Notes under the pieces: model-generated
Database searches by the model: none
Told to the model about the DNA's origin: nothing
Seen by the model: only the letters and a program-made list of their open reading frames with translations
Shown here: in pieces, positions 1 to 64,000 of the stretch
Numbering within the stretch: position 1 is the stretch's first letter
How the letters are laid out: every line of letters begins with the position of its first letter
NCBI GenBank assembly: GCA_002811645.1
Contig: PDIP01000006.1
Location: 1-64,000, forward strand
Direction: 5' to 3'
DNA: 64,000 nucleotides
Source: Corallochytrium limacisporum Hawaii
Lineage: Eukaryota; Protista; Pluriformea
Program-made: the position numbers and the translations under genes

Positions 1-81
1 GGGAGACGCGCACTTGGGGTCTGTCAGGGGAGACGCGCACTTGGGGTCTGTCAGGGGAGACGCGCACTTGGGGTCTGTCAG
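1..81. repeat. Tandem repeat, 3 perfect copies of 27-bp GGGAGACGCGCACTTGGGGTCTGTCAG, possibly truncated by the window edge
   Basis: Identical units at 1-27, 28-54 and 55-81 with no spacers. Confidence 0.95.
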
Positions 82-211
82 GGTATTTCCATATCGGAGT
101 CCTAAACTTGAGTAGAATCGTGAAAATAGTGACAGATCTAAAGATGTTTTACTGAATAATCACTATGAGAAACATAACGCAGTTGTAATTTGAAGTCTGG
201 AACTCACAGTC

Positions 212-2167
212 ATGGAGGCAGTGTTTGGCCCAAGTTACCATGACGTGTATCAGGAGCTTCAGATTCTCAAATCAAACTTTGAAAATGAGCGTCAAGCGTA
301 CGAGGAGAAGATTGACGCCCTCCTTAAGGCGATACAACACATGAACACGATTGGAGAATCTTCTGAAACATCTGACACTCAGAGGAAGCCAAATTTGTCT
401 TCGTCGACAGGACTGCGTCAGACTGAAAGTGACAATGGCATTACAGCGTTGCTGGCAGACAAGGAGCAGGGGATCCGCGGACTTGAGTCACAAATCTCCC
501 GGTTACGAAACGAGCTTGCAATGATCAATATCGATCTTACAGCGATGAGCTTAAATCCATCTGTGGCGGACGACGGGCTGGACGTTTCCTGCGAAGCTTT
601 TCGAGATAGATACAAACGGTTGCTAGGCATGATTATCGAGAGAGACACTGTCATAGGTAGGCTACAGCAAAAACTGAAGACGGCGGAGCAGAATGTAGAT
701 CAAGATCTCAATGGATGGAAGATCGAAGTAGCAGATCTTGAAACGAAATTGAGGCACAAGGAGGATGAGCTTCAGGAGCAGGAAGACAAACTTTCAAGAA
801 TCCAGCTTGAGAGAGAAGCAGAAAGTGTTCAAATGTTCGGTACTATCGGAAAACTGCAGGAGGAGATTAACGAGTTGAATTCCATTCAATATTCCGGAGA
901 CCCACTTAACGCATTCCGGGACAAGTATGCCATGCTTCTGCATCGTCATCAGCAACAGCAATCAGTTCTGCTTGACTTGCAGCGGATGACTTCAAGAATC
1001 GCGCAGCTCACTCAAAAGCTCAAGCAGGTGGAAACAAGGCAAACGGCTACCATAGAGCAACTTGAAACAGAGCAGGAGGCTCGCCGTGAACTTGAAAAGG
1101 CATTTAAAGACACTGTGCATGCATTGGACGAGGCCAGGGTCCAGTCATCAAATCGGAAGCAACTGTTGGATGCCCAGTCGGCCCAACACCATGCTGAATT
1201 AACAAGATTAACAATGGACCTTACCAATCGGATCAGGCAAGAACGGAAGCGGAGTGATGTTGTATGTGCAGACTCGCAATCGAAAATCGAAGCGCTCCAG
1301 GTACAGATTGAACAACAGCGAACAGAATGCTTTCCATTGCTATCCATAGCAGCACGCTTCGAAACCATGGTGAATGGCATTCGTGGATTACATCAGAGAT
1401 TGGAGACAGTAACAGAGGAAAGTAGAAAATTGGAGGAGATTCGGCTTGGTCTTGAACAGGGCTTCAACTCCAAGGCAGCCGATGTGCGCAGACTGACCGT
1501 TGAACTCGACGGCTTGCGACAGCATTTGCAGCAAATGGGGGAAGAAAGACAGGTTTCTGACAAGAAGTACAGAGGTCTCGTGAAGGAACTGCAAAGGGAG
1601 CTTAAGCGGGAGCAAACGAATTCTAAAGCAGGTGAGGCTAGAATCAGCCACATGCAAGAGACAATCAACCAATTGTCCACGGATATCAAAGCTCTGAAGG
1701 AGGAGCGTGCAAGAGCAAGTGCTATCACCGATGAGAAAGGCGAGATAGAGATAGGACCAGCTCTCGCGGAGATTCCCATACCGACGCGAGAATCTGAGGA
1801 AGACCTTGACACGGAGATGGCTCGTTTGATCAAACAGTTTTCTAATGTTCAAAGTGATAAGTGGATGCTTGAGGAACGCATCAAATTCCTCGAGGAAACA
1901 AACCAGGATCTTACACTCGACATTGAAAAGAAGGACAAAATTATCAAGGCTTGGGCTTTGACGAACGGTGCGGCAAGTACAACCAACACGAGCGACGGCA
2001 CTCTTGCCGGATTTAAAGGCCTTTTCGGTGGCGCCGGTAATGTTGGCGAGGAAGAAAAGCTCAGCGCTACTATTCAAGACCTGATGCTCAAGAATACCGA
2101 CCTTCAGAAGGACTTAGATGTCATGAGGCAAGAGATTGCAAGACTGTCAACGCCGTCGTTTTCATGA
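212..2167 (+). CDS. Long coiled-coil protein, GRIPAP1 (GRASP-1)-like C-terminus
   Basis: 651-aa heptad-rich ORF. C-terminal VQSDKWMLEERIKFLEE...DIEKKDKII and LVKELQRELKRE resemble conserved GRIPAP1 segments. Confidence 0.6.
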   Translation: MEAVFGPSYHDVYQELQILKSNFENERQAYEEKIDALLKAIQHMNTIGESSETSDTQRKPNLSSSTGLRQTESDNGITALLADKEQGIRGLESQISRLRNELAMINIDLTAMSLNPSVADDGLDVSCEAFRDRYKRLLGMIIERDTVIGRLQQKLKTAEQNVDQDLNGWKIEVADLETKLRHKEDELQEQEDKLSRIQLEREAESVQMFGTIGKLQEEINELNSIQYSGDPLNAFRDKYAMLLHRHQQQQSVLLDLQRMTSRIAQLTQKLKQVETRQTATIEQLETEQEARRELEKAFKDTVHALDEARVQSSNRKQLLDAQSAQHHAELTRLTMDLTNRIRQERKRSDVVCADSQSKIEALQVQIEQQRTECFPLLSIAARFETMVNGIRGLHQRLETVTEESRKLEEIRLGLEQGFNSKAADVRRLTVELDGLRQHLQQMGEERQVSDKKYRGLVKELQRELKREQTNSKAGEARISHMQETINQLSTDIKALKEERARASAITDEKGEIEIGPALAEIPIPTRESEEDLDTEMARLIKQFSNVQSDKWMLEERIKFLEETNQDLTLDIEKKDKIIKAWALTNGAASTTNTSDGTLAGFKGLFGGAGNVGEEEKLSATIQDLMLKNTDLQKDLDVMRQEIARLSTPSFS

Positions 2168-2273
2168 ACATTTTCATAAAATCTATCTATACGGATATAG
2201 CTTCAAAGTTGCATGGACTATCTAGTTCCGAGATTTTGCTTTACAAGTGCTGTACAGTGAGGCACGCTCATTT

Positions 2274-3590
2274 CTATTTTGACGGATCCCGTCCCTGGTA
2301 ATGGCGTAGCATATGCCCAGTTCGACCTAGGGATCGGCCACGAGCATTTGCGGTGTTTTGGATCCTACGTTGCTTGATCATTTGCTCATGTAAATTCCAA
2401 CGGCGCACGACCTCATGTGGATCCATATTTTGCTCGGCTTCTCGAATCTTGGATGCCAGTCGAGAGCGCTCTGATTGGTGCTCGTGTGTCTGCAAAACAT
2501 CCAGTTCAAAAGCCATAAAGTCATAGTAGTAGTGGAACGCAGACACAGGAATTTCATCCACTTCAGCACTAAAGTGTTCATACAAGGCTGTTCGGCATGC
2601 CTCCAACTCAGCTCCACGCACGGAAGTATGCGCACCTTTCGCAAGCTCTCGATCTCCAGACCATACCGATACCACATACACTGGGTAACGAGAATGGCGT
2701 CCACTCTCCTTCTCAATCACAGAGTGAGGTGGAACCAAACCCAACTCATCGCACAGTAGCCTGAGGGTTGCCATCGCATCGGCATATTTTGCCGTACTGA
2801 AGAGTGCCTCGCGATCGTTCAGTTCTTCAAAGTAGGTAGAGACCATGAAGTCATGGAGAAGCCTTGAACTTGGATCAGCAAGATTTAGAGCACCGACAAC
2901 GGCGACCATTGCTTTCTGACACTCAGCCTCGTAAGCAAGTCGACCCGCCGCATCATCTGGATTCGCAGCACCCAACAAGTGTTGCACAATTGGGGTCAAA
3001 CCTACCTTCTGCGACAACTTGTACTGCATTGGCGGTGAATTCAAGTAAATCACCAGTTCTTGCATCATTGGAGCCGGCAAGAAGGGATATCTGAAGAAGA
3101 TGTGGTGCGCAAGTGAATGCTCCAGAGCAGCCTGTCCGAGGACATTCAGACGCCCTGCCTGGGAGGTCAGAGAGTTGGTTGGATGGTACTGCCCACGACC
3201 CTGCCTTGGAACACGCGCTGCTAATGCATCATAGAGCATTACAGTCGCCTTAACTTCCGCTGCGATATCTCCATCCATTGCGACGGCATCCAGAGCACCT
3301 TCCTTGAGTGACTCTGGTAGGGGCAACCCCAATTTATTGGCAAGCGCAAAAAAATGAGCATGGAATTCATCCTTCCTATGCATTTTAAGCCGCCAGTAGT
3401 GTGGGATTGTACCCTGGTGATTGTATTTCAGGGTTGTACCACCCAATTCCTCCGTGGCAGCCTGCTTGTCGCTATCTGTTTTTATGTCCCTGCGAACGCA
3501 TGATACAGCAATGGAGCGCGTTTGGGCAATCGTACCCCTCGCTATCAGTATGCCATGGCCACGGCGACCGTGGCTGATCACCCGAAACAT
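2274..3590 (-). CDS. MRPL44: Mitochondrial ribosomal protein mL44 (RNase III-like domain + dsRBD)
   Basis: Arg-rich N-terminal presequence; degenerate RNase III region (RLNVLGQAAL...RYPFLP); dsRBD ESGRHSRYPVYVVSVWSG...GAELEA. First ATG at 3590. Confidence 0.75.
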   Translation of the reverse strand: MFRVISHGRRGHGILIARGTIAQTRSIAVSCVRRDIKTDSDKQAATEELGGTTLKYNHQGTIPHYWRLKMHRKDEFHAHFFALANKLGLPLPESLKEGALDAVAMDGDIAAEVKATVMLYDALAARVPRQGRGQYHPTNSLTSQAGRLNVLGQAALEHSLAHHIFFRYPFLPAPMMQELVIYLNSPPMQYKLSQKVGLTPIVQHLLGAANPDDAAGRLAYEAECQKAMVAVVGALNLADPSSRLLHDFMVSTYFEELNDREALFSTAKYADAMATLRLLCDELGLVPPHSVIEKESGRHSRYPVYVVSVWSGDRELAKGAHTSVRGAELEACRTALYEHFSAEVDEIPVSAFHYYYDFMAFELDVLQTHEHQSERSRLASKIREAEQNMDPHEVVRRWNLHEQMIKQRRIQNTANARGRSLGRTGHMLRHYQGRDPSK

Positions 3591-4570
3591 CACTGGTACT
3601 CCAACGTCTAATACAGAGCACGCTATCTCTCTTCAAGTCCCAGTTGTGCACATTATTGTGCGCAGTCCCTTGGATGTATTGGCCGATCTTGGTGTATGAA
3701 CTTTATGCACTGCTTTCAGGAATGTAAGTATGTTTAAGTACCGGGCTCGTAGGTCCAATAGAGCAGGTATACCCCAAATTAGTCTTAGTGGCTCTAAGAT
3801 GCTGACGAGACCACATAGTACTCGTTAACCCTTTGGACCAGCTGGCAATTCAGATCGGTCGTTCCGGAGGACACGCACGCCCCCCGGGCTCCCCGTGCAT
3901 GACCTCCGAATTGTGGCCCCTCGAGGCTTGGAAATGATCCCCTCCCCAGGCACCCATGTGACTCAGTTAACGCAGCGAATCGACACACTGGCACAGTGCC
4001 CCTCCTCCTGGCTCCGCAGCCAAAGCATTTCTTTTATTTAGGTCGTGTGCTTTTAGTGCGGAAACCCCACTTCCTTTGCCAATAATTTCCTCTGAGCTTC
4101 TTACCTGTTCCTTCGTTGCAGTATGGACTGGGATTATTTTTTTAATATGGGAAAGTATTTTTTAAATAGCTATCGCGGGTGTTTATTGATTTGTCGGGAT
4201 CCTCGACGACAAAACTAGAAAAAAAATAGCGTTTGCTCGAGCTGCGACATCTAACAACGGCTTTTGGGTGAAAAAAACTCAGATGTTTCCAAAACTCTTT
4301 TGATTAGTGTGGGTTTGCAGTCCTGACGGGCGGGGGCGGGTGCGCGCTGCTCGGCTTCGTGGGAATGGAGGTAGGATATGCATCGTGCGCAGCTTTTGCT
4401 TTGATTTTTATCTATTCAATCATAATCTGTTCAGTTGCGTAGGGATGAGTACCGATACGTGGTATTTCAGAAATGTAGAATACCCACTACTTGGATGCTT
4501 GAATGGTCTGAAATAGAGGATGATCCGCTTTCGCCGTTCGGACTGTTGATATCAAGCGGAGCTCGAAGAT

Positions 4571-6334
4571 ATGTCGGACTCGGACAGAACGGCATCTACA
4601 GACTTACCGAATATTGCCATGCATGATACCTTAACAGGCACCACTGGTGCTCCCAAGACACTGACACCATGGGACTATCAGACCATGGGCCCTTTCAGCG
4701 CCTATGACAGCATCGACTGGATGCCTGTACAAAGATGGCGGCGTTGTCCAGGTTATTACAATGTCAATGCTGCACATGATACTGGTTCCATCTTGATCCT
4801 ACTCAAAGTTTTCCTAAATGATCAGACAGGCAAAAGTCCGTTTGGTCAAGAATACGACAAATTCTACAATAGAAATCCAGACGAGAGACAGCATACATAC
4901 AAGTATGACTGGGGAAAGTGCATTCCTCTTGAGAAAGTCATCATGGATCGACTAGCAATGCTATCTTTCTTGCAGCAGCCACGTCTGGTGCGATCCAGCT
5001 TCTATGTGATCGAGCCATGGCCACATGTGGGTGTGAACCCTGCAACTCAACAGCCGGTGCGGGCATCCAAGAATGTCGCCTATATCCTGCAGAAGGTCTG
5101 CGATGCAGATACAGTACTGATCCCCATCTGGCATACTGGTGTATGGGACGCCGATGAAATAGCATACACGGTCAGCACCGGTGTCGCAACCATCTTTGAA
5201 GGTGGTGACGGGGCTTCTTACGATCCCTCATCTTTCACCTATCCGAATTGCCCACTTGACCACATTTTGCAAATGGCTGAACAGCTCATTATACATCGTG
5301 CTCCAGCCGGATCGCCTACAATTTTCCTATGCTTGGGCCATCAGGTATGTGCAGAAGCCCACATCCGACTACTGCGTCGGGCTGCTGCGGAGGTTGACCA
5401 TCTGCAGCCTCGCAATAAGACAGATCCCCTGGCGCGAGCTTTGAATCGCTTGAAACCAGTCTTGGGCCTCATTAAATATGTTGGTGAAAACCTCGAGATC
5501 AAAAAGGGATTGGGTGGCGATCTCAAGACCGTGGCAACTGGCTGGGAGGATCCCCAGTTTGCTAATTCAAAGAATGAGATGGCTGAGATGGGAGTTGTAA
5601 ATCTTCACCCTTATGTTGCACCACAAGACAGGCCAACCTTCGTGATGAACCTGCGAAAGAAGATGAAGGAGACTCCTGTACACAACGAATCGTTTGAATC
5701 CACTCCCCATGGCACAAAGCGAGACCAGAATGGTAAGCCACTGCGTCGAAGTAGCATGGGAGGTGAGTACATTAAAAACATGCGCAAACGGGACAGTGAT
5801 AGTGAGCACCCGCTTACGTTCATGAGCAATGACTCGTGGATGCATCATATACCAGAGGAGCTTGTTGCCGCACACGATTTGACGGTGGATGAATTCAGTG
5901 GTGTCCTGGAAGAGATGATGGAGTATCAGCCAGAGGTGAGCATATCCATGTTCCACATCGAAGAAGTGAACGAGGAAGCCATCCTGTTCGCAAACTGGGC
6001 TTACCGCAAGATTCATGATACTATTGTCCCTTATCGCCACCTGATCGCTGGGTCGCCCCTTTCTTGGCTTTTACGACTGCCTTATGCAGTGCGTATCCTG
6101 GCATCGACTAGATATGCGGATCATTATATCACAGAAGCGGCCGCGACGTGCATCAACTACAAGGATTATGAGACGGGAAAGATTCACCGTTCCTTCACGT
6201 GTCAATTCCACCCGGAATTGCTAGACGATCTGCGAGATATCAGCTCTCGGGATGATGTCTCTTACAGCAAGCTTAAGAAAGACAACGGGGCCCGACTCTT
6301 TTGCCGACTGATTTATGCCTGCCTCAATGAATGA
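4571..6334 (+). CDS. Class I glutamine amidotransferase-like protein of unknown function
   Basis: 587 aa. Nucleophile elbow FLCLGHQ, oxyanion-strand-like FEGG, C-terminal CQFHPE (Cys-His-Glu triad). Confidence 0.75.
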   Translation: MSDSDRTASTDLPNIAMHDTLTGTTGAPKTLTPWDYQTMGPFSAYDSIDWMPVQRWRRCPGYYNVNAAHDTGSILILLKVFLNDQTGKSPFGQEYDKFYNRNPDERQHTYKYDWGKCIPLEKVIMDRLAMLSFLQQPRLVRSSFYVIEPWPHVGVNPATQQPVRASKNVAYILQKVCDADTVLIPIWHTGVWDADEIAYTVSTGVATIFEGGDGASYDPSSFTYPNCPLDHILQMAEQLIIHRAPAGSPTIFLCLGHQVCAEAHIRLLRRAAAEVDHLQPRNKTDPLARALNRLKPVLGLIKYVGENLEIKKGLGGDLKTVATGWEDPQFANSKNEMAEMGVVNLHPYVAPQDRPTFVMNLRKKMKETPVHNESFESTPHGTKRDQNGKPLRRSSMGGEYIKNMRKRDSDSEHPLTFMSNDSWMHHIPEELVAAHDLTVDEFSGVLEEMMEYQPEVSISMFHIEEVNEEAILFANWAYRKIHDTIVPYRHLIAGSPLSWLLRLPYAVRILASTRYADHYITEAAATCINYKDYETGKIHRSFTCQFHPELLDDLRDISSRDDVSYSKLKKDNGARLFCRLIYACLNE

Positions 6335-6357
6335 TTGGGGTATACACATACAACTAC

Positions 6358-6744
6358 CTAGTGCTCTATTCCTTCTAGATATTCCTTAAAGTTGTGTCCA
6401 TGTTTTAGATAACTGCCAGTTCCCATAGTCTGAGCAGCGGATTTTTGCGCTGATCCTTGCACAGAAAGCTCCCCAAATTTTCCCACTTCCACTACCGGGC
6501 ACATAAAAAAGTCTTGCAATTGCTCGACAACCATTCCATTCTTTATCTGAATTTTCTCTCCTATTGTGACTCGGCGGATCTGCTCTTCGCCCACCAGTCG
6601 CAAAACAAAGACATGTGAACCGCTGGAAACCAAAACCTCCTTGATTTCAACCGCTACTTTATCATTTGTCGCCGCCAGCGTTGTCAATTCCCGCTGCACG
6701 TCACAGACCGTGCTGACTGTCCTACCCTCTGTATACTCTTGCAT
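6358..6744 (-). CDS. Small hypothetical protein, possible OB-fold
   Basis: 128-aa ATG ORF with a beta-rich pattern (VAVEIKEV...LRLVGEE...IGEKIQIKNG...VEVGKFGEL); converges on the GATase gene. Confidence 0.5.
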   Translation of the reverse strand: MQEYTEGRTVSTVCDVQRELTTLAATNDKVAVEIKEVLVSSGSHVFVLRLVGEEQIRRVTIGEKIQIKNGMVVEQLQDFFMCPVVEVGKFGELSVQGSAQKSAAQTMGTGSYLKHGHNFKEYLEGIEH

Positions 6745-7110
6745 GGCTCATCACTAAACGCCCTGCTAGACCATACCGATTCCAATGTTGTGTGAACTTG
6801 TGTGGCACTCACCTGGGAAATAGCTTCTGTGTCCAAGGCATACGATGACAGAAAGCGACACTGTTGTTCTATTGCTGGCGGAGTCATTCGGGAATCACTT
6901 CCTGGTATTCAACCCGGCCCCCCTGTACAGAAGCAGATCGTTGCGAGTTTCAGGAAGACAAAACCGTACCCGGGGGGGGGGAGGGGAGGGAGAAGATCGG
7001 CGGCAAGTGCAGAATCCAGCGTAATGATACAGAAATTGACATTGTATTGACGTTGAGATCGTGTAGGTGTCCTCGCAGACAGCAAGCATTCGATCACACA
7101 CAAGTGATCC

Positions 7111-8901
7111 TTAATCCAGGCCAACAACGTTCTCGAGAATAGCGACCAGGGCGATGGAAATCGGGAAGAGAGACAAAATGAAGAGACCATCCAGAATGGT
7201 TTGGGTGCGCTTCATTGCCATGCCCGTCATCACGAGTTCCACAAAAATAATGGCGATCGTTTCAGCGGAGAACTCCCAGGCAAGGTTCCGCACAAAAACC
7301 AAGATCAAGAAGATAGCTAACACGAACGTATTGTTCATGATGGCAGCACCTTCCAGAGCCGAGAAGGCAATAGTGATGGTCTTCGTGGTTTTCTTCAGGG
7401 CGTAGTTATAGGACGCGAGCAATTCAGACGCATTGGATGCCAATGGAGCCAGCACAAAGGAGATATAGAAACCAGGAATGCCGATGCGCTCGCCAATTTC
7501 GGACAGGACGTCAACCATAGGGTCAGAGAATAAGAGAACCAACACAGTTCCAAGGCCCATCATATAGAAGGCCCGCTTTTTCACATTGGCCAGTTGCTGT
7601 TCGGGATCTTCATGCTTGAGGTCATCTGGGACTTCCTCCTCCTCCTCCTCTTCTTCCTCGTTATCTTCGATCACTGCACTGTTGTTCTCACTCGGGCCAT
7701 GGTAGCTGAAATCCACAGCGCGGAGGGCATTCTGTGCTCCCTGTTGACCACGAGCACGAATGAACGCGGGCATCTGCGAGGCAAACTCCTCGAAGTCAAT
7801 TTGGCCGTTGTTGTCCGTGTCCATCTCACGAATGAGCTTTTCCAGTGTTTCGTTGTCAACCATTTCTCCTAGATCCCGCATGAGCATGCTAAACTCCTTC
7901 CGGTCAATGCAACCATTGCGATCATAGTCGTAACGGTTAAAGAAGGTTCTCAGGAAAGAGCGAAGGCGTTGCTTGGCCTTGGGGTCGGCCAGTAAGGCAG
8001 TGTCCTCGGTGGCTGCCATCTTCTGGAGGTCATCGTAGAACGCAGCACTTAGGTTGATGACGTGCTTGTTGATGGCATTTTGCTTGATCTGATCAACAAA
8101 TTCTTCATCTTCAGGACGGACAGCCTGGTACCAAAGGTTACCACCGAAAAACCCAAGGCACACAATCAGGCCGAAGAAAGCCCACCATCTCTCGAATTTG
8201 GCTGCCTTTTCGGTGTTTGGGGGAGTATCGTTAATCTTGGTGTACGCACCCGACAAGAACGCAGGAACCTGAATTACGAGATAGGTCAACATCGTGATCA
8301 ACATGATTATCGCAGACATGCGGACAGAGGCCTTAGCCTCCACACCAGTTCCGGTCAAACTCATATTGTTCGGAGGCATCAACTTCGACCAATTGCGGCC
8401 TGCACCCGGCGGTCGACGATAGGTCGCCCGACCATTGGTAATATTCACACGACCAGCAAAAATACTAAGGAACCAGGGAACAGTTAGCAACATGATGGTG
8501 CTACCCGCCAGGGCACCGACACCGATAGATAGCTGTTCTTGTGCGTCAGGTCCAAGGCCAGAGAACAGGACAATCGCACCATCGGGAACAGCACCCAGAA
8601 CGGGAAGTACAATCGATCCAACAATATGCCGCAGGCTTGGTACAAGTAGCAATAATTCGGAGCCTTCAGAAATCAAGTTGCTCGCATTGAATAGAACGTA
8701 ACCGTAGGCAAACAGCAGGAAGAGAACTTGAACGAAGCCCTCGAAGGCATTGCTGTCGCAACCAAAATCTTCCTTTACCTCCTCGGGAAGACCATAAGTG
8801 GTTTTATGCCCTTGAATGGCAACATTACAGACCTCGTGCCACACCTTACCACCGGGCAAGTGGCTTGGTGTAACAAAGAGCTTTCCCAAGATCTCACCCA
8901 T
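7111..8901 (-). CDS. EF-hand-containing Ca2+/cation exchanger (NCL/EFCAX family, CaCA superfamily)
   Basis: Two hydrophobic halves with alpha-repeats (LGAVPDG, GALAGSTI; PLASNASE, AIMNNT). Central EF-hand pair DYDRNGCIDRKE and DTDNNGQIDFEE, then an acidic tract. Confidence 0.9.
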   Translation of the reverse strand: MGEILGKLFVTPSHLPGGKVWHEVCNVAIQGHKTTYGLPEEVKEDFGCDSNAFEGFVQVLFLLFAYGYVLFNASNLISEGSELLLLVPSLRHIVGSIVLPVLGAVPDGAIVLFSGLGPDAQEQLSIGVGALAGSTIMLLTVPWFLSIFAGRVNITNGRATYRRPPGAGRNWSKLMPPNNMSLTGTGVEAKASVRMSAIIMLITMLTYLVIQVPAFLSGAYTKINDTPPNTEKAAKFERWWAFFGLIVCLGFFGGNLWYQAVRPEDEEFVDQIKQNAINKHVINLSAAFYDDLQKMAATEDTALLADPKAKQRLRSFLRTFFNRYDYDRNGCIDRKEFSMLMRDLGEMVDNETLEKLIREMDTDNNGQIDFEEFASQMPAFIRARGQQGAQNALRAVDFSYHGPSENNSAVIEDNEEEEEEEEEVPDDLKHEDPEQQLANVKKRAFYMMGLGTVLVLLFSDPMVDVLSEIGERIGIPGFYISFVLAPLASNASELLASYNYALKKTTKTITIAFSALEGAAIMNNTFVLAIFLILVFVRNLAWEFSAETIAIIFVELVMTGMAMKRTQTILDGLFILSLFPISIALVAILENVVGLD

Positions 8902-10772
8902 AGTGACTGTGTGATGTGCTCAATATTGGGACTGAGGAGCAAACGCTTTTCATCAAAGATTCATCTTTCACTTCTCATCTTGAGTAGCTTAAAGCTGGCC
9001 ATGTAGACATATCTGCGAAGCCCTTAGGACTTGCCTGTAAAAGCATCTGAAGCCGTGAACCACCAATGCCCAGCACTTTCCTGCAGGCGGAAAGTCGATA
9101 AAGCGACTGCTAAGTATAATGTCTTCGCGGCTATTCAGAAGCTGCCCTCTAACCCTCACGATTGTGGGGTCCATAGTTAGCCTTCTTCCCGCCCTTGAAC
9201 GGAATTGTAGAATGGAAAAGCCAAAACATTCCTTTGCTTATTCCTTAGCTTCGATGTTCTCTGGTGTACAAGGGAAAGAAGGGACACAACTATGCATGCC
9301 TTGCTGCAATGTTGCGTACGATGTCTTATAGTATCATGTAGAATAGTACTTGATTGCTTTCGTGGAAAGTACGAGCCTTTGGTTCAGGTATATATTGGAG
9401 TTAATATCAGTTCTTGCAATCAAAGATTAAATTCCGTCCGTTCGGACGAGTGACGAAGTTTGGTCCTTTGCCATTTCGTTGGCTCCCGTGGGTCGATGTT
9501 GAGGTTACTTTGCCATCCACTGTACCACGGATCCTCGAGTAGTTCTTTGAGTGCGATGACTGCACTCTATTCGAAACTATTCCTTTCATGGGTTCCAAAA
9601 TCTGATAGAAGATGCGACTCGCACAGTCTCGCACCCCACATACAGTTGTTTGCGGCATAGATCTTGCACAGTTCGTCGAGATGCACTGCTATGGTGAGAA
9701 TCCATCGCTGATATCTAAGGTGCCGCCGACACCGAACAAATTGAAAATCGCTGGGCTCGGAAAATTCATGGCTACTTACACTGGCTCACTTCTGCCACTC
9801 ACACTTTTGATAGTGGTACACTGGCAGCGCGGAATGCTTTTGAGCGAAACCGCACGAAAGATTGATCCTATACCGCTCCCTAATATAGAAAGTGAGCACG
9901 GGTACAGAGAGGTGCGCGATTCATTTGTGTGCTTACAAGTGTGTAGCGTTCGCTTATGGTTCCGGCAAGTGTACGAGTTACATCAACCGAAATGATTCCC
10001 CTGGAGGCAAACTTTTCTCGGTGGATGCGCCATAATTGCCAGGCCCCCCCCTTCCCCCTTTGCAAGTTAAGCTGGCGTGAATGCGGAATATGGGCGTGGC
10101 ACACCCGGCCTCTCCTGCCCAGGTACTAGCCGAGAGTATGACTGGTTACTGCAGGTGCTAAAACTTAATGTACCAAGAAAAATTGATGATATTGGTAAAT
10201 CCTCTGCCTCGTTTGTGACTTCCTTCGTAGTAATTCTCGTCCCTTCAATACACACTGGCTTTTGCGTCGCTATTGTTGTACAGCTGGAACGGGAACGGGG
10301 GACGAGACTATACGGTTTACGTAAAATTTACTACGGAGACCGACCACCATAGTGAATAGACTGGATCCAGGGCCCAACCAAACTCGTCCTCTGATTGGCT
10401 GATTTTTCGTTTCCAACTCGTCTACTGTACGCAGAAGCAGCGAAGGGAGAAGGACGGCCAAGGGGGGGAGGTGGGCGTGAGCAAGGGACCCAACCCAATA
10501 CTGCTTTTTACCGGGCCATACGCTCGCCGGGGAGGGTCGCTCGTAACCTGGGACTTGCTTGGTCTCAGTCCGCTGCGGCGCTTTCTCAACGAAGGTACTT
10601 TGGGCCAATTTGGTCTCCTAGAAGGATAGGGAAACGCAGTTTGCACTCTAAAAGCAAACGGCTCAGTTAAACGACATCCTTGACCGCGCACCTGGAATAC
10701 TGAGAGATGTGAGGTGTGGGCGATACGGACGGACAAATTGACCAACGGTGAGATTCTGGTCGAACGCAGAAT

Positions 10773-13055
10773 ATGGTACGGGCCCAAATCGGAAAACGGG
10801 TCCTCGGGACCAAGAGCGCTGACGGTGTCACAGATCCTGAGGTCTGCGTGAAACATGATCATAAGTCTATGTTCAAGGCTCTTTTTGAGCGGAATGGGAA
10901 CCAGTCCTGCGCAGATTGTCGCTCATTCGGGCCAGAGTATCTCGCTCCAAGTCTCGGAATACTACTATGTAAACGCTGTGCCACGACCCATCGCCTTGTA
11001 GGAACTGGAGGGCCTCAGTATTTGTTTGCACTGATGAAGGAAGAGCTTGAATTCATGTCCTTTCTCACAGTCTTGTCCAACGCAGAAGTCGGAGAAATCT
11101 GGGGAGACTGTAGTCCTGATCAAAATCCGACCGTCAAGGATATGTGCACCTTTGTGGACATGCGTTATATCAAAAAGAGATTCATCAAGAGCTGGTGTGC
11201 GAAGGAGAGGCGCGGCTCTAGACAAGTATTTCTGCCCAAGCAGTTAGATGCGTCCAGTCCACAAGAGCTGAAAGATCTCCTCCTGCTCGAGGCAATAGAA
11301 TGGGGGAGCCTTATTGACGTATTGCACGCACTAGCTCTCGGTGCAAACGCACGGAGCCAAAAAGTTGACGGGGCCGATAAATCTGTTGCCCTGCATGAAG
11401 CTGCGAAACGGGGCCATTTCCACATATGTTTTCTTCTTATTCATAACGGAGCAGAAGTCTTCGTAAGGGACGACAAACGACGGACTGCGGCCCATGTGGC
11501 CCTTGAGAGTGGACACAGGGGGTTGGCAGAATCTTTGAGAGAATATGAGCGAAGTACCTGTCTGCGACTATTGCACTACATCACAAAGCACAAGCGTGTG
11601 CATGGGAAACGATACTACCTTGCCACGAAGCGGACAAAGGAGCAAATTGTGATGGCTGCCAGAAAAATGCGGGCCATTCCAGTAGATCGCTTCTCAAGGC
11701 TCATAGAGGACCTTAACCGAGAAATTGACCGTCAGGACTTCAATGAGGTATGCGGGGCTGGATTTGATTCGAGCGAAAATCTCGACATCGCGGTGGTCAG
11801 GGTATTGAGACTGGACAAAGAAAGACGGGAATTCCATTATCGTCTTGCATCCATGCCACAACCTGTCCTCTGTCAACTAATCGAGGATGTTTTATCAGAA
11901 GCACGGCGACGACATGAGACAGACGTCAACCATATCCGCATGGGACTCGGTGTAACAATTGACGTGAACGAGTTTATAGTGGATGTCAAAGCGAATGGAG
12001 GGAATACGATTCGTAAGAAGGCAACAATGCGGAAAGCGAACGCGCTGTCACGGGAGGAACTCAATGGAATTTTAAACTCAGACAATAGCATACCACGGCG
12101 GAGTATATCAATATCTGCGGAAGGTTTGCATACTTTAGGGAAAACGAAGAACGGCGACGAAAGCGAAAATTCTGATCACCAGAGTGTCGAGCGCGCCATC
12201 GATCGCTTGCTTTCCATGGACAAGCAGAAAGAGTGCTCCAGGTGTCGGGATTTAGAGGCACGGGTAATTGAATTGCAGAGCGAACTTCAAAAGGAAAAGG
12301 AAGAACATGAAAAACAGATGGCAGCGCAAGTTGAGAGAGGGAACCGCCTGGCGCGGATGGTAAACAATCTCTCAGGATCCTATGACACGGATAAGCACCG
12401 ATGGGAAAGGAAGATTGCTGATTTAACGAACGTTATTGAGGAGTTGAGAGCAGATCGTGGAGAGATGCTGCAAACGCCAAATGGCAGTAACCAAAACATT
12501 GTTGTGCCAGATGGATCCGCAGCGTCTCTGAACATGAAGTTCCACGAGCTCGCCACAGTTCCGGAGTCAACAGCCAGTCATGAGGCAGCGAAGTCGTCAG
12601 AAAGTGTGACCAGCCAGGATCCAGGGTCGAAGGAGTCGATCAACCAGTCCCGAACTGACCGTGGAGCGCATCTTCGTGCGACATCTGCAGACTACGTCAG
12701 GCGGATTGACGTCGAAATCTGGCACAACAAGTCGGAGACTCATGTGCGGAGCATCACCGATGCTGTACAGGATTTGCTGAAGTGTGCTGAGGCTCGTGAC
12801 CTGCCCGGGATTGTGTCTGGTACGAAGAAGGTCAATGACAGCCTCTTACTGTTTGTAGGACATCTTCGCAGGGCGCCTCCAAATACTCTGAACATCTCTA
12901 CATCTAAGTTTGACGCACTGGACGCAGCACGTGCCAAGCTACTAATTTCCGTAGACATGACGAAGTCTGAGCCTACTTTGCTACCCCGAGTGAACCTCGC
13001 GATCCTTGGCCTGGCCCGGATCGTCAGAGAGATTGCCTATGTCGTGTGTACTTAA
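10773..13055 (+). CDS. GIT: GIT-family ArfGAP (ArfGAP Zn finger, ankyrin repeats, two Spa2-homology repeats, coiled coil, C-terminal helical domain)
   Basis: CADC-x16-CKRC-x4-R; ankyrin ALHEAAKRGH and AAHVALESGH; SHD-like RFSRLIEDLNREIDR and LIEDVLSEARRR; C-terminal ITDAVQDLLKCA...ARIVRE. Confidence 0.85.
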   Translation: MVRAQIGKRVLGTKSADGVTDPEVCVKHDHKSMFKALFERNGNQSCADCRSFGPEYLAPSLGILLCKRCATTHRLVGTGGPQYLFALMKEELEFMSFLTVLSNAEVGEIWGDCSPDQNPTVKDMCTFVDMRYIKKRFIKSWCAKERRGSRQVFLPKQLDASSPQELKDLLLLEAIEWGSLIDVLHALALGANARSQKVDGADKSVALHEAAKRGHFHICFLLIHNGAEVFVRDDKRRTAAHVALESGHRGLAESLREYERSTCLRLLHYITKHKRVHGKRYYLATKRTKEQIVMAARKMRAIPVDRFSRLIEDLNREIDRQDFNEVCGAGFDSSENLDIAVVRVLRLDKERREFHYRLASMPQPVLCQLIEDVLSEARRRHETDVNHIRMGLGVTIDVNEFIVDVKANGGNTIRKKATMRKANALSREELNGILNSDNSIPRRSISISAEGLHTLGKTKNGDESENSDHQSVERAIDRLLSMDKQKECSRCRDLEARVIELQSELQKEKEEHEKQMAAQVERGNRLARMVNNLSGSYDTDKHRWERKIADLTNVIEELRADRGEMLQTPNGSNQNIVVPDGSAASLNMKFHELATVPESTASHEAAKSSESVTSQDPGSKESINQSRTDRGAHLRATSADYVRRIDVEIWHNKSETHVRSITDAVQDLLKCAEARDLPGIVSGTKKVNDSLLLFVGHLRRAPPNTLNISTSKFDALDAARAKLLISVDMTKSEPTLLPRVNLAILGLARIVREIAYVVCT

Positions 13056-13185
13056 ACTGATAAGTCTTCAGTACATGACTGTGATGACCGTGATGAGGAA
13101 TACACATCATTAAGATATGAACCCATAGCCCTTTTTTTTTTGGTATTTGTGATTAGGCAAGAATTTTATCGATACTGTTTTGAAA

Positions 13186-14907
13186 CTATACTTTGGGCAT
13201 ATGTAAGGGACCTGAAAATGCGTCCTTGTCCTTCATAGTGTCATCACCACCAACAAGATGAGCTTGTGCAAATGCTTTCTGGCGCATTCGGTCGTTCCAA
13301 TTTAAACAATTCGACAGGCTAGAGAACCAGTCTGCGCTTAGGCTATCCTTTTGCATCGTCGGAATTGGCCATCGTCCCACTCGTACATATACCGCATCCC
13401 CTTGCCTCAGTTCGCGACGATTTCGTCCATCGAACGATACCCAGGCCGTGTTCCGGCTCTCTGACGGCACCAAAACCTCAAGTTCCACTGTGTCGGGCAG
13501 TAATATGGGCCTAAAGCTCAGGGAATGAGGGCAAATAGGGGTCAAGCAAATGCAATTGATGGAAGGGTGCACCATTGATCCGCCAGCAGATACAGAGTAA
13601 GCAGTACTTCCAGTTGGGGTTGCAATAATGAGACCGTCTGCCAAGACGGTGGTAATGTGGATGCCATCTGCATAGACTTCTAGGTCAGATAGATACGGTG
13701 ATGGACCACGATCGATTACAATCTCGTTTAAAACATGCCAGCCTACGGCTTCACATTCCGCGTTCGATGAATTGCAAACGATATGGGCATCGAGACGGCT
13801 GCGCAGTGTGACAGTCAGCTTCCCGTTAATGCAATTGTCAATCACATCACAAAATTCATCTATGTTGAAAGGCGTCAAGAATCCCAAGGACCCCAAATTG
13901 AACGAAAGCACCGGCGGTACTGTACGCTGGAAGAACGATGAAATGTAGAGAATGGTTCCGTCTCCACCCAGAGTCATAATGAAATCAACTTCTGGTTTGC
14001 TGGTTTCACTCAGGGTTGTCGCTTTGCATCTCTCCTTATAAGGCCTAAAATCATCATCCAATACAACCGGGAGCTCACACAATACCTTATCCTCTACATA
14101 ACAGGTCATGTCGAACTCATCCATAAGGCATCTCACGCAGTGCTTAAAGATATGTGTAACGTGAGGATCCCGGAACTTCTTGATAATTAGAATCTTCGAC
14201 GGTTTGTGGATCCATTCTAGTCGAGACTGGGTGATAAGCTTTGAATGTTTGCGCAGCTCATTTGCATGGTCAATCAGGGAAGTGTCTCGCATAAGCGGAC
14301 TACCTGTTGTGGTATCCAAATGATCCCCTAATTGGCTTCCTTCCCGAGAAAGTGTTCCAACGCTATCGGCACAGTCCATTTCATGGTCTTCCTCAATCTT
14401 TGGAATAGGCCTATGCCTTCCATTTTGTTGCTGTTGCAAGCTAGACCGAGATACACGAATGGCACCCCCCGCGTTGGGATGCAGACGCATTGCAAAACTT
14501 CGCCTTCTGCCACTAAACATATTAGGATCCCTTTTTGATAATTCTTTTATAGTTTGGGCGGTTGGCTCAGGCTGTGACTGCACTTCGGACACCTTTATCT
14601 GTTCCATTGGTGCAGTCCCATTTGTTGATTTTTCTAAGCCTTTGTCCATATCCTCCAGAGAAGTCTCAGAGCGAGACTTGCTCTTAAAGCGAAAGGGCAT
14701 GGTGTTCGAAGCAATTATTGGCGGTTCCGGTAATCCGGACAAACCCGCTGCTGATCGACGGCTGGATGTCTTTTTCCTGTCCAACGAGAACAGCCCAAAA
14801 ATGCAACTCACAGTCACAGTAGAAACGCAGCTTAGCATGGGACACTTTCTGAAGAACCTGACCACGCCTGCAAGAACACCAGCTAGGAAGTGCTCTGGAA
14901 ACCCCAT
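13186..14907 (-). CDS. NADK: NAD+ kinase
   Basis: TLGGDGT, VLNE, DGLIIATPTGSTAYSVSAGGS and TPICPHSLSFRP motifs. Confidence 0.95.
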   Translation of the reverse strand: MGFPEHFLAGVLAGVVRFFRKCPMLSCVSTVTVSCIFGLFSLDRKKTSSRRSAAGLSGLPEPPIIASNTMPFRFKSKSRSETSLEDMDKGLEKSTNGTAPMEQIKVSEVQSQPEPTAQTIKELSKRDPNMFSGRRRSFAMRLHPNAGGAIRVSRSSLQQQQNGRHRPIPKIEEDHEMDCADSVGTLSREGSQLGDHLDTTTGSPLMRDTSLIDHANELRKHSKLITQSRLEWIHKPSKILIIKKFRDPHVTHIFKHCVRCLMDEFDMTCYVEDKVLCELPVVLDDDFRPYKERCKATTLSETSKPEVDFIMTLGGDGTILYISSFFQRTVPPVLSFNLGSLGFLTPFNIDEFCDVIDNCINGKLTVTLRSRLDAHIVCNSSNAECEAVGWHVLNEIVIDRGPSPYLSDLEVYADGIHITTVLADGLIIATPTGSTAYSVSAGGSMVHPSINCICLTPICPHSLSFRPILLPDTVELEVLVPSESRNTAWVSFDGRNRRELRQGDAVYVRVGRWPIPTMQKDSLSADWFSSLSNCLNWNDRMRQKAFAQAHLVGGDDTMKDKDAFSGPLHMPKV

Positions 14908-16092
14908 CTATGACCCGTGACCGTCGTCAGTACGTGCCGATGACCCTCCGCCGGATGGGTCCGCCAGCAGTGAGAACTGGAAAAATTGGGAAGCAATTGA
15001 CTCCCGACCTGGCGGGTTCTCTCACTCTGTGGATAGTAAAAGGAGGAAACGGTGCCTGGGCATCCCACTCAGCGAAGGAAACAAGTCCTACCCTGACCGG
15101 GAATTAGGGGATGAGCAAAGTGACGGTGTTCAAGAAGGAATTCACAAGTGTCAATTTGCGCAGGCGGAAAACAGGCAGGCAACAAGAGGATATTACCGGG
15201 TCTGGGGATTTAATGACACGCGACCCACGACGGGGTAACTCTTCAAGACAATACGAGAGTATCGAAGTTTTTCGTCCATTCGACTGAGTGCATGGGCTGT
15301 ATGATCTGATCTGTAGGAGACATTTCCTTTTTCCGATACTGCACTGGCAGGGCGTTTTCGTAGCAGCATCGGTACAGTCAGCGTGCTCCATACTTACTCC
15401 GTCCCCAGGACCATTGCGTACCTAACTTCCCCTCCCCCCCCCCTCTTTTCTCTGTCCTCTCTTCCGGGCACACCTACAACAATAGCAACGACACCACTTT
15501 CCTCTCACTATTGCCAAGCCTATACGGGGTGGGCAACCCATAGATTTACTACGTCAACATCCACACAATGCCAGCGGATTTGTCCGCCTGGGAGGTGGGG
15601 TCAAATTTTTATCGCAAAAGTAAATCTGCCACATACGCAGGTACCGACGCCACAGATTGGTTAAAATTAGGCCGGTGCGCGCAGCAACAAAACAGTTGGG
15701 ATTCGCGGCTGCTAATGATGATATTGACGAGTAGGGCTATAGCCCACTGATCCAATCCCAAATCAGCGAGTGAGTACGCAAGCGGGAACCACACTTTCAC
15801 GTACTATCACTAGCCATGGTGGGCTCCCCAGATGGTGTGGCGTTGCGTGGGCAGCGAAGTGTAGACGTCACCCACGCGCGGAATGTCAATCGGAGGAGGG
15901 CGGGGGACGTGTCGGATGCCCTCCGCTTTCTATCAGAATAGGAACGAAGTTTGCGGGGAGCCATGAGCGAGATAAGGAGAAAGGGCCGGGAGGAGTAAAG
16001 AGGAATTTTCGCGCTTTGGTCCGGGGCGGGAGGCCACAGTAGCTGCAGTCTTGACAATACTATGCTTTTATTGATAGGATACCGTCTTCACG

Positions 16093-18501
16093 CTACACAA
16101 CACTATAACGACCTGTGGCCTGTTTTTGGCTATCCATTCTTGCCGCCATGCGCAGTGCTGAGTTGAGGATGCCCTTGACTTCGCCACGGGCTCGGATGAG
16201 GAGGTTCTCGTCGTCGGAGGCGACATGGAGGTACAATTTCCGCTGATCACCAGCCGCCTTGGCCCCAGGTCCAACATAGACTCCACGAATCTCTACACTC
16301 AACTTGCCAAGATCTTCGATGGCATTCATGGTAGTCTTCTTGGACATTTGAATTCGTGCTCTCCGAGGAAGGTCATTGATGGCCACCTCGAAATAGAACA
16401 CTGGTTTCCTTTGCTCTTTCTGAACCTCAGTCTCCTTCATCACCTTTGCGGTCAGTTTCTGGGCACGTTCGAGTGCTGCCATCACAGCCGCCGAGCGCTT
16501 CATGGCATCTTTCTCATCAGAAGTAGCACCCTCAACGATCTTTGCTGCCTTTTCTTGCCTGTTATCAATAGCTGTATCCGTCTCCTTACTCGCCTGTGGC
16601 ACTTCCTGAACTGTACCCACGTACTTGTCGAGAACGTTGTCTTCCGCCACTTCTTCCACTCTGCCATCATCCGTGGACTCTTCGATATCTTCTTCATCAT
16701 CGGGTACAACTGTTTGCATGTGTTTCTTCTGCTTGCGATCAAACTCTTCGGCCTCTCTTTCATCAAACTTGTAGCCATGGCCACCAAATCCAGAGGAATG
16801 AGCTTTCCGCTTACCTGCTTTCTTCCTCTCAAGGAAAGTCCTTTCCAGATCGACCAGTTCATTAGGTATCTCCGCTTTGGATAATTCAAGAGCTCTAAGT
16901 ACATCAGGCGCATACATGTCTTGGTCTTCTGTGATGAAGGTCACCGCAATGCCTGTTCGGCCCGCCCGTCCAGTTCGGCCACATCTCTGGACATAATCTT
17001 CGTAGTGATTGGGAACATCATAGTTCACAACGAGTCCCAGCTTTCTGACATCCAGCCCACGCGCTGCGACACTAGTTGCAATGAGGACAGAGATTTCACC
17101 TTGCTTAAAATCATCAATAACATCATCACGATCAACTTGATCCATGGCGCCATGCAAAGATCGGGCGTCGCCGTATCCTGCAAGCATGAGGTCCTTCAGC
17201 AGGCCGTCGGCCTTGATTTGTCTGTCGACAAACACCAGAGCTTGTGTGTCTTCTTCGCGATACTCACCCAATACCTGCAAGAGCTTCAGAAATTTCTTAT
17301 CTTCGCCGAGGACATGCACATACTGCTTGATAGTCGAAGAGACAATGCTGCGTCCACCAATTTCGACCGCCACAGAATCCTTGTTCAGTAACATCTTTGC
17401 AGCTTGGTCCAAGGCCTTTGGTAGAGTCGCAGAAAACAACACGGCCTGTCGGTCCGGCCTGATGTTTGCCATGAGTTTCATCACTTGAGGCTGGAACCCC
17501 ATATCAAACATGCGGTCAACCTCGTCAAGAACAACGAACGTGATCCGCTTCAGATTGGTTACCTTACCGTTGTTGGCAGCTAGCAGATCAATCATGCGTC
17601 CTGGTGTGCAGACGACTACCTCGGCACCTCGTTTGAGACTTCCGATTTGTTCAGGCATGGATGTACCGCCATAGATAGACAGCACCCGAATGTTCAGCGC
17701 ATTTGCAAACTTGCTCGCTTCAGCATGAATTTGAGTCGCCAGTTCGCGGGTAGGAGTGAGAACAATAGCGATCGGACCTTCCCCTGGACGGACCCGGGGC
17801 TGATCCATAACATGTCGGAAGAGGGGTATCAAAAAAGCCAAAGTCTTCCCGCTACCCGTACGTGCAATTCCAATCATGTCTCGCCCTGAAGTCATGATGG
17901 GTATCCCTTGCGCTTGAATTGGTGTAGGCTGTTCGTATTCGTTGGCGTCAATGATTCTACGCAGTGCACCTGTGAGTCCCATCACATGCCAAGCTTTCAC
18001 AGGCTTTGGACAGTCCTTTCCGCGACATTCGATACCGTCAAGCTCGAATCGAAGCAGTTTGACTTCCTCGTTCGAAAGATTTGCAATTTCTGGAGCTTCT
18101 ACGTAGAAAGACCGCCGAAATGGGGAGTATGTAATCTGTGTATGATCCACTGCGGGGATTTCTTTGCCATGTTTCTTTGCGGCAGGGCCATGAAACTGAG
18201 AGCCATTGGGCCCGACATCTATGTCTTGGTTCTGATCAATAATGTCTTCTGTCTCCTGCTCCTTCTCCTCATCAGCAGCACCTTGTGTCCCTTCGTTCAG
18301 GGACTGCATAAAACTGTCCAGAGTGTCGATTGAGCTTTCGGGGCCATTGCTGTGCTTGCCTCGATTCTTTTTGGCTACTTTGCCCAATTTCTTTCTGGAC
18401 TCTTCTTGAGAATGCCATTTCTCTATTGCTAAATGGACTCTTTTTCTGTTTTGTGTCCCTTGACCGCTCTGTTCTCCCAGTCTGAAACAAAATCCCGACA
18501 T
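16093..18501 (-). CDS. PRP5: Pre-mRNA splicing DEAD-box helicase Prp5/DDX46
   Basis: Q motif PTPIQAQ, GSGKT, PTRELA, TPGRMIDLLAANNGKVTNLKR, DEVD, SAT, ARGLD, SGFGGHG; C-terminal KH-like INDLP...IRGVY...KLYL. Confidence 0.92.
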   Translation of the reverse strand: MSGFCFRLGEQSGQGTQNRKRVHLAIEKWHSQEESRKKLGKVAKKNRGKHSNGPESSIDTLDSFMQSLNEGTQGAADEEKEQETEDIIDQNQDIDVGPNGSQFHGPAAKKHGKEIPAVDHTQITYSPFRRSFYVEAPEIANLSNEEVKLLRFELDGIECRGKDCPKPVKAWHVMGLTGALRRIIDANEYEQPTPIQAQGIPIMTSGRDMIGIARTGSGKTLAFLIPLFRHVMDQPRVRPGEGPIAIVLTPTRELATQIHAEASKFANALNIRVLSIYGGTSMPEQIGSLKRGAEVVVCTPGRMIDLLAANNGKVTNLKRITFVVLDEVDRMFDMGFQPQVMKLMANIRPDRQAVLFSATLPKALDQAAKMLLNKDSVAVEIGGRSIVSSTIKQYVHVLGEDKKFLKLLQVLGEYREEDTQALVFVDRQIKADGLLKDLMLAGYGDARSLHGAMDQVDRDDVIDDFKQGEISVLIATSVAARGLDVRKLGLVVNYDVPNHYEDYVQRCGRTGRAGRTGIAVTFITEDQDMYAPDVLRALELSKAEIPNELVDLERTFLERKKAGKRKAHSSGFGGHGYKFDEREAEEFDRKQKKHMQTVVPDDEEDIEESTDDGRVEEVAEDNVLDKYVGTVQEVPQASKETDTAIDNRQEKAAKIVEGATSDEKDAMKRSAAVMAALERAQKLTAKVMKETEVQKEQRKPVFYFEVAINDLPRRARIQMSKKTTMNAIEDLGKLSVEIRGVYVGPGAKAAGDQRKLYLHVASDDENLLIRARGEVKGILNSALRMAARMDSQKQATGRYSVV

Positions 18502-19766
18502 AGGCCCTTATCCACACTGTCACAGCACTGCGGGATCGATTTCGAAGGTTCCTTAAAGGCTCTACATCCTACTTGCCAGAAGCCAAAGTTTTTCAGTGTG
18601 CCTCTCACCGTGTTAATTGTCACTTGGAAGGAATAGTGTTGCTATGGTGGCAAAGCATCAGTAGTCTCGAATACCTTTATCCGTTCGCGAGAAGCACTTC
18701 GATGTGTTCGTCTACAATACCCCCCTCCACCCCACCTTCCCAGATTGATTTATAATTGATCAGTATTTTATTGATACAATTCCAGCGGCCCAAGGACCCG
18801 GCGGGCGGGATTAACGGGGCGGGCATCAATTCTGCAATTTTCAGAAACCGTCAGCAACATGCCTAACACACACGTGTGGCGTCGTGCAGCGAAAAATCTG
18901 TGTGATGGTGGGGTCTTTGCCGAGGAGGGGGTGTAAGGAAATGGAAGAAGATTGTCCAAGTCGGACTCGTTTACCTGAAAATGGCTGTTGACCTGTTTCT
19001 GTTTTCACATTTTATTAACCGTCATGATCACAGCAGCAGCTGTGGCAGCGGCCGCAAACACTGACGCTACTCTCAAAACCCGTGCTGTGCGCGGAAGGAA
19101 CGAAGCTGCTGCAAAGCAACCGTTGCGCCTTTCTTCCGCTGATAACCGGGACCACTAAGCAAGAAGTGGAAAGGTCCCGCAATGAGTCAAACTCGGTCAC
19201 ACAGTCTTCCATGAGACGAGAAAGTAGAGGTAGACAGCGCACGTAGTAGTAAGTCACACAGGTTTCTTGCAGGGTGGCAGGACGGATCTGACTCCTTTCA
19301 TGTCCTAAACACCTATGACGACAGCCACGCCTACTAGGGAGTTTTGCAAGCACATCAGGAAGCGATCGGGTGATGACCAATAGAAACCACTACATATCCC
19401 CAAGATGTGATGATGAAATTATCGGTACATATTGTATGGAATGTGTAGGAGTCAATGATGGTGTCATGGGGAAATTCTCCCGTGGTCCACTAGTGACCGG
19501 TGGGTGGAAGGCACAGAGCAATAGGTTGTGAAGCGCGGAAACTTATTGCGGTCCGTCGCGAACGACACAGGCAACCAGGGCTGCCCTTCTTTTGATACGT
19601 TGTGTGGTTGCCGATGGCGAGCCATCATCGCTGATATCGCATCAGTCTAGCTATGAGGACTCTAAGGGTACGAGAGAACTTATACCAAGATCACCATTCT
19701 CCATTTTGGCAACTGGATAAGGATCTGTGGAAAGTCCTCGTATTGCACGTAACGTGCGGTGTCAAC

Positions 19767-21044
19767 ATGATGCGCTATCTGTATACGGTAGCCATTCTGA
19801 TGTGCCTGGCGCATATTCAATGGGCAGTTTCCGTTTCAAGGGTCGAGGACACGTGTGAAAATGCAAACGACGCCGATGGTGGCGTTAGCGTAAATTTACC
19901 GAACAGTCACAGCACTAGGATCTTCGGCGGAGAACCTCTGTCAGCGAATCATGGTATTTTCATTCATATTTCAGATGCTCATCTTGATAATTTGTATAGG
20001 AAAGGATCAAGAAAGAGCAAGGAATGTCATCACGGTGATGGAAGTGCTGCTAAGTGGGGAGAACACAAGTGTGATGCTCCTCCGTACTTGGTTGAAGGAG
20101 TCATAAAGTCAATGGCAGAACAATTTCCGGATCCTGACTTCATGATCCTTACTGGTGACAATGCCCGGCATGATAACGATCAGAAGGTACCTCGTGGTTC
20201 TAAAGAAATTGCCCACAATATTGATCAGGTTGCTGAGATTATTCACAACCACTACCGTCATGGAGTACCCGTATTGCCTAGCATTGGAAACAATGATATC
20301 TTCCCTCACAACCAAATTCTTCCACAGCATGATAAAATGTTGCCCCGCATGGCGAAGGCATGGAGTCGTTTTCTGACACAGAAAGAGTTGAAATTCTTCG
20401 AGAAGCATGGGTACTACTCCAGCAAGGTTGCCTCGCACCTGGTTGTTGTTGCCTTGAACACATCGTTTGTGCATAGCGCCAATGGAGAAGTGCACAATTG
20501 CAATCACAAGGCTTCTGCGGGCCATAAGATGTTCAAATTTTTGACTCGAGAACTGGACGCCGCCGAGGCGAACGAGATGAAGGTTGTCATCTCCGGTCAT
20601 GTTCCTCCGGGTGAGGGTCATTGGAAAAGACACTGCGAAAGGCAATTTGCGAAAATTGTTGCAGACTATCCAAAGCAAATCGCTGGGCTTCTCTTTGGAC
20701 ATCATCATTCTGATAGCTTCCATTTCATCAAGAAGGATGGCAAGGAAGTCGGCGTTGTGAATGTGGCTCCGGGAATCATTCCGACGTACAACCCTAGTTT
20801 CCGTGTCTTTAAATATGATCGCATGACGGGAGAAATCCTTGACTATGAACAACACTACCAGGATTTGGACAATATTAATCATGATGACGAGGTCAAGCTG
20901 ACTCAAGAGTATAGGATGAAGGAAGCATATAAAATGAAGGGCTTGACATTGGCTGACTACGTCAAGCTGTCCCATGACCTCAAAAAGGATAAGAAGCTAG
21001 AGAAGTTGTACCAGAGCTACCATTTCGTCGGGTCCCGCGGTTAA
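19767..21044 (+). CDS. Secretory-pathway metallophosphoesterase, endopolyphosphatase PPN1 / acid sphingomyelinase-like
   Basis: HISDAHLD, TGDNARHDND, SIGNNDIFPHN, GHVPP, FGHHH and YNPSFR motifs. Hydrophobic signal segment follows ATG 19767; upstream in-frame ATG at 19653. Confidence 0.8.
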   Translation: MMRYLYTVAILMCLAHIQWAVSVSRVEDTCENANDADGGVSVNLPNSHSTRIFGGEPLSANHGIFIHISDAHLDNLYRKGSRKSKECHHGDGSAAKWGEHKCDAPPYLVEGVIKSMAEQFPDPDFMILTGDNARHDNDQKVPRGSKEIAHNIDQVAEIIHNHYRHGVPVLPSIGNNDIFPHNQILPQHDKMLPRMAKAWSRFLTQKELKFFEKHGYYSSKVASHLVVVALNTSFVHSANGEVHNCNHKASAGHKMFKFLTRELDAAEANEMKVVISGHVPPGEGHWKRHCERQFAKIVADYPKQIAGLLFGHHHSDSFHFIKKDGKEVGVVNVAPGIIPTYNPSFRVFKYDRMTGEILDYEQHYQDLDNINHDDEVKLTQEYRMKEAYKMKGLTLADYVKLSHDLKKDKKLEKLYQSYHFVGSRG

Positions 21045-21195
21045 GATAGTGTTGATGGATAGTATGAAATCATGAATTGTATTATAAAGGAATATTAGTT
21101 GCCTTGTCTTTGATAAACGGGTATCACTAAGGTTCTTTACTTTATTGGCGGCAAAAGGTTCACATCACATCATTCATCATTAGCATGCTCGATCT

Positions 21196-22170
21196 TTAGA
21201 GAGACAGGGCAGCCATGTTCCTTATTGAACCTCTGAGAATGCCAATCTGACGCTCCGACGTAGCTTTCAAGTGTTTCATAGCATTCTCTATGCGCTCCAT
21301 CTCTTGCGAGATCTCCTGCTCTTTCATCTCCTTAGCGTGCTGTTGTGCTTTGAGCATCTGTACGACCCGCCACTGCTTCTCTGCGAACTGTTCAAGATCA
21401 TTCAGTCGACCGAGAACCTGTCTCTGGAAGGTCAGTTGCGACATACCATGGGTATTAACTGCGTCTGATTGCTTGTACGCTTCAAAGTCCTCAACACGGG
21501 CCCTTAGATGTGCGAGTTCCTGTCCCTGAAGATTCAATGACACGGAAAGCGCATCATGCGGTGTCGAAAAATTACGAAGCTCCTCTGCTGTCATCGCTTG
21601 CGCCTGGCGGTATTTCTTGTTCATAATTTGATCTACAAAATCCTCCCGGAGAGTCTTGACTTCCTTCTGTAGCATTGATACTTCACGACGAAGTGTCTCA
21701 AACACAACAGGCGGGGAAATATCTCGGTGGTCCGGAGGGTCAGTATTCTGAGTTCGTCGGTGATCTCCTATCGTTGTCTGGAGCTCCACATGGGCCTTCA
21801 GCGACCCGAGGTCTTCTCTAAGGGCTCTTACCTCCGATTTGCTTGCCTTTTCTTCCCAAAGCCAATCAATTCTTTCGTCAGCCTCCAGCGCACGTGAATC
21901 CAGTTCCCTCTGTGATGCCTTGTCTCCCAGGGCTTGGTTTAGCTCGTTCCAATTCGCGGCCTGTTGGAGTGTAACCTTGATTCTCTCCTCCCATTGACTG
22001 TAGTCCTCCCGTAGCATACGCATCGCTCGTATCAGGCCAACTACTTGCCTCTGTTGAATCACCGTATCAACGGTGTCCAAGGATGCCATGGTCGTCGGTT
22101 TGCTGTGAAATGTGTCAGCGAGTTCAGCGAGCTGCAATGGCAGACCCGCAGGATTTTCAGTACTTTTCAT
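21196..22170 (-). CDS. Coiled-coil hypothetical protein
   Basis: 324-aa heptad-rich ORF; start may be the internal ATG at 22089 (ACCATGG context). Confidence 0.6.
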   Translation of the reverse strand: MKSTENPAGLPLQLAELADTFHSKPTTMASLDTVDTVIQQRQVVGLIRAMRMLREDYSQWEERIKVTLQQAANWNELNQALGDKASQRELDSRALEADERIDWLWEEKASKSEVRALREDLGSLKAHVELQTTIGDHRRTQNTDPPDHRDISPPVVFETLRREVSMLQKEVKTLREDFVDQIMNKKYRQAQAMTAEELRNFSTPHDALSVSLNLQGQELAHLRARVEDFEAYKQSDAVNTHGMSQLTFQRQVLGRLNDLEQFAEKQWRVVQMLKAQQHAKEMKEQEISQEMERIENAMKHLKATSERQIGILRGSIRNMAALSL

Positions 22171-22198
22171 TTCTATCCTCTGATTTTATGCAAATACG

Positions 22199-24514
22199 TT
22201 ATGGCATTCTTTGTCTGTGCATGATCAGTTTAGCACGAACAAGAACCTGGCTATGTGCTGGTTCCTTCATCGGCAACAGTCCCAGCGGTGGTATTGATGA
22301 GTCGTAAATACTCAGTCCTGACACAGCTTTCTGGAACTGTTGGCCCAGGAGCAAACCAATGTCTACGCAGATCCGGTTCATTCTGCCACGATCACCAAAG
22401 CCCGTGGCTCCTTCTTCTACGTAACCGACGTCCGCGTCATTGCCAGTGCGGCAAAAGACAACGACACTGAGGCCCGTAGAGGGCATGTCCGAAACATTCC
22501 CGCCCTCCGACCTTTCGGTTGGGGTGCTCCCCTGGGGAGGGAGAATGGCTGCGCAATGGGCCGTAATAGATTGCTTCAGGGCTGCCGCCAGTCTTGCCCA
22601 GGTCCATTTGCCATCAGTATGCTCAGCGTCCGTGATCAGAATGGTCGCGATAGAAGTAGCCCAAATTCCAGTGGACCATCCAGATAGAGTGATCTCCAAT
22701 GGCCCACACAGAGCAGTGGTCTCGGAGTTTGTGCTTGTAATTGGCTGGTCAACAGCCGTAAGTTCCCACTCAACATTGACATCACGTGGCAATCCTGAGA
22801 CACCCACTCGCATGACAGTCAACTCTGGTGATGATAAATCGTTCTCGTCATCCAGAACATGTTTGTCCTGCTTCCCAATGAAGGTAAGTCGCATTGCTTC
22901 CAGCAATATGCTCTGGGAAACATCCATTAGCTGTGGCACGACATAGCATATAGCAAGGATGGCGCGTGGCTTGGAACAGCCGTGTGCCAGCAGCACCTCC
23001 CGCGCATGTCGCGCGGCAAAAGTGATCTCAGACCACACAAGATCCCTCGCCTGATCATTAGGTGGTTGCTGCCATCGTGGCATTAGAGGAGTCATCGGAA
23101 ATGGAACCAAACCGATCTGTCCTGATGTAAGGTACAGGTTGCCCACACTACGATCCTCAAGGGACCGAGAATCTTCGAGCCGCTGACACTGTGAGTACGG
23201 ACCAATGTTGGCAGGAGCCCAGTGACTATAGGATTGAACATGCATAGCAGAGCGAGAAATCGCATCACGACTGGCCGTAATGAGAACAATGCGGCAGTCT
23301 TCTTCGAGTGTGTTCACCTCTACGCAGGAACGAGAGGGAGGGTTCAAAAGCCCAAAGATGGTCTGATATCGTTGGTTAATGTCCGGAAAATCGGTCATGC
23401 GTTTCAATGTAAGGTGAACGAATACAACATCTCCTCGTATGGCATCTTGAATGTGCTCCAGGATAGCATCCGCCTGTTTCCTCGACGGCTCCAAGGGCAA
23501 GGCAATGTTCCACAAGGAGAGACCACCATGGGTTTTGTGCTCATCTACTGCAACGACACTGCAAGACTCTGACGGTGCATTTCTCGCAAACACCATTCGT
23601 TCATGGAATCTGCTATCTACTGAGATAGAATTGGCCCAGCCCGAAGACAAAGGAGGGGCTTTCCATGTGGTCTGCTGAGCAATGTGTTCCTTGATCTTTT
23701 CCATGAACGCCAACCTCTGTGACTCATCCTGAGGTTTCACTACAGATATTCTCTTGACGACATAGTGAGCAATGGGTGCCATTGGATCCGGCTCCGAGAC
23801 CTTAATCTCTGCTTCATCTATGACCAGCCGCCCTCGACTAAAGATAGGACAATCAAGCACGATGGTCTCATATTCCCCGCCTTCCCCAGCTTCGTGGAAC
23901 CCAAACTGTTCATTTAAGTCAGAAAAGCGTGCAATCGTCTGCAAGGTGGCCACGTTCTTTCCCAGATCGCGATCTGGTCGCAGCCCCATGGATGCACATT
24001 TGGCCATGATGGCATTGATCCCGGCGTCTGCCAACGCCTCAAGCACTCCACGTTGCGAGTACCGCCAAATTGGGGCGATGGATAACAAGCCGAGCCTTGC
24101 ACACACACCTTCAACCCGGACTCGCTGGTAGTCACTGAGGACAGCTCCACTGCACATGGCCTCTATTCCTGTGCTTTCCATGCACTCTTTGACAACCCGG
24201 AAAAGCTCTTCTACTTCGTCACCTTCCACCGGCTTCGCATGGTCGTAGCCCCGATCCCTGTTTCGAGACCCATCCTTCGACAGCGTGCCGCGGAACAAGG
24301 GCACATTCTTGCCGTCCGGTCCAGTTGGGAGACACTGCGGCAGTAGAGTCACTGCCTCATGCCCAATGCTCTGGTACATATATGAATCCACATCGAGGGT
24401 GTCGCCGTCGGGACGCAAATTGATCAGCGCCACAATCTGATGACCAGCCGCAATGCATTGGCACATGGAGTAGACAGAGTCTTTCCCTCCCGATACGAGT
24501 CCTGCTACCCGCAT
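22199..24514 (-). CDS. DPH6: Diphthine--ammonia ligase with C-terminal RidA/YjgF-like domains
   Basis: PP-loop SGGKDS, DSYMYQSIG, SGAVLSDYQRVRVE, GEGGEYET; MHVQSYSHWAPANIGPYSQ and LPRDVNVEW. First ATG at 24514. Confidence 0.93.
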   Translation of the reverse strand: MRVAGLVSGGKDSVYSMCQCIAAGHQIVALINLRPDGDTLDVDSYMYQSIGHEAVTLLPQCLPTGPDGKNVPLFRGTLSKDGSRNRDRGYDHAKPVEGDEVEELFRVVKECMESTGIEAMCSGAVLSDYQRVRVEGVCARLGLLSIAPIWRYSQRGVLEALADAGINAIMAKCASMGLRPDRDLGKNVATLQTIARFSDLNEQFGFHEAGEGGEYETIVLDCPIFSRGRLVIDEAEIKVSEPDPMAPIAHYVVKRISVVKPQDESQRLAFMEKIKEHIAQQTTWKAPPLSSGWANSISVDSRFHERMVFARNAPSESCSVVAVDEHKTHGGLSLWNIALPLEPSRKQADAILEHIQDAIRGDVVFVHLTLKRMTDFPDINQRYQTIFGLLNPPSRSCVEVNTLEEDCRIVLITASRDAISRSAMHVQSYSHWAPANIGPYSQCQRLEDSRSLEDRSVGNLYLTSGQIGLVPFPMTPLMPRWQQPPNDQARDLVWSEITFAARHAREVLLAHGCSKPRAILAICYVVPQLMDVSQSILLEAMRLTFIGKQDKHVLDDENDLSSPELTVMRVGVSGLPRDVNVEWELTAVDQPITSTNSETTALCGPLEITLSGWSTGIWATSIATILITDAEHTDGKWTWARLAAALKQSITAHCAAILPPQGSTPTERSEGGNVSDMPSTGLSVVVFCRTGNDADVGYVEEGATGFGDRGRMNRICVDIGLLLGQQFQKAVSGLSIYDSSIPPLGLLPMKEPAHSQVLVRAKLIMHRQRMP

Positions 24515-24772
24515 ATTTTCTGCTTTCAATTTCTATTACACACCCAAACTTCCAACATGTCTGCCTCAATAGTAAATACGAGGCCAGTCGTCCGACCCCG
24601 ATGGCTTCCAACGAAGTTTACAAACATCTTGAACACTGAAATACCCACGACAGACCCGCTCTTGCGCTGTGCACACGGGGTCCCCGGGCAAATAGGCCCC
24701 CTCCCCACCCACCGGTCTCGCTCCTTGGGTTGTTCGTGGAATACTATACATTCTTTAATAAATTTTTCATAT

Positions 24773-27700
24773 CTAGTTGTCAACATCATTATTGTCCTCG
24801 TTCTCGAAACTGTCGCCGAGATCTTTGAAGGGATCTTGCTTGAGCGTCCATGTGGCGATGCCATTGCGCTTGTCTCGGACGGCAATGAGTTTGAGCATGC
24901 TGCGAAACACGAGCCGATCCTGCACACTGTGTCTGAAGTGTCTCACGAGCTCGTCCGTCGTTGCAGTGCCCTCGCGATCCTGGAGGAAATCTTGAAGCTT
25001 TTGAACGAGGCGCAAATTGGGATCACTGGTGTCATCCTTCAAGTCTCCTCTACTGATGAGACCGTTGCGCTCCCTGAGAGACCGCAGGAGATCGCGCGAC
25101 GACATTGGAACCGCTGGGCGTCCGCCACCCGAAGATGAGCCCGCTCCTCGGATTATGATGGGCGAATTCCGACTGTCACCTAAGCCCTGCCCCGCTCTGG
25201 TGCCTTCGCCAATCCTCTTGTCCGGTGAGAGGCTAGAGATGGGGGATCCAGGACCCTCCGAAGACACCACTGGCGACACCTCACGTTCCGTTGAGGACAT
25301 TGCGCGTGAGTGTCGATTCTTAAATAGGGACACAGGGCGCGTTGAGAGCTTTGGTGACTCTTTACGCGCAAAGCTCGTCTGTTCACGGCTGATGCGCTGT
25401 TGCTGACCAAAACGCTTGCGACCCGATTCTCCTGAAAGTCCGGTCCAAGTCGGTACACTCACATCACTGCGAAGGCATTGACGGCTGGAGAGTTTCAACG
25501 CTGCGGCCGCCTTCTTGGCAGTCATTTCAGCTTCCCTCTCAATAATGGCCGTGTCCCGCTGAGTGGCATCCATGATGCCATCATGATTTACGGCGGAGTG
25601 AATGGCATCACTGCCCGAAAAGAGTTCATTCAGAATGTGATCGTCATCCTTGGAATGTGTTGGGTTTTCCCCAGCCTTCTCGACTACGTCATCGGCCGCA
25701 CTGCTTTCGACGACCTTGCCTTTTACGCCATCAATGTTCTCACCGTCTACCACAGGTGCCTCCATGGTCCTCTTCGCCACTTCGGTGACATTAATGTCGA
25801 CATTCAGGCCAGTACCGGCGAACATGTCAGAAGTCTCCGTCGTGCGGTCCTCATCTTCATTCAGTCGAAAGAGGTCCTTGATGTCACTTGACTTGAAGAA
25901 ACGCCGTTGCTTTGGATCCTTCAAAATCCGATGGGTTAAGTATTGCTTGAAGATCTGTCGGTGATAAATCTTTTCCTCTACGGTCCCAGAAGTGATTAGG
26001 CGATAGATTGTGACTTGTCTCTCCTGTCCAATGCGCCATGCACGCTCACGTGCTTGGGTATCTGTCTGTGGGTTCCAGTCTGGGTCATATATGAGCACCC
26101 GGTCCGCTCCTGTCAGGTTGACTCCCAGACCACCCACGCGAGTTGTGAGCAGGAAGACGAAGTACCGGTCATTCTGATTGAAGCGGTCAATCATGGGCTG
26201 CCGGCTCTTGATACTGACCGTCCCATCCAGTCGCATATATCTATAGGCTTCTCCAGACACGAAAGATTCCAAAATATCGAGCATTTGTCTGGTTTGCGTG
26301 AAGATCAGGACCCGGTGGCCCTGGCTCTTCCATACCCGAAGTAAGGTAGCCACGACCTGTAGCTTCCCGCTACGCTCAATAGCACCATAGTCCAGAGGAG
26401 CGGTCGGTAAGCGGTTGCCGTTGATGTCCAGGTGGCGTAAATCTGCATGGTTACATATCTTTCGGAGCATAGTAATACCATACAACAGATTCAGCTCTCC
26501 TTCCAAGATCTTGCCCACATGTTCTGATTCCAGAAATGAGTTGTAGTCCTCCCGTTGGTGTGGCGTCAGCTTGCAAAAAAGAACCTGTTCATTCTTGCTT
26601 GGGAGATGAATAGCAACATCACTCTTCATGCGTCGAAGGATATAGGGGTGAATGGCATCCCTCAAAACACAGGCGCATCTATAGGCCGTCTGGACCTCAA
26701 CAGACGATGCATTCACATAACCGCCCTGGTTGATTGGTACCGCAAACTCTGTCAAGAACACAGGTAACGTTCCCAGTTTGCCAGGGAACACAAAATCAAA
26801 CAGACACCAAAACTCTTTCAGATTGTTCTGAATCGGGCTGGCAGACACGATAAGTCGGTGAGAGGTCTGAAAGGACTTGCAGGTAATGGTGATGCCTGCA
26901 TCTGGGTTTTTGATCTTATGGCCCTCGTCAAGAACGACGTAGTCCCATTTGATGGGTAGAATGATGTCCTTGAATCTTCGAACAGACTCGTAGGTAGTGA
27001 TGAGAACATCACCTTGCTCGGCAATGGATGCGATCAGATCTTTGCGATCCTCGCCTTTGTATGACCCGCTCACATGGAAAATTGCCACTCTGAACGGAGG
27101 CCACCACTTATGAAACTCGCGTACCCACTGTGACATGACAGTGGCGGGGCACACAATGATCACAGGGCCCAGGCCTCGCGATGATGCGTAGCGGGGGCTA
27201 CCTTGGCGAGAGTACTTGAGGGAGGCTAAAAACGCAATGACCTGCACAGTTTTACCCAAGCCCATTTCGTCACCGACGATGCCTCCGACAGATTGCTGAT
27301 GAAGCTCCCAAAGCCACTTGACACAGACTCTCTGATAATCGAAAAGTTTGTCCCAGATGTCACCAGGCACCTTGAATCGGTTGTCCACGTAGGTGTCCAG
27401 CAATGGGCCTTCTTGATATTCCTCCAAGGTGTCATCATGATCACTGTGCTCCTCTGCGGAATACTCATCACCGCCGTCGGCTCCGGTGGTCATTTCCATT
27501 CGCCGCAGGGTGCGACGTTCTTCTCGACGATTCCAAATCCACTCCTGGAGACGCTTTTTGTAGTCATCTATTGACGCGTCGTCAACGACCAGGGACGCCT
27601 GGAACTCTACCTCTTCCTCTTCGTCGGAGAGCGAGTCCTCTACCTCCTCTGAAAGATAGTGGGTGTCATCTTCAGAATCTTCTGCGTCTGCATCAACTTC

Positions 27701-28447
27701 GTAGACATCGTCATTGTCATCGTCAGCTTCGTTCCTCGTCGAACCGGGAGCTTCGGCCAATTCACTAAGCTTTTCTTTGGCACGAAGAGCGGATTCGCGT
27801 GTGCTGTACGAGACGAATTTTGTCGGGTCGAAATGGCCGTCTTCTTTGCTTCCGTTCCTTTTTTCAACTTTCTTTTTCTTTGAAGACCTTGTTCCTAGAG
27901 ATGCAGTGCGTTTCTTGCTTGGTCTGTTTGGCCTAGGCGATGTGCTTTGGTCTAATGGTGCCCGGTCGCTCTTCTCTTTGCGTGCCTGTTCCAAAAGGGT
28001 TTTTCTTCCCTTGTTTGCTCTCTCGCCATCCAAATTTCTGGCAATACTAACTGGTCCCAGTGGCTTGGTCACATCTCGTGTTGGTGCTTGTTCGACAAGT
28101 CTCTCTTTTCGAGCCACAATGTCGTCTATGTGCGAGTGGTATTTCTCAATCTCACCTTTCAACTGTTTCCGATCCGAATACAGCTGCCTGAGCTTTAAGG
28201 TGTCCCTCTCACTGAGGAAAAGCAACTCTCCAAGCTTCTTAATCTCGTCATTTACCTTACGCAAGCTTTCTTCCTGTTCGTCCAACTTCCTAACGACTTC
28301 TCGATATTCCCGCTTAAGAGCCTTCCGCTCGGCTCGGAGGCCCTCCTCCGCTGCCTTGTGTATGAGACTTTGCTCATAGGCATGCTGGTCAGAGACTCCA
28401 ACACCAAGCTCACGAAGCTCCTGGTCGACCTCGTCGCTGTGATTCAT
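24773..28447 (-). CDS. ERCC6: SNF2-family ATPase CSB/Rad26 (transcription-coupled repair)
   Basis: LFDYQRVCVKWLWEL, GDEMGLGKT, LDEGHKIKN, FDFVFPGKLGTLP, DPDWNPQTDTQARERAWRIGQ, VPTWTG, C-terminal winged-helix-like FRSMLK. Confidence 0.95.
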   Translation of the reverse strand: MNHSDEVDQELRELGVGVSDQHAYEQSLIHKAAEEGLRAERKALKREYREVVRKLDEQEESLRKVNDEIKKLGELLFLSERDTLKLRQLYSDRKQLKGEIEKYHSHIDDIVARKERLVEQAPTRDVTKPLGPVSIARNLDGERANKGRKTLLEQARKEKSDRAPLDQSTSPRPNRPSKKRTASLGTRSSKKKKVEKRNGSKEDGHFDPTKFVSYSTRESALRAKEKLSELAEAPGSTRNEADDDNDDVYEVDADAEDSEDDTHYLSEEVEDSLSDEEEEVEFQASLVVDDASIDDYKKRLQEWIWNRREERRTLRRMEMTTGADGGDEYSAEEHSDHDDTLEEYQEGPLLDTYVDNRFKVPGDIWDKLFDYQRVCVKWLWELHQQSVGGIVGDEMGLGKTVQVIAFLASLKYSRQGSPRYASSRGLGPVIIVCPATVMSQWVREFHKWWPPFRVAIFHVSGSYKGEDRKDLIASIAEQGDVLITTYESVRRFKDIILPIKWDYVVLDEGHKIKNPDAGITITCKSFQTSHRLIVSASPIQNNLKEFWCLFDFVFPGKLGTLPVFLTEFAVPINQGGYVNASSVEVQTAYRCACVLRDAIHPYILRRMKSDVAIHLPSKNEQVLFCKLTPHQREDYNSFLESEHVGKILEGELNLLYGITMLRKICNHADLRHLDINGNRLPTAPLDYGAIERSGKLQVVATLLRVWKSQGHRVLIFTQTRQMLDILESFVSGEAYRYMRLDGTVSIKSRQPMIDRFNQNDRYFVFLLTTRVGGLGVNLTGADRVLIYDPDWNPQTDTQARERAWRIGQERQVTIYRLITSGTVEEKIYHRQIFKQYLTHRILKDPKQRRFFKSSDIKDLFRLNEDEDRTTETSDMFAGTGLNVDINVTEVAKRTMEAPVVDGENIDGVKGKVVESSAADDVVEKAGENPTHSKDDDHILNELFSGSDAIHSAVNHDGIMDATQRDTAIIEREAEMTAKKAAAALKLSSRQCLRSDVSVPTWTGLSGESGRKRFGQQQRISREQTSFARKESPKLSTRPVSLFKNRHSRAMSSTEREVSPVVSSEGPGSPISSLSPDKRIGEGTRAGQGLGDSRNSPIIIRGAGSSSGGGRPAVPMSSRDLLRSLRERNGLISRGDLKDDTSDPNLRLVQKLQDFLQDREGTATTDELVRHFRHSVQDRLVFRSMLKLIAVRDKRNGIATWTLKQDPFKDLGDSFENEDNNDVDN

Positions 28448-29355
28448 GTCTATTAAGGACGCAGGGTGAAGGATTTATTCTTTAGATTATACGAGTATAT
28501 CATGTGGGCCCATCACATTGCGTGACGTTGACGCTCACCATTGCGTGATTGTTCCATTCATCAGTCTGAGCGACGTCAAACAGCCATCTATGCTTACGAA
28601 GAGCAGGGCATTATCATTGCGATCTCCTTCTTCCAGCCACAACTCTTGTACCAGGCCAGCGGACCGTGTCCACACTCCGTGGGGAGCTGTGTCGGTGTGT
28701 GCGTTGCGGGTCCTGAGCTTGGGGGGGCCGGAAGGTGCAAGTGTCAGCGAAGGACTCCAGGGGGTGGGGTGTGGAGATGTATAAAGGGCCCGAATTTTCT
28801 TGGTGAGCCGAAGACCACTGACCGGAACTGGAGAATCCCCCCTCTCGCACTTCTTCTTGGAGGAAAAATTGATCTGCATCCCCCCCCGGGGGCTTGACAA
28901 ATTTGCTTCGGGTATTTGTCAAATCTTTGCGTATACGTAGTCGGCTTGGTAGCCCACAGATTCCGGTATGGCACGGTGGGTGTTGGTAGTAGTGGGTAAC
29001 ATGAGGGAGTGCCACCCCCCCCCCGGGGAGGGGTTGTCAACTCACGATTTGGCAAGAATTGCTTCGGGAAGATCTGTTCAGTTTCATCAGCACACTAACT
29101 TGGAGCTGCCTCTGCGGGGCCAATGGGGGAGAAGTGGGGGCCTTAAGTCACATCATACTCGATGCTTGAATGCTCCAAATGCCCAATGTGAACGGAACAC
29201 CATGTCGTTTCTTACAAAAAAAGCTATTTCAATGGCAGGACAATATTAAGCAAGAAATGGACATCATAAATCCCTAAACCCACTATCTATACCGGGAACA
29301 ACCTGTAACAGCGCCTCTTTTCCACTGTTTCGTTTGGAGTGGGAAAGGTTTCACA

Positions 29356-30447
29356 ATGACCACAGATCCAGCACTGGCCTTCGACTATGACAATAGCGAA
29401 GAATGGAAGGCATTCCTGAACAGGCTGGAGTTTCCAGGAAACCCTACAGAGGCGCAAATCCTGAAGGCAAAGAGAAAATTTTACAAGAGGCATGTCGATC
29501 CCAACTATGAACCTTCTCCAGGGACCGGCTCCACGGATACGGAGATCCGTCAACGTCGCACTGAGGGATCATCGACAACCGAGCCACCAAGGCAAGAGCA
29601 GTCACCAGGTCAAGGGCAGTCACCAAGGCAGGAGCAACCGCAAGCACGTCAAGGGACCACGGAGTCTGGCAGACAGCACACCCATGCAAGGAACGATGAG
29701 AGCGTTTCAATTGGACCTCTAAACACCAGAGTCCTGTACCGCCAATTCAAGGCCGATCCCATGCGGGCCGTGACATTTGCTTGCGACATATGGGTTCTTT
29801 GCAATGCTGCTCTCTTGATTGTCAACCCATTGTTCTCTTTTGCAGAAGGCTTTGAGCTATTCAAGAACTTGATCAAGGGAGCCTTCTTGAACTATCTTAT
29901 CTGTGTCGTTCGGACCCACGGATGGCCGATGTCGCATCCCCAAGGTTTTATGGCCTACCTTGAAGCTGTCAAAGGGGACTTGAACTTCCATTATCTGCTT
30001 TTCTGTTTCGTTTGGCTTATCGGATCGAACAGTACCGTGCTTTTGGCGATTGCACCCCTAGTAATTTTCACGGCCTATGGATTCTCCGGCCACTGCAAGC
30101 GCTACCTGGTGGCTGGGTGGCCGAATGTACATCGTTCGCTGATCCCATACCACGATTGGCTAGCGAGCAAGCAGCAGGAAGCTCTCGGCATTGTGGCGTC
30201 CGTTGAAGTTGCACTTTGTCCTGCCATCCTGCTTTTTGTTCTGTTTGGATACTTTTCAATCCTATTTTCCATTCCCTATTTCCACTTCATGCGATTGAGG
30301 TATCGCTACTCTGCGTTGACGCGTCTTCAGATGCAGCAGCTGGGCCACCATATTGATGGCCTGGCCTACTCCCAGAACTGCCCCGAAATTTTGCGCCGCG
30401 GATGGATGCAGATGCGTAACTGGTTGCGTCGCGCAAGCATTCCCTAA
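29356..30447 (+). CDS. TMEM33/Pom33 (UPF0121)-like membrane protein
   Basis: Multiple TM segments, DLNFHYLLF, YFHFMRLRYRYS...CP pattern. Confidence 0.65.
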   Translation: MTTDPALAFDYDNSEEWKAFLNRLEFPGNPTEAQILKAKRKFYKRHVDPNYEPSPGTGSTDTEIRQRRTEGSSTTEPPRQEQSPGQGQSPRQEQPQARQGTTESGRQHTHARNDESVSIGPLNTRVLYRQFKADPMRAVTFACDIWVLCNAALLIVNPLFSFAEGFELFKNLIKGAFLNYLICVVRTHGWPMSHPQGFMAYLEAVKGDLNFHYLLFCFVWLIGSNSTVLLAIAPLVIFTAYGFSGHCKRYLVAGWPNVHRSLIPYHDWLASKQQEALGIVASVEVALCPAILLFVLFGYFSILFSIPYFHFMRLRYRYSALTRLQMQQLGHHIDGLAYSQNCPEILRRGWMQMRNWLRRASIP

Positions 30448-30576
30448 AGAAACCCTATCATCCCATATATCCATGCGTCATACTTTACCACCTGGTAGAG
30501 GACCTTAGCAGAGAAACTAACAAATATCACTGTATATTCATCGTAGTCTTTAGTATTCGATATGGCCCTGTCGCTC

Positions 30577-33537
30577 TCACTGAATGACACATTTGCCATC
30601 CTTTTCCTTTCCTTCCTTACCTTCCTTGCCGTTGGCCTCCAGTTCCTTCTCCATTCGATCCAGGATGGCCTCGAACGATGGCCGCTTCGTCCGATCATTA
30701 TCCCAACATGCCTCAATGAGAGCCGCGATGGCCTTGTCCTTGACGCGAGAGATAGGGGGACGGTAGCCCTGGTAGGCGGCTTTCCGAGCGATTTCGACAA
30801 TCTCTGGACCGTGGACCCCGCAGAAGGGCTCAATACCGGCAAAGATGTACCAAACGATCAGGGCAAATGAGTATACGTCCGTTTTTTCATCGACAACTTC
30901 TTTACGGAAGCACTCGGGGGACATGTAAATCAGCGAACCAACTCTTTGTGCTCTATGCATATCCTTGTATCCCGACAGACATCCCCGTCGCGCCTTACCA
31001 GTGTCTTTCTCCATAATGAACCCCAAGCCGAAATCTGCAATCTTGATGGTCTGAGCCTTGTCAAACAAAAGATTGGCAGGCTTCAGATCGCGGTGAATCA
31101 CCTGGGGGTTACACTGGTGCAGGAAATTCATACCCAGAAGAATATCCTTCATAAAGCGGAATGCCTGCCTTCTGGGGCAAAGCTTGGCATCGACTGACAA
31201 CTTTTCAAGATACTGGTCCAGAGTACCACCGGGCATGTACTCTTCAATCAAAAGTGGCGGATTCTTCGCAGAGCACGCTCCCAGGAACATCACCAGATTG
31301 GGATGACGCAGAGTGGACATCAACGCGATCTCATTGCGCAAAATGTGCACAAACGTGGCGTTCAGCTTGGCGTTCTCGTTGGCACGCAGTTTCTTGATGG
31401 CAACGTCCAAACCTCTCCATTTCCCTTTAAAAATTTCACCGGCTCCTCCGTAGTCGATCATCTCTCGGATGCTGAGTTGCATGGGATCAACTTCCCATCC
31501 TTCTGATACCCCACGTTCGTACAGATTGTCATTTTCCGCTTCCGCATTGATTGTGTGCGTTGATCCTTCTCCGTCATTTGAAAGGGTGGGATCTGAGAGA
31601 GTCAGACCGTCCGCAGACGGTGGATGGCTCACAAAAGGTGCTTCCTGGACATCCTCCTCGGCTCCATGCCCCATAAGATACTCTTTGACCGCGTTGTGCT
31701 GTCCACTTTGCGCATCGCGTAGTGGTGTACCACCCCAGCGATCCTTGGCATTGATGTCAGCTCCCGCTTCAACCAAAATCTTACAGCAGTCCATGTTGCC
31801 CTCCGCAGCGGCCAAGTGCAATGCCGTCCGACGATCGTAGTCCGGAGCACTGGGATCTACGCCAGCCCTCAGCAGTTCCCTCATCCTAATAGTATCGTTC
31901 TTCGTAGCTGCGATCAGAAGCAAAGCGGACGCATCCATGGAATCGGTTATCTGCCCAAATGACTCTCGCGGGGGGAGCTGGGCACCAACACTCAGAAGGT
32001 AGTCCACCACTGATTGGTGACCACTGCGGATTGCATCGGCAATGGGCGTACCTTTCCATCGATCCTCAGCATCGATGTGTGCACCACGCTCCACGAGCAG
32101 TTTGACGGCATCTAGGTGACCCTCCGAAGCGGCCAAATGAAGGGCAGTCCTGAAATCATAATCACCTCTGTTGACATCGGCTCCAAGGTCCAGTAACATT
32201 GACAAGCGCTTCACGGATCCAGCCGCGGAAGCGGCGCACAATTGCGATGCAAGATTGGAGTCAACATCGTTCTCTCCTTCCGCAGTCTCACGTAAATGTG
32301 GGGTGTCACCGGCCTCAAATGCTTCCTTGGCACCGCATTTAGCTAGGTATTCTGCAACATCAGCAAATCCTGATCTCTTGGCCTCGTTCAGGGGCATAGA
32401 GTTCCATCGGTCCACTGCATTCACATCTGCGCCCTGGCTAACCAAGAATTTTACAGCACCGAGGTTACCCTCCGCGGCCGCCCAATGCAGTGCAGTACGC
32501 CGATCAGAATCACGCACCATCACATCAACATCGTCCAACATTACTTGCATTTGTTCGACATCGTTGCGGACCACAGCTTGGAAATATGCTTCTATGCGCC
32601 CAGCTTGCACGTCAAGGCCCGGATCTGCAGTCTGTCTCATCAATGCACGATCTCGCATGGTGGTGCCTGGCAGCTTGTCAGAACCCTCGTCGTTGACTAC
32701 CGGGCCCGGAGCGGGCATGACATCTTCCAAGTACTTAACTACGGCCTCGTGACCACCTCTGCGAGCGTCATCCAATGGTGTGCCACCCCAGCGATCCTCA
32801 GCCCTCGGGTCCGCACCCTGGATGATGAGATACTTGATCACATTTTCATGTCCTTCAGATGCGGCCAAGTGCAGGGGCGTGCGCCGGTCATAATCATCAA
32901 AGTTGACTCCAATGCCCGCGGTCTCGATGTAGAAACGCAAAGTTTCAAGGTCGCCTTCGTAGGCGGCACGGCACATCTGCGCCGTCAAGTTGACTGGCTC
33001 TTGCTTTGAGGTCGATCTGGCAGACACGGACCGTAGTGAGAGTGAGCTCACTGACAAAGCGTCCTCTACCATTAGACCAGATTTCTTAGTGGAAGAATTC
33101 TGCCGCGACAGCTGCAAAGGCGCCTGGCTTACTACAATTTCCAGTCCCTGGGACTTGAACAAACCCACAATTTCTCCGCGGCGCAGCCGCAGGCAAATAT
33201 CTAGGGGGGACTCACCGTCATCGTTCAGGATGTGAGGGTCCGCACGATTATCGAGCAACAAACGTGCAACTTCCAGCCGACCCTTAAGAGAAGCAATATG
33301 GAGTGCTGTGTTTCCGCTGTAGTCTGACGCCATGACATCTGTACCCGCCTGCAAGAGCCTCGTAATCGCGTCGGTATCTCCCTCAACCACTGCATACAAA
33401 AGCTTCGATACTGCTTCTCGATCTTCGGCCGGTGAACTGAGAACCTTCGGGATCTTGGGTCTATCATCTCCGTTAGGTGTACCACTATTACTGCCATTTG
33501 AGACAGCAAGACCATTAGGTGCCATTTCCTCTGTCAT
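30577..33537 (-). CDS. Multi-ankyrin-repeat TKL/Raf-like Ser/Thr protein kinase with C-terminal CaaX
   Basis: Five ankyrin blocks, most of the DYDxRTxLHxAA...DRWxxTP type; kinase GGAGEIF, VAIKK, HRDLKPAN, DFG, YMSPE; ends KCVIQ*. Confidence 0.92.
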   Translation of the reverse strand: MTEEMAPNGLAVSNGSNSGTPNGDDRPKIPKVLSSPAEDREAVSKLLYAVVEGDTDAITRLLQAGTDVMASDYSGNTALHIASLKGRLEVARLLLDNRADPHILNDDGESPLDICLRLRRGEIVGLFKSQGLEIVVSQAPLQLSRQNSSTKKSGLMVEDALSVSSLSLRSVSARSTSKQEPVNLTAQMCRAAYEGDLETLRFYIETAGIGVNFDDYDRRTPLHLAASEGHENVIKYLIIQGADPRAEDRWGGTPLDDARRGGHEAVVKYLEDVMPAPGPVVNDEGSDKLPGTTMRDRALMRQTADPGLDVQAGRIEAYFQAVVRNDVEQMQVMLDDVDVMVRDSDRRTALHWAAAEGNLGAVKFLVSQGADVNAVDRWNSMPLNEAKRSGFADVAEYLAKCGAKEAFEAGDTPHLRETAEGENDVDSNLASQLCAASAAGSVKRLSMLLDLGADVNRGDYDFRTALHLAASEGHLDAVKLLVERGAHIDAEDRWKGTPIADAIRSGHQSVVDYLLSVGAQLPPRESFGQITDSMDASALLLIAATKNDTIRMRELLRAGVDPSAPDYDRRTALHLAAAEGNMDCCKILVEAGADINAKDRWGGTPLRDAQSGQHNAVKEYLMGHGAEEDVQEAPFVSHPPSADGLTLSDPTLSNDGEGSTHTINAEAENDNLYERGVSEGWEVDPMQLSIREMIDYGGAGEIFKGKWRGLDVAIKKLRANENAKLNATFVHILRNEIALMSTLRHPNLVMFLGACSAKNPPLLIEEYMPGGTLDQYLEKLSVDAKLCPRRQAFRFMKDILLGMNFLHQCNPQVIHRDLKPANLLFDKAQTIKIADFGLGFIMEKDTGKARRGCLSGYKDMHRAQRVGSLIYMSPECFRKEVVDEKTDVYSFALIVWYIFAGIEPFCGVHGPEIVEIARKAAYQGYRPPISRVKDKAIAALIEACWDNDRTKRPSFEAILDRMEKELEANGKEGKEGKEKDGKCVIQ

Positions 33538-36500
33538 TTAGTTCTCCGCTTCAAACCCGCATCTTATTCTTTAATCAAACCGAACTGATTATTTCTGTCT
33601 AGTGCTACGTATTTAGAATAGTAAAACAAGTATAGAGGAAAAATAACACGCTCAAGGATACACCGATTGTCCGGCTCCCAAGAACCTTGCTAAGACGTCT
33701 CCATTTCATTGTACGGAGACAAACAAGGTCTCGCTGCACGCTCTTTCGTCTCTCTACGATTTCCTTACACCCCTTCCCCCCTCCCCCCACGCAAGCATTA
33801 CCAGTAACCCAGTGGTGTTGGGTTATATAGGGCGCAATTCCCCGCAAGCCCACTTGGTTTCGACAATTTCCCTCATACCACCCCCCTTCAGAAGGTTCTT
33901 TTTTTGTTCCTTTCCTTCCTCGCGCCCTTCGTTCTGACCGCTTGCGGAAGAGGAGGAGTCACAAATGCGAAGGGCCCCGGCCCGTTCGTGCAGTTCCATC
34001 TTTGGGTCGATCAGGTTTTTGTGCGCGGTTTGCTGCGGACATTCCGTAAGTACTACTCGGTGGTGTTCATTTTGTTGATCTGGTGGTGCATGGAAAGTTC
34101 AAACACAAGAAAGAGGGGGTGGTTCTTCAGCACCTTTAGAGATGTACAGCAAGATATGTTTTCCTGCATTGAAAATTTCGGGCACGCTACGGTTGCTGAC
34201 AGGCAATAACCAGTAGATTAGCAATCACCAGTAGATCAGCTACATTACTGTCCACCAAAGGGTAGTTGCCCATTCGGAATTCACGAAAGTCGTCGAGCGT
34301 AGTTCTTGTCGAACAGGGTGGCACATCAAACCAGCAGGGTCGATCAATGTATCGCCTGGACATCCATACAGCATCCACTGTCTAGGACATGTCAGTTGCA
34401 GCTGAGTGTTCAGCTGCTAGTCACTGATGGCACCCTTCATTTCAGGAAACTCCTCCTGAGGGCATATTTCTTGAGCACAGGTGAAGACCATGTAGAATGC
34501 GCGTAATCACTATCTGTCAAAAATGATGTCCAAGTTCCCGGTTCGTGCGCTTTTCACCTAAGTAACCCTCCCCGCGAGCGCTCCGGCACACAACCTTGCA
34601 ACTCGTGATTACCGAACTCCATTCTCGCTTCCGAACACCCCTTTTCAAGGGCGCTCTCCTATTCACGGTCCGTCCAGGCGTTCCATTGTCGCTCATCACT
34701 TTCTCGAGTCGGTGGCTAAAGAAGGCAGTAAACGTACTGGCAAATGCACTTCGGTTGGAGCCGTTCCCAGTTTGGGCTGTTGCAGGAGAGTAGCACAGAA
34801 GCATCTTTTGACCAAGTCGTCATCGCTTAGTGCAGCAGCTGTCGATTGTGTGGGCCGTCAAATGTATGGAAGAAGTGTTTATTCGGCCGTTGTGAATCAT
34901 CACAAAGCAATCGACTGAGGACAACCACAGACACCTCAGGCCAGGACCTTTCCAGCAAAACCGACCAGGTCACTCACAAGTGAAAATTCAAATTGAGTAA
35001 AAAGCTCCCATTCTGCCGCAGTTCCTCCCCACTGCTGAGTTGCTGTCGTGGCCATAAAGCCCTCGTTATCCGCAAACACTTTTCATCATACCTGATTGAG
35101 CAGGTTGGGAAACTCTCCCCCCAACCCCTCCGGGCCGGGCCCCCCGGGGGGGGGGGCCTTGCACAGATAGCAGCTTAGTAAGAGAATTGATTTGTGATCG
35201 AAGTGATGACCAATATAAGCCGAGCGGGTCGCAAAACTGTGCAAGTGACTATGTCTCGTTTCCTTCCAAAGATTCACTCAAAGGAAGCTGCAACTGCCCA
35301 AAAGCACAGGATCTCAAACTTACGTGCGCATACAAGATCATGGCCCATGGTGTCGGAGGACTTTGTCTTGGTAGATCAAGGCGTTAATACATCTAGGCCT
35401 GCATACCTATCAGCCGGGACCATCCAATCTCGTGTACCCTGAATTTGGATAATCTCGTATGTGGCTGACATGTTGTGGATGTCGAGTAGGAAAAGGAGTG
35501 GCTGATCCTACCGGAGACAGATTGGGGTGACATGGGCTGCAGTACTCCTTGATTCGAAACGCCCATCTTGCAGACTGTCATGACCTGTTGTTGCACTAAG
35601 TGCTCAATGCCCAACAGACGTGACATGCAAATAGAATGGTTGGCCATCTCTTTCAACGGCAAACGCAGGCACAGGGAAGAACAGAGAGGGAAGCCCCAGC
35701 CAAACAAACAAGCTGGCGGTTCCGACGTCCGCAATCTAAACCAGTACTCTTCAGTGCGTTCCCAGGGGAGCCCCCACTATTCGTGATCAGGGGCGGAGGG
35801 AGATTCCCTCGCCACCAAAACTGTATTCTGTGGACCCCCATTTTTTTTTTTCGCCGTTCTTAAAATGAACCCCTCATAAATGTAATTAGGGAGATTAACG
35901 TTGTAAATTACTATTATGAAGGGATCAGTTATATTCAGAAGACTCCCCTTTCTGGAGGAGGGGGGAGGGTGTTCAAAGGGAGGGTCAGGTCGGCTTTGGA
36001 CCTCTCCCCTGCCCGCTCCACACACACCCCTTCCTTCCCAACTTGTGTTAGCACTCGCGTTCATGAATTTCAGAAGCAGCGCGCGACAGATCGACCCAAA
36101 ACATTTGCCATCATCCGGTGATTTCACAGGACAACTACCAGCACATTCAATATGGCTGAGCAGTCACCAGCATAAGAAATTCTCTTCTACTTACCTTTTC
36201 CCTCGGAAATTTTGCAAGCCAGACAAAGACACGCTATCATGCTTTCTGAGGCTACTTTGTTGGCATACTTGACAAGAGTCAACTTGGGTTCTCATGGGAA
36301 GAGAGGTTTTCTGTTCTCAAAACTTCGCTCTAGAAAACACTTGCTATCGACTGCCAGCCAAGCACAGGGGTACCCCCTCCCATTTCCCTGCCTTGTGAGC
36401 CACAGTCGATCCTGTGCGGTTTACCGTTTTATTGGGGGCCGAGCATCAAAAGTACCTTAGTTTTTCCTCGTTGAAGTTTTTTTCTTCAACCGCAGGTGAC

Positions 36501-37436
36501 GGTGGTCCGTATGAATAGTTAATGTATGGATCGAAATCTCCCCTCGGAGGTGGGGGGTGGGGGGTTGCGTGTTTCCATACAGCTACTTGCTTGCGAGTTG
36601 GCCTGGGATCGTCCATCGTTGGGGAGGGGGGGAACGCCAGCGATAGCCAATCAATGGCCGCAACACAATAGGCATTCTACAGAAGGATCACGGGATTTCT
36701 GTGGGTGTGTGATGCTTCCAATGGGTTCAAATCTGCACAGCACCATTTCCGCTGTACTTGCGCCACACGCAGCGGCCTTTGCCAGCAGTGCATCAGAACG
36801 GCTGGGGCAGGCTGAGAGACTTTGGACACCAGCGTGCGTACAACAAAATCCTCTGCCCAGTACATGTACGGGGGCGCACAACTATGGGTATTGTCCATTT
36901 ACGTATGCGCTCAGCACGACAAGACAGCAGGAGCACGGTGCAAAGAACTCATAAATATTTCTCGATAGCATCCCGACACACCCACATCACCGCAAAAAAG
37001 AGCCACCCCGGCTTCATGTAAGGGGGCGCATAGAGGCAAAAGGCAGAAAAAAAGAAAACTGTGTCCGTTGCCCGTGTCTCAGTCACCCGGGGCAGGCCTT
37101 TTGTTATCTTTTTGTTTTTGGTTTCGTGTGGCCTTTTGTTCCAGACCAGAGGCGAGTTAGGCAGCTGCGACGACAACGTGTGGGGGCGGGGGCGTGCCCT
37201 ACTACACACACATAGCCGTTGGGTTCGATTGCACATTTTCTGCTCTCGTCGGTTACGTGCAGGCGATGAAATGTGCGGGTGTGAGATACGGAGGCTGGAG
37301 GACGCAAACAATGGGAACACGCTGACAGGACAGTACAGTCCGCTGACCTATTTTTGGTGAGTGGTCTTACCATTAGCATGAAGCAATGACCAGTCACAAC
37401 GCCACATCGTTGGAAGGCTCGAACGGGTGCGCAAGA

Positions 37437-37475
37437 ACACATACACACACTCACTCACTCACTCACTCACATACA
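37437..37475. repeat. CA/CACT microsatellite just upstream of the MAPK start
   Basis: acacatacacacac(tcac)n atac. Confidence 0.7.
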
Positions 37476-37481
37476 TATAGA

Positions 37482-38600
37482 ATGTCTGCACCAAAGCCGC
37501 AACCTTCTCCCTACGAGGGATTCCACCGCTTCCAGATTGCCAGCGTCACCTTTGACGTGCCAAGCCGCTACACAGAACTGGAGCCCATTGGACGGGGTGC
37601 GTTCGGACAAGTGTGCTCGGCACTGGACACCATCACCAATGAACGGGTAGCCATCAAGAAGGTCCTGGAGCCCTTCAGAACGCATGTTCATGGCAAGCGG
37701 ACGTTCCGGGAACTGAAGCTTTTACGCAGCATCCACCATGAGAACATTATTAACCTGCGGGACCTCTTCACCACGCAGTCGACGCTGGAAAACTTTTCCG
37801 ACGTCTACATTGTTACAGACCTAATGGGTGCCGACTTGAATGAAATTATCAAGTACAACCAGCTGACCGAGGAGCAGGTGCAGTTCTTTGTCTACCAAGC
37901 CCTGCGTGGTCTCAAGTACATCCACTCTGCGGGTATTATTCATCGGGACCTTAAGCCGTCCAACATTGCGGTCAATGAAAATTGCGACCTCAAGATTCTG
38001 GACTTTGGCCTCGCTCGCATCTACGAGCCGGAAATGACCGGCTACGTCGCCACCCGGTGGTACCGTGCCCCGGAAATTATGTTGTCGTGGCGTCGATACA
38101 CAGAGGCTGCTGATGTGTGGGCCGTGGGTTGCATCATGGCGGAGTTGCTGCGTAGCGGCCCGCAATGCCGCCCCTTGTTTCCGGGCCGGGACCATGCTGA
38201 CCAGTTGCAGCGCATTGTAGAGATTCTGGGACGTCCTGGTGACGATGTGATCAACAAGATTCAATCGCAGAAGACGCGGGACTTTGTCAAGCGCATGCCG
38301 CACATGCCCGGACGGTCATGGAAGGAGCTCTTCCCCCAGGCTAGCCCCCTGGCCATTGACTTGCTGGACCGTCTGCTGACCTTCGATCCGAGCCACCGCA
38401 TCACGGCCACAGAGGCCCTGGGCCATCCGTACCTTGCCCAGTACCACGATGAGAACGACGAGCCCACCGCCCCGCCGTTCGACGACTCGTTCGAGAACAA
38501 GGAGGCAGATGCTGAAGAGTGGAAACGCCTCACTTTCACCGAAATCCAGTCCTTTATGCACGAGCATGCCAACGGGGGCGTCGATTCCATGGAGACGTAA
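37482..38600 (+). CDS. p38/Hog1-type stress-activated MAP kinase
   Basis: GRGAFG, HRDLKPSN, DFGLAR, activation loop EMTGYVATRWYRAPE (TGY), CD domain YHDENDEP. ATG 37482 preferred over 37386, which would translate the microsatellite. Confidence 0.95.
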   Translation: MSAPKPQPSPYEGFHRFQIASVTFDVPSRYTELEPIGRGAFGQVCSALDTITNERVAIKKVLEPFRTHVHGKRTFRELKLLRSIHHENIINLRDLFTTQSTLENFSDVYIVTDLMGADLNEIIKYNQLTEEQVQFFVYQALRGLKYIHSAGIIHRDLKPSNIAVNENCDLKILDFGLARIYEPEMTGYVATRWYRAPEIMLSWRRYTEAADVWAVGCIMAELLRSGPQCRPLFPGRDHADQLQRIVEILGRPGDDVINKIQSQKTRDFVKRMPHMPGRSWKELFPQASPLAIDLLDRLLTFDPSHRITATEALGHPYLAQYHDENDEPTAPPFDDSFENKEADAEEWKRLTFTEIQSFMHEHANGGVDSMET

Positions 38601-39462
38601 TTGCATAGTGATATTCGCATACAGCAGACGCTTATCCGGACATGTTTTTTTCAAATGCTACATAGAGAATTAAAGAACGTAGGCAAGTTCAACATGGACT
38701 TTCCAAACTGTACATGCAAACACAATCTCTTCTCCCCTTCCGCCCCCCATTTTGCAGCAAAGACACACTCTCTCCATTTGACTCCCAGCCACTTCACCGC
38801 TGCGGGAATCGTGGGCGAAAAAGAAATTTTACAGCTTCGACGTGATGGCAGTGGTACGGCCCAGACTTCAGCGACATCAGATGCGTCTCACGTCATTCAA
38901 GTAGAGTCATGTCTACGGCTGTGTTCCACCAGCCCTTGCGAGATGCGGTGGTTTCGACCGACAACGTCGCCCACTCTTGCATGGTGCGCTTGGACTGATG
39001 GCCAGATTGTGGCATCCACTTAGGGGTTCAATACACCGGTTTCGGAGCTCCAGAAAGTATTGGACGGGTTCAGACATCCTACAGTACTCAGAGAAACGGG
39101 ATTGACATTTTCTAACCCTGACTACAAAGTAATTCGCGCAGATGCTAGAAGGGACCCACGGGGCCTAATTGCCGCGCGACGCAACGGCACATGATTGTGG
39201 CGCTCTCTACGACGTCACAATGTATCCCAGCGTCGCTGCTGGGTCTGTCGAAGTATTGGGTAAGTAGATTAAAGCTTATGTACATGAAGTGATCCTAGTG
39301 GGCATGTCATGGTGTGACAAAGGTGGCTAACCTTTACGTGGTGATTCAGTTTTCCTCTTTCCCTCTGCAGCCGAACACTTGAGGCGTAAAGGCCTTTGAA
39401 AGAATACGTTGATGATGAACCTCTTACGCATACACTTTACAGCACAGTTTATGTCCTTTCAG

Positions 39463-39840
39463 TTATGTCTTAAAAATGCCAGCATGCGCAGCAAATTTGG
39501 TGATCTGGGAACCTTCTCGGGGGTGGTGCAAGCGAGAGTCCCTCGGCAGCACTGGGGCAATCAAGGGGTTTGAGTGCCAGCCGTATTCGTGTGCCGTTGT
39601 TGCCGGATCGTCGTACTTCTCCACCGGAGGGGCCACCATTCGCTTTAGTGTCTCGTAGAATCCTGGATCCTCGACATCGTGGGCGGCCATTGAGTCTTGG
39701 GGCTTGGGTGGCAGGTAGTGAAGAGACTTGGGGGTTGGTTTGTAGGCGGTGAAAGGCCGGAAAAAGGCGTCTTCTTTCTCAATCGTTTCCCTCAGGATCC
39801 TCTCCTTCTTGACCTGATCAAGACCCTCCTCATTGGTCAT
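39463..39840 (-). CDS. CFAP144/FAM183-like cilia- and flagella-associated protein
   Basis: ILRETIEKE...PVEKYDDPATTAHEYGW...DSRLHHPREGSQITKF matches the FAM183 pattern; ATG at 39840. Confidence 0.7.
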   Translation of the reverse strand: MTNEEGLDQVKKERILRETIEKEDAFFRPFTAYKPTPKSLHYLPPKPQDSMAAHDVEDPGFYETLKRMVAPPVEKYDDPATTAHEYGWHSNPLIAPVLPRDSRLHHPREGSQITKFAAHAGIFKT

Positions 39841-40387
39841 GGCTATGCTTTGGATGATTTGTTCAAACTCCACGGTTTGCTGGGATCCAAGGTGCGGAAT
39901 CGAATGGCTCAATGATGGCATACGTACTCCAAAGTACCACCACCCGTCCCCACCCTCCTTGTTTCCAATCAAACCCGCCCGCCGAGAAGAGAGATTTTTT
40001 GGGTGCCTATAGCGCGAGTGTCGCCTGGCGGGACACGGGTTTACGTTGGTCACCGTCAAATCTTGCCAACCTTTCCCCCAATTCTTCCCTGCCCCCTTTC
40101 TTTGTCTCCTTTTTCCCCATGCCGTTGGGACAAACGTTTGCTACCCCCCTTGTGTGCACAGTCAAACGCGGACACGGGGAACCAACCTGCCTTGGCAACT
40201 TTGTGCGAAAAAGCCAGCTGGTTCAATGGGACCTTCCAGGAGCTTGCAGCACTAGCATAATCTTCCCACAACCATCCCAACCCCGCAACAGTTTTTACGT
40301 TGACAAGACCCCCCCCCTTCACTCGGGGAGAAAAAAAAAAGCCTCCCCCATTAGGGGCCTGCCTGTAGTGAAAATACCGAATTTGAG

Positions 40388-40582
40388 AAATCTGGGGGTC
40401 TCACTATGGACGGTCACAGATCAGAATCCTGTCAACCGATTTCGAAGATTCGAAAACATGGAACATGACAAGATATGATAATTTACACTTGTGTATGTTT
40501 AATTATCATGTTTATGATGCATGTCCAAAAAAATTGCAAAAAAAAAAGAAGCTTGGAAATTCCGAGCAGGGTGATTCGAACA
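40388..40582 (-). repeat. Direct repeat, left copy (195 bp): 22 nt of tRNA-Tyr 3' end (40561-40582) plus ~170 bp of downstream flank; att-like junction
   Basis: Matches 46880-47073 except for 3 substitutions, one ~20-bp diverged patch and A10 vs A8. Confidence 0.95.
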
Positions 40583-40789
40583 TTCTATACTGTGGCGTTG
40601 CTGGTGGTCTCTAAGTGCAATTTGAGGCACTGTTTGGTGGTAGTTCCTGCCTGTGACGTATATCGGGGCGGGTCTCTCGTTTCTTCCTGTTCTGTGAGTC
40701 CCTCTCCACTCCGACGGGGACTGCGTTGAAAAGGAAGAAAAAAAAGAAGAGTGGTTACGATACGGTGGATTGAGACTCTTCAAGGTCAT

Positions 40790-43700
40790 CTACTGTTTCT
40801 TAGGTTTTACGGTATGCCAATGCGTAGAGTGGACTTTCGTGGCCCTACACCCCCTTCTCACCCCCCTCCCCGGGGCCCCTATTGGTAGTCTTTGCCCAAC
40901 GCGCCGGCCGCTTAGCCTCTTGCGTTGGGCGCCTCGTGTGGCTGCACCTTCAGCGGGTTGTGAGCATTGCATCGGTGCGGGGGGAAGGGCGAGCTGGTGA
41001 GATCCCGTGTACGGACCGAGAGGTTTGGCCATTGTTGGCGCCTGGGCCCGGCCCATCTTATGCCTCGCTATTCCCATGAGGTTCGTCCACTTGTCATCCA
41101 CATCACTGTCCACAATTTGAGGACAGCGAAGTTTGCCACGTAGATGGGTATAGCACTCGGCGAAGCACGCTTCCATTACAAAGTTGGCCAGGTGGGATTG
41201 CCTGCGCGGATCCTGCAAGAGGTATCGGTCCAGCATGACAGCTACAGTATGACCCATACACTGTGCCAATTGCTCCAAATAGGCCCTCTTGTTGCCACTT
41301 CCCGTGGTGTCGATGAGTCCGACCGCATAGGTCACGGCTAGGTGCCGCACCTTATGGCTGGTCATCTTACATTCACCACCAGAGAGCTCCTCCACGCAGT
41401 GCTGGAACGCAATGGCAACCGATTGATTGCATACCCGACAGTGCTCACGGGACTTGACTGGATCAGCGCGGGCAGGGCAACGTGAGCACTGCAAAGGAAA
41501 GAGGGGCAATTTGAGCCTGAGCCTGTCGTTCCGCGCCAAAAAGAAACACCGTTCCCTTATGCGCCTCTGCAGCTCGGGCACAGACCGCAAAGATCCCTGC
41601 GTGGACTTCGGGTTCGGGCCGTGGAGGGCCAACGCCTCAGGAAAGACCGAATCCGGAGCGGCCACCGGCAACACAATGCGAATGTACCAAGCAACTATTT
41701 TGGCCAGTTCCTTGTAGAGCCATGTGCGATCAATGTACTTGCGTTTGAAACAGCTTGTCTTGATCCTGGCGGGCCAATAGATATGACCACCTATCAAAGG
41801 ACGCATCGCTTGCTCCGCTGCTGTGGCTCGCTCAAAGGATCCGACTAGGGCGGCACGCAGGATGCTCTGCCGCGGGAACCCCGTCCCCATGACCTGAGTA
41901 AGGACATGTTCTTGGATCCTGCGGCTGAGACTGATGAGCTGCTGCACAGGCGATGGTGGTGGCACATACTGTACATTCTCGTCACGCACACAATTGGCAT
42001 CGCTACCAAAAGACAGAAGGTGATGCAGGAGCGTGCGGTTATCGTCATCGAGCAAGCGACCCATGCCATCAGGGTGATTGTTGATGCTCTTAAAGAAGGG
42101 CATGAGGAAATGGTGAAGTGACTTGTTTAAGTACTCATCGAGCCCTTTGAATCCGTCCCTGGGGATCTTGCCGGTCGCAAGGGCGCGCTCATGAGAAGAG
42201 CAGTACGTGTCTACCAACTTCCTCTGATTGTCCAGATTTCTGAGGGCAAGCTGCAAATCGCTGATACTTTTGTTCCACTGGGCCTGGATACCAGACGCCT
42301 TCATTATTTGTGCAACTGCAGCGTGGCGGTTTAGTGCGGTGCTGCCATGGTGGCTTCCACTGCTGCGACCATGGTTAGCAGGTGCTTTCATGAGGCGCAC
42401 AATGTCTCTCAGTGCCTTGCTGACGTTGAGAACACTGCGCACACTGCCTGCCAAAGTACGCGGCATCTTGTAGAGCTTGCGGAGGAAGGAGTCACCCTGG
42501 GCGTAAGAGACAACAATGCGGCGATAGTATCGGCGAAATTGAATGTGTTTATCCTTGTGCGCTTGCTTGAACGTATCAAATGCCCGCGACAGCGACTGCT
42601 TCAATTTCAATTCAATCCACTGGGTAACCATACCATTATCGTAGAATGGCCGCAATAGCTGCCTTGGGTCACGCAAGAGTGTATCAGTCATCGACGGTAT
42701 GTAATCATGGACCCGGTGACAGTAGAGGAGATAGCCACGCACATCTGCAAGATGCGCTGAGGTCGTCTTACGGGGTTCGCTACAGGCAAATGCCAGCAGT
42801 ACCTGTCGAGGTTGGGATGCCTTCTCGGTGTCTCGCTTTTGCTTGCGCTGCCACCACTCATGCCAGCCATTGCGTCGCAGAGCCACGGTGACAATGGTAC
42901 CGATTCCATGCCATAGTGTCTCCACCCACTGTTGGAGCCAGGCAACGTGACCTCCCTGGGCCGTTGTGGTGCCGTCGATTAGCGACTCTGGTTCTACAAT
43001 CATGTCAAAGTCTGTGTTTGGCAGTCTGAAGACCAGCGAAATCGGAACTAAGACACGCGCCACAGCCGAGATACCGTCCACTAATGTCTTGTCCATGTCT
43101 TCATCTTTGTCCGTTCTGTTGTTTTCTTCAGATGCGTCTTCTCCATCGGCGAGTACGGATTCGTCGCCATAGTCAGCGTCCAAGATCTCCTCTTGCTCTT
43201 GTGCCTCATCCTTAGCCTCGGGCTGCGGGTGGTACGCCATCAGCTCAGAATGTAAGTCAATCGAGGGTAACGGACACCGTCCGGTAGAGGTTCCCTTGGG
43301 AAGCATGCAAGCATCAACCTGCTCCTGGTGCTCGATCTCAAGCAGTGCTTGGTCTAAGCGTTCCACATCTTGTTCAAACCCTGGGTCGCTTCGCAGACTC
43401 TTGATGCGCCCGCGGCGATTAATCTCGCCGACGGCGGCGCCAACGTCCACTGCCGGTGTCTTTTCGTAGGATAAGTCAGCAGTGCGATCGTTCATTTGAA
43501 TGGAATGGTAGTAAGCCCGGTGCAGCTCGTAGTTGTGCTGAAGCAGGCCAGACTGTTTGACACTACGAGACTGGAGCTTGCGAGCACACTTGGAGCCCAT
43601 GTGAATTGGTAGCATTTGTCCATCTCGCACGGGCGGCGCCACGTCCCGAGATGCCCAATATTGGTGCCATGCTGCCCAATTGACCACCCGAAAGAGACCA

Positions 43701-46393
43701 TCCAAGTCCTTGGTGGTCATTGGTTGCCCTTCTTCGGTCAGGAACAAGTTCTCAGCTCCTTTGAACCCCTTGTCCTGTCCCAATAGGGCCGGATGTACAT
43801 ATTTGCAGTAGACACGAAGCACACGCGACACAACTGGAGGAATGGGAATCTCGGTGGCATGTCCGGCCAAACAGTTCTTGTGCTCAAGGGGCATGTCCAC
43901 AAAGCTGACCATTTCGCGATCCAACGTTGAGTCCCCGGAGTGCACCAGGTGACTCAGATATCCGTACACCATCTTGGTGCAGTCACCATCAGTCCCGGCG
44001 GGAACAGCAGCCAACCTGAACGCGGCTTCCTGTTCGTAGCCGCAGCCAAACTCACCACTGGCCCTTGTGAGACCACACAGCACGGAGGGGCGCTGGTTGG
44101 GTACTAAATAGTTTAGAAGCATGACGAGAAGCATTACCATCTGTACGCGCACAATACCGTTCTCCCTAACGTATCTACAAATATGAGACTGTCGGTTCGT
44201 TCCGTCGTTAGCGCTGACCAGATCAAGGAAGTCCCGAACAGCTGGCTCGATGAGGTCAGTGAGTCCTGTCATCATGGCGAGGACGTCAGTCTGCCGCGGC
44301 ACACGACCCTTCTCCTCATCGTGCCGGCTGGTGCGTGCAGTGTTCTCGACCTCAATATTTGGATACAGATCATTCTCTTTGGTGAGGTTCTTCAGGAGAT
44401 CCAGGACTCTTTGCGACCCTTCCAGGACGTGCTGGCATCGGGCTGCAGTGGGCATGAGTTCATGAATGTTGGCCGCGCGCAGCGCCTCCACCAATTTTCT
44501 CATTCTTGTAATTTTGTTCCTCCTAGCCCCAGCACATACCGTCCAGTGCCACTTGCGTGTTTCACGGTCATCATCAAAGTCGTCAGTGCCGTCATCGGCA
44601 TTGTCCGCGGATGCCCCCCTCTTCTGAACCACAACTCGGCGGAAATACTCCGCATGCCATTCCGGCTCTGCCATAATGATCTCAAACAGAAAGGTCCAGT
44701 CGCTGTTGAGGTCCTCTATCCTACAAACCAGATGAGCAGGAGGTACAGAGTCCTGCTCGAGTAGTGAGTCCACCTCTGGATCATCAACGGGCCGGGTGGC
44801 AAGATCCAGGAAGAAGGTCCAAAATTGCCGGCCCATGCCCAGGATGGCTTCAAAGAAGGAGCTCCGGCGCGTTCCATCGTTGGCGGGTATCCACTTGGAC
44901 AACATGGAGGATACGAGAGTAGTACCATCAAAGTTCTTGTTTAACCAGGCCTCCATGCGTTGTAGGTCCCCTGGTCGTTCACAAATGTGGTACAAGAAGG
45001 CGTGTAATTCGGTCTTGGTCGGAGTGCATCTTTGCTTGCCACCAACTCGCTCCTGGTTATGTACACACTTCATGGTTTTGGTCTGCGAGTCATTGAAATG
45101 TTTGATCACGCTCACAGCCACCACCCCATGGAGTAGAAGCTCCACAGTGAAATTGGAAGATCGCCCAGGTTCCAACCGATCATTTCCAATTTGATTGCGA
45201 GCAGTAGCCCTTTGCTCTGCCCGACATGAGAAATACAGAGAGTACCAAATTTGTGGATCTGGAAGCATCGCTACACTTGCCTGTAGGAATGCTTTTCGCA
45301 CCCCCAACACTCGAAGTGCATCAGGGGGGAGTTCCACTGCAGGCCCTTTGTGGTTGGGATTGTAGTTTATCTTGTGGGGGCCACTGTTCTCTTTGCAATC
45401 CTGTTTCTTTCTCCCGGCTCCTGGCTGTTGCCGACGCCATTTGCTTCGACATTGAACATCGCCCGTCCTACCATGGTAGGTTGGAAATGGCAGCTCATAC
45501 AAACCATTGCCAAAGGATCGATTCGAGCCCACATTTGCAGTCTCAACTGCCATCTTCTTTATTGTACGCACCATCGGATCACAGACCGGCAGGAGGATGG
45601 AGTCGGGCTGTCGATCCCGGTCTCCGTCCAGTGGCAATAGACTCCCGCCGTAGTGTTTCTCCTCATGTGTCATCAAGATATTGGAAGAAGCAAACGTATC
45701 CGCAGTTTGATCACCCAGGAAGTCTAGCCATCCAGGGTGGTGTTCGGCCTCGGTACCATCGATTCCGCTGTACCACCCGTCAAAAGATAGAATGCTGGCA
45801 ACCACGGAACGTTCGAGGATCAGACGTAATTGTCCCGCTGTCATCGGGACCGGCATCGTCATGATGATACGAATTGTAATCAGTTGTGCTGTCGTGGAGG
45901 GGGATCGAACGTGCCACTGATAGGCATACTCTGCATCGCTTGCATCAAGTATTGCTTGCAGAAGGCTTGCAAACTCGGCGCGGTCGCCAGAAGGTTTAAT
46001 GTTTGGGACAAACTCAGTGGTCCAAAACTGGGTACGCAGGGACGACAAACATTGCCGTGGTCCTGGTTGGTGCAGAAAATTGTGGTCAGACATGCCATTC
46101 TCATCATCACAACCATGCAAGGTGATAAATGCTTTTGGCCCTACCGGGACATGGCGGTTGGTTCGGACTTCGGTCGGACAGTAGTGTCTGATGCGCTCGC
46201 TGGTAGTTGCAAAGCCATTGGCTCCGCACCATATGCAACTCCTTGTTCCAGTGAACCACACTGGTTGGAAATTGTCGTCAATCGGGACCAATTTTTTGGG
46301 GGATCTACTCCTGATCTTGCGGGGCTTCTTCGGTACCTGTTCATCGCCAGTGAATCCGAAAGTGCACACGGCTTGTTCACTGGCATTGCTCAT
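40790..46393 (-). CDS. ~1867-aa protein with two tyrosine-recombinase-like domains and Zn-binding motifs
   Basis: C-terminal domain: FPRQSIL (R), IKT (K), SHKVRH (HxxR), MGHT (H), DRY (Y). Central domain: NQRPSVL, HKN, LFLTEEG, SKCARK, QMN, LSY. First ATG at 46393 (the track start 46441 is GTG). Confidence 0.85.
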   Translation of the reverse strand: MSNASEQAVCTFGFTGDEQVPKKPRKIRSRSPKKLVPIDDNFQPVWFTGTRSCIWCGANGFATTSERIRHYCPTEVRTNRHVPVGPKAFITLHGCDDENGMSDHNFLHQPGPRQCLSSLRTQFWTTEFVPNIKPSGDRAEFASLLQAILDASDAEYAYQWHVRSPSTTAQLITIRIIMTMPVPMTAGQLRLILERSVVASILSFDGWYSGIDGTEAEHHPGWLDFLGDQTADTFASSNILMTHEEKHYGGSLLPLDGDRDRQPDSILLPVCDPMVRTIKKMAVETANVGSNRSFGNGLYELPFPTYHGRTGDVQCRSKWRRQQPGAGRKKQDCKENSGPHKINYNPNHKGPAVELPPDALRVLGVRKAFLQASVAMLPDPQIWYSLYFSCRAEQRATARNQIGNDRLEPGRSSNFTVELLLHGVVAVSVIKHFNDSQTKTMKCVHNQERVGGKQRCTPTKTELHAFLYHICERPGDLQRMEAWLNKNFDGTTLVSSMLSKWIPANDGTRRSSFFEAILGMGRQFWTFFLDLATRPVDDPEVDSLLEQDSVPPAHLVCRIEDLNSDWTFLFEIIMAEPEWHAEYFRRVVVQKRGASADNADDGTDDFDDDRETRKWHWTVCAGARRNKITRMRKLVEALRAANIHELMPTAARCQHVLEGSQRVLDLLKNLTKENDLYPNIEVENTARTSRHDEEKGRVPRQTDVLAMMTGLTDLIEPAVRDFLDLVSANDGTNRQSHICRYVRENGIVRVQMVMLLVMLLNYLVPNQRPSVLCGLTRASGEFGCGYEQEAAFRLAAVPAGTDGDCTKMVYGYLSHLVHSGDSTLDREMVSFVDMPLEHKNCLAGHATEIPIPPVVSRVLRVYCKYVHPALLGQDKGFKGAENLFLTEEGQPMTTKDLDGLFRVVNWAAWHQYWASRDVAPPVRDGQMLPIHMGSKCARKLQSRSVKQSGLLQHNYELHRAYYHSIQMNDRTADLSYEKTPAVDVGAAVGEINRRGRIKSLRSDPGFEQDVERLDQALLEIEHQEQVDACMLPKGTSTGRCPLPSIDLHSELMAYHPQPEAKDEAQEQEEILDADYGDESVLADGEDASEENNRTDKDEDMDKTLVDGISAVARVLVPISLVFRLPNTDFDMIVEPESLIDGTTTAQGGHVAWLQQWVETLWHGIGTIVTVALRRNGWHEWWQRKQKRDTEKASQPRQVLLAFACSEPRKTTSAHLADVRGYLLYCHRVHDYIPSMTDTLLRDPRQLLRPFYDNGMVTQWIELKLKQSLSRAFDTFKQAHKDKHIQFRRYYRRIVVSYAQGDSFLRKLYKMPRTLAGSVRSVLNVSKALRDIVRLMKAPANHGRSSGSHHGSTALNRHAAVAQIMKASGIQAQWNKSISDLQLALRNLDNQRKLVDTYCSSHERALATGKIPRDGFKGLDEYLNKSLHHFLMPFFKSINNHPDGMGRLLDDDNRTLLHHLLSFGSDANCVRDENVQYVPPPSPVQQLISLSRRIQEHVLTQVMGTGFPRQSILRAALVGSFERATAAEQAMRPLIGGHIYWPARIKTSCFKRKYIDRTWLYKELAKIVAWYIRIVLPVAAPDSVFPEALALHGPNPKSTQGSLRSVPELQRRIRERCFFLARNDRLRLKLPLFPLQCSRCPARADPVKSREHCRVCNQSVAIAFQHCVEELSGGECKMTSHKVRHLAVTYAVGLIDTTGSGNKRAYLEQLAQCMGHTVAVMLDRYLLQDPRRQSHLANFVMEACFAECYTHLRGKLRCPQIVDSDVDDKWTNLMGIARHKMGRAQAPTMAKPLGPYTGSHQLALPPAPMQCSQPAEGAATRGAQRKRLSGRRVGQRLPIGAPGRGVRRGCRATKVHSTHWHTVKPKKQ

Positions 46394-46879
46394 GTTTACA
46401 TGTGTTACTTTTCTATAACGCGCAAAAATGGAGATAGCCACGAACTACAGTATGCGACACACTATCGAACCTGATGTAGGTTGCAGTGCCCCAGGCATAT
46501 GGTCTTCGCGCGGTGAGATCAGGTGAAAGACTTGATGGCATCTGTGAGACCCACCCACCCTCAAACCACCCTGCCCTTGGGGTAATTTGAAACTTTCCCG
46601 GCACGGCTACGGCCAATTCCAGGTGAATTTTTCCTCCAATCCATAGGGGCGATCTTGTGTACTGAAGAGTCTCATAGAAAATCGCAATGGGAAATATATA
46701 CGGGGAAGCACTGGATCACGATTCACTATTAGACACTGAAAAGGCCTGGCGCGGCTTAAGGTGTACATATAAATGAGACTCCCGTCATCACCGGGGGCTG
46801 GCGGAAAAAAAAGAGAGAGTCTCCCTTATGCACTCCCCTCTCGCTCCTTCAGCTGATAGTAAAAGTACTACAAAACAGT

Positions 46880-47073
46880 AAATCTGGGGGTCTCACTATG
46901 GACGGTCACAGATCAGTATCCTGTGAACCGATTTCGAAGATTCGAAAACATGGAACATGGCAAGAACTTATTTTATACACCTGTGTTATGTTTAATTATC
47001 ATGTTTATGATGCATGTCCAAAAAAATTGCAAAAAAAAGAAGCTTGGAAATTCCGAGCAGGGTGATTCGAACA
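46880..47073 (-). repeat. Direct repeat, right copy (194 bp), supplying the 3' end and terminator of the intact tRNA-Tyr
   Basis: Near-identical to 40388-40582. Confidence 0.95.
47020..47038 (-). terminator. RNA polymerase III terminator (T8 then T7 tracts) downstream of tRNA-Tyr
   Basis: + strand aaaaaaattgcaaaaaaaa gives oligo-T on the tRNA strand ~13 nt after the discriminator; also present in the left repeat. Confidence 0.85.
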
Positions 47074-47170
47074 CCCGACCTAGAGATCACTATTCGGTAT
47101 GTTTAGTACCGGATTTCAGATGAATTTGCGCATCTACAGTCTCCCGCTCTACCAACTGAGCTATGCTCGG
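47052..47170 (-). tRNA. tRNA-Tyr(GUA) with a 46-nt canonical-position intron (47088-47133)
   Basis: Reverse complement folds as CCGAGCA/TGCTCGG acceptor, GCTC/GAGC D arm, GGAGA-CT-GTA-G^A-TCTCT anticodon arm and GGGTG-TTCGAAT-CACCC T arm; 73 nt after splicing; no encoded CCA. Confidence 0.97.
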
Positions 47171-47861
47171 TGAGTGCTTCTGATGGGCGAGGGTGGAAAA
47201 AAAGTATATAAACTACTGAGCAATGCACGTGTTTGAGTTAGGTTTTCAGTGAAAGTCTGGTGGCGGTGGGGTGATGGATGTGGGCAATTCGGTGGACGGG
47301 AAATGTCTACGTTTGAAGGGGGGCGGCAGGGGGGAGACTCCTCCATCGAGGAGCGAGGCGTGCTCGGTTGATATAACCCCACACACCACAAAAAGAGGAA
47401 AGTTTCTTCTTCCTTCCTTTTCTCTTGTTTCCTTTTCTTTCTTTCGTTTCTTTCCTTTGTCGTCCAGCTGGCGGCGCCTCTCGTCCCTCGAGAACCATGG
47501 CTCGGCCCTCCTGTTCTTCTATTTCCTCGAATACGCCAAGAGTGTGTACACACCCATGGAGGCATTGTTAGCATTTCCTTTTTTTTTTTTTTAACTGTTC
47601 TTCCCTCTCCCGATTCTTATTGTTGGCTCCGGCGGGGCTATTGCCAATACGAAAAAGGGACAGGGCCCGAGGGGAGGAGGAGGAGGGGGGCTTGCCGTGT
47701 TTTCCAGCCGTGGACTGTTTGTGTCCCGTAACGGGCAGGTAGTTGAGGGAAAAATTAGAAGGTTATGATATTGAAATTGAAATGCCCAAAGACCATGCAA
47801 CGACAGACACATACCCAAGAAAGAAAAAGAGAGCAACAAAGCCAATCTTAAACTCAAGAGG

Positions 47862-48719
47862 ATGTCGTCAAATCCACCACCTGGCTATGGCCAGCCGCCG
47901 CAGGGGTACGGACAGCCACCGCAGGGATATGGCCAGCCACCACAGGGATACGGACAGCCACCGCAGGGGCACGGACAGCCGCCGCAGGGGTACGGACAAC
48001 CACCGCAGGGGTACGGACAACCACCGCAGGGATATGGACAGCCGCCCCAGGGATATGGACAGCCGCCCCAGGGATATGGCCAGCCGCCGGCGCCGGGCCA
48101 AGACTACGGATCCATGCTTCCTTCAGAGTATAGAAACAATGGTCAGGGCGCGGAGCAGAGGCCCAGTGCGGGCACCGTTCCAGACAACTACGCACAAACG
48201 GCCCAGGCAGCATATGGTGGTCAACAGCCGCCATCAGAGCCGCTGCCATCGTCTCAGCAAGAACCACCTTCCTCAAAGAAGCAGCAAATGATGAACGAGC
48301 AACAACAAAACTATGCTCCGCCGCCCATGCCGCCACCGGGACAGGCACCGGGAGCGTATCCGTACCCACCAGCGGCCAACCCTGTTCCGGAAGGAACGGA
48401 TTTCAATGCCCGCGAAGTAAAAGACTTCCCCAACGAGTTCGACGACGAGTCCAAGGGCAAGGGTGCCTTCAAGAATTTCATTGGCCTAAACACTGCGCGT
48501 TGCGCAGTGTGCCAGCAAAAGAATCGAGTGCGCGATGGCCAGGCGCGAATCTACAGCTGCGGTCGCTGCGGGGAACTGTCCCTGGCGGAAGGGGTCAAGG
48601 GGCCCAAAGATCCAACCAAAAAATTTTTCCGCTGTGGCTGCAATGCACTGCTCATCATGGACAAAAACTCCATGATTTTCATGTGTCCACGTGAACGTGC
48701 AATTCGTGGCTGTGGCTAA
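47862..48719 (+). CDS. Pro/Gln/Gly/Tyr-repeat protein with TMEM55 (PIP4P)-like Cys-rich Zn domain
   Basis: About ten PPQGYGQ repeats; C-terminal CAVC...CGRC...[13 protein letters not shown]...CPR resembles the TMEM55 KKYVRCPCNCLLIC...CPR region. Confidence 0.7.
47876..48089 (+). repeat. Coding 21-bp tandem repeat (PPQGYGQ)
   Basis: About ten units of ccRccNcagggRtaYggMcaR, mostly with synonymous variation. Confidence 0.9.
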
Positions 48720-48831
48720 GGGTACGGTGGTCACTAGTTCGCCTGTCTTGTCATTGTAATCAATAAACCTGCCATTCCACTTGACGTTTCCTGTGGAGCG
48801 ATTTTCCTTTTTCTTTTCTTCCGTCATTCGA

Positions 48832-49641
48832 TCAGACATCCTCTTCTGTTGCAGCTCCACCCGCACCAATAATAAGGTAAGGTTTCGCCTGCCGTGCCGC
48901 CTCAGCTTCGTGGGCCAAGTTTGTGCGGCGCACAGCTTCGTCGGTCGCAGCTTCGCGTGTACGTTCCTCGGCCAGGCGCCGCCGAATTTGCCGCTCTACC
49001 TTGGCCTTTCCGGGCTTGGCCTTGTGCCACTTTTGGCCCTGGATTTTGTAGGCTTCCTTAGCAGTCAACTTCTTGCCGGTCCTGTCACGATACTCAAGGG
49101 TAACCTGTGGGGTGTAGTCTAGTTTGAGCAGCTTCACCGTTTTGCTCTTCCTACCGTGGCTCGCAGTTGGGGCCTGCCCCGGGACATTCTCGTGCCTTGC
49201 TTCCGGCGCTGCGGCGCCACTGGAGGCAGGGCCCAGAATGTCATGCGTAACTAAACTGCTCAAACTCAGTGGGTGGTGATATGCAGGCACATTGCCCTTA
49301 CTTGCTGTCTCTTGCTCCTGGTCAACATGTGCGTCGTCCACACCGTCCCCGTCAACAGCATGCTCACTGTCGCCCTGTCTATCTTCCCCACGTCCGACCA
49401 AGTCAAGGAACGTCGACAGTGCATTAATGGTTAAGCCATCAGTTCGGGGGCCACTGGGTTCGGGCCTCGTGTGTTCGCGAGTCGACGGCGGCACAAGGTC
49501 GCTCTTGCCGTCGTGGACTGAGATTCTCGCCTCTGCCACCACTGTCGGTGCGACGGATGCCAGCACCACGTCGTCACCATCATCTTCTTCTCGCACGGTC
49601 CTTGTGCCCCTGTTTATCTTTCGTCGTTTTTTGAATGCCAT
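48832..49641 (-). CDS. Short SART1/Snu66-like U4/U6.U5 tri-snRNP protein (C-terminal domain only)
   Basis: DYTPQVTLEYRDRTGKKLTAKEAYK...WH...PGKAKVER...KPYLII matches the conserved SART1 C-terminus. Confidence 0.75.
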   Translation of the reverse strand: MAFKKRRKINRGTRTVREEDDGDDVVLASVAPTVVAEARISVHDGKSDLVPPSTREHTRPEPSGPRTDGLTINALSTFLDLVGRGEDRQGDSEHAVDGDGVDDAHVDQEQETASKGNVPAYHHPLSLSSLVTHDILGPASSGAAAPEARHENVPGQAPTASHGRKSKTVKLLKLDYTPQVTLEYRDRTGKKLTAKEAYKIQGQKWHKAKPGKAKVERQIRRRLAEERTREAATDEAVRRTNLAHEAEAARQAKPYLIIGAGGAATEEDV

Positions 49642-50259
49642 GGCGGGTGTGGATCACAGCAGCGCATGGTTGTACCCGATCAAGTGGTTCTTGACCTCGG
49701 TGGTCCCGCAGAAGGCCGGCGTCTTTTCGCGCGTAGCACTGTGGCCCAGCCCCCTCTTCTACCCTGGGCCCCCAAGGGGCCCGCAATCGCAAAACCGGGG
49801 GTGGGCGGCCCTGGGTGGCCCCCTCACCCCCACCTGCGAGGTGGCAAGCCATCAATTTTCGAGCTATGCACACTGGCGGGTGTCGGGACCAAACAGGAAA
49901 GTGGGTTAGGAAGCGGGGGGGCGCTGGCCCGAGGAAGCAGCGCCCGGGAACGAATGTCCCGGGGCGATCAACGGTAGGGTAAGGTAGAAAGGGGGAGTTG
50001 GGGGAGGGCCCCCCCCCCCCCTTGGGGGGAGGTGGGTTTGCGTTCAGTGGCTTATCATTGGCCTGAATTTGACCAAACAGGAAGAAAAAACAAGGAAAAA
50101 GGAACGAAGAAGTTTCTTTTTCTTTAGAACGCCAAAGCGTAAGGAAACGCCGCCGACGTGCAAAGTATAAAAAAGCAGTTTGGGGATAGGTTGGTCACGC
50201 ACAAATCAGTGGAACTTGCAAGCTCAACCAATAAAGACCTCATTTGAACTCTGGCCACC

Positions 50260-50751
50260 ATGGTGTTGCGGAGTGTCACGGCCTGGTTGCTGGTTACGAT
50301 TGTCGTCGTCACCGGGAGCAGTAGCTCTATGACAGAGCGTTACGCGGGAGATACGGTGCGGAGGCGGCAGGCAGACACAGGGTCCTTGTGTGGAACATTG
50401 CCCTACGCTACCACAGTTACAGACCTGGACAGTGCCAACACACAGGCACAGTCTCTGTATGATGAATTTGATGGGGCCCTGCGGCACAGTACCCAATGTC
50501 AGTCAGACGACTATTCCATAGTACAAACCTGCGACGACTGTCGGGAAGCCTACCGGAATTGGCTGTGCGTACAAATCTTTCCGCCCGACCTGACCACAGA
50601 GCAACCGCCGTGTCTGTCACAGTGCTACGAAGTCGTGCGGTCATGTCCCCGGTTTTTGCTCTTTGAATGTCCCCGGAGCGAGTTCATTGAAGACATGGGA
50701 TCCAATGCCGAATACTCCATGGACGACACGACCTGTACCCAGTTAACATAG
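50260..50751 (+). CDS. Mid1/NALF(FAM155)-like secreted Cys-rich protein (Cch1/NALCN channel auxiliary subunit family)
   Basis: Signal peptide, GCCACCATGG start context; YSIVQTCDDCREAYRNWLC...PCLSQCYEVVRSCP...FECP. Confidence 0.85.
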   Translation: MVLRSVTAWLLVTIVVVTGSSSSMTERYAGDTVRRRQADTGSLCGTLPYATTVTDLDSANTQAQSLYDEFDGALRHSTQCQSDDYSIVQTCDDCREAYRNWLCVQIFPPDLTTEQPPCLSQCYEVVRSCPRFLLFECPRSEFIEDMGSNAEYSMDDTTCTQLT

Positions 50752-50844
50752 CCCCGGTGCTTGGTATCAATTAATTCGTATTACATATAAACTTTCATCG
50801 TCCGTAAACAAAAGAAACCGTAATCCATTCCGTTGGCTCAGTAT

Positions 50845-52233
50845 TTATTCAAAGTTGCTGAAGTTGGTTATCTTTCGCGTCATTTGCGAGGCCTTGATTC
50901 CCATCTCACGTTTGCGTAGTCCTTCTATAAACGTCATACATTCTGAGTAGGTTTCAGGTACAACCGTGTTGGGCTGTGAGTCGCAGACAAAGGTAAAGTT
51001 GAAGGTGTTGGTAAGGTGCCGTGTAGCCGCCATGGGATCAATGACGTTTGCCTCGACCCGAACCTGCACGCTGCGATGCTTCGGGCCCTCTGCCGCACTC
51101 ACGCAAGAGGACAGTTGGAGGATTGAGCCGATTTCCACGGGAGCTGCAAAGCTGACATCATCCATCGCAATGAATGTGGGCTGGCTGCGCGAAAATATGA
51201 TACTGTTAGCCCATGCCTGTTCATAGGCCTTACGCATGAGGAAGCCACCGAATACCTTGTTGTGGATGTTGCGGTCCTGAGGCTGGCACAAAATGTTGGT
51301 CTCCATAGCTGTGTCCTTCATGGGGATCAGGTGTGACCCGTTGCCGGAGGCGCTTGCTTTACGGTTCTGCAGATACCGCTCGTGCAGTATCCTGGTCTCG
51401 GTTTCCGAGGGCTGGGTTCTATCTAGGGCAATGGCACGCTGCTCCTTGCGTCGCTGTGCATTTTCCTTGCCCATCTTAAACAACATCTTCTCTTCCTCTG
51501 TCTCCATCAGTAACCGGGACACCGTCGCGGGTCGGTTTGTGAATGGATCTCGGGCCACCATGATGAATGTTGCAACACAGATGGCTCGGTACCCATCATC
51601 GGGATCGGTGCCTGCAGCTGAAGGCACTCGACCGTCTACACGGATCATGATCTCCATGCTGCTTGTACCGACATATGACACATGGCCGCAGAGCTTGATG
51701 TCCTCCTTGGGACTCAATTTGCGCAGCATGTCAAGCCGATCCACCGAGGCGGTGACAATAGTCAGTGGCCGGGTTTTTTGGTCCTTGTCATCACAATGAA
51801 GGTATCCAATAGTGCCAGCCATTGCGTCCAAATCTTCCAAAAGTTTCCCCATGCGAACTCCGCCGTAGAGGTTGCGGTAACGGTCCCTGAGTTCCTTGTC
51901 GCTCCCAAAGTTGAGGTGTTCCTCCAGATAGCTATCGGCCATGGTTTTGGTCAAAACCTTATGTTCTGTGTCAGGACTACCCAAATCGTCGGTGACATGG
52001 TCCCTGACCGCCCATAGCCGGGAAACAATCTCAGACCTCTCCGCGTAGATGGCCTTTTCCCGTTGGAAATCCATCATGTTGTTCTTGGTGATGTTGCTCT
52101 TGTCCTTGGCCTTCTCCTTAGCATTCTGTGAAATGCATGCTACCTGTCCCCTGGCCACAAGCGCCTGAGTCTGTCGTCCAGTCGCCCATGTCCGGCCCGC
52201 CCGGCCCATCTGCCGTGCGATCGGTGCCAACAT
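50845..52233 (-). CDS. ACOT9: Mitochondrial acyl-CoA thioesterase, ACOT9-like (double hotdog)
   Basis: RMGKLLEDLD, IVTASVDR, PQDRNIHNKVFGGFLMRKAYE, PVEIG; presequence after ATG 52233. Confidence 0.9.
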   Translation of the reverse strand: MLAPIARQMGRAGRTWATGRQTQALVARGQVACISQNAKEKAKDKSNITKNNMMDFQREKAIYAERSEIVSRLWAVRDHVTDDLGSPDTEHKVLTKTMADSYLEEHLNFGSDKELRDRYRNLYGGVRMGKLLEDLDAMAGTIGYLHCDDKDQKTRPLTIVTASVDRLDMLRKLSPKEDIKLCGHVSYVGTSSMEIMIRVDGRVPSAAGTDPDDGYRAICVATFIMVARDPFTNRPATVSRLLMETEEEKMLFKMGKENAQRRKEQRAIALDRTQPSETETRILHERYLQNRKASASGNGSHLIPMKDTAMETNILCQPQDRNIHNKVFGGFLMRKAYEQAWANSIIFSRSQPTFIAMDDVSFAAPVEIGSILQLSSCVSAAEGPKHRSVQVRVEANVIDPMAATRHLTNTFNFTFVCDSQPNTVVPETYSECMTFIEGLRKREMGIKASQMTRKITNFSNFE

Positions 52234-52873
52234 CCTTCTACAAGTCCCGTTAGCCGAGCTGGACGTCTTGTGGGGTATGTGTGTGGATATTAGGTATTGC
52301 ACGAACCATTTCAAAACCACCCTGTTACGGTGAAAACAAAATCTAATACCTTCGCCTTCCTGACATGATCAACAAGTCCGCTATCGTGAAGGGGAAAGCA
52401 CCATATCAAACGTGGGAAGCACCCAAAGCCGATTTGGCGCTCCTCATCCCGATTCTACCATTTTGCGTTATGATGGAGTACCCCGCCGTCCACCTACCCC
52501 ATCACGCGACTTCCCACCGCCGCCGCCGCTAATCGCCAAATGGCCGGGTCCAAGTATTTTTTTGGCCACTAATTCCCTCATGTCCATACCCATAATATGC
52601 CCAAAGTGAGCTTAAGAGATCGGCACGTCCCAACGGATCAGCGGGTCAGCAGCCAGACAAAGGGCAAGGAAGGCAAAAATCGAAAGCAAAAAAGGCATAA
52701 AAGAGACAAAGGGAGCGAGAGGAAAAATGGGGTGTATTTGTGGGGTGCAGGTTTGCCGAGGAAAACCTCAAATTTTAAGGATGAAGTTTGACTTCTCGGG
52801 GACATGCAAAACATTGTGAACTATTGAATAACTTAGACATATATGCTGTGTGGTACGGTATGGTCCAGTGTCC

Positions 52874-54568
52874 TTAGTACTGATTCATCTCCCTCAGGTA
52901 CAGGCCAGCTTCGCGATGGCCCTGCCGTTCAGCTTCCTGTAGGTAGTCCATCGCCATTTCGTGGTCCGGCAGAACCCCCTGGCCAGCCTCGAACATGATA
53001 CCGAGTAGATACATGGCGGCCGCATGTCCTGCTTGGGCTGCCTCCATGGCGTAACGGTGAGCAGATGCAAAGTTAATCTCCTCGTGCGTGTCGTGAAGCA
53101 CTTTGGCGAGACGATACTTGGCCTCCGGATCTCCACTGTCTGCAGCAATTTGAAGCCAGTGCATGCCCGATGCCAGTGACTCCTTGGGAATCTGCTTGTT
53201 CATGATCATCTCTGCTACCTTGATCTGCGCCTTGGTATAACCTGCCTCAGCTGCCCGCATAAAGAACCGATAGGCAATATTGATCTGCTTACCCTCAATT
53301 ACCACACCTTCCTCATACATATTGCCAATGTTGTAGAAAGCATCTAAGGATCCCTTCGCACTGGCCAGCCGGAAAAGCATGTCAGCGGTGTCGTAGTCCT
53401 TCTCCAACAGATGAATGTAGCCCAGGTTGTTGATTGCACTGGGATAGTCCTGAGCGGCAGCGTTCGCATACATAGTTTTCGCAAGCACTAGGTCTCGGGG
53501 TACTCCTTTGCCTTCCTCGTAGCAGATGCCTAGATTGTTCTGACTCGGCGCATGTCCCACAGCTGCACCCTGTTGAAACAGCATGGCTGCCGTTTCGTAA
53601 TCTTGTTCCACACCACTACCGCTGTAGTACAGACTACCTAAATTATTCATGGCCTTTGCGTATCCCTGGTTTGCAGCAAGTCTGTACCAGTGAACAGCCT
53701 GTGCATGCTCTTGCCGTCCAGTGACCAAACCCTTTTCGTACATGTAGCCGAGGTTGTTCTGCGCATCCGGATGCTGCAGTTCAGCCGCTCGCGTATAGTA
53801 ATCTGCAGCTCTCCTCAAATCTTGATCAATCGCCTTTCCCATTTCGTAGAGACGACCAAGATTATTCATGGCCTCAGAGTCGCCACTGAGACTGGCCTGC
53901 TCATACCAAAATACAGCCGCCGGCAGGTCCTGCGGAGTGCCATGACCGTTCTCATAGACATAGCCCAGCATGTTACAAGCAGGTGGATAGCCATACTGCG
54001 CAGCACCCCGAAAGTTCTGGAAAGCCTGTTCCATTGCCTTGGGTACACCGTGGCCATACATGAGTTTCGTTCCCTCAAAGTAGGCCAGTTTGGCATCCTG
54101 TTCAGTACTAATTTCAAGGTCGCTGAACCCTGTGGCGACAGCAAGGCGCTTTGTGTTTGTGATGGCCTCTTTCACAGCCACATTCGAAGACTCTACCTTC
54201 CATAATGCCAGTGCAGTCAGGATCTTGCTGAAACCTTGCTCTACTGACTTACTGTACGATTTGCCCCGCTGTCCAAAGCGCGTGCCCGCAAACATACGCG
54301 CGGTTTTCAATTGCACATAAAACTCTTGTAAGCTTCTAAGCGTGGAGACAAATGCCTTCAAAGACTTATTCATTTCTTCGTTGTGCTGTGCTGCCCGCAG
54401 ATCACTGAGACGATTCCTAAAATCATCCTCAACAAACTCCAACTGGCGGAGAAAGTCGGGTCCTCCTTTGAACTTCTGGACGGTCTGTGTGGCCTGCGAA
54501 ATTGCGGTCCGCAGCTCAGCCTGGCATTCATCGACCAGACTGCGGCCTCGTTGTACGGGAGATCCCAT
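52874..54568 (-). CDS. Sel1-like repeat protein
   Basis: Many AxNNLGxxYxxGxGVxxDxxxAxxWYxxAA repeats after an N-terminal helical domain; first ATG at 54568. Confidence 0.9.
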   Translation of the reverse strand: MGSPVQRGRSLVDECQAELRTAISQATQTVQKFKGGPDFLRQLEFVEDDFRNRLSDLRAAQHNEEMNKSLKAFVSTLRSLQEFYVQLKTARMFAGTRFGQRGKSYSKSVEQGFSKILTALALWKVESSNVAVKEAITNTKRLAVATGFSDLEISTEQDAKLAYFEGTKLMYGHGVPKAMEQAFQNFRGAAQYGYPPACNMLGYVYENGHGTPQDLPAAVFWYEQASLSGDSEAMNNLGRLYEMGKAIDQDLRRAADYYTRAAELQHPDAQNNLGYMYEKGLVTGRQEHAQAVHWYRLAANQGYAKAMNNLGSLYYSGSGVEQDYETAAMLFQQGAAVGHAPSQNNLGICYEEGKGVPRDLVLAKTMYANAAAQDYPSAINNLGYIHLLEKDYDTADMLFRLASAKGSLDAFYNIGNMYEEGVVIEGKQINIAYRFFMRAAEAGYTKAQIKVAEMIMNKQIPKESLASGMHWLQIAADSGDPEAKYRLAKVLHDTHEEINFASAHRYAMEAAQAGHAAAMYLLGIMFEAGQGVLPDHEMAMDYLQEAERQGHREAGLYLREMNQY

Positions 54569-55237
54569 GTTACCTTTTGATCTGTGGATACTTCCAAGCA
54601 CTGTCTCTATCCGCAAAACATTTTGAACCCGGGGTCGCTATCCAAGTACACTCCATAGCCGTAAGGTCTGAGTTTTGGGCCGGACCCGTGATCATCGCAA
54701 AGCTGTAAGCAATAAAATACCCTGTGAAACTATTGGTCGAAGTGCCAGCTGGTAACCTTCTGAGACGTAAACACGCACGAACGCACGGCGTCACTACACA
54801 AACGCCTCTTTTTGGTATCCAAAAACTTGTACACGCGAACTCCGGTTCTCCCACTCTACGGCCACGGCCCTCGCTCTCCTGAGAGTTTGGTTGTGGACAG
54901 CGCAGTTTGCTTGCTGCCAGTTGCCCGATGGTCAAGCTCCCGGAGAGACCAGTGCCCCGGTGGGCTTCAACGAGCGGCAACAAAGGAAAAAGTCATTCCC
55001 ATTGAGAAGGAGGACACGACAGGGGAGTGTAAAGCAAGGGCAGAGGAGAAACGAGGAAGAAACAAGGGAAGAGGAAAGAGGGACTCGCGGGGAGAGAGGA
55101 AGGGAGGGCTAAAGGTTTTGGATTTTGGGTCGTGTCCCCAAAGCGATTTTGGCGAAGACTCCTCCGGAAAGGGAACCCAAAGCCAGAAGGAAGAGGGGGG
55201 GTGGGGGTAAAATGTCAATGCAAAAGTATGGAGGCGA

Positions 55238-55259
55238 TTTTTCGCGCGCAAAATTTGAA
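55238..55259 (+). promoter_or_regulatory. E2F/CDE-CHR-like composite motif TTTTTCGCGCGC-AAAA-TTTGAA
   Basis: TTTCGCGC E2F consensus, 4-nt spacer, then TTTGAA (CHR consensus), in a divergent intergenic region. Confidence 0.5.
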
Positions 55260-55783
55260 GTTTTGGCCACCGGAGAGCCCGCAAGAAAGAAGAGGGGGAG
55301 GGTGGTAAACGGGAGGCCGACGAAAAGAGAAAAAAAGTGGGAAAAGGGAAAGCGCCAGGGAGCGGGGCAAACGCCGGGTCGAGAGTGAGGCTGCGGAAGA
55401 GCGGGTGGATTTGGTTGCAACCTTGCGCTTCAAATTTGTTCGCTGTTGGTGGCTGCCGCCCAGGGAGATTGAGAAGACCACCCCCGAGGAAAGAAGGGGG
55501 GGAAGGACGTGGACAGATAGTGCTGCAAAACGCGTTTGTATGGAGATTGAAATTGGAAACATTAGAAAAATGTTTTTGGTCCGCCATGGCGGAGCTACAC
55601 GGGTTCTTGAAGAACTATTTCAGCTGATAAAGCTGACTATCAAAACATATGAGTGGTAAATAAATCACACCAGCTGGAAAGGAGCCCAGAGGGACAAGTG
55701 GTCAGGAACCGATTGGTGTGTTGAAACTTGGATGTCCGTTTGGTTCTCGATACACATGTACTGGTACAGCAGATCTATGAAAA

Positions 55784-57847
55784 ATGGTTGCGGAAGAAGC
55801 CTCTAAACCGAAATATCTACCGCGGCATTTGCCGGATGACTTGGTCGATGGAGATCGGGTGTGCTTCGTCTCCGTGGGTCCGCTGCCACCTAACTCTGCG
55901 TGCAGTCTCCTGAAGGAGCGACAGATCATTGATCAACTGAAAAGTAAACTATTGGCAGAGTCTGCATCCTTCCACGGGACGCCACAGGACATTAACTTTG
56001 AGGTATTTGACAATTGCGGGAAGGGATACCTGGCACTGGACCACGACCGGGAGGAAGAAGCTTGGGAGGCCATAGACGAATTTGATCCGACAGGCCTGAT
56101 TGTCCTTAAGCGGGACGGATCAACAAAGCTATCTGTACGAAATGACCTGCCTCGCATAGATATAAACTTGCAAGTGTTCAACATGAAAAGACCTGCCGTC
56201 AAAAAGTTCCATCTGGAGAGAAAGGCGTGGTACAAAGATTGCAACAAAGAGTTTGTTCACGTTCAAGTCACCGACACAACCACAAAGAAGTCGCCGAATC
56301 ATAGTGTCTACGTTTTAAGGGTTGATGATGGATGGGAGAAGACCCATCCATACTTGGCAAAAGCGCAGTTTGTTATTAAGGACATGCGATCTGCCACGGA
56401 TGACGAGTTTACGGCAATGATGGTGTCTCGATCGCGTGAAATAGTCTGGGGCACTGGTTTTGAAACCTCGGAGAGTGACGTCCTCGAAGATGCCATGGCC
56501 AGCAAGAAGACAGACGCAGCAATTTTTACCATGGTTGAGGAAGGAAGTCACGCGACCATAGTAATTGCGGCAAGGCGTTCCAGGAGCGGGAACACAAAGT
56601 CCTTTATCATCCAAACGAAGCGGATTGCGAGGATGGACGAGTCATTCCCTAAGGTTGAGACTGCTGGGCGCACGGACAACTTCACGTACAATTGGAGATA
56701 CTTCATCGATATGACTTTCGCGGATTCATGGATGCGTGGAGTAGAGGTGGTAAATGGCATTGTCACCGACCTAGATAACCCTGCGAAGAACACTGACTTG
56801 GATGGGCTCCCAAAGATCACTGACAGTGATCCTCACTCTGAAGTTGATATCCTACGGGCATTGACTTGCTTTTGTGACGAGCCAACGGACGAGTACCTCA
56901 CAGTGGTCACAGCCACACTGGAAAGCTACTTGGCGAACCACCAGATTCCAATGGAACACATCGTCGAGGATCTCGTAGCCCGCTCGATCTTCCCGAAACC
57001 GGGACAGAGAAAGCAACCCACCGAAAAGGAACTGGTCATGCTTTTCACTGTCATGGTCTTGTTTGCTCACCGAGGCCTTCACGGCGAATCATCCGTCCAA
57101 AATTTGCTCAATAAGCATATGCAGCGCATCCAATTGTTCCTATCGGGAAGTGATGGGCCTCTGCATCGAGCTGAGGACAGTTTGCGCAAATCATTCCTTG
57201 CGGATGCCGTAGACACCATTGCGGAACACGGTAAGTGGCAAGACAGTCCCGAATCAGACTTTGAAGGTGCGATTGACAAGCTTGTCTCCAACCCAGTGCA
57301 GAGCCGGAAACGGCGGGCCAGTGGCTCAATGGACAAGGATGGACAGAAAGTCACGAAACCGTCATCCAAGAGAGGCACAGGCCGCGGAGCAAAACTTAAA
57401 AGAAAGGCTTCTGTGAGGACGCAAGGAGGCATGCGGACGAGCAAGACCATCCACGTGCCACAGATGTCATCAATCGGGCCCACAGGCACTAAAGCCAAGA
57501 AGAGTTCTGCTGGTATGAGGAGCGAGAATCCCGGGTCCAAACGTGCGCGGGCATCCTCCCCGGATGGACGGGGAGGTACCATCAAGACACCATCGCGAAA
57601 AATACCATCGAAATCGTTTAGTGTGCAAGAGACGCCACTGCAACTACACACAGCTAACACAGCCCTGGATATTCCGGTGGCGCCCGGTATGATTGCAGCT
57701 TCGCCAATCCAGGCCTTTGGGGCCCCCGAAGTCTCGGAAGGGTTAACTGGCCAAACCCTGTCGCGACGGAGGAGTGCTCGCTCATCGCGGGACGCTAGTC
57801 TCAACACTAGCGACCCGGACTTCAAACGATCGCTGCAGTTCAGCTGA
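55784..57847 (+). CDS. Hypothetical 687-aa protein, candidate Sld3/Treslin-like replication factor
   Basis: Long clean ORF. Helical middle region, basic disordered tail, paired CDK-type sites VQETP (T617) and IAASP (S640). The ORF is solid; the family call is tentative. Confidence 0.45.
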   Translation: MVAEEASKPKYLPRHLPDDLVDGDRVCFVSVGPLPPNSACSLLKERQIIDQLKSKLLAESASFHGTPQDINFEVFDNCGKGYLALDHDREEEAWEAIDEFDPTGLIVLKRDGSTKLSVRNDLPRIDINLQVFNMKRPAVKKFHLERKAWYKDCNKEFVHVQVTDTTTKKSPNHSVYVLRVDDGWEKTHPYLAKAQFVIKDMRSATDDEFTAMMVSRSREIVWGTGFETSESDVLEDAMASKKTDAAIFTMVEEGSHATIVIAARRSRSGNTKSFIIQTKRIARMDESFPKVETAGRTDNFTYNWRYFIDMTFADSWMRGVEVVNGIVTDLDNPAKNTDLDGLPKITDSDPHSEVDILRALTCFCDEPTDEYLTVVTATLESYLANHQIPMEHIVEDLVARSIFPKPGQRKQPTEKELVMLFTVMVLFAHRGLHGESSVQNLLNKHMQRIQLFLSGSDGPLHRAEDSLRKSFLADAVDTIAEHGKWQDSPESDFEGAIDKLVSNPVQSRKRRASGSMDKDGQKVTKPSSKRGTGRGAKLKRKASVRTQGGMRTSKTIHVPQMSSIGPTGTKAKKSSAGMRSENPGSKRARASSPDGRGGTIKTPSRKIPSKSFSVQETPLQLHTANTALDIPVAPGMIAASPIQAFGAPEVSEGLTGQTLSRRRSARSSRDASLNTSDPDFKRSLQFS

Positions 57848-57932
57848 AGACTGTAGTCGTCATCAATTAAAACGTGAGTCGCAACCAGATGAATCTACAG
57901 TCATGTGTCAATGTAAATTTTAGATGTGCGGA

Positions 57933-58976
57933 TCATACTGGTGGCACAGGCTGGAACTTGTCCTTCCGTGCTCGCAATTCTTTCATAACTCGAGCCTCGT
58001 CCTTGTCTGCAGTTCCTGCGGGAAGACCAAGGGTCTCTTGAATTTCCGAAGTGTACAGACGTAGAAACGGGTTGCCTTGCAACTGTCGCAAGAAAGTACC
58101 GGGAACGGTGGGCCTGTTCTGTTCCCGTAGCCGGACTGCCATCTCGTATTCGCTACGCAGAAGGTCATTTTGGGGATCAATCTCCTGAGCGAATTGGAGA
58201 TTGCTGATTGTGTACTCATGGCCTACCCAGACCAATACGTTACCCAGTGCACTCTCATCATTGCTCGGTGCTCCACCGGATACATGTGTCCGCGCCAAGG
58301 TCTTAAGAAGCTGCATAGAGCGAGCCATTTGGCTCGGAGTGCCTTCGAAGATGGCGCCTGCTCCATATAGGAAGAGACAGTCACCAGTCAGTAAATGCGC
58401 AAACAAGTTTTCTTTGGCGTGCTTGGCCAATACAACAATATGTCCATGGGTATGCCCAGGCGTCTGAATGATGCTGAGGCTAAAGTTCGCAACCTCCAAA
58501 TTTTGTCCATGGTCCAGGGGATGGGTCATGCCTGCAGTGCGGTCCGCACGACCACTGTAGATGGGGACATCAGGATAATTCTTCTTGAAATAGTAATTCC
58601 CGCCAGCATGATCCCAATGATGGTGTGTAGCAATGATTCCTGAAAGAGAAAGTCCACGGTTCCTGATTTCCTGATCAATACGTTGGCCTTCTGCAGGATC
58701 GACAGCAATCGTTTGCTTAGTTGCCCGATCAACCAACAAGTAGCAATAGTTGTCAGAGGCATACGGTACGACGACGACATCGTGGTCATCATAATTAAAC
58801 GCCGTGGCTTCTCTGTCTACAGACTTTTCCAGCATCTTCATCCAAATGTAGTAGCCTGCCGGTCCTGAAAATATTGTGTATGCGACTGTAAATGCAACAT
58901 TGATCCCGAGGGCAAACTGTGCGATAAGCGCAGTTCCCAGAGCCCCGCCTCCAAGGATAGCGAGTTCACGCCACAT
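57933..58976 (-). CDS. Hydroxyacylglutathione hydrolase (glyoxalase II/PNKD-like) with N-terminal membrane segment
   Basis: DNYCYLL, THHHWDHAGGN, TPGHTHGH, TGDCLF, GHEYT, NPFLR; first ATG at 58976. Confidence 0.9.
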   Translation of the reverse strand: MWRELAILGGGALGTALIAQFALGINVAFTVAYTIFSGPAGYYIWMKMLEKSVDREATAFNYDDHDVVVVPYASDNYCYLLVDRATKQTIAVDPAEGQRIDQEIRNRGLSLSGIIATHHHWDHAGGNYYFKKNYPDVPIYSGRADRTAGMTHPLDHGQNLEVANFSLSIIQTPGHTHGHIVVLAKHAKENLFAHLLTGDCLFLYGAGAIFEGTPSQMARSMQLLKTLARTHVSGGAPSNDESALGNVLVWVGHEYTISNLQFAQEIDPQNDLLRSEYEMAVRLREQNRPTVPGTFLRQLQGNPFLRLYTSEIQETLGLPAGTADKDEARVMKELRARKDKFQPVPPV

Positions 58977-59235
58977 GGTTTCTAACTTCAGCTTCGAATG
59001 TATCACAAGTTGGAACCCTGGACAGAAACAGATTATCGCTCGCTAACCAGTAGGTGCAGAGTTGCAACTCATACTTGGATGACTCTTTCGATCCTCCCGT
59101 CGTCGGCTGTCCTTGAAATAGGCGACGTACCTTGGCACCTTGTCTTTCTCCGGCCCGACGGAGGGGGGGGGGGCATTCATCCGGATCAAGGGCCCCATGT
59201 ACGTATTTAAACTAGAGAAAGAAGTGTAATCTTAG

Positions 59236-62200
59236 TTACTGGCCCACCCGACTCGCCAGGAACGAGCGGGCCTCCTGATCGCCGCTTGCGGAGCGGAGGC
59301 TGAGGAGATCCAAAAGAAACTTAATCTCTTCGCTCTGGAACTTGCGAATGATTTCCGTGGTTGACGCATAGTATAAGGTCACCGCAGTGTGCAGCTGGCG
59401 CGTTTCCTCGTGATCCATAGCGGATAGTGGCAAACCATGTCCACTGGCATACAGCACATCGCGCATCATTGTAAGACTCAAGTGCACAAACTGCAGCTCC
59501 CGGCGCGCTAACGGCTTTGCAGCGGCGGCATACGGGCGCAGATTTCGCGATTTCCCGACATTGGAAAACGGTAGGATGACAGCAGTAATGTCAAAAACGT
59601 GTTCATCCCATACCTTGCGCAAGATGCGAAGATATATGTCATGATAGGTCTGCTCCTTGATTTCCTGAAGGTGCTTTGCTAGGTCATCCGCCATCGGCCT
59701 GATGACATCCAACATATCATTCTCCGGAATCTCAGGGCCACCATTCAAAAACTGTGCAATGACGTTGTGAACGCTTGGTTCCTTCTTCGAGTCCCCGTGC
59801 TCATTGTTATTATTGCTCTTGAATTGCCACCACTTTGTCTTTTTCCCACTCGCAGCTTCGCTGGCCGCCAAAACGTCTAGAATATAGAAACGGACATGTC
59901 GTTGCAAGACCTTACCTGTGGCTGCACACGCTCGCTCGCAAAGCCCGTCGACCTCCATTGACGAGGTACGGATCACCTCTCCTATGGCCTGTGCATCTGC
60001 CTGGCCGAAGACATCTTTGTAGCCCTGAAAGCGGCGCCACATTGTGTAAAAGTTATTCAGCAGAGCGCATACATCTTTTGGGATGGAACAATTGTCGCTA
60101 CGACTCTCAGGCGGTGGATGACCATCGATTGGTCCACATGACTCTGACAATTGAAGTTCGACTGCTTGTTTGAGAGTGTCTGCGTAGCGAGCGATCACAT
60201 TCGCAGCCAACTGCAGAAAGGCAGTGCCAAACATAATCAAAGTTCGCCGCTCTGGCCAGCCCAGATCATTGAGAAATGCTACATTCTGCTCAATGGATGT
60301 GAACACATCAATTACCGACGATGTGTGAGGATTCTCCGCACTCACAGGTAGACAACAATCGGCTTCCCATGCCATGTCTACCCATTCAAACATCTTATCC
60401 TCTGTGATCTTCACCCAATTGAAGACAATAGGTAGGAACCACTCCACCATTGGCAGTCTCTTCTCCATGAGTTGGTAGACAGCTGGAGTGCATCGCTTTT
60501 CCACAAAGCGTTGGAAATCTCTGAGCTTGAAGTAGAGGTCAAAGAGTTCAGGTGATACTTCCAAAGGAAGGTCTTTGAACACCTTATCAAGCTCCTTGCC
60601 AGCTTCATAAAAGTAGGCCTCGGCGGTGGTATTGATAAAGCCGTCGGGCATGATTGCTGCATAAACATCAAGATCTTCCGAGAGCTCGTGACTCATGCGA
60701 TCAACAATACGAACCATGCGAATGACCTCCAGGGCTAATTTCGATCGATTTGATGTTGAAAGGGCACGTTGCCGGAACACATCTTTCAAAGAAATTTGGA
60801 ATCTAAGTCGCTGTCCCCTTCGAATACACTCCAAGATAATCTTGTCCATGTTTTGCGTCTGGGAAGGCACATGCTCCTCAATTCGCCGAACAAGGTGCAG
60901 TGTTCGCTTAAGCAGAAACAATTCTTTCTCCTGATCAAACACAAACTTGTATCTGCCAATAAGCACTGCAAGATCCCGTGCAATGCTGCGCATGAGAGAA
61001 GACATCTCCTGTAATATGCGCGGGAAAGTTGCTGCACACTCATCGTCTCTGCTATAACGTACGAAATTTTCCAAAATTCCCTCCACGACACGGACAACAA
61101 TGGGTAGTTCGTTGTCAGCAGAACTGTCCAAAGCACGCATGACGGCTTTGGTAGTGGCAAGATCTGCATACATTGTGTCAATGTCATGTATCTGACCTGC
61201 AGTGCGCATGATGTGCTGTCCTGTAGCTACTTGGACTGCCTTGCATCGACAGTTTTTTTCAAAGTTGTTGAATACAGTGCGAACCATGGCGTCATATAAC
61301 CCAATGAAGTCTGAACTTTGCAGCCCGTACAGTAACTTTGAGTTCACCTGATTGAACTCGCTTCGCTCAAGAGCAACAGTCATTGGAAGTGTGACACGGT
61401 CACCCTTAGCCAGGACAACATCATAGTCTTCCGTAACTGTATGGTTCTCGGCCTTCCACGCAGTCATGAGATCGATGGTGACGGTGCCCAAATATCCATC
61501 CAGGTCGTGATGTAACAATGTCCTATTGGATGTGGTGTCCAGGGGCTGTGAGATAGTCAGAGGAGCGGTCCAGATCTCCAAGCGAAGCCTGCGGCATGGA
61601 TACGGACAGGCAATCTCAATTGCTCGGGTATTCTTGTGACCATCTTTGCACTTGGCTTGGACGACACCATTGGTGTGTGGTTCCGCTCCTTCAACGTACA
61701 CTCTCACTCTCCCTTGGAAGCCCACCCGGACGTCTTGATCGTCTTCATGGTCCACCTTAACTCCTCGGTTCTCTCTCAGCTGTCTCGTTTGTAGCATCTT
61801 CAATGAATCGGGCCACAGTTGATTCTGATACGCATGCATTCTCCGGAAATCTTCCTCGTCTAGATTGCAAATGTCAGCGATGAAAGTCCAACAAGACTGC
61901 TTAGTCACCGAGAAACTAGGATCCACCATCCACGACACGTACCCACGATAGACAGAATCATCGTGAGCCATGCAAGAGCCACCGATCACCTTGCGGTTAA
62001 CAGGTGAGTCCCATGTGCTCGATCGTTCGCGCCGCAAGTGTCTGTTCCCGTTGTCGCTACAGAGGGGTTCTTTGCAGAGCCGATCCAGCAATTGCTTCTC
62101 TACCGTAAGCAATGATGACAACGCCCAGTCCCACAGCTCCGAATCCGCGTCATGGTCTTGCCCACGGCTAACATGGGAGCGAACCACAGAGATAATCTGT

Positions 62201-63369
62201 TCGTATAGAAACTGCAGTTCCGGTTGGATTCCCGCCATATTCAGTCTTCGATCCCCGTCGATACTACATCTCTGTATCAGTCGAGCCTTGAACTGTGCAA
62301 GGATCGCAACCCGATCCAAGTTCTCAGCGATCTTGTCTTGCAGAATTTCTGTCACTTGCGGTAGAGCAAGGTCGTTGATCCATGCTTTCACAATTTGATA
62401 AAGGTCACACACTGTTGCCACTGGTATGCGCAAGCCACTTTCACCATCGGACGGAGCACCAAAGATTGCGGTGGGAATAGCCAGGTATGATGGAAAGTCT
62501 CCAAGAGACACAGTCGCTGCCAACGGTTTGGTTGACACCGGCCCTCTCAGACATGTCATGTGGCGCATCGTGGCAAAGGTGTCAACCCGGTGTGCATACT
62601 CTAGGACGGCTTGAACTAACGGCATCGCAAAATCGTTCATACTTCGATCTCGTAGCTGGGTTTGCCCTTTCGACACAATGTGTGACATACGCAGTTCGAA
62701 CCTTTTCATCTGAATCTGCGCCTTGAGGGCTTTAAGTTGTACGAGGTCCTCGTTTTCAAATCCGCGAGTCTCATACAGCACATATAAAAGATCCCGAAGC
62801 CTGCGCAAGCTATCAACTTCCTGTTTCTTCGCAGAAGCTGCAGACGCAGCCGCAGCCGCGGCCACAACGCCCATCAGCTTAGGCAGTTTCATGGTTGAGT
62901 CGCCTTTGCTATCATCTCTGTCAGTAACAACCTCATTGCTCCTTGTTGGTTTTACAGGAGATGGCGTTCTCCGCATGATGTTCTCTGAATCAGAAGCCAT
63001 CCGCCTGTGCCTTCGGTTTGGACTCTTGTCCAGTCGGGAAATCCGTGGGTGCTGCGCAGATCCACGTTGTCCCATATTTCCGACCCTCATCCAAGACAGC
63101 ATTCCTGAATTTTGCTTTGCTTTCTTGGCTTCATGCAACTCCTCCATGATGTTGAAAGATTTTGCACCCTTAAACGCGCCCTTTCGCAGAACATGCGTCG
63201 AAGATGATACTGGTGTCTCTGCTTCAGGAACGCTACTTGCCGACGAGACTCGAATCTCCATACTTGCAGAACCGTATGGCGAGCCAGGCGAGGCCAGCCC
63301 TCCAAAGCTTCCTGCATTATAGCTCGTGCGGGAGCGCCGATGCGTCACCGGGCTTGACGGCTGTGACAT
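59236..63369 (-). CDS. Munc13/Unc13-like protein (C2-like domain + MUN/MHD1-MHD2)
   Basis: C2-like LRLEIW...GYLGTVTIDL; MHD1 WFLPIVFNWV...WVDMAWEAD...HTSSVIDVFT...LNN; MHD2 ILRKVWD...LYASGHGL...LYYASTTEII. Confidence 0.8.
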   Translation of the reverse strand: MSQPSSPVTHRRSRTSYNAGSFGGLASPGSPYGSASMEIRVSSASSVPEAETPVSSSTHVLRKGAFKGAKSFNIMEELHEAKKAKQNSGMLSWMRVGNMGQRGSAQHPRISRLDKSPNRRHRRMASDSENIMRRTPSPVKPTRSNEVVTDRDDSKGDSTMKLPKLMGVVAAAAAASAASAKKQEVDSLRRLRDLLYVLYETRGFENEDLVQLKALKAQIQMKRFELRMSHIVSKGQTQLRDRSMNDFAMPLVQAVLEYAHRVDTFATMRHMTCLRGPVSTKPLAATVSLGDFPSYLAIPTAIFGAPSDGESGLRIPVATVCDLYQIVKAWINDLALPQVTEILQDKIAENLDRVAILAQFKARLIQRCSIDGDRRLNMAGIQPELQFLYEQIISVVRSHVSRGQDHDADSELWDWALSSLLTVEKQLLDRLCKEPLCSDNGNRHLRRERSSTWDSPVNRKVIGGSCMAHDDSVYRGYVSWMVDPSFSVTKQSCWTFIADICNLDEEDFRRMHAYQNQLWPDSLKMLQTRQLRENRGVKVDHEDDQDVRVGFQGRVRVYVEGAEPHTNGVVQAKCKDGHKNTRAIEIACPYPCRRLRLEIWTAPLTISQPLDTTSNRTLLHHDLDGYLGTVTIDLMTAWKAENHTVTEDYDVVLAKGDRVTLPMTVALERSEFNQVNSKLLYGLQSSDFIGLYDAMVRTVFNNFEKNCRCKAVQVATGQHIMRTAGQIHDIDTMYADLATTKAVMRALDSSADNELPIVVRVVEGILENFVRYSRDDECAATFPRILQEMSSLMRSIARDLAVLIGRYKFVFDQEKELFLLKRTLHLVRRIEEHVPSQTQNMDKIILECIRRGQRLRFQISLKDVFRQRALSTSNRSKLALEVIRMVRIVDRMSHELSEDLDVYAAIMPDGFINTTAEAYFYEAGKELDKVFKDLPLEVSPELFDLYFKLRDFQRFVEKRCTPAVYQLMEKRLPMVEWFLPIVFNWVKITEDKMFEWVDMAWEADCCLPVSAENPHTSSVIDVFTSIEQNVAFLNDLGWPERRTLIMFGTAFLQLAANVIARYADTLKQAVELQLSESCGPIDGHPPPESRSDNCSIPKDVCALLNNFYTMWRRFQGYKDVFGQADAQAIGEVIRTSSMEVDGLCERACAATGKVLQRHVRFYILDVLAASEAASGKKTKWWQFKSNNNNEHGDSKKEPSVHNVIAQFLNGGPEIPENDMLDVIRPMADDLAKHLQEIKEQTYHDIYLRILRKVWDEHVFDITAVILPFSNVGKSRNLRPYAAAAKPLARRELQFVHLSLTMMRDVLYASGHGLPLSAMDHEETRQLHTAVTLYYASTTEIIRKFQSEEIKFLLDLLSLRSASGDQEARSFLASRVGQ

Positions 63370-64000
63370 TTTGAGTCAGTCCTGTAGTGTTCCGTTATCT
63401 ACATGGTTTTGTGTAGGACGCTCAAAAGAATGGATCGCTTGCTTTATTTTCATGGCTGCGTCCGAATCTAGCAGTCCAGCGGTACGAATGTGGAATCGCA
63501 CTATAGTCTGCTCTTCAACTAGCATACCATCCCATGCACACGACCGATCACGAAAGATGCCACCAGCTTCTTCAGACCACCCGGCGTCCGTACGGCAGGA
63601 TCGTATCGTCATTTGTTACCGTCACCCAGTGTTTTTTCTCTGCTTGGTTTGATTGAGACCCTCGTCTTTTTTCCTCCCCCTGGTGCACCTTCTCATGGAC
63701 AAGCCCCAACCCCGCTTTCCCGAAAGACACACCCCCTATGGAATTTGAGTGATATGAATCCAGGAACGGGGTGATTTGGAAATCAATAGGGACCAGATAC
63801 CGGTTCCCGGCCTTACTTTTGTTGTCGAGATTTGTGGTACGCGGCCAAGCCGTTACGGCTAGTTGCAAAAGCCATAGATTGCGAGCGCGCACGCACAGAC
63901 CCTTCTGGTTGCGCCTTTCAAAGGCTCGGGGTTAGGGGTTGATCCGCGCGCTTTGTTGGGGGGGGGGTTCACGGCACGGACACCGGCCCGATACACAATG

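Follow-up and report, generated by a model that had tools for sequence, protein, structure and literature searches.

Does a eukaryotic nuclear genome hold an element that integrates into a tRNA gene and rebuilds it, as prophages and genomic islands do? Inserting at a specific site of a tRNA gene while repairing that gene is a hallmark of the mobile DNA of prokaryotes, and the question is raised here by a locus of Corallochytrium limacisporum, which we take to be a non-fungal protist and a close unicellular relative of animals. The locus lies in a contig stretch of 64,000 nucleotides, analysed as a whole and hereafter called the window. With a probability of about 50%, a 6,491-bp segment of it is an integrated, site-specific recombinase element, i.e. 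a eukaryotic variant of a prokaryotic kind, with a predicted mobility. Directly observed, and the starting point of this proposal, are the tRNA, a repeat bounded within the T-arm, one uninterrupted ORF, the one copy per genome and the eukaryotic setting.

The tRNA-Tyr gene and its direct repeat

A minus-strand tRNA-Tyr(GUA) at 47170-47052 is the only Rfam tRNA in the window (RF00005, 56.9 bits, E 1.2e-9). ARAGORN reported it when introns were allowed, as tRNA-Tyr(gta) c[47052,47170] of 73 nt plus a 46-nt intron at 37/38, and missed it at default settings (0 tRNA genes). The neighbours of the insert are eukaryotic (kinase, ankyrin-kinase, SART-1 and FAM183). Read from the tRNA onwards, the features are the following:

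47052..47170, minus strand: tRNA-Tyr(GUA), intact, with a 46-nt intron at 37/38 (Rfam RF00005, ARAGORN)
47073-47052, minus strand: tRNA-side repeat copy, being the last 22 nt of tRNA-Tyr, predicted attL core (repeat alignment)
46880..47051, minus strand: 172-nt flank copy adjoining the tRNA, predicted to come from the element (repeat families, alignment)
47031-47038, minus strand: T8 run in the flank copy adjoining the tRNA, Pol III terminator-like
46933-46946, minus strand: TTCGAAGATTCGAA pair in the flank copy adjoining the tRNA (TTCGAA scan)
46394..46879, minus strand: non-coding 486 nt separating the flank copy from the first ATG of the ORF, with a putative promoter role
40790..46393, minus strand: the only ORF of the insert, uninterrupted, with 1867 aa counted from its ATG and a stop codon, a sequence orphan
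40583..40789, minus strand: non-coding end of the insert, 207 nt, from the stop codon to the displaced tRNA fragment, P-arm side of the predicted attP
40561..40582, minus strand: displaced last 22 nt of tRNA-Tyr, predicted attR core, with no 5' part and no tRNA call
40388..40560, minus strand: far flank copy, 173 nt, predicted original host flank or relic of an older element
40538-40547, minus strand: T10 run in the far flank copy
40441-40454, minus strand: TTCGAAGATTCGAA pair in the far flank copy, same as in the near copy (TTCGAA scan)
39463..40059, minus strand: FAM183/CFAP144-like host gene, downstream of the insert and outside the element (Pfam PF14886, E 2.3e-19)

The direct repeat (40388-40582 vs. 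46880-47073) shows 93.4% identity over 196 alignment columns (E 2.5e-79). Its 195 nt are made of the last 22 nt of the tRNA-Tyr, discriminator base included, and of 172-173 nt of downstream flank; the two copies bracket an insert of 6.3 kb and are spaced, start to start at the T-loop, by 6491 nt. On the minus strand the repeat begins with TGTTCGAATCACCC, which covers the last part of the T-stem, the T-loop and the remaining tRNA, the boundary being placed in the T-arm, 2 nt ahead of the T-loop. The 88 nt at and including the tRNA end are the same in both copies, except for the length of the T-run past the tRNA (T8 in the tRNA-side copy vs. T10 in the far copy). As a whole, the copies differ in 13 of the 196 columns, and these differences are clustered. 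No further copy of the repeat or of the element was found within the 64-kb window, and viral contigs contained 0 exact matches to a 30-nt stretch taken from the flank repeat.

The sequence-only reading of this DNA had described an intact tRNA-Tyr on the minus strand, now confirmed by Rfam and intron-aware ARAGORN, followed by the flank, a giant ORF and a second 22-nt tRNA end with the same flank, an order that the repeat and ORF coordinates reproduce. It had also recognised the anatomy of phages and genomic islands in tRNA genes, and the layout of tRNA, repeat and ORF agrees with such an insertion at the T-loop: the insert is bounded by direct repeats, one of which forms the 3' part of a complete tRNA gene, as in tRNA-targeting integrative elements. 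The available part of bioRxiv 10.1101/2020.11.02.365908 counts the T-loop among the standard sublocations at which bacterial tRNA-targeting integrases cross over.

According to the mechanism that we propose, the segment would have entered as a circle through site-specific recombination in the T-loop of the tRNA-Tyr, a reaction predicted to be catalysed by the protein of the element's own ORF, acting as an integrase with R1524, K1561, H1696, R1699, H1731 and Y1740 as its predicted residues. With the element would have come the repeat copy on the tRNA side, comprising the 22 nt, the terminator and the flank, and the arrival of this copy presumably kept the tRNA and its terminator whole; the far copy would be the end that the host originally had. 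Run in reverse, the recombination would release a 6,491-bp circle and leave behind an empty site consisting of the tRNA, the flank and FAM183. As for the earlier suggestion of a phage-style attP carrying the tRNA 3' end, the T-arm boundary and the complete tRNA speak for it, but the extra 173 nt that the repeat includes past the tRNA are not predicted by a simple attP model. This additional common flank may be arm-like attP DNA, with two conceivable sources: it could have been acquired from this locus when an excision in another lineage was imprecise; alternatively, the far copy could be the remnant of an older tandem element.

A circle, plasmid-like or extrachromosomal, that by chance carried a 195-nt piece of the locus could also have been integrated by host homologous recombination, in the Campbell manner, the ORF then being cargo or a replication or maintenance protein rather than the integrase. 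One crossover between such a circle and the chromosome yields exactly a repeat, an insert and a repeat, and this scenario is in line with the length of the common stretch (195 nt, of which 88 nt are identical save the T-run length), extending far beyond the tRNA, as well as with a recombinase homology that is not significant in Pfam, NCBIfam and Smith-Waterman comparisons. We consider it quite improbable, since the position of the boundary 2 nt before the T-loop, the classic crossover place of integrases, would be a coincidence, and since the ORF has the full R..K..HxxR..H..Y pattern in order.

Copy number, junctions and the orphan ORF

Read depth over the insert was similar to that of its flanks, with 172 vs. 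165 and 155 in run X1 and 623 vs. 650 and 682 in run X2, which indicates one copy of the element per genome. Since it is single copy by depth and no other copy exists in the window, neither a family nor a second insertion is available for comparison. Concerning the junctions, the public contigs stop 30 nt within the repeat boundaries (ends at 40417 and 46909, starts at 40553 and 47044); they prove four junctions, and the integrated form and an empty site plus circle are indistinguishable from such contigs. The interior of the far repeat (40418-40552) is without a contig in X1 or X2. A single 194-nt repeat contig at 1.4-1.8 times the unique depth is read as both repeat copies collapsed by the contig builder, and says nothing on either form. 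The joint of a circle or of an empty site was absent from four of the four runs, but k-mer contigs stop inside the repeat, drop rare forms and could show neither.

An assembly in which an empty site and a free 6.5-kb circle (or a mix of forms) were threaded together through the 195 nt would be consistent with the ends of the public contigs, which fit either form, and X1 and X2 come from one sample, possibly the source of the assembly itself. Such a mis-join is nevertheless very improbable, given an insert depth equal to the flank depth in both runs, which would be rare for a free multicopy episome, and given the 13 differences in 196 columns, which would let an assembler with read pairs phase the copies. 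If true, it would support a mobile circle rather than refute it.

The ORF extends from 46441 to 40790 on the minus strand, with 1883 aa from a GTG and 1867 aa from the first ATG at 46393. Its start is separated by 486 nt from the repeat copy at the tRNA, and its reading direction points away from that gene; no other ORF of at least 100 aa is present on the coding strand inside the insert. In the database, one gene model joins the ORF and FAM183 together. A search against 5.8 billion protein clusters and 1.84 billion representatives returned its own entry as sole match, no relatives were found among shorter proteins at E<=10, and none of the 7 pattern matches in viral contigs was a relative of the ORF. 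In metagenome contigs, one locus (L001) among 102 pattern matches proved to be a low-complexity chance match, the real ORF being on the opposite strand. With tblastn against 50,697 phage records, the one match (E 0.09) lay over small hypothetical ORFs and not over an integrase. Over its full length, the ORF had 0 Pfam families at E<=1; searched in segments, it gave sub-threshold matches that were all unrelated. Reverse transcriptase, capsid, packaging and DDE domains were not detectable with Pfam, in keeping with the earlier statement that the companion genes (reverse transcriptase, capsid, packaging) are absent. Because no homologue exists in any other eukaryote in the cluster and representative searches, the ORF is not a conserved host gene; this lack of homologues may be taken as a sign that the insert came from outside the conserved genes.

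The codon usage of the ORF is host-like (GC3 0.59; RSCU correlation 0.64 vs. 0.15-0.74 for 19 other ORFs), and the insert has no GC or codon anomaly. This host-like usage, and a repeat that goes 173 nt past the tRNA, more than a plain att core of an integrase requires, are two observations that run against the element reading.

Contigs of two further runs, X3 and X4, were compared with the locus, their identity as RNA being a guess only. The small RNA-like contigs of X3 cover 42775-43005 and 46165-46398 at a depth of 3-4.5, and 46887-47500 at a depth of 11; X4 has no contig inside the insert. The X3 contigs at a depth of 3-4.5, on small parts of the ORF, are among the points that would suit a locus which is not mobile at all, where a lineage-specific orphan host gene would stand between the tRNA-Tyr and a local partial duplicate of its 3' end and flank, e.g. 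from a tandem tRNA duplication minus the 5' part. A single copy with a depth like that of the flanks in X1 and X2, the host-like codon usage, the absence of excision joints from k-mer contigs (which could not show one) and repeat differences clustered as in old duplicates would likewise be expected. We hold this explanation to be unlikely: it needs three coincidences, namely a truncation in the T-arm, a direct orientation around exactly one gene and the recombinase pattern of that very gene, and the absence of homologues in other eukaryotes argues against a conserved host gene.

Recombinase-like regions of the ORF

Two regions of the ORF, numbered from the GTG start, were compared with tyrosine recombinases:

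41222..41884, minus strand: C-terminal tyrosine-recombinase-like signature, residues 1520-1740 (motif positions, shuffles, lambda Int comparison, PHROG)
43466..44098, minus strand: candidate second, non-canonical recombinase-like region, residues 782-992, with R784, K855, K951-x-x-R954, H979 and Y992 (Atlas features)

The C-terminal region carries TGFPR1524, K1561, H1696-K-V-R1699-H and G-H1731 x8 Y1740, with a zinc-ribbon-like CSRC...CRVC insert at residues 1652-1671. The catalytic R, K, H-x-x-R, H/W and Y of the superfamily are here in canonical order and spacing, as judged with a post hoc pattern, and the H-to-Y spacing of 9 is the same as in lambda Int. The composite pattern TG.{1,2}R..K[TGS]..H..R[HST]..GH.{8}Y, composed after the ORF had been seen, matches lambda Int, E. 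coli XerD, 83 of 120 lambda-family proteins and residues 1520-1740 of the ORF; with this same post hoc pattern, 0 of 20,000 ORF shuffles matched, vs. 18 of 20,000 for its last two boxes alone. Weaker signals came from hhalign, which picked the GH..Y box against the lambda-Int family alignment (E 0.13), and from the PHROG integrase phrog_34557, whose profile positions 125-163 of 183 aligned with residues ~1693-1740 (E 0.099). The nearest Atlas clusters bearing a Pfam family were all PF00589 or ResT/TelK (15 of 30 matches, top score 0.96). With a lambda-family HMM, 176 of 3000 shuffles scored as high as the C-terminal region, vs. 1468 and 3000 of 3000 for control regions.

No significant similarity to recombinase profiles (PF00589 and relatives) was found in Pfam or in NCBIfam, PDB sequence searches with the ORF gave no match, and a Smith-Waterman comparison with the catalytic part of XerD was at noise level (103 of 500 shuffles equally good). 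Two AlphaFold2 models made with no alignment (pLDDT 36.9 and 36.7) were too poor to read a fold. On the strength of its motifs and of the weak sub-threshold signals, the C-terminal part is likely a tyrosine recombinase. The giant recombinase ORF of the sequence-only reading thus stands as a single large intact ORF, and its 'recombinase' as a catalytic-residue pattern with weak signals and no significant homology.

For the second candidate region, hhalign gave an E of 0.18 and 166 of 3000 shuffles scored as high with the lambda HMM; Smith-Waterman against XerD lent it no support, and the best E for an internal duplication was 0.58 (BLASTP, residues 650-1050 vs. 1400-1883). Residues 782-992 are a lead towards a possible second recombinase-like module.

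Comparison with known systems and significance

The closest counterparts are the bacterial and archaeal prophages and genomic islands in tRNA genes that use tyrosine integrases of the T-loop class. As in these, the insertion lies in the 3' part of a tRNA, a displaced 3' fragment is found at the far end, and a large gene adjoins the att site on the tRNA side, its reading direction leading away from it; the tRNA gene is rebuilt, as in prophages and islands, because the identity block spans the T-arm through the 3' end. Unlike them, the element is in a eukaryote, in a tRNA with an intron and among eukaryotic neighbours, its ORF is about 5 times as long as lambda Int (1867 vs. 356 aa) and has no significant PF00589 similarity, it has no cargo, and its identity block goes 173 nt past the tRNA.

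Judging from its sequence, the element seems to fit none of the described eukaryotic families (Crypton, DIRS, Starship, Dada and polinton-like viruses). The earlier view that the known eukaryotic tyrosine-recombinase elements do not fit still holds, no match tying the ORF to Crypton-, Starship- or DIRS-linked families. It shares with Cryptons a eukaryotic host, a recombinase (here a likely one) and the absence of reverse transcriptase and terminal inverted repeats. In the available part of PMC3212892, Cryptons are proposed to move through a circle and are described as multicopy, with terminal direct repeats of 4-6 bp and recognisable recombinases, often with GCR1_C or DUF3504; the present element, in contrast, has a 195-nt repeat, is single copy by depth and tRNA-specific, and encodes a protein with no detectable homology. 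The Starships of Pezizomycotina carry a tyrosine-recombinase 'captain' at one end, and some of their families target 5S rDNA (PMC9156397, PMC11162782), which is, as here, a small Pol III gene. They are giant, cargo-bearing fungal elements with DUF3435 captains and 2-6-bp direct repeats, whose 5S insertions are internal and likely disruptive (PMC9156397, PMC11162782), whereas here the target gene is restored, a single gene is present with no cargo and no DUF3435 match, and the host is taken not to be a fungus.

Dada elements, like this one, are eukaryotic DNA elements at tRNA genes; the available text of PMC8869645 names tRNA and snRNA genes as their targets, with one Dada family at tRNA-Tyr, and describes multicopy elements with a DDE transposase of ~530-670 aa and target duplications of 6-7 bp. 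By contrast, the element has no DDE domain or homologue, a 195-nt repeat and a single copy. A predicted eukaryotic integration by tyrosine recombinase would be shared with DIRS/Ngaro and with recombinase-bearing polinton-like viruses, virophages and phaeoviruses. These carry reverse transcriptase or capsid/packaging genes, of which the single ORF has none; specifically, unlike in DIRS/Ngaro, no reverse transcriptase or RNase H accompanies the ORF (Pfam; no second ORF of at least 100 aa on the coding strand). In the polinton-like viruses examined, a tRNA gene was never within 1 kb of the insertion sites (PMC12220804), and phaeoviruses integrate at CC or CG sites (PMC12993054).

A member of such a family whose protein has diverged beyond recognition, be it a Crypton, a recombinase transposon of another kind or a DDE transposon that targets tRNA genes as Dada does, would account for the one-gene, recombinase-only layout lacking terminal inverted repeats, as in the Cryptons of the PMC3212892 text available, or for the choice of a tRNA-Tyr, which is among the Dada targets in the part of PMC8869645 at hand. 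This possibility deserves very little credence, for the 4-6-bp Crypton repeats (with 'tRNA' absent from the available text of PMC3212892), the 6-7-bp duplications and DDE transposase of Dada (same part of PMC8869645), the ORF's lack of a Pfam match and of a homologue in 1.84 billion representatives, and the single copy all stand against it. Three other candidates were rejected: an LTR retroelement, whose 'LTR' would need to complete a tRNA exactly and which lacks a reverse transcriptase; a tRNA-derived SINE, the depth giving just ~2 repeat copies; and a long target duplication of LINE type, there being no 3' poly(A) and no reverse transcriptase or endonuclease.

Full-text literature searches and the available passages yielded no eukaryotic nuclear element described as integrating into tRNA genes and restoring them by a tyrosine recombinase. 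A stronger version of the site-specific element reading, which we put forward as tentative and somewhat doubtful, is that the segment might be the first nuclear eukaryotic counterpart of a prophage-type element: a minimal one-gene episome in the T-loop of tRNA-Tyr that would rebuild gene, terminator and flank, and would be driven by a new orphan class of giant integrases, maybe with two recombinase-like modules (~780-990 and 1520-1740), amounting to an XerC-like and an XerD-like protein fused in one chain.

A locus that is not mobile would illustrate the way in which a local duplication can imitate att sites. Should the element be active, the strategy of integrating into tRNA genes would also exist in a eukaryotic nucleus, and a recombinase class invisible to the current profile libraries would be added; it may also offer a compact tool, made of one protein and one site of ~200 bp, for scarless integration at a conserved eukaryotic locus.

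The tRNA-Tyr locus and its direct repeat

A single tRNA was found by Rfam in the 64-kb window (47052-47170, minus strand, 56.9 bits). ARAGORN, which did not call it at default settings, identified it with introns allowed as a tRNA-Tyr(gta) of 73 nt with a 46-nt intron at 37/38, the position typical of eukaryotic nuclear tRNAs. The repeat finder and BLASTN both delineated a direct repeat (40388-40582 vs. 46880-47073; 93.4% identity over 196 columns, E 2.5e-79), whose copies are spaced 6491 nt when measured at the tRNA end.

Features of the locus, in minus-strand order
47170-47052, minus: complete tRNA-Tyr
After tRNA-Tyr, minus: flank copy, 172 nt, with a T8 run 13 nt past the tRNA
Between the tRNA-side flank and the ORF, minus: non-coding DNA, 486 nt
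46393..40790, minus: ORF, 1867 codons from ATG
Between the ORF and the second tRNA-end copy, minus: non-coding DNA, 207 nt
After this 207-nt stretch, minus: repeated tRNA end, limited to the final 22 nt
After the second 22-nt tRNA end, minus: far flank copy, 173 nt, with a T10 run

This order (tRNA-Tyr, flank, giant ORF, 22-nt tRNA end, flank) had been proposed by a sequence-only reading and is borne out by Rfam and ARAGORN, BLASTN and the ORF coordinates; the layout, the repeat and the tRNA calls therefore confirm that observation in full.

Repeat identity begins at TGTTCGAATCACCC, 2 nt ahead of the T-loop. The 13 non-identical columns are unevenly placed: some stem from the T-run length, others cluster within ~35 nt and two stand alone. 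The 88 nt at and including the tRNA end are identical in both copies, T-run length aside. Each flank copy also holds TTCGAAGATTCGAA (40441-40454 and 46933-46946), i.e. two further occurrences of TTCGAA, the T-loop hexamer, located ~125 nt from the core or tRNA T-loop. Six of the 18 TTCGAA occurrences in the 64-kb window lie inside the two 195-nt repeat copies, and the flank hexamers may, judging from sequence, be accessory binding sites for a recombinase.

Concerning transcription, a contig from a public run guessed to be RNA (46887-47500, depth 11, 0 mismatches) spans the tRNA-side flank, the intron-containing tRNA and >330 nt upstream, which suggests a longer transcript passing through the tRNA locus.

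The giant ORF and its recombinase-like signature

Pfam returned no family at E<=1 for the whole ORF, and for its segments only unrelated sub-threshold matches (PI3Ka, E 0.069; FYVE, E 0.39). NCBIfam and PDB sequence searches gave no match, phmmer with residues 882-1883 (GTG-start numbering) against 1.84 billion representatives found nothing beyond the ORF's own protein, a word-indexed search of 5.8 billion clusters found nothing beyond its own entry, and residues 1490-1760 had no match at E<=10 among shorter proteins. Because the ORF has no relatives, AlphaFold2 was run without an alignment, and both single-sequence models gave a pLDDT of ~37.

Between residues 1520 and 1740, the ORF displays in order the boxes TGFPR1524, IK1561T, H1696-K-V-R1699-H and G-H1731, then Y1740 eight residues on, with a CSRC...CRVC insert placed between boxes; lambda Int, for comparison, has H308-E-L-R311 ... 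G-H333 x8 Y342. Recast as a regular expression and scored on known recombinases and on the shuffled ORF, the pattern also matches lambda Int, E. coli XerD and 83 of 120 lambda-family proteins. It occurred in 0/20,000 ORF shuffles in full and in 18/20,000 for the last two boxes alone, figures that overstate significance because the pattern was written with the ORF already seen.

Several weak signals coincide in location with this signature. The best local match of hhalign against a 19-member lambda-Int alignment is the GH..Y box (E 0.13), and residues ~1693-1740 align with the C-terminal part of the PHROG integrase profile phrog_34557 (E 0.099, 13.3 bits). With the lambda-family HMM, 176/3000 shuffles scored as well as the C-terminal region, vs. 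1468/3000 and 3000/3000 for two control regions. In the protein Atlas, the nearest clusters having a Pfam family are all PF00589 (17% of members) or ResT/TelK, such clusters making up 15 of the 30 matches listed (top score 0.96). Smith-Waterman comparison with the XerD catalytic part remained at noise level (103/500 shuffles as good). The "recombinase" of the sequence-only reading thus stands as an ordered residue pattern with co-located weak signals, but not as significant homology to Pfam, NCBIfam, PDB or XerD sequences. We consider the C-terminal part likely to be a tyrosine-recombinase catalytic domain, an assessment drawn partly from the genomic context.

As for residues ~780-990, the Atlas lists clusters that carry PF00589 (at 29%) and ResT/TelK, hhalign gives E 0.18 on an 'LF..G.p.t' stretch, and 166/3000 shuffles did as well against the lambda-family HMM; Smith-Waterman gave no support vs. 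XerD (379/500 shuffles as good), and the two recombinase-like parts show no similarity to one another. A second, non-canonical recombinase-like region is here only a lead. At the N-terminal end, residues 69-88 (46231-46240 and 46183-46185) have cysteines and a histidine spaced as C-x2-C ... H-x-C (CIWC at 69, HYC at 86) without family match, a candidate DNA-binding zinc finger.

Genomic setting and copy number

The neighbours of the insert are ordinary eukaryotic genes:

37386-38600: protein kinase
30577-33537: ankyrin-repeat kinase
Neighbour gene: Sel1-repeat protein
48832-49641: SART-1, C-terminal part
39463-40059: FAM183/CFAP144-like gene (PF14886, E 2.3e-19), adjoining the far repeat copy on its downstream side

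Also present is a tandem array of ~10-14 copies of a 21-nt unit (47832-48125), encoding a 7-residue peptide repeat within an ORF (47862-48719, plus strand, 285 aa) that has no Pfam family.

The giant ORF has a sole database match, EukProt Clim_evm15s221 (1918 aa), whose prefix presumably denotes Corallochytrium limacisporum. This entry covers the ORF from Met17 to about residue 1809 and also carries PF14886; the annotated gene (39463-46393, minus strand) is therefore the ORF fused to the FAM183 gene, probably because the annotation wrongly joins the two, or else through transcription running from one into the other. In GC content and codon usage, the ORF resembles the host. That it is a non-mobile orphan host gene, with a local partial duplication on its flanks, we regard as unlikely.

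Contigs from four of five public runs were compared with this locus. Two DNA runs of one sample, X1 and X2, possibly the source of the assembly, gave contig depths of 172 and 622-624 for the insert, vs. 165 and 155 (X1) and 650 and 682 (X2) for its flanks. The 194-nt repeat contig reached 247 and 1145, respectively, ~1.4-1.8x the unique depth. These depths indicate to us that each genome carries the insert once and the repeat twice, and that the family has no other members. The contigs stop 30 nt inside each repeat boundary and prove the four junctions; ending inside the repeat and dropping rare forms, they yielded 0 circle or empty-site joints in any of the four runs. They are compatible with the integrated form as well as with an empty site plus a circle. 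That the assembly wrongly incorporates a free circle into the chromosomal sequence is highly improbable, and would in itself indicate a mobile circle. Contigs of another public run, covering a few hundred bases, show three substitutions and one 1-nt insertion relative to the window (47255, 47435, 47451, 40143), and this run may represent a diverged strain.

Known systems and a proposed mechanism

The element would work in the same way as a prokaryotic tRNA-targeting prophage or island. Membership of the ORF in the integrase family of such elements is not detectable. The reverse transcriptase that defines DIRS/Ngaro elements has no counterpart here. Cryptons occur as multicopy families with terminal repeats of 4-6 bp, and the word 'tRNA' never appears in the paper on them (PMC3212892), whereas the present element is single-copy with a 195-nt repeat. 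It likewise lacks the defining features reported for Starships (DUF3435 captain, cargo, 2-6-bp repeats, disruptive 5S rDNA insertion, fungal hosts; PMC9156397, PMC11162782), Dada (DDE transposase, 6-7-bp duplications; PMC8869645), those polinton-like viruses with a recombinase that were examined (insertion sites lacking any tRNA within 1 kb; PMC12220804) and phaeoviruses (CC or CG sites; PMC12993054). The features of Cryptons, DIRS/Ngaro, Starships and polinton-like viruses uphold the earlier claim that known eukaryotic recombinase families do not obviously fit, and an unrecognised member of some described transposon family has very little probability. In the accessible full-text literature, which includes few subscription journals, no element of a eukaryotic nucleus was found to be described as inserting into a tRNA gene by a tyrosine recombinase and rebuilding that gene.

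In the proposed mechanism, the attP of a 6,491-bp circle would contain a core that mimics tRNA-Tyr at its T-arm and 3' end; ~173 nt of arm DNA would come next, and the integrase gene after it. Recombination inside the 7-nt T-loop of chromosomal tRNA-Tyr, a crossover sublocation documented for bacterial integrases (bioRxiv 10.1101/2020.11.02.365908), would yield the observed layout: the 5' three-quarters of the tRNA would become joined to the element-borne 3' end, terminator and flank, and the original 3' end and flank would be displaced by 6.5 kb. The shared 173-nt flank exceeds what a simple att core requires. It could have been gained by imprecise excision in a lineage with a ~7% different flank, as in specialised transduction, or the far copy could be left over from an earlier related element in a tandem array. 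Homologous (Campbell-type) integration of a circle bearing a captured host fragment is decidedly unlikely.

The overall interpretation of the sequence-only reading finds partial support: the tRNA-Tyr layout and the misfit with described families agree with it and the ORF carries the residue pattern, but the searches gave no significant recombinase homology. Our preferred reading, to which we give a probability of about 0.5, is that a site-specific integrative element, present once and with one gene, occupies tRNA-Tyr and encodes a giant recombinase that is a sequence orphan and probably of the tyrosine type. If this reading is true, the element would be a eukaryotic form of a prokaryotic element type, and a new one.

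Follow-up and report, generated by a model that had tools for sequence, protein, structure and literature searches.

A putative integrative element of Corallochytrium limacisporum that may cross over at the T-loop of a tRNA-Tyr gene

The window analysed here is a stretch of 64,000 nucleotides from contig PDIP01000006.1 of Corallochytrium limacisporum Hawaii, an opisthokont and single-celled relative of animals. An interval of ~6.5 kb with one gene has an intact tRNA-Tyr gene on one side and, on the other, a duplicate of the tail of this tRNA gene in the same orientation (both on the minus strand). The position of the repeat boundary, the repeat itself, the open reading frame (ORF) and a motif repeated at both non-coding ends can be read directly from the DNA. 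The surrounding genes are eukaryotic and poor in introns (a GIT-type ArfGAP, an ankyrin kinase, FAM183 and a MUN-domain protein). Elsewhere in the window, the ORF at 47862-48719 contains ~ten 21-nt tandem copies (47832-48125) and after them a weak zinc-ribbon match; the copies look like a common coding repeat of low complexity. A weak intein-splicing match (E 0.018, below the cut-off) was obtained for a 687-aa ORF (55784-57847) with no other assignment, and a protein with RNase III and dsRNA-binding domains is encoded at 2274-3593, every match being below the curated cut-offs. Repeats and transposons are reported to be largely missing from the genome of this species (PMC5560861).

The target gene, tRNA-Tyr(GUA), is intact and occupies 47052..47170 on the minus strand, where it scores 56.9 bits (E 2e-10) against Rfam RF00005, whose gathering score is 29; it is the sole Rfam match within the window. 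The mature length is 73 nt, the anticodon is GTA, and a 46-nt intron follows position 37 (~47133-47088, limits read from the sequence by canonical position). ARAGORN detected no tRNA at 47052-47170, so that this intron-bearing gene was seen by Rfam alone, and tRNA-targeted elements in such genomes may be overlooked for this reason. The T-loop, TTCGAAT (47065..47071, minus strand), is the predicted 7-bp overlap at the left junction.

The gene's tail is part of a long direct repeat composed of 22 nt of tRNA and 172 nt downstream. The tRNA-side copy (46880..47073, minus strand, 194 bp) comprises tRNA positions 52-73, a T-tract terminator and a 172-nt AT-rich palindromic trailer with one GAGACYC motif; the far copy (40388..40582, minus strand, 195 bp) includes a 65-nt quasi-palindrome and has its GAGACYC at 40396, close to its end. 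There are 13 differences in 196 columns (93% identity); none occurs in the first 35 nt, and 9 are clustered within 28 nt. The repeat is sharp at both ends. Similarity before it is at shuffle level (165 and 406 of 1,000 shuffles reach it), and homology extending beyond it was rejected as borderline against both shuffles (14, 46 and 396 of 1,000 for 120, 200 and 400 nt) and real controls (62/1,130).

A reading of the sequence alone had placed the repeat boundary at the T-loop, and its two junctions are letter-exact on the minus strand: AGGTCGGG joined to TGTTCGAATCACCC on the tRNA side, and GTATAGAA joined to TGTTCGAATCACCC at the element end. Identity starts 2 nt before the loop as that reading claimed, at TG (47073/40582), which is tRNA position 52. 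At 40561..40590 (minus strand) the element end is joined to the 22-nt tRNA 3′ fragment, with the T-loop copy at 40580-40574, and the 14-mer at the junction has exactly 2 matches in the 64 kb with up to 2 mismatches allowed. A start of identity in the 5′ T-stem, at or before the loop, is expected of tRNA islands of the T-loop subsite and agrees with the start at position 52 here. A boundary in the 5′ T-stem is mildly non-random, corresponding to ~6 of 119 gene positions in one case picked post hoc. The first 11 identical bases, TGTTCGAATCA (47073-47063), are the span of the B-box, which we take to be tRNA positions 52-62, and the boundary is the first B-box base; this coincidence with the start of a Pol III promoter element provides a second possible cause for the boundary position. 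Downstream, the identity of the repeat extends past the tRNA end, to 187 bp beyond the T-loop. The repeat therefore sets only the left limit of the crossover and leaves the right edge of the core undefined.

The proposal that the T-arm provides an inverted pair of recombinase-binding arms, GGGTG/CACCC, around a 7-bp core fares differently on the two sides. On the tRNA side the arms are present, forced by the T-stem as in any tRNA; on the element side only the TG/CA pair remains. The element-side arms are AGAATG and AGGGTG, and past the TG 4 of 11 positions match, a level reached by 31% of random element 11-mers: the element-side dyad is no better than chance. Around the loop the arms match at 8 of 13 positions on the tRNA side, 5 of them stem-forced, and at 6 of 13 on the element side. 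A pair of partner sites that both carry inverted core-binding arms of ~11-13 bp was not found, and a scan of 6-8-nt cores ranks the T-loop top on the tRNA side and outside the top six on the element side. Part of the integrase reading is supported, namely the layout of T-arm islands and two recombinase-like domains in the ORF; the 7-bp core is a prediction.

Where exactly strands would be exchanged can be read in more than one way. A start 2 nt before the loop fits an exchange spanning the loop that leaves a conserved TG/CA beside the cuts, and the 7-nt loop fits the 6-8-bp spacer of tyrosine recombination (PMC3212892); both points argue against an exchange further 3′, at the T-stem/acceptor junction or elsewhere in the 22-nt fragment. 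Under that alternative, which we consider unlikely, the element would still use a tyrosine recombinase, and the start at position 52 would reflect a B-box kept whole, for example for TFIIIC tethering, or an asymmetric binding site. In its favour are the match between the B-box span and the 11 bases from the boundary, the chance-level dyad on the element side, the merging of T-loop and junction sites in Islander as hard to distinguish (PMC4383910), and two archaeal integrases whose functional site was not delimited by the block of identity between attL and attR (PMC8371274). Within tRNA genes, the reported integration sites of prokaryotic islands are the anticodon loop, the T-loop and the T/acceptor junction (PMC4383910, PMC8371274); as the host is eukaryotic, this bacterial T-loop precedent serves as an analogy. 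A crossover at the T-loop by the element's own recombinase is, on the basis of one insertion, the likeliest mechanism, and we hold it with modest confidence.

The boundary had also been regarded as the strongest link between the ORF and the repeats. That place belongs to GAGACYC, a motif confined within the element to its ends, which has measured support and is a stronger link between the ORF and the ends than the T-loop boundary. The left non-coding end (46442..46879) contains four copies (46546, 46667, 46775 and 46817) in addition to the one in the adjoining repeat, and the right non-coding end (40583..40789) contains two (40670 and 40772). Over the 817 nt of the non-coding ends there are 7 copies, 5 on the left and 2 on the right, where 0.14 are expected; the ORF has 0 and the remaining 57 kb of the window 10. 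Each repeat copy holds one (46888 and 40396). Because the motif was found by looking, its count of 7 was compared with the highest count for any 7-mer with a single degenerate position: none of 300 shuffles exceeded 6, and none of 21 host gene flank pairs exceeded 5. Two of the copies, one at each end, lie in a perfect 12-bp inverted repeat (40771-40782 with 46663-46674). The attP site of phage lambda has arm-type binding sites, and by likeness to it the GAGACYC copies may be sites of the same type. A second word, TCACAG/CTGTGA, occurs five times in the element ends (46906-46926, 46542, 40651 and 40692) and forms a 6-bp dyad, spaced by 9 nt, within the repeat; it is possibly part of the same binding motif.

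The trailer is unusual in several respects. With a GC content of 0.35 and 0.34 in the two copies, it is more AT-rich than all 662 non-coding 165-nt windows, a control set that holds no other tRNA trailer. A second TTCGAATC lies inside the repeat (46927-46954 and 40435-40462; 32 of 5,000 shuffles), within the palindrome TTTCGAA-TC-TTCGAAA, and matches the tRNA tail at 14 of 22 positions; an older junction, now decayed, that flanks a small hairpin cassette may be its origin. The quasi-palindrome of the far copy (65 nt, within 40440-40530) has a z of -3.5, compared with -0.4 in the tRNA-side copy, and overlaps the clustered differences. These nine differences could represent one template-switch event, so that 93% identity may overstate the age of the repeat. 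Taken together, the AT-richness, the motif copy, the second TTCGAATC and the quasi-palindrome lead us to favour a trailer that would be an arm of the element, and a far copy that would stem from an earlier or tandem insertion since lost by deletion. In prokaryotes, 125 of 3,919 islands are found in tandem arrays at a single tRNA (PMC4383910). No second tRNA 3′ fragment was found downstream (best other match 14/22), and the remnant model consequently needs an unseen deletion. Alternatively, the trailer may be host flank captured by one imprecise excision. Under either the arm or the captured-flank model, the join of the element's right end to position 52 is of attP type, and the left limit given above stands.

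Contigs from four sequencing runs were compared with positions 39000-47500; two of the runs, X1 and X2, may be the source of the window and are thus not independent of it. In both, the repeat is a single contig of 194 nt that connects at either end with contigs of the element and of the flanks; the element is covered to the same depth as the flanks, and the joints listed at the repeat include no skip or back-joint. From each of the four sides the contigs reach 30 nt into the repeat before they end, which places both junctions in the reads. They carry only the tRNA-side version of the repeat, at a depth of 1.4 and 1.8 times the flanks (X1 and X2), where 1.28 is expected if diverged copies were collapsed and 2.0 if the copies were identical. 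With the tRNA-side version alone and an intermediate depth, the differences of the far copy are without confirmation from the reads. Two short pieces of the ORF in run X3, whose RNA nature is a guess, were rejected as evidence of expression, and absent coverage in X5 was rejected as evidence of an empty site.

The length of the repeat and its depth in the reads bear on a further explanation, in which homologous recombination or unequal crossover across the 194-bp repeat made the present insertion, as in a cycle based on long terminal direct repeats with solo repeats and multimers. The T-stem boundary would then be a relic of an old capture, and the recombinase dispensable for the last step. 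At 194 bp and 93% identity the repeat greatly exceeds those of Cryptons and Starships (4-16 bp) and is of sufficient length for an exchange driven by homology, and its depth lies between the two expectations. Solo and multimer forms arise from long direct repeats in the eukaryotic KolobokP (PMC9587614), and IntpTN3 recombines identical 104-bp segments (PMC8371274). The homology route leaves unexplained why the repeat starts in the T-stem, why an intact recombinase-like ORF of 1,883 codons has been retained and why motifs resembling binding sites are present, and the equal depth of element and flanks gives no sign of multimers; we regard it as quite unlikely. A reading of the repeats as LTRs with a primer-binding site was rejected because the tRNA piece is sense-oriented at the start of both and no reverse transcriptase was found.

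The interval between the repeats is filled by a single orphan ORF (40790..46441, minus strand) of 1,883 codons from GTG, from which residues are numbered; the first ATG is at 46393. Domain 1 (43457..44134, minus strand) resembles a tyrosine recombinase, with R784, K855, K951-x-x-R954 and Y992, and M983 at the His/Trp position. Its candidate catalytic residues, assigned by eye, follow in the order R, K, R, Y; the Lys and Met at the usual His positions are atypical. In domain 2 (41207..41884, minus strand), H1696-x-x-R1699, H1731 and Y1740 align with a recombinase profile built from 25 bacterial recombinases, the first Arg is uncertain (R1538?) and a CxxC...CxxC insertion is present. In the ESM Atlas, the domains score 0.94 and 0.95 to phage-integrase clusters with PF00589 on 36% and 29% of members, respectively, and the top matches of both are unnamed viral or eukaryotic clusters. 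Against the same profile, hhalign ranks them first (probability 31%) and second (3%) of 149 targets, and hmmsearch ranks them first and third of 469, with non-significant E-values (0.7 and 1.6) and a shuffled decoy between them. Domain 2 further has a PHROG integrase match (E 0.08). The two domains are not detectably similar to each other. Cysteine pairs at the N-terminus (46226-46237) and inserted in domain 2 (41429-41488) suggest zinc-binding modules.

Conventional searches returned little. No Pfam or NCBIfam family, PF00589 included, matches the ORF, and its first 700 residues likewise lack a family match; no reverse transcriptase, DDE or RNase H family was found in it or in the 5 opposite-strand frames. 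There is no homologue among 1.84 billion representatives, a collection in which a paralogue more than 50% identical would hide in its cluster. Word-index protein searches gave only the self-match eukprot:Clim_evm15s221 (in one search the best 8,000 candidates were scored), PDB sequences gave no match below E 0.7, and viral contigs no relative. A metagenome contig locus was rejected as a relative, the match being low-complexity coiled coil. With tblastn, phages and plasmids yielded none for domain 1 and only 1 and 3 weak matches for domain 2, the best of which spans small hypothetical genes and was dropped. Single-sequence structure models have low confidence (pLDDT 37 and 38), and a fold search with that of domain 2 found no match. 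The EukProt model at 39463-46393 (P0002) fuses the ORF with the downstream FAM183 gene across the far repeat into a false protein of 1,918 aa with FAM183 as its sole Pfam label, so the element is probably hidden by this annotation. The two recombinase-like domains are weakly supported; in our judgement, the ORF product is very probably a tyrosine recombinase.

The lack of any family match or homologue and the low-confidence models would also suit an orphan or domesticated host gene that happens to lie beside the tRNA, the repeat having come from a local duplication or an assembly artefact. Such a non-mobile origin would agree as well with the host-like codon usage of the ORF (r 0.64, against 0.30-0.73 for 13 host genes) and with the absence of the far-copy variant from the X1 and X2 contigs. 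It is very unlikely in our judgement: both junctions are present in the reads of these runs (with the reservation that these may be the window's source and not independent), and the enrichment of the motif at both ends, the 12-bp inverted repeat between them and a paralogue fit a mobile element.

The evidence for this paralogue comes from a separate 3,300-nt contig in X1 and X2 at single-copy depth, which matches domain 1 at window positions 43663-43887 over 40 of 49 nt plus a 21-nt piece. The loose end of this contig is in frame and by hand translation identical to domain 1 at 6 of 9 residues; no matching protein for it was found in the databases searched. It appears to represent a second, diverged copy of the recombinase region at another place in the genome. 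Its first base corresponds to 46924, at a distance of 15 nt from the repeat break in the element's contig, a hint that this relative may have a similar end, though chance may also account for it.

On balance, we lean towards interpreting the 6.5-kb interval as a mobile element of an integrative, prophage-like kind in a eukaryote, which would recombine at the T-loop and leave the tRNA restored. Its ORF product would be a tyrosine recombinase with two catalytic-type domains, which is predicted to insert a circular form of the element by a crossover at the 7-bp T-loop, strand exchange spanning TTCGAAT and the tRNA thereby being rebuilt. The attachment site of the element would carry tRNA positions 52-73 and the terminator, so that the host gene would retain its B-box and acceptor stem, and the ORF protein would bind the GAGACYC copies as arm-type sites. 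If the 172-nt trailer belongs to the element as its left arm and an earlier or tandem insertion left the far copy behind, then 40561-40590 is more like an attP junction than a displaced host end. More tentatively, and with considerable doubt, the element could stand for a eukaryotic prophage-like family that integrates at the tRNA T-loop/B-box and rebuilds the gene, its single-chain two-domain recombinase being a fused heterodimer and its GAGACYC copies forming lambda-like arm sites at both ends. In a fused heterodimer with one domain per half-site a symmetrical dyad would be unnecessary.

The interest lies in the element more than in the 7-bp prediction. Gene-restoring tRNA integration by tyrosine recombinases is a bacterial and archaeal hallmark; in the eukaryotic recombinase elements compared here the repeats are short and the targets are microsatellites, telomeres or rDNA, and eukaryotic DNA elements that target tRNA genes use DDE enzymes. 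If the interpretation is true, it would extend the bacterial and archaeal strategy to a Pol III gene with an internal promoter, and offer a compact one-protein integrase for a conserved and harmless nuclear site as well as the first example of a two-domain tyrosine recombinase to test. With defined ends and candidate binding sites, the element is directly testable.

Several known systems share parts of this organization. In tRNA islands a whole tRNA lies at one end, a 3′ fragment in the same orientation at the other and a recombinase-like gene between them, the gene is restored and sizes are within 2-200 kb, all as in the element, and 3,760 of 3,919 tDNA islands displace the 3′ fragment (PMC4383910). 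The element differs from them in its eukaryotic host, its intron-bearing Pol III target, its lack of a PF00589 match and of cargo, its 1,883-aa two-domain protein and an identity that continues 172 nt past the tRNA. Cryptons are likewise eukaryotic, with one ORF, a tyrosine recombinase as the only recognisable enzyme and a presumed circular intermediate (PMC3212892). A tyrosine recombinase as sole enzyme, with neither reverse transcriptase nor DDE, fits the definition of Cryptons on condition that the recombinase call is right. In contrast to the 194-bp repeat of the element, Cryptons have 4-6-bp terminal repeats and no long direct repeats, and the word tRNA is absent from the main text of the paper that describes them (PMC3212892); the Crypton families GCR1_C and DUF3504 have no match in the element, and the target-specific CryptonV known use microsatellites, whereas the element lies at a tRNA gene. 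For Crypton-like elements, the mechanism is described as lacking an experimental demonstration so far (PMC13565253).

Starships are eukaryotic tyrosine-recombinase elements at a multicopy RNA gene, 5S rDNA, but have 6-16-bp repeats, a 5S gene expected to be disrupted, large cargo and a DUF3435 captain (PMC11162782), none of which is seen in the element, a single gene with no Pfam family on its ORF. Nimavirus recombinases are eukaryotic tyrosine recombinases that target 28S rDNA or telomere repeats, with 11-bp repeats and viral genes that the element lacks (PMC10871703). Eukaryotic DNA elements in tRNA genes are represented by Dada, including Dada-tY in tRNA-Tyr(GTA), which differs by its DDE transposase and 6-7-bp target duplications (PMC8869645); in the element there is no DDE match and the tRNA is intact. 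KolobokP shares the long flanking direct repeats, of 450 or 660 bp, but has a DDE transposase and a His-Me nuclease, and its abstract describes no tRNA targeting (PMC9587614). A DIRS/Ngaro retrotransposon was rejected for want of a reverse transcriptase or RNase H, and a Polinton-like virus or virophage (capsid, packaging ATPase, 14-40 kb) because the element measures 6.5 kb and has one long ORF with no relative in viral contigs; cryptophyte polinton-like viruses are reported to lack a tRNA gene within 1 kb of their sites (PMC12220804). In the literature covered, outside which lie most subscription journals and Repbase Reports, no eukaryotic tyrosine-recombinase element is described in a tRNA gene, and no paper there contains the phrase 'two tyrosine recombinase domains'. 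In its predicted working the element is like a T-arm tRNA island, yet on the tested features it stands outside both that group and the Cryptons.

Follow-up and report, generated by a model that had tools for sequence, protein, structure and literature searches.

The window analysed here, positions 1 to 64,000 of contig PDIP01000006.1 from Corallochytrium limacisporum Hawaii (64,000 nt), carries a ~6.5-kb insert at a tRNA-Tyr gene. We put at roughly 55% the probability that a circular form of this insert was integrated there by the product of its own gene, which likely has a tyrosine-recombinase (YR) domain at its C terminus. The insert holds one ORF only, and the feature set of a prokaryotic-type tRNA-integrating element is present: the 3′ part of the tRNA gene is directly repeated, the whole tRNA standing at one end and an orphaned 3′ piece of it at the other. 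As we analyse them, the tRNA-bounded repeats around the ORF are the signature of an integrase-type insertion into a tRNA gene. The genes around the insert are ordinary eukaryotic housekeeping genes. Coordinates of all features are collected in Table 1.

Table 1. Features of the insert at tRNA-Tyr and of its encoded protein (window coordinates).
Feature	Position	Strand	Basis or remarks
Complete tRNA-Tyr(GTA) gene, 46-nt intron	47052..47170	minus	Rfam; ARAGORN with intron option; arms fold
tRNA-proximal direct repeat (attL-like)	46880..47073		Last 22 nt of tRNA-Tyr and T8 run (47031-47038)
5′ non-coding part of insert, tRNA-proximal repeat to ORF start	46442..46879	minus	Window sequence
Single intact ORF, 1,883 codons	40790-46441	minus	Window ORF calling
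Candidate central YR-like region, aa 770-985	43487..44134	minus	By-eye block match, hhalign, Atlas
Acidic linker between central and C-terminal regions, aa 1075-1117	43091..43219	minus	Sequence
C-terminal tyrosine-recombinase-like catalytic region, aa 1510-1745	41207..41914	minus	Motifs, PHROGs, Atlas, hhalign
Four-cysteine motif CxxC-x12-HCxxC, aa 1652-1671	41429..41488	minus	Sequence; within long K1561-H1696 insertion
3′ non-coding part of insert, stop codon to distal repeat	40583..40789	minus	Window sequence
Distal direct repeat (attR-like)	40388..40582		Orphan last 22 nt of tRNA-Tyr (40561-40582); T10 run (40538-40547)

The tRNA-Tyr(GTA) gene matches the Rfam tRNA model over positions 1-71 (56.9 bits, E=1.2e-9). 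The direct repeats are ~195 nt long and reach ~170 nt past the tRNA's 3′ end, through its T-run terminator. The repeat starts at 47073, where the 5′ strand of the T-stem has 2 nt left before the T-loop, and in both copies the repeat boundary lies exactly at the T-stem/T-loop junction. Beyond this boundary the two copies part: the body of the tRNA adjoins the proximal one, and unrelated DNA of the insert adjoins the distal one. The two copies differ by 10 substitutions and 2 indel events over 196 aligned columns, with eight of the substitutions falling within 22 columns; the second copy therefore did not arise by duplication in the assembly. Over their first 88 nt the copies are identical save for the length of the T-run. 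Judged from the two copies, such clustering fits a pair of diverged att partners better than the even decay of a target-site duplication.

In two DNA runs there are contigs that bridge from the insert into each repeat, and a contig from another study spans the upstream flank together with the tRNA and the repeat. Parts of the window to the right of 47073 lack contig cover in the DNA runs, and nothing follows from this. The contigs of four runs contain no empty-site or circle joint; contigs drop rare forms, so their absence is not proven. One copy of the ORF was seen, with no second one in protein searches or run contigs. Contig depth over the insert (172; 622-624) is similar to that over the flank (165.5; 650), although depth here is not a measure of copy number.

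In the integration that we propose, the likely YR of the 1,883-codon gene would insert the element, in circular form, into the tRNA-Tyr(GTA) gene by a crossover in or near the T-loop, whose 7 nt (TTCGAAT) are flanked by the stem arms GGGTG/CACCC. The tRNA-proximal repeat would then have arrived with the element and would now supply the 3′ end and the T-run terminator of tRNA-Tyr, so that the gene stays whole, and the original 3′ end, with the DNA that lay downstream of it, would have moved 6.5 kb off.

The length of the repeats invites another explanation, in which the encoded protein did not make them. Circular or linear DNA sharing ~195 nt with the region downstream of tRNA-Tyr could have entered by Campbell-type host homologous recombination, or the repeats could be remnants of a local duplication of the tRNA-Tyr locus, the ORF being a passenger or a host gene. 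The total identity, with its uninterrupted 88 nt, is ample for homologous recombination and far exceeds typical YR cores, and no tRNA function demands the part of it that lies past the tRNA 3′ end. The codon usage of the ORF resembles that of neighbouring host ORFs (RSCU r=0.65, GC3 0.59), so it may be long established in the genome or have been domesticated, and no further copy was seen. However, the homology starts exactly at the T-stem/T-loop junction, the classic place of integrase crossover in prokaryotic tRNA-integrating elements, and the only gene of the insert has an integrase-like C terminus. A simple tandem duplication would moreover leave a second whole tRNA rather than its last 22 nt. 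We regard an origin of the repeats independent of the encoded protein as quite improbable. As an observation on the repeats themselves, ~195 nt of identity is long for an att core; it speaks against an integrase and equally allows host recombination.

The first ATG of the ORF is codon 17, at 46393, and a basic cluster, PKKPRKIRSRSPKK, occupies residues 37-50 of the product. The sole database match of this product is itself, as the EukProt ‘Clim’ gene model: when 1.84 billion representative proteins were scanned in full with HMMER, only the protein itself came back, word-indexed protein searches gave nothing further, and a viral scan yielded no relative. The one locus given by a metagenome scan is spurious, being AT-rich and having no ORF beneath the match. 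NCBIfam, Pfam and PDB-sequence searches gave no YR match for any part of the product, and Pfam at E<=10, run on the whole protein and on pieces, returned no YR family (PF00589, Phage_integrase). In the Pfam search of the ORF, 0 families were found, with neither a reverse transcriptase, an RNase H nor another domain. In a presumed RNA run, a few short low-depth contigs fall within the ORF (42775-43005, 46165-46398) and in a second presumed RNA run none do, which is uninformative on expression either way.

The original prediction had described two YR catalytic domains in one polypeptide, a canonical one at the C terminus and a variant one in the centre, each preceded by a putative helical core-binding region. 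The peptide strings it quoted are all present where it had placed them, on the minus strand and within the one ORF. For the C terminus the exact residues of its set are R1524 (FPRQSIL), K1561 (IKT), H1696/R1699 (SHKVRH), H1731 (MGH) and Y1740 (DRY). These follow the YR order R, K, H-x-x-R, H/W, Y, with a spacing of 9 between H1731 and Y1740 (~9-10 in the superfamily). The bare residue pattern is no commoner than chance gives: with the whole protein shuffled, the strict form R..K..HxxR..[HW]..Y turns up in 61 of 100 sequences, and with the C-terminal segment shuffled, in 22 of 300. Thus, the weight of the motifs as evidence lies in their local contexts, which are canonical for all six residues (TGFPRQSIL, ARIKTS, TSHKVRHLAVTYA and CMGHT..VMLDRY).

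Several searches point to the same region. The PHROGs integrase family phrog_34557 matches a 71-residue piece (aa 1680-1750; profile positions 124-163 of 183) at E=0.0052, a value that comes from one of seven pieces of our own choosing; on the 381-residue C-terminal piece the same family gives E=0.092. Among the language-model neighbours of the C terminus in Atlas are a YR/integrase cluster (0.95; 12 of 30 hits in the set) and a protelomerase cluster (0.94). Aligned by hhalign with a 13-sequence YR profile, the C terminus scores 20.0, which 1 of 110 shuffles reached, and along the whole protein the C-terminal windows are the best scorers against this profile, with hmmsearch as with hhalign. 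Its members are 13 E. coli K-12 matches to PF00589, and their alignment has no conserved stretch; the profile is too shallow, since even the C terminus reaches just 4.3 bits. A tblastn search against phages gave one match for the C terminus, at E=0.1, to hypothetical proteins. The four-cysteine motif has a weak Pfam FYVE match (E=0.38-0.54).

Each of these lines, PHROGs, Atlas and hhalign alike, is weak, and from the sequence we consider the C-terminal motif set to be probably a true YR domain. Such a domain is likely, and the tRNA-bounded repeats fit it. Conversely, the ORF could be an orphan host gene lacking recombinase activity, with the YR-like motifs in both halves arising by chance. This would agree with the want of a significant match to curated YR models, with the frequency of the motif pattern among shuffles and with the weakness of every positive signal by itself. 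Chance does not, however, predict that such a gene should lie between repeats starting in a tRNA T-loop, and the independent weak signals, namely PHROGs, Atlas and the best window of the two profile methods, converge on the same 70 residues. We judge the orphan-gene reading very unlikely. As an orphan of 1,883 residues among 1.84 billion representatives, the protein would therefore mark a recombinase lineage missed by current profiles.

For the central region the support from sequence is marginal. The original prediction assigned it the variant set R784, K855, K951/R954 (SKCARK), M983/N984 and Y992. The strings are present, but the QMN and LSY assignments look wrong. Compared by eye with XerD and XerC, the region can be read instead as R784, K855, LPIH947..S950 or K951..R954, LLQH969 and Y978. 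In this alignment Y978 stands nine residues after LLQH969, the LLGH...Y spacing of both XerD and XerC, an agreement seen by eye and without statistical support; H969 and Y978 are thus preferred to QMN and Y992 as the last catalytic residues, and the latter pair was rejected. With the central segment shuffled, 41 of 300 sequences contain the relaxed pattern R..K..KxxR..Y.

Were both regions domains of the YR fold joined in a single chain, the protein would be a built-in pseudo-heterodimer in which each module reads half of an asymmetric att core, or in which the centre acts as a structural or directionality partner. Five XerD/XerC blocks can be found in the centre by eye, in the right order and at plausible spacing (VMLLNYLVPNQRPSVLCGLT, EIPIPPVVSRVLRVY..HPALL, NLFLTEEGQPMTT, LPIH, and LLQH with Y978 nine residues on), yet in the preferred alignment the position of Arg-II is taken by Ser950. 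The Atlas neighbours of the centre include a YR cluster at rank 12 (0.93; 7 of 30 hits) and a ResT/TelK cluster (0.92), whereas the Pfam, PHROGs, NCBIfam and PDB libraries contain no match for it at any threshold. Against the 13-sequence profile the local hhalign score of 16.9 was reached by 5 of 110 shuffles, but the global score was reached by 28 of 270 and was equally high for an N-terminal control window, and hmmsearch bits were negative (-1.2 to -1.7). Similarly, when the Smith-Waterman scores with the 13 YRs were added up, 1 of 200 shuffles reached the sum, but the alignments behind it are not the collinear ones and control segments also gave z ~1.3-1.5. A tblastn search of the centre against phages found nothing.

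Internal duplication is not supported, because the two halves have no similarity to each other (best BLASTP E=1.9; hhalign probability 0.2; Smith-Waterman score below the shuffle mean). AlphaFold2, run on single sequences without relatives, gave unusable models with mean pLDDT of 37.7 (aa 690-1010) and 37.4 (aa 1400-1780). With these models (pLDDT ~37), Foldseek against the PDB returned only noise, with nothing at E<=0.001 for either half. Since it missed YRs for the C-terminal half too, this test had no power.

Taken at the level of sequence, the central region could be a second YR module in degenerate form, perhaps without Arg-II, and we do not rely on it. The fusion of two YR-fold domains in one chain is a tentative reading, and on balance a doubtful one. 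The pseudo-heterodimer idea accordingly has neither support nor refutation, while one half of it, the C-terminal YR, likely holds. Multi-YR systems include XerC/XerD, Tn554 TnpA/TnpB and the recombinase-in-trio elements. If the central module is real, the protein resembles them in placing two different YR-type units on one site; their units, in contrast, are separate polypeptides, and our literature search turned up no account of a single chain with two YR catalytic domains.

Prokaryotic integrative elements and prophages with P4-type and similar integrases use the 3′ half of tRNA genes as their insertion site. The insert shares with them a repeat running from the tRNA loop region through the 3′ end, a regenerated tRNA with an orphan 3′ fragment at the far end, and a recombinase gene that adjoins the tRNA-proximal end. 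It differs in having a eukaryotic host and a tRNA with an intron, and in that the repeat takes in a Pol III T-run terminator. Furthermore, the repeat is much longer than usual and extends far past the tRNA, the insert carries no cargo, and the protein is four to five times as large as a phage integrase.

Starship Captains carry DUF3435. A Starship was rejected, as the ORF has no Pfam family match, the insert is small and the host label is EukProt ‘Clim’. According to the parts of the report consulted, Starships of Pezizomycotina, mobilised by ‘Captain’ YRs, have 23% of their insertion sites in 5S rDNA (PMC11162782). They are thus eukaryotic YR-mobilised DNA elements of which some target a Pol III gene (PMC11162782), but as described in those parts they are very large, cargo-carrying and fungal, compared with 6.5 kb and a single ORF here. 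Their direct repeats measure 2-16 bp and their insertions disrupt the 5S gene, again as given in those parts (PMC11162782). The DIRS, Ngaro and VIPER elements are likewise eukaryotic and YR-encoding, some with long terminal or split direct repeats, whereas the repeats at this insert are host tRNA sequence. A DIRS/Ngaro retrotransposon was rejected, the ORF having no reverse transcriptase or RNase H in Pfam, as was a Polinton-like virus, the insert holding only one gene. In the consulted portion of a report on Polinton-like virus insertion sites, no tRNA genes are described nearby (PMC12220804).

Among eukaryotic elements, Cryptons are described, in the consulted portion of the source, as YR-only DNA transposons with terminal direct repeats of 4-6 bp (Kojima & Jurka 2011, PMC3212892). 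On that description, the insert resembles them in its eukaryotic host, its few-kb DNA form, a YR as sole recognisable enzyme, the absence of a reverse transcriptase and a circular intermediate, which is inferred. The differences are several. The Crypton repeats given there compare with ~195 nt here, and the word ‘tRNA’ occurs 0 times in the text of that paper (PMC3212892), whereas this insert is tied to a T-loop. In addition, the ORF product has no sequence relative among the 1.84 billion representatives and was seen in one copy, and it is 1,883 residues long with a possible second module.

The fullest version of our proposal is a bacterial-island-style element in a close unicellular relative of animals, whose giant integrase with two YR modules, one canonical and one degenerate, would insert at the T-loop of a nuclear tRNA-Tyr gene and rebuild its 3′ end and Pol III terminator. 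We think this complete picture unlikely as a whole. If it were true, the element would represent a new class of site-specific mobile elements in eukaryotes, and its integrase would be the first hetero-YR in a single chain.

Insertion in the 3′ half of a tRNA with regeneration of the gene is a hallmark of prokaryotic integrases, and in our literature search no nuclear YR element of a eukaryote was described as doing this. The host of the insert is reportedly already transformable (10.1101/2020.11.12.379420). If the protein truly integrates in this way, it would be a site-specific integrase that is adapted by nature to eukaryotes and has a defined safe-harbour target, and a second YR module in the same chain, if real, would be a new way to build an asymmetric recombination complex.

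The window is eukaryotic, with adjoining ORFs encoding a MAP-kinase-type protein kinase, a FAM183 protein, an SNF2 helicase, an NAD kinase, a MUN-domain protein and similar products. Within it, one giant uninterrupted ORF is bracketed by direct repeats that delimit a ~6.5-kb insert, the second repeat running into a tRNA-Tyr(GTA) gene that is the sole tRNA in the 64 kb. This tRNA carries a 46-nt intron and is overlooked by ARAGORN in default mode, but is detected by Rfam and by ARAGORN with introns allowed (-i). The only database match of the giant ORF is the EukProt gene model Clim_evm15s221 (1,918 aa), whose label probably stands for Corallochytrium limacisporum. This model joins the giant ORF to the downstream FAM183 gene while omitting the ORF's final ~95 codons, the distal repeat and intergenic DNA, and is probably an annotation chimera. 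Elsewhere in the window, a 285-aa ORF that has no Pfam match starts with ten tandem 21-nt units coding for PPQGYGQ repeats.

Coordinates of the features at the tRNA-Tyr locus and residues of the giant protein
Feature	Position	Strand	Details
Direct repeats bracketing the giant ORF	40388-40582 (distal) and 46880-47073 (tRNA-proximal)		
Full-length tRNA-Tyr	47052-47170	-	Rfam 56.9 bits
Giant ORF	40790-46441	-	1,883 codons; first ATG is codon 17
FAM183 gene	39463-40059	-	Pfam PF14886, E=2.3e-19
N-terminal third	44522-46441 (aa 1-640)	-	
CxxC-x12-RHYC	46178-46237 (aa 69-88)	-	
CxxC-x12-HCxxC	41429-41488 (aa 1652-1671)	-	
C-terminal residue set	R1524, K1561, H1696-x-x-R1699, H1731, Y1740	-	exact numbering of giant ORF
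Central residue set, original prediction	R784, K855, K951-x-x-R954, M983/N984, Y992	-	exact numbering
Central block 1	VMLLNYLVPNQRPSVLCGLT		XerD/XerC AMLEVLYATGLRVSELVGLT; by eye
Central block 2	EIPIPPVVSRVLRVY..HPALL		XerD/XerC LVPLGEEAVYWLETYL..RPWLL; by eye
Central block 3	NLFLTEEGQPMTT		XerD/XerC VLFPSQRAQQMTR; by eye
Central block 4	LPIH		XerD/XerC LSPH; by eye
Central block 5	LLQH969, Y978 nine residues on		XerD/XerC LLGH, Y nine residues on; by eye
TTTTCGAATCTTCGAAATCGG	46925-46950; 40433-40458		one in each repeat copy
Tandem 21-nt units	47832-48125		
285-aa ORF	47862-48719	+	

On the minus strand, the repeat opens within the T-stem, at the final two bases of its 5' strand, covers the T-loop (TTCGAAT), the T-stem's 3' strand, the 3' strand of the acceptor and the discriminator base, and extends ~170 nt further past the tRNA, including a T8 run 13 nt after it. 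The distal copy likewise opens with these last 22 bases of the tRNA; unrelated insert DNA lies ahead of them and a T10 run comes after. An alignment of the copies over 196 columns has 10 substitutions, eight of them within 22 columns, and two indel events; the first 88 nt are identical except for T-run length. The insert is joined to both repeats in contigs from two DNA runs, and the repeat, tRNA and upstream flank are joined in one contig from a different study. The T-arm itself has the usual pair of inverted arms, separated by a 7-nt spacer. Both copies also contain TTTTCGAATCTTCGAAATCGG, some 125 nt away from the T-loop; its two TTCGAA palindromes resemble the T-loop and could be extra recombinase binding sites.

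The original prediction was of two tyrosine-recombinase (YR) catalytic domains in this polypeptide, and every string that it quoted is present in the ORF where it was placed. Shuffling reproduces the strict pattern R..K..HxxR..[HW]..Y in 61 of 100 trials with the whole protein and in 22/300 with the C-terminal segment alone, and a relaxed central pattern in 41/300 with the central segment; the motif pattern alone is not beyond chance. No curated library recognizes any portion of the protein: Pfam gave no family for the whole protein at E<=1 and only unrelated weak rows for its pieces at E<=10, NCBIfam matched no part, and PDB sequences yielded nothing relevant. Word-indexed searches found no relative besides the protein itself, and neither did a HMMER scan (filter stage only) that set aa 700-1780 against 1.84 billion representatives, which leaves nothing from which to build an alignment. 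The N-terminal third has no match in Pfam, PHROGs, NCBIfam or homolog searches. Two Cys/His motifs, one near the N terminus and one within the C-terminal catalytic region, in the long insertion that separates K1561 from H1696, may bind zinc; they have no family match except one weak FYVE row.

Several weak, independent signals converge on the same C-terminal stretch. The PHROGs integrase phrog_34557 aligns with aa 1693-1740 over positions 124-163 of its 183-position profile (E=0.092 with a 381-aa piece of the C terminus, E=0.0052 with a 71-aa piece) and phrog_23271, a short family of unknown function, matches there with E=0.0003, these values being somewhat flattering since they come from seven hand-picked pieces. 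In a protein-language-model Atlas, aa 1400-1780 neighbor a 'tyrosine-type recombinase/integrase' cluster (12/30 hits; PF00589 on 29% of members) with a score of 0.95, a level reached by ~1 in 100 shuffled proteins in the tool's calibration, and a protelomerase cluster (0.94). Against our own YR profile, built from 13 PF00589 matches of E. coli K-12, C-terminal windows are the top scorers along the entire protein by both hmmsearch (4.3 bits on the HxxR region) and hhalign (score 20, reached by 1 of 110 composition-matched shuffles). The boxes TGFPRQSIL, ARIKTS, TSHKVRHLAVTYA and CMGHT..VMLDRY have canonical local contexts when set against the E. coli rows. We regard the C terminus as a very probable YR.

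The profile evidence for the central domain is marginal. Its local hhalign score of 16.9 (null 12.5 +/- 2.1) is reached by 5/110 shuffles, its global score of 6.4 by 28/270 and equally by an N-terminal control window, and its hmmsearch scores are negative. In the Atlas, a YR cluster first appears at rank 12 (0.93, 7/30 hits), with ResT/TelK at 0.92. The central and C-terminal halves, compared with each other, show no similarity. Modelled by AlphaFold2 without an alignment, aa 690-1010 reach a mean pLDDT of 37.7 and the C-terminal control one of 37.4, and Foldseek returned nothing meaningful for either model, so that the fold comparison is without power. By eye, five blocks align in the correct order with the XerD and XerC rows, a pattern-finding exercise of zero statistical weight. 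If this alignment, with H969 and Y978, is correct, the last two central assignments of the original prediction (QMN and Y992) are wrong, and the domain would retain R, K, both His and Tyr, with Ser950 at the Arg-II position unless K951 or R954 stands in for it. We put a YR fold in the central region slightly below even odds. The original observation is borne out in part, in its strings and its probable C-terminal YR; its two-domain interpretation is neither supported nor refuted by these comparisons.

Along the locus, an intact tRNA is followed by a repeat of its 3' part, then by the insert with its recombinase-like gene, and last by an orphaned 3' end of the tRNA. Integrases of prokaryotic prophages and islands leave this anatomy when they insert into a tRNA gene. 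The anatomy is what is observed; the catalysis, the place of crossover and a circular intermediate we infer: a ~6.5-kb element with a single gene would, in circular form, have recombined with the tRNA-Tyr T-loop region via its C-terminal YR, and the tRNA-Tyr gene would now be completed by the copy of its 3' end and terminator that the element brought along. This is the likeliest mechanism, at a probability of roughly 55%. Counting against it are the host-like codon usage (RSCU r=0.65, GC3 0.59), the lack of a significant curated-profile match, and the contigs of sequencing runs, in which no second copy, empty site or circle, and no joints, were seen. A further point against it is the length of the shared repeat segment, which would also permit host homologous recombination. 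An origin of the repeats by that route, or by the local tRNA-Tyr duplication considered earlier, rather than through the encoded protein, seems unlikely.

The nearest eukaryotic kind is the Cryptons, which are YR-only DNA elements. Cryptons have terminal repeats of 4-6 bp, in contrast to the ~195-nt tRNA-derived repeats here, and tRNA is never mentioned in the sections of the Crypton survey used here (PMC3212892). Starships, also YR-mobilized and frequent in 5S rDNA, are described in the consulted portion of their report as huge and fungal, with 2-16 bp repeats and a disrupted target (PMC11162782). In the passages drawn on, no tRNA genes lie close to where Polinton-like viruses with YRs have inserted (PMC12220804), and the main text of the holozoan genome paper contains no occurrence of 'recombinase' (PMC5560861). 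Searches of the open-access literature gave nothing pertinent on eukaryotic YR elements in tRNA genes or on two YR domains in one chain. The best description of the locus is that of a probable YR-type element with a single gene, integrated at tRNA-Tyr; its anatomy is striking for a eukaryote but rests on one copy and on weak homology.
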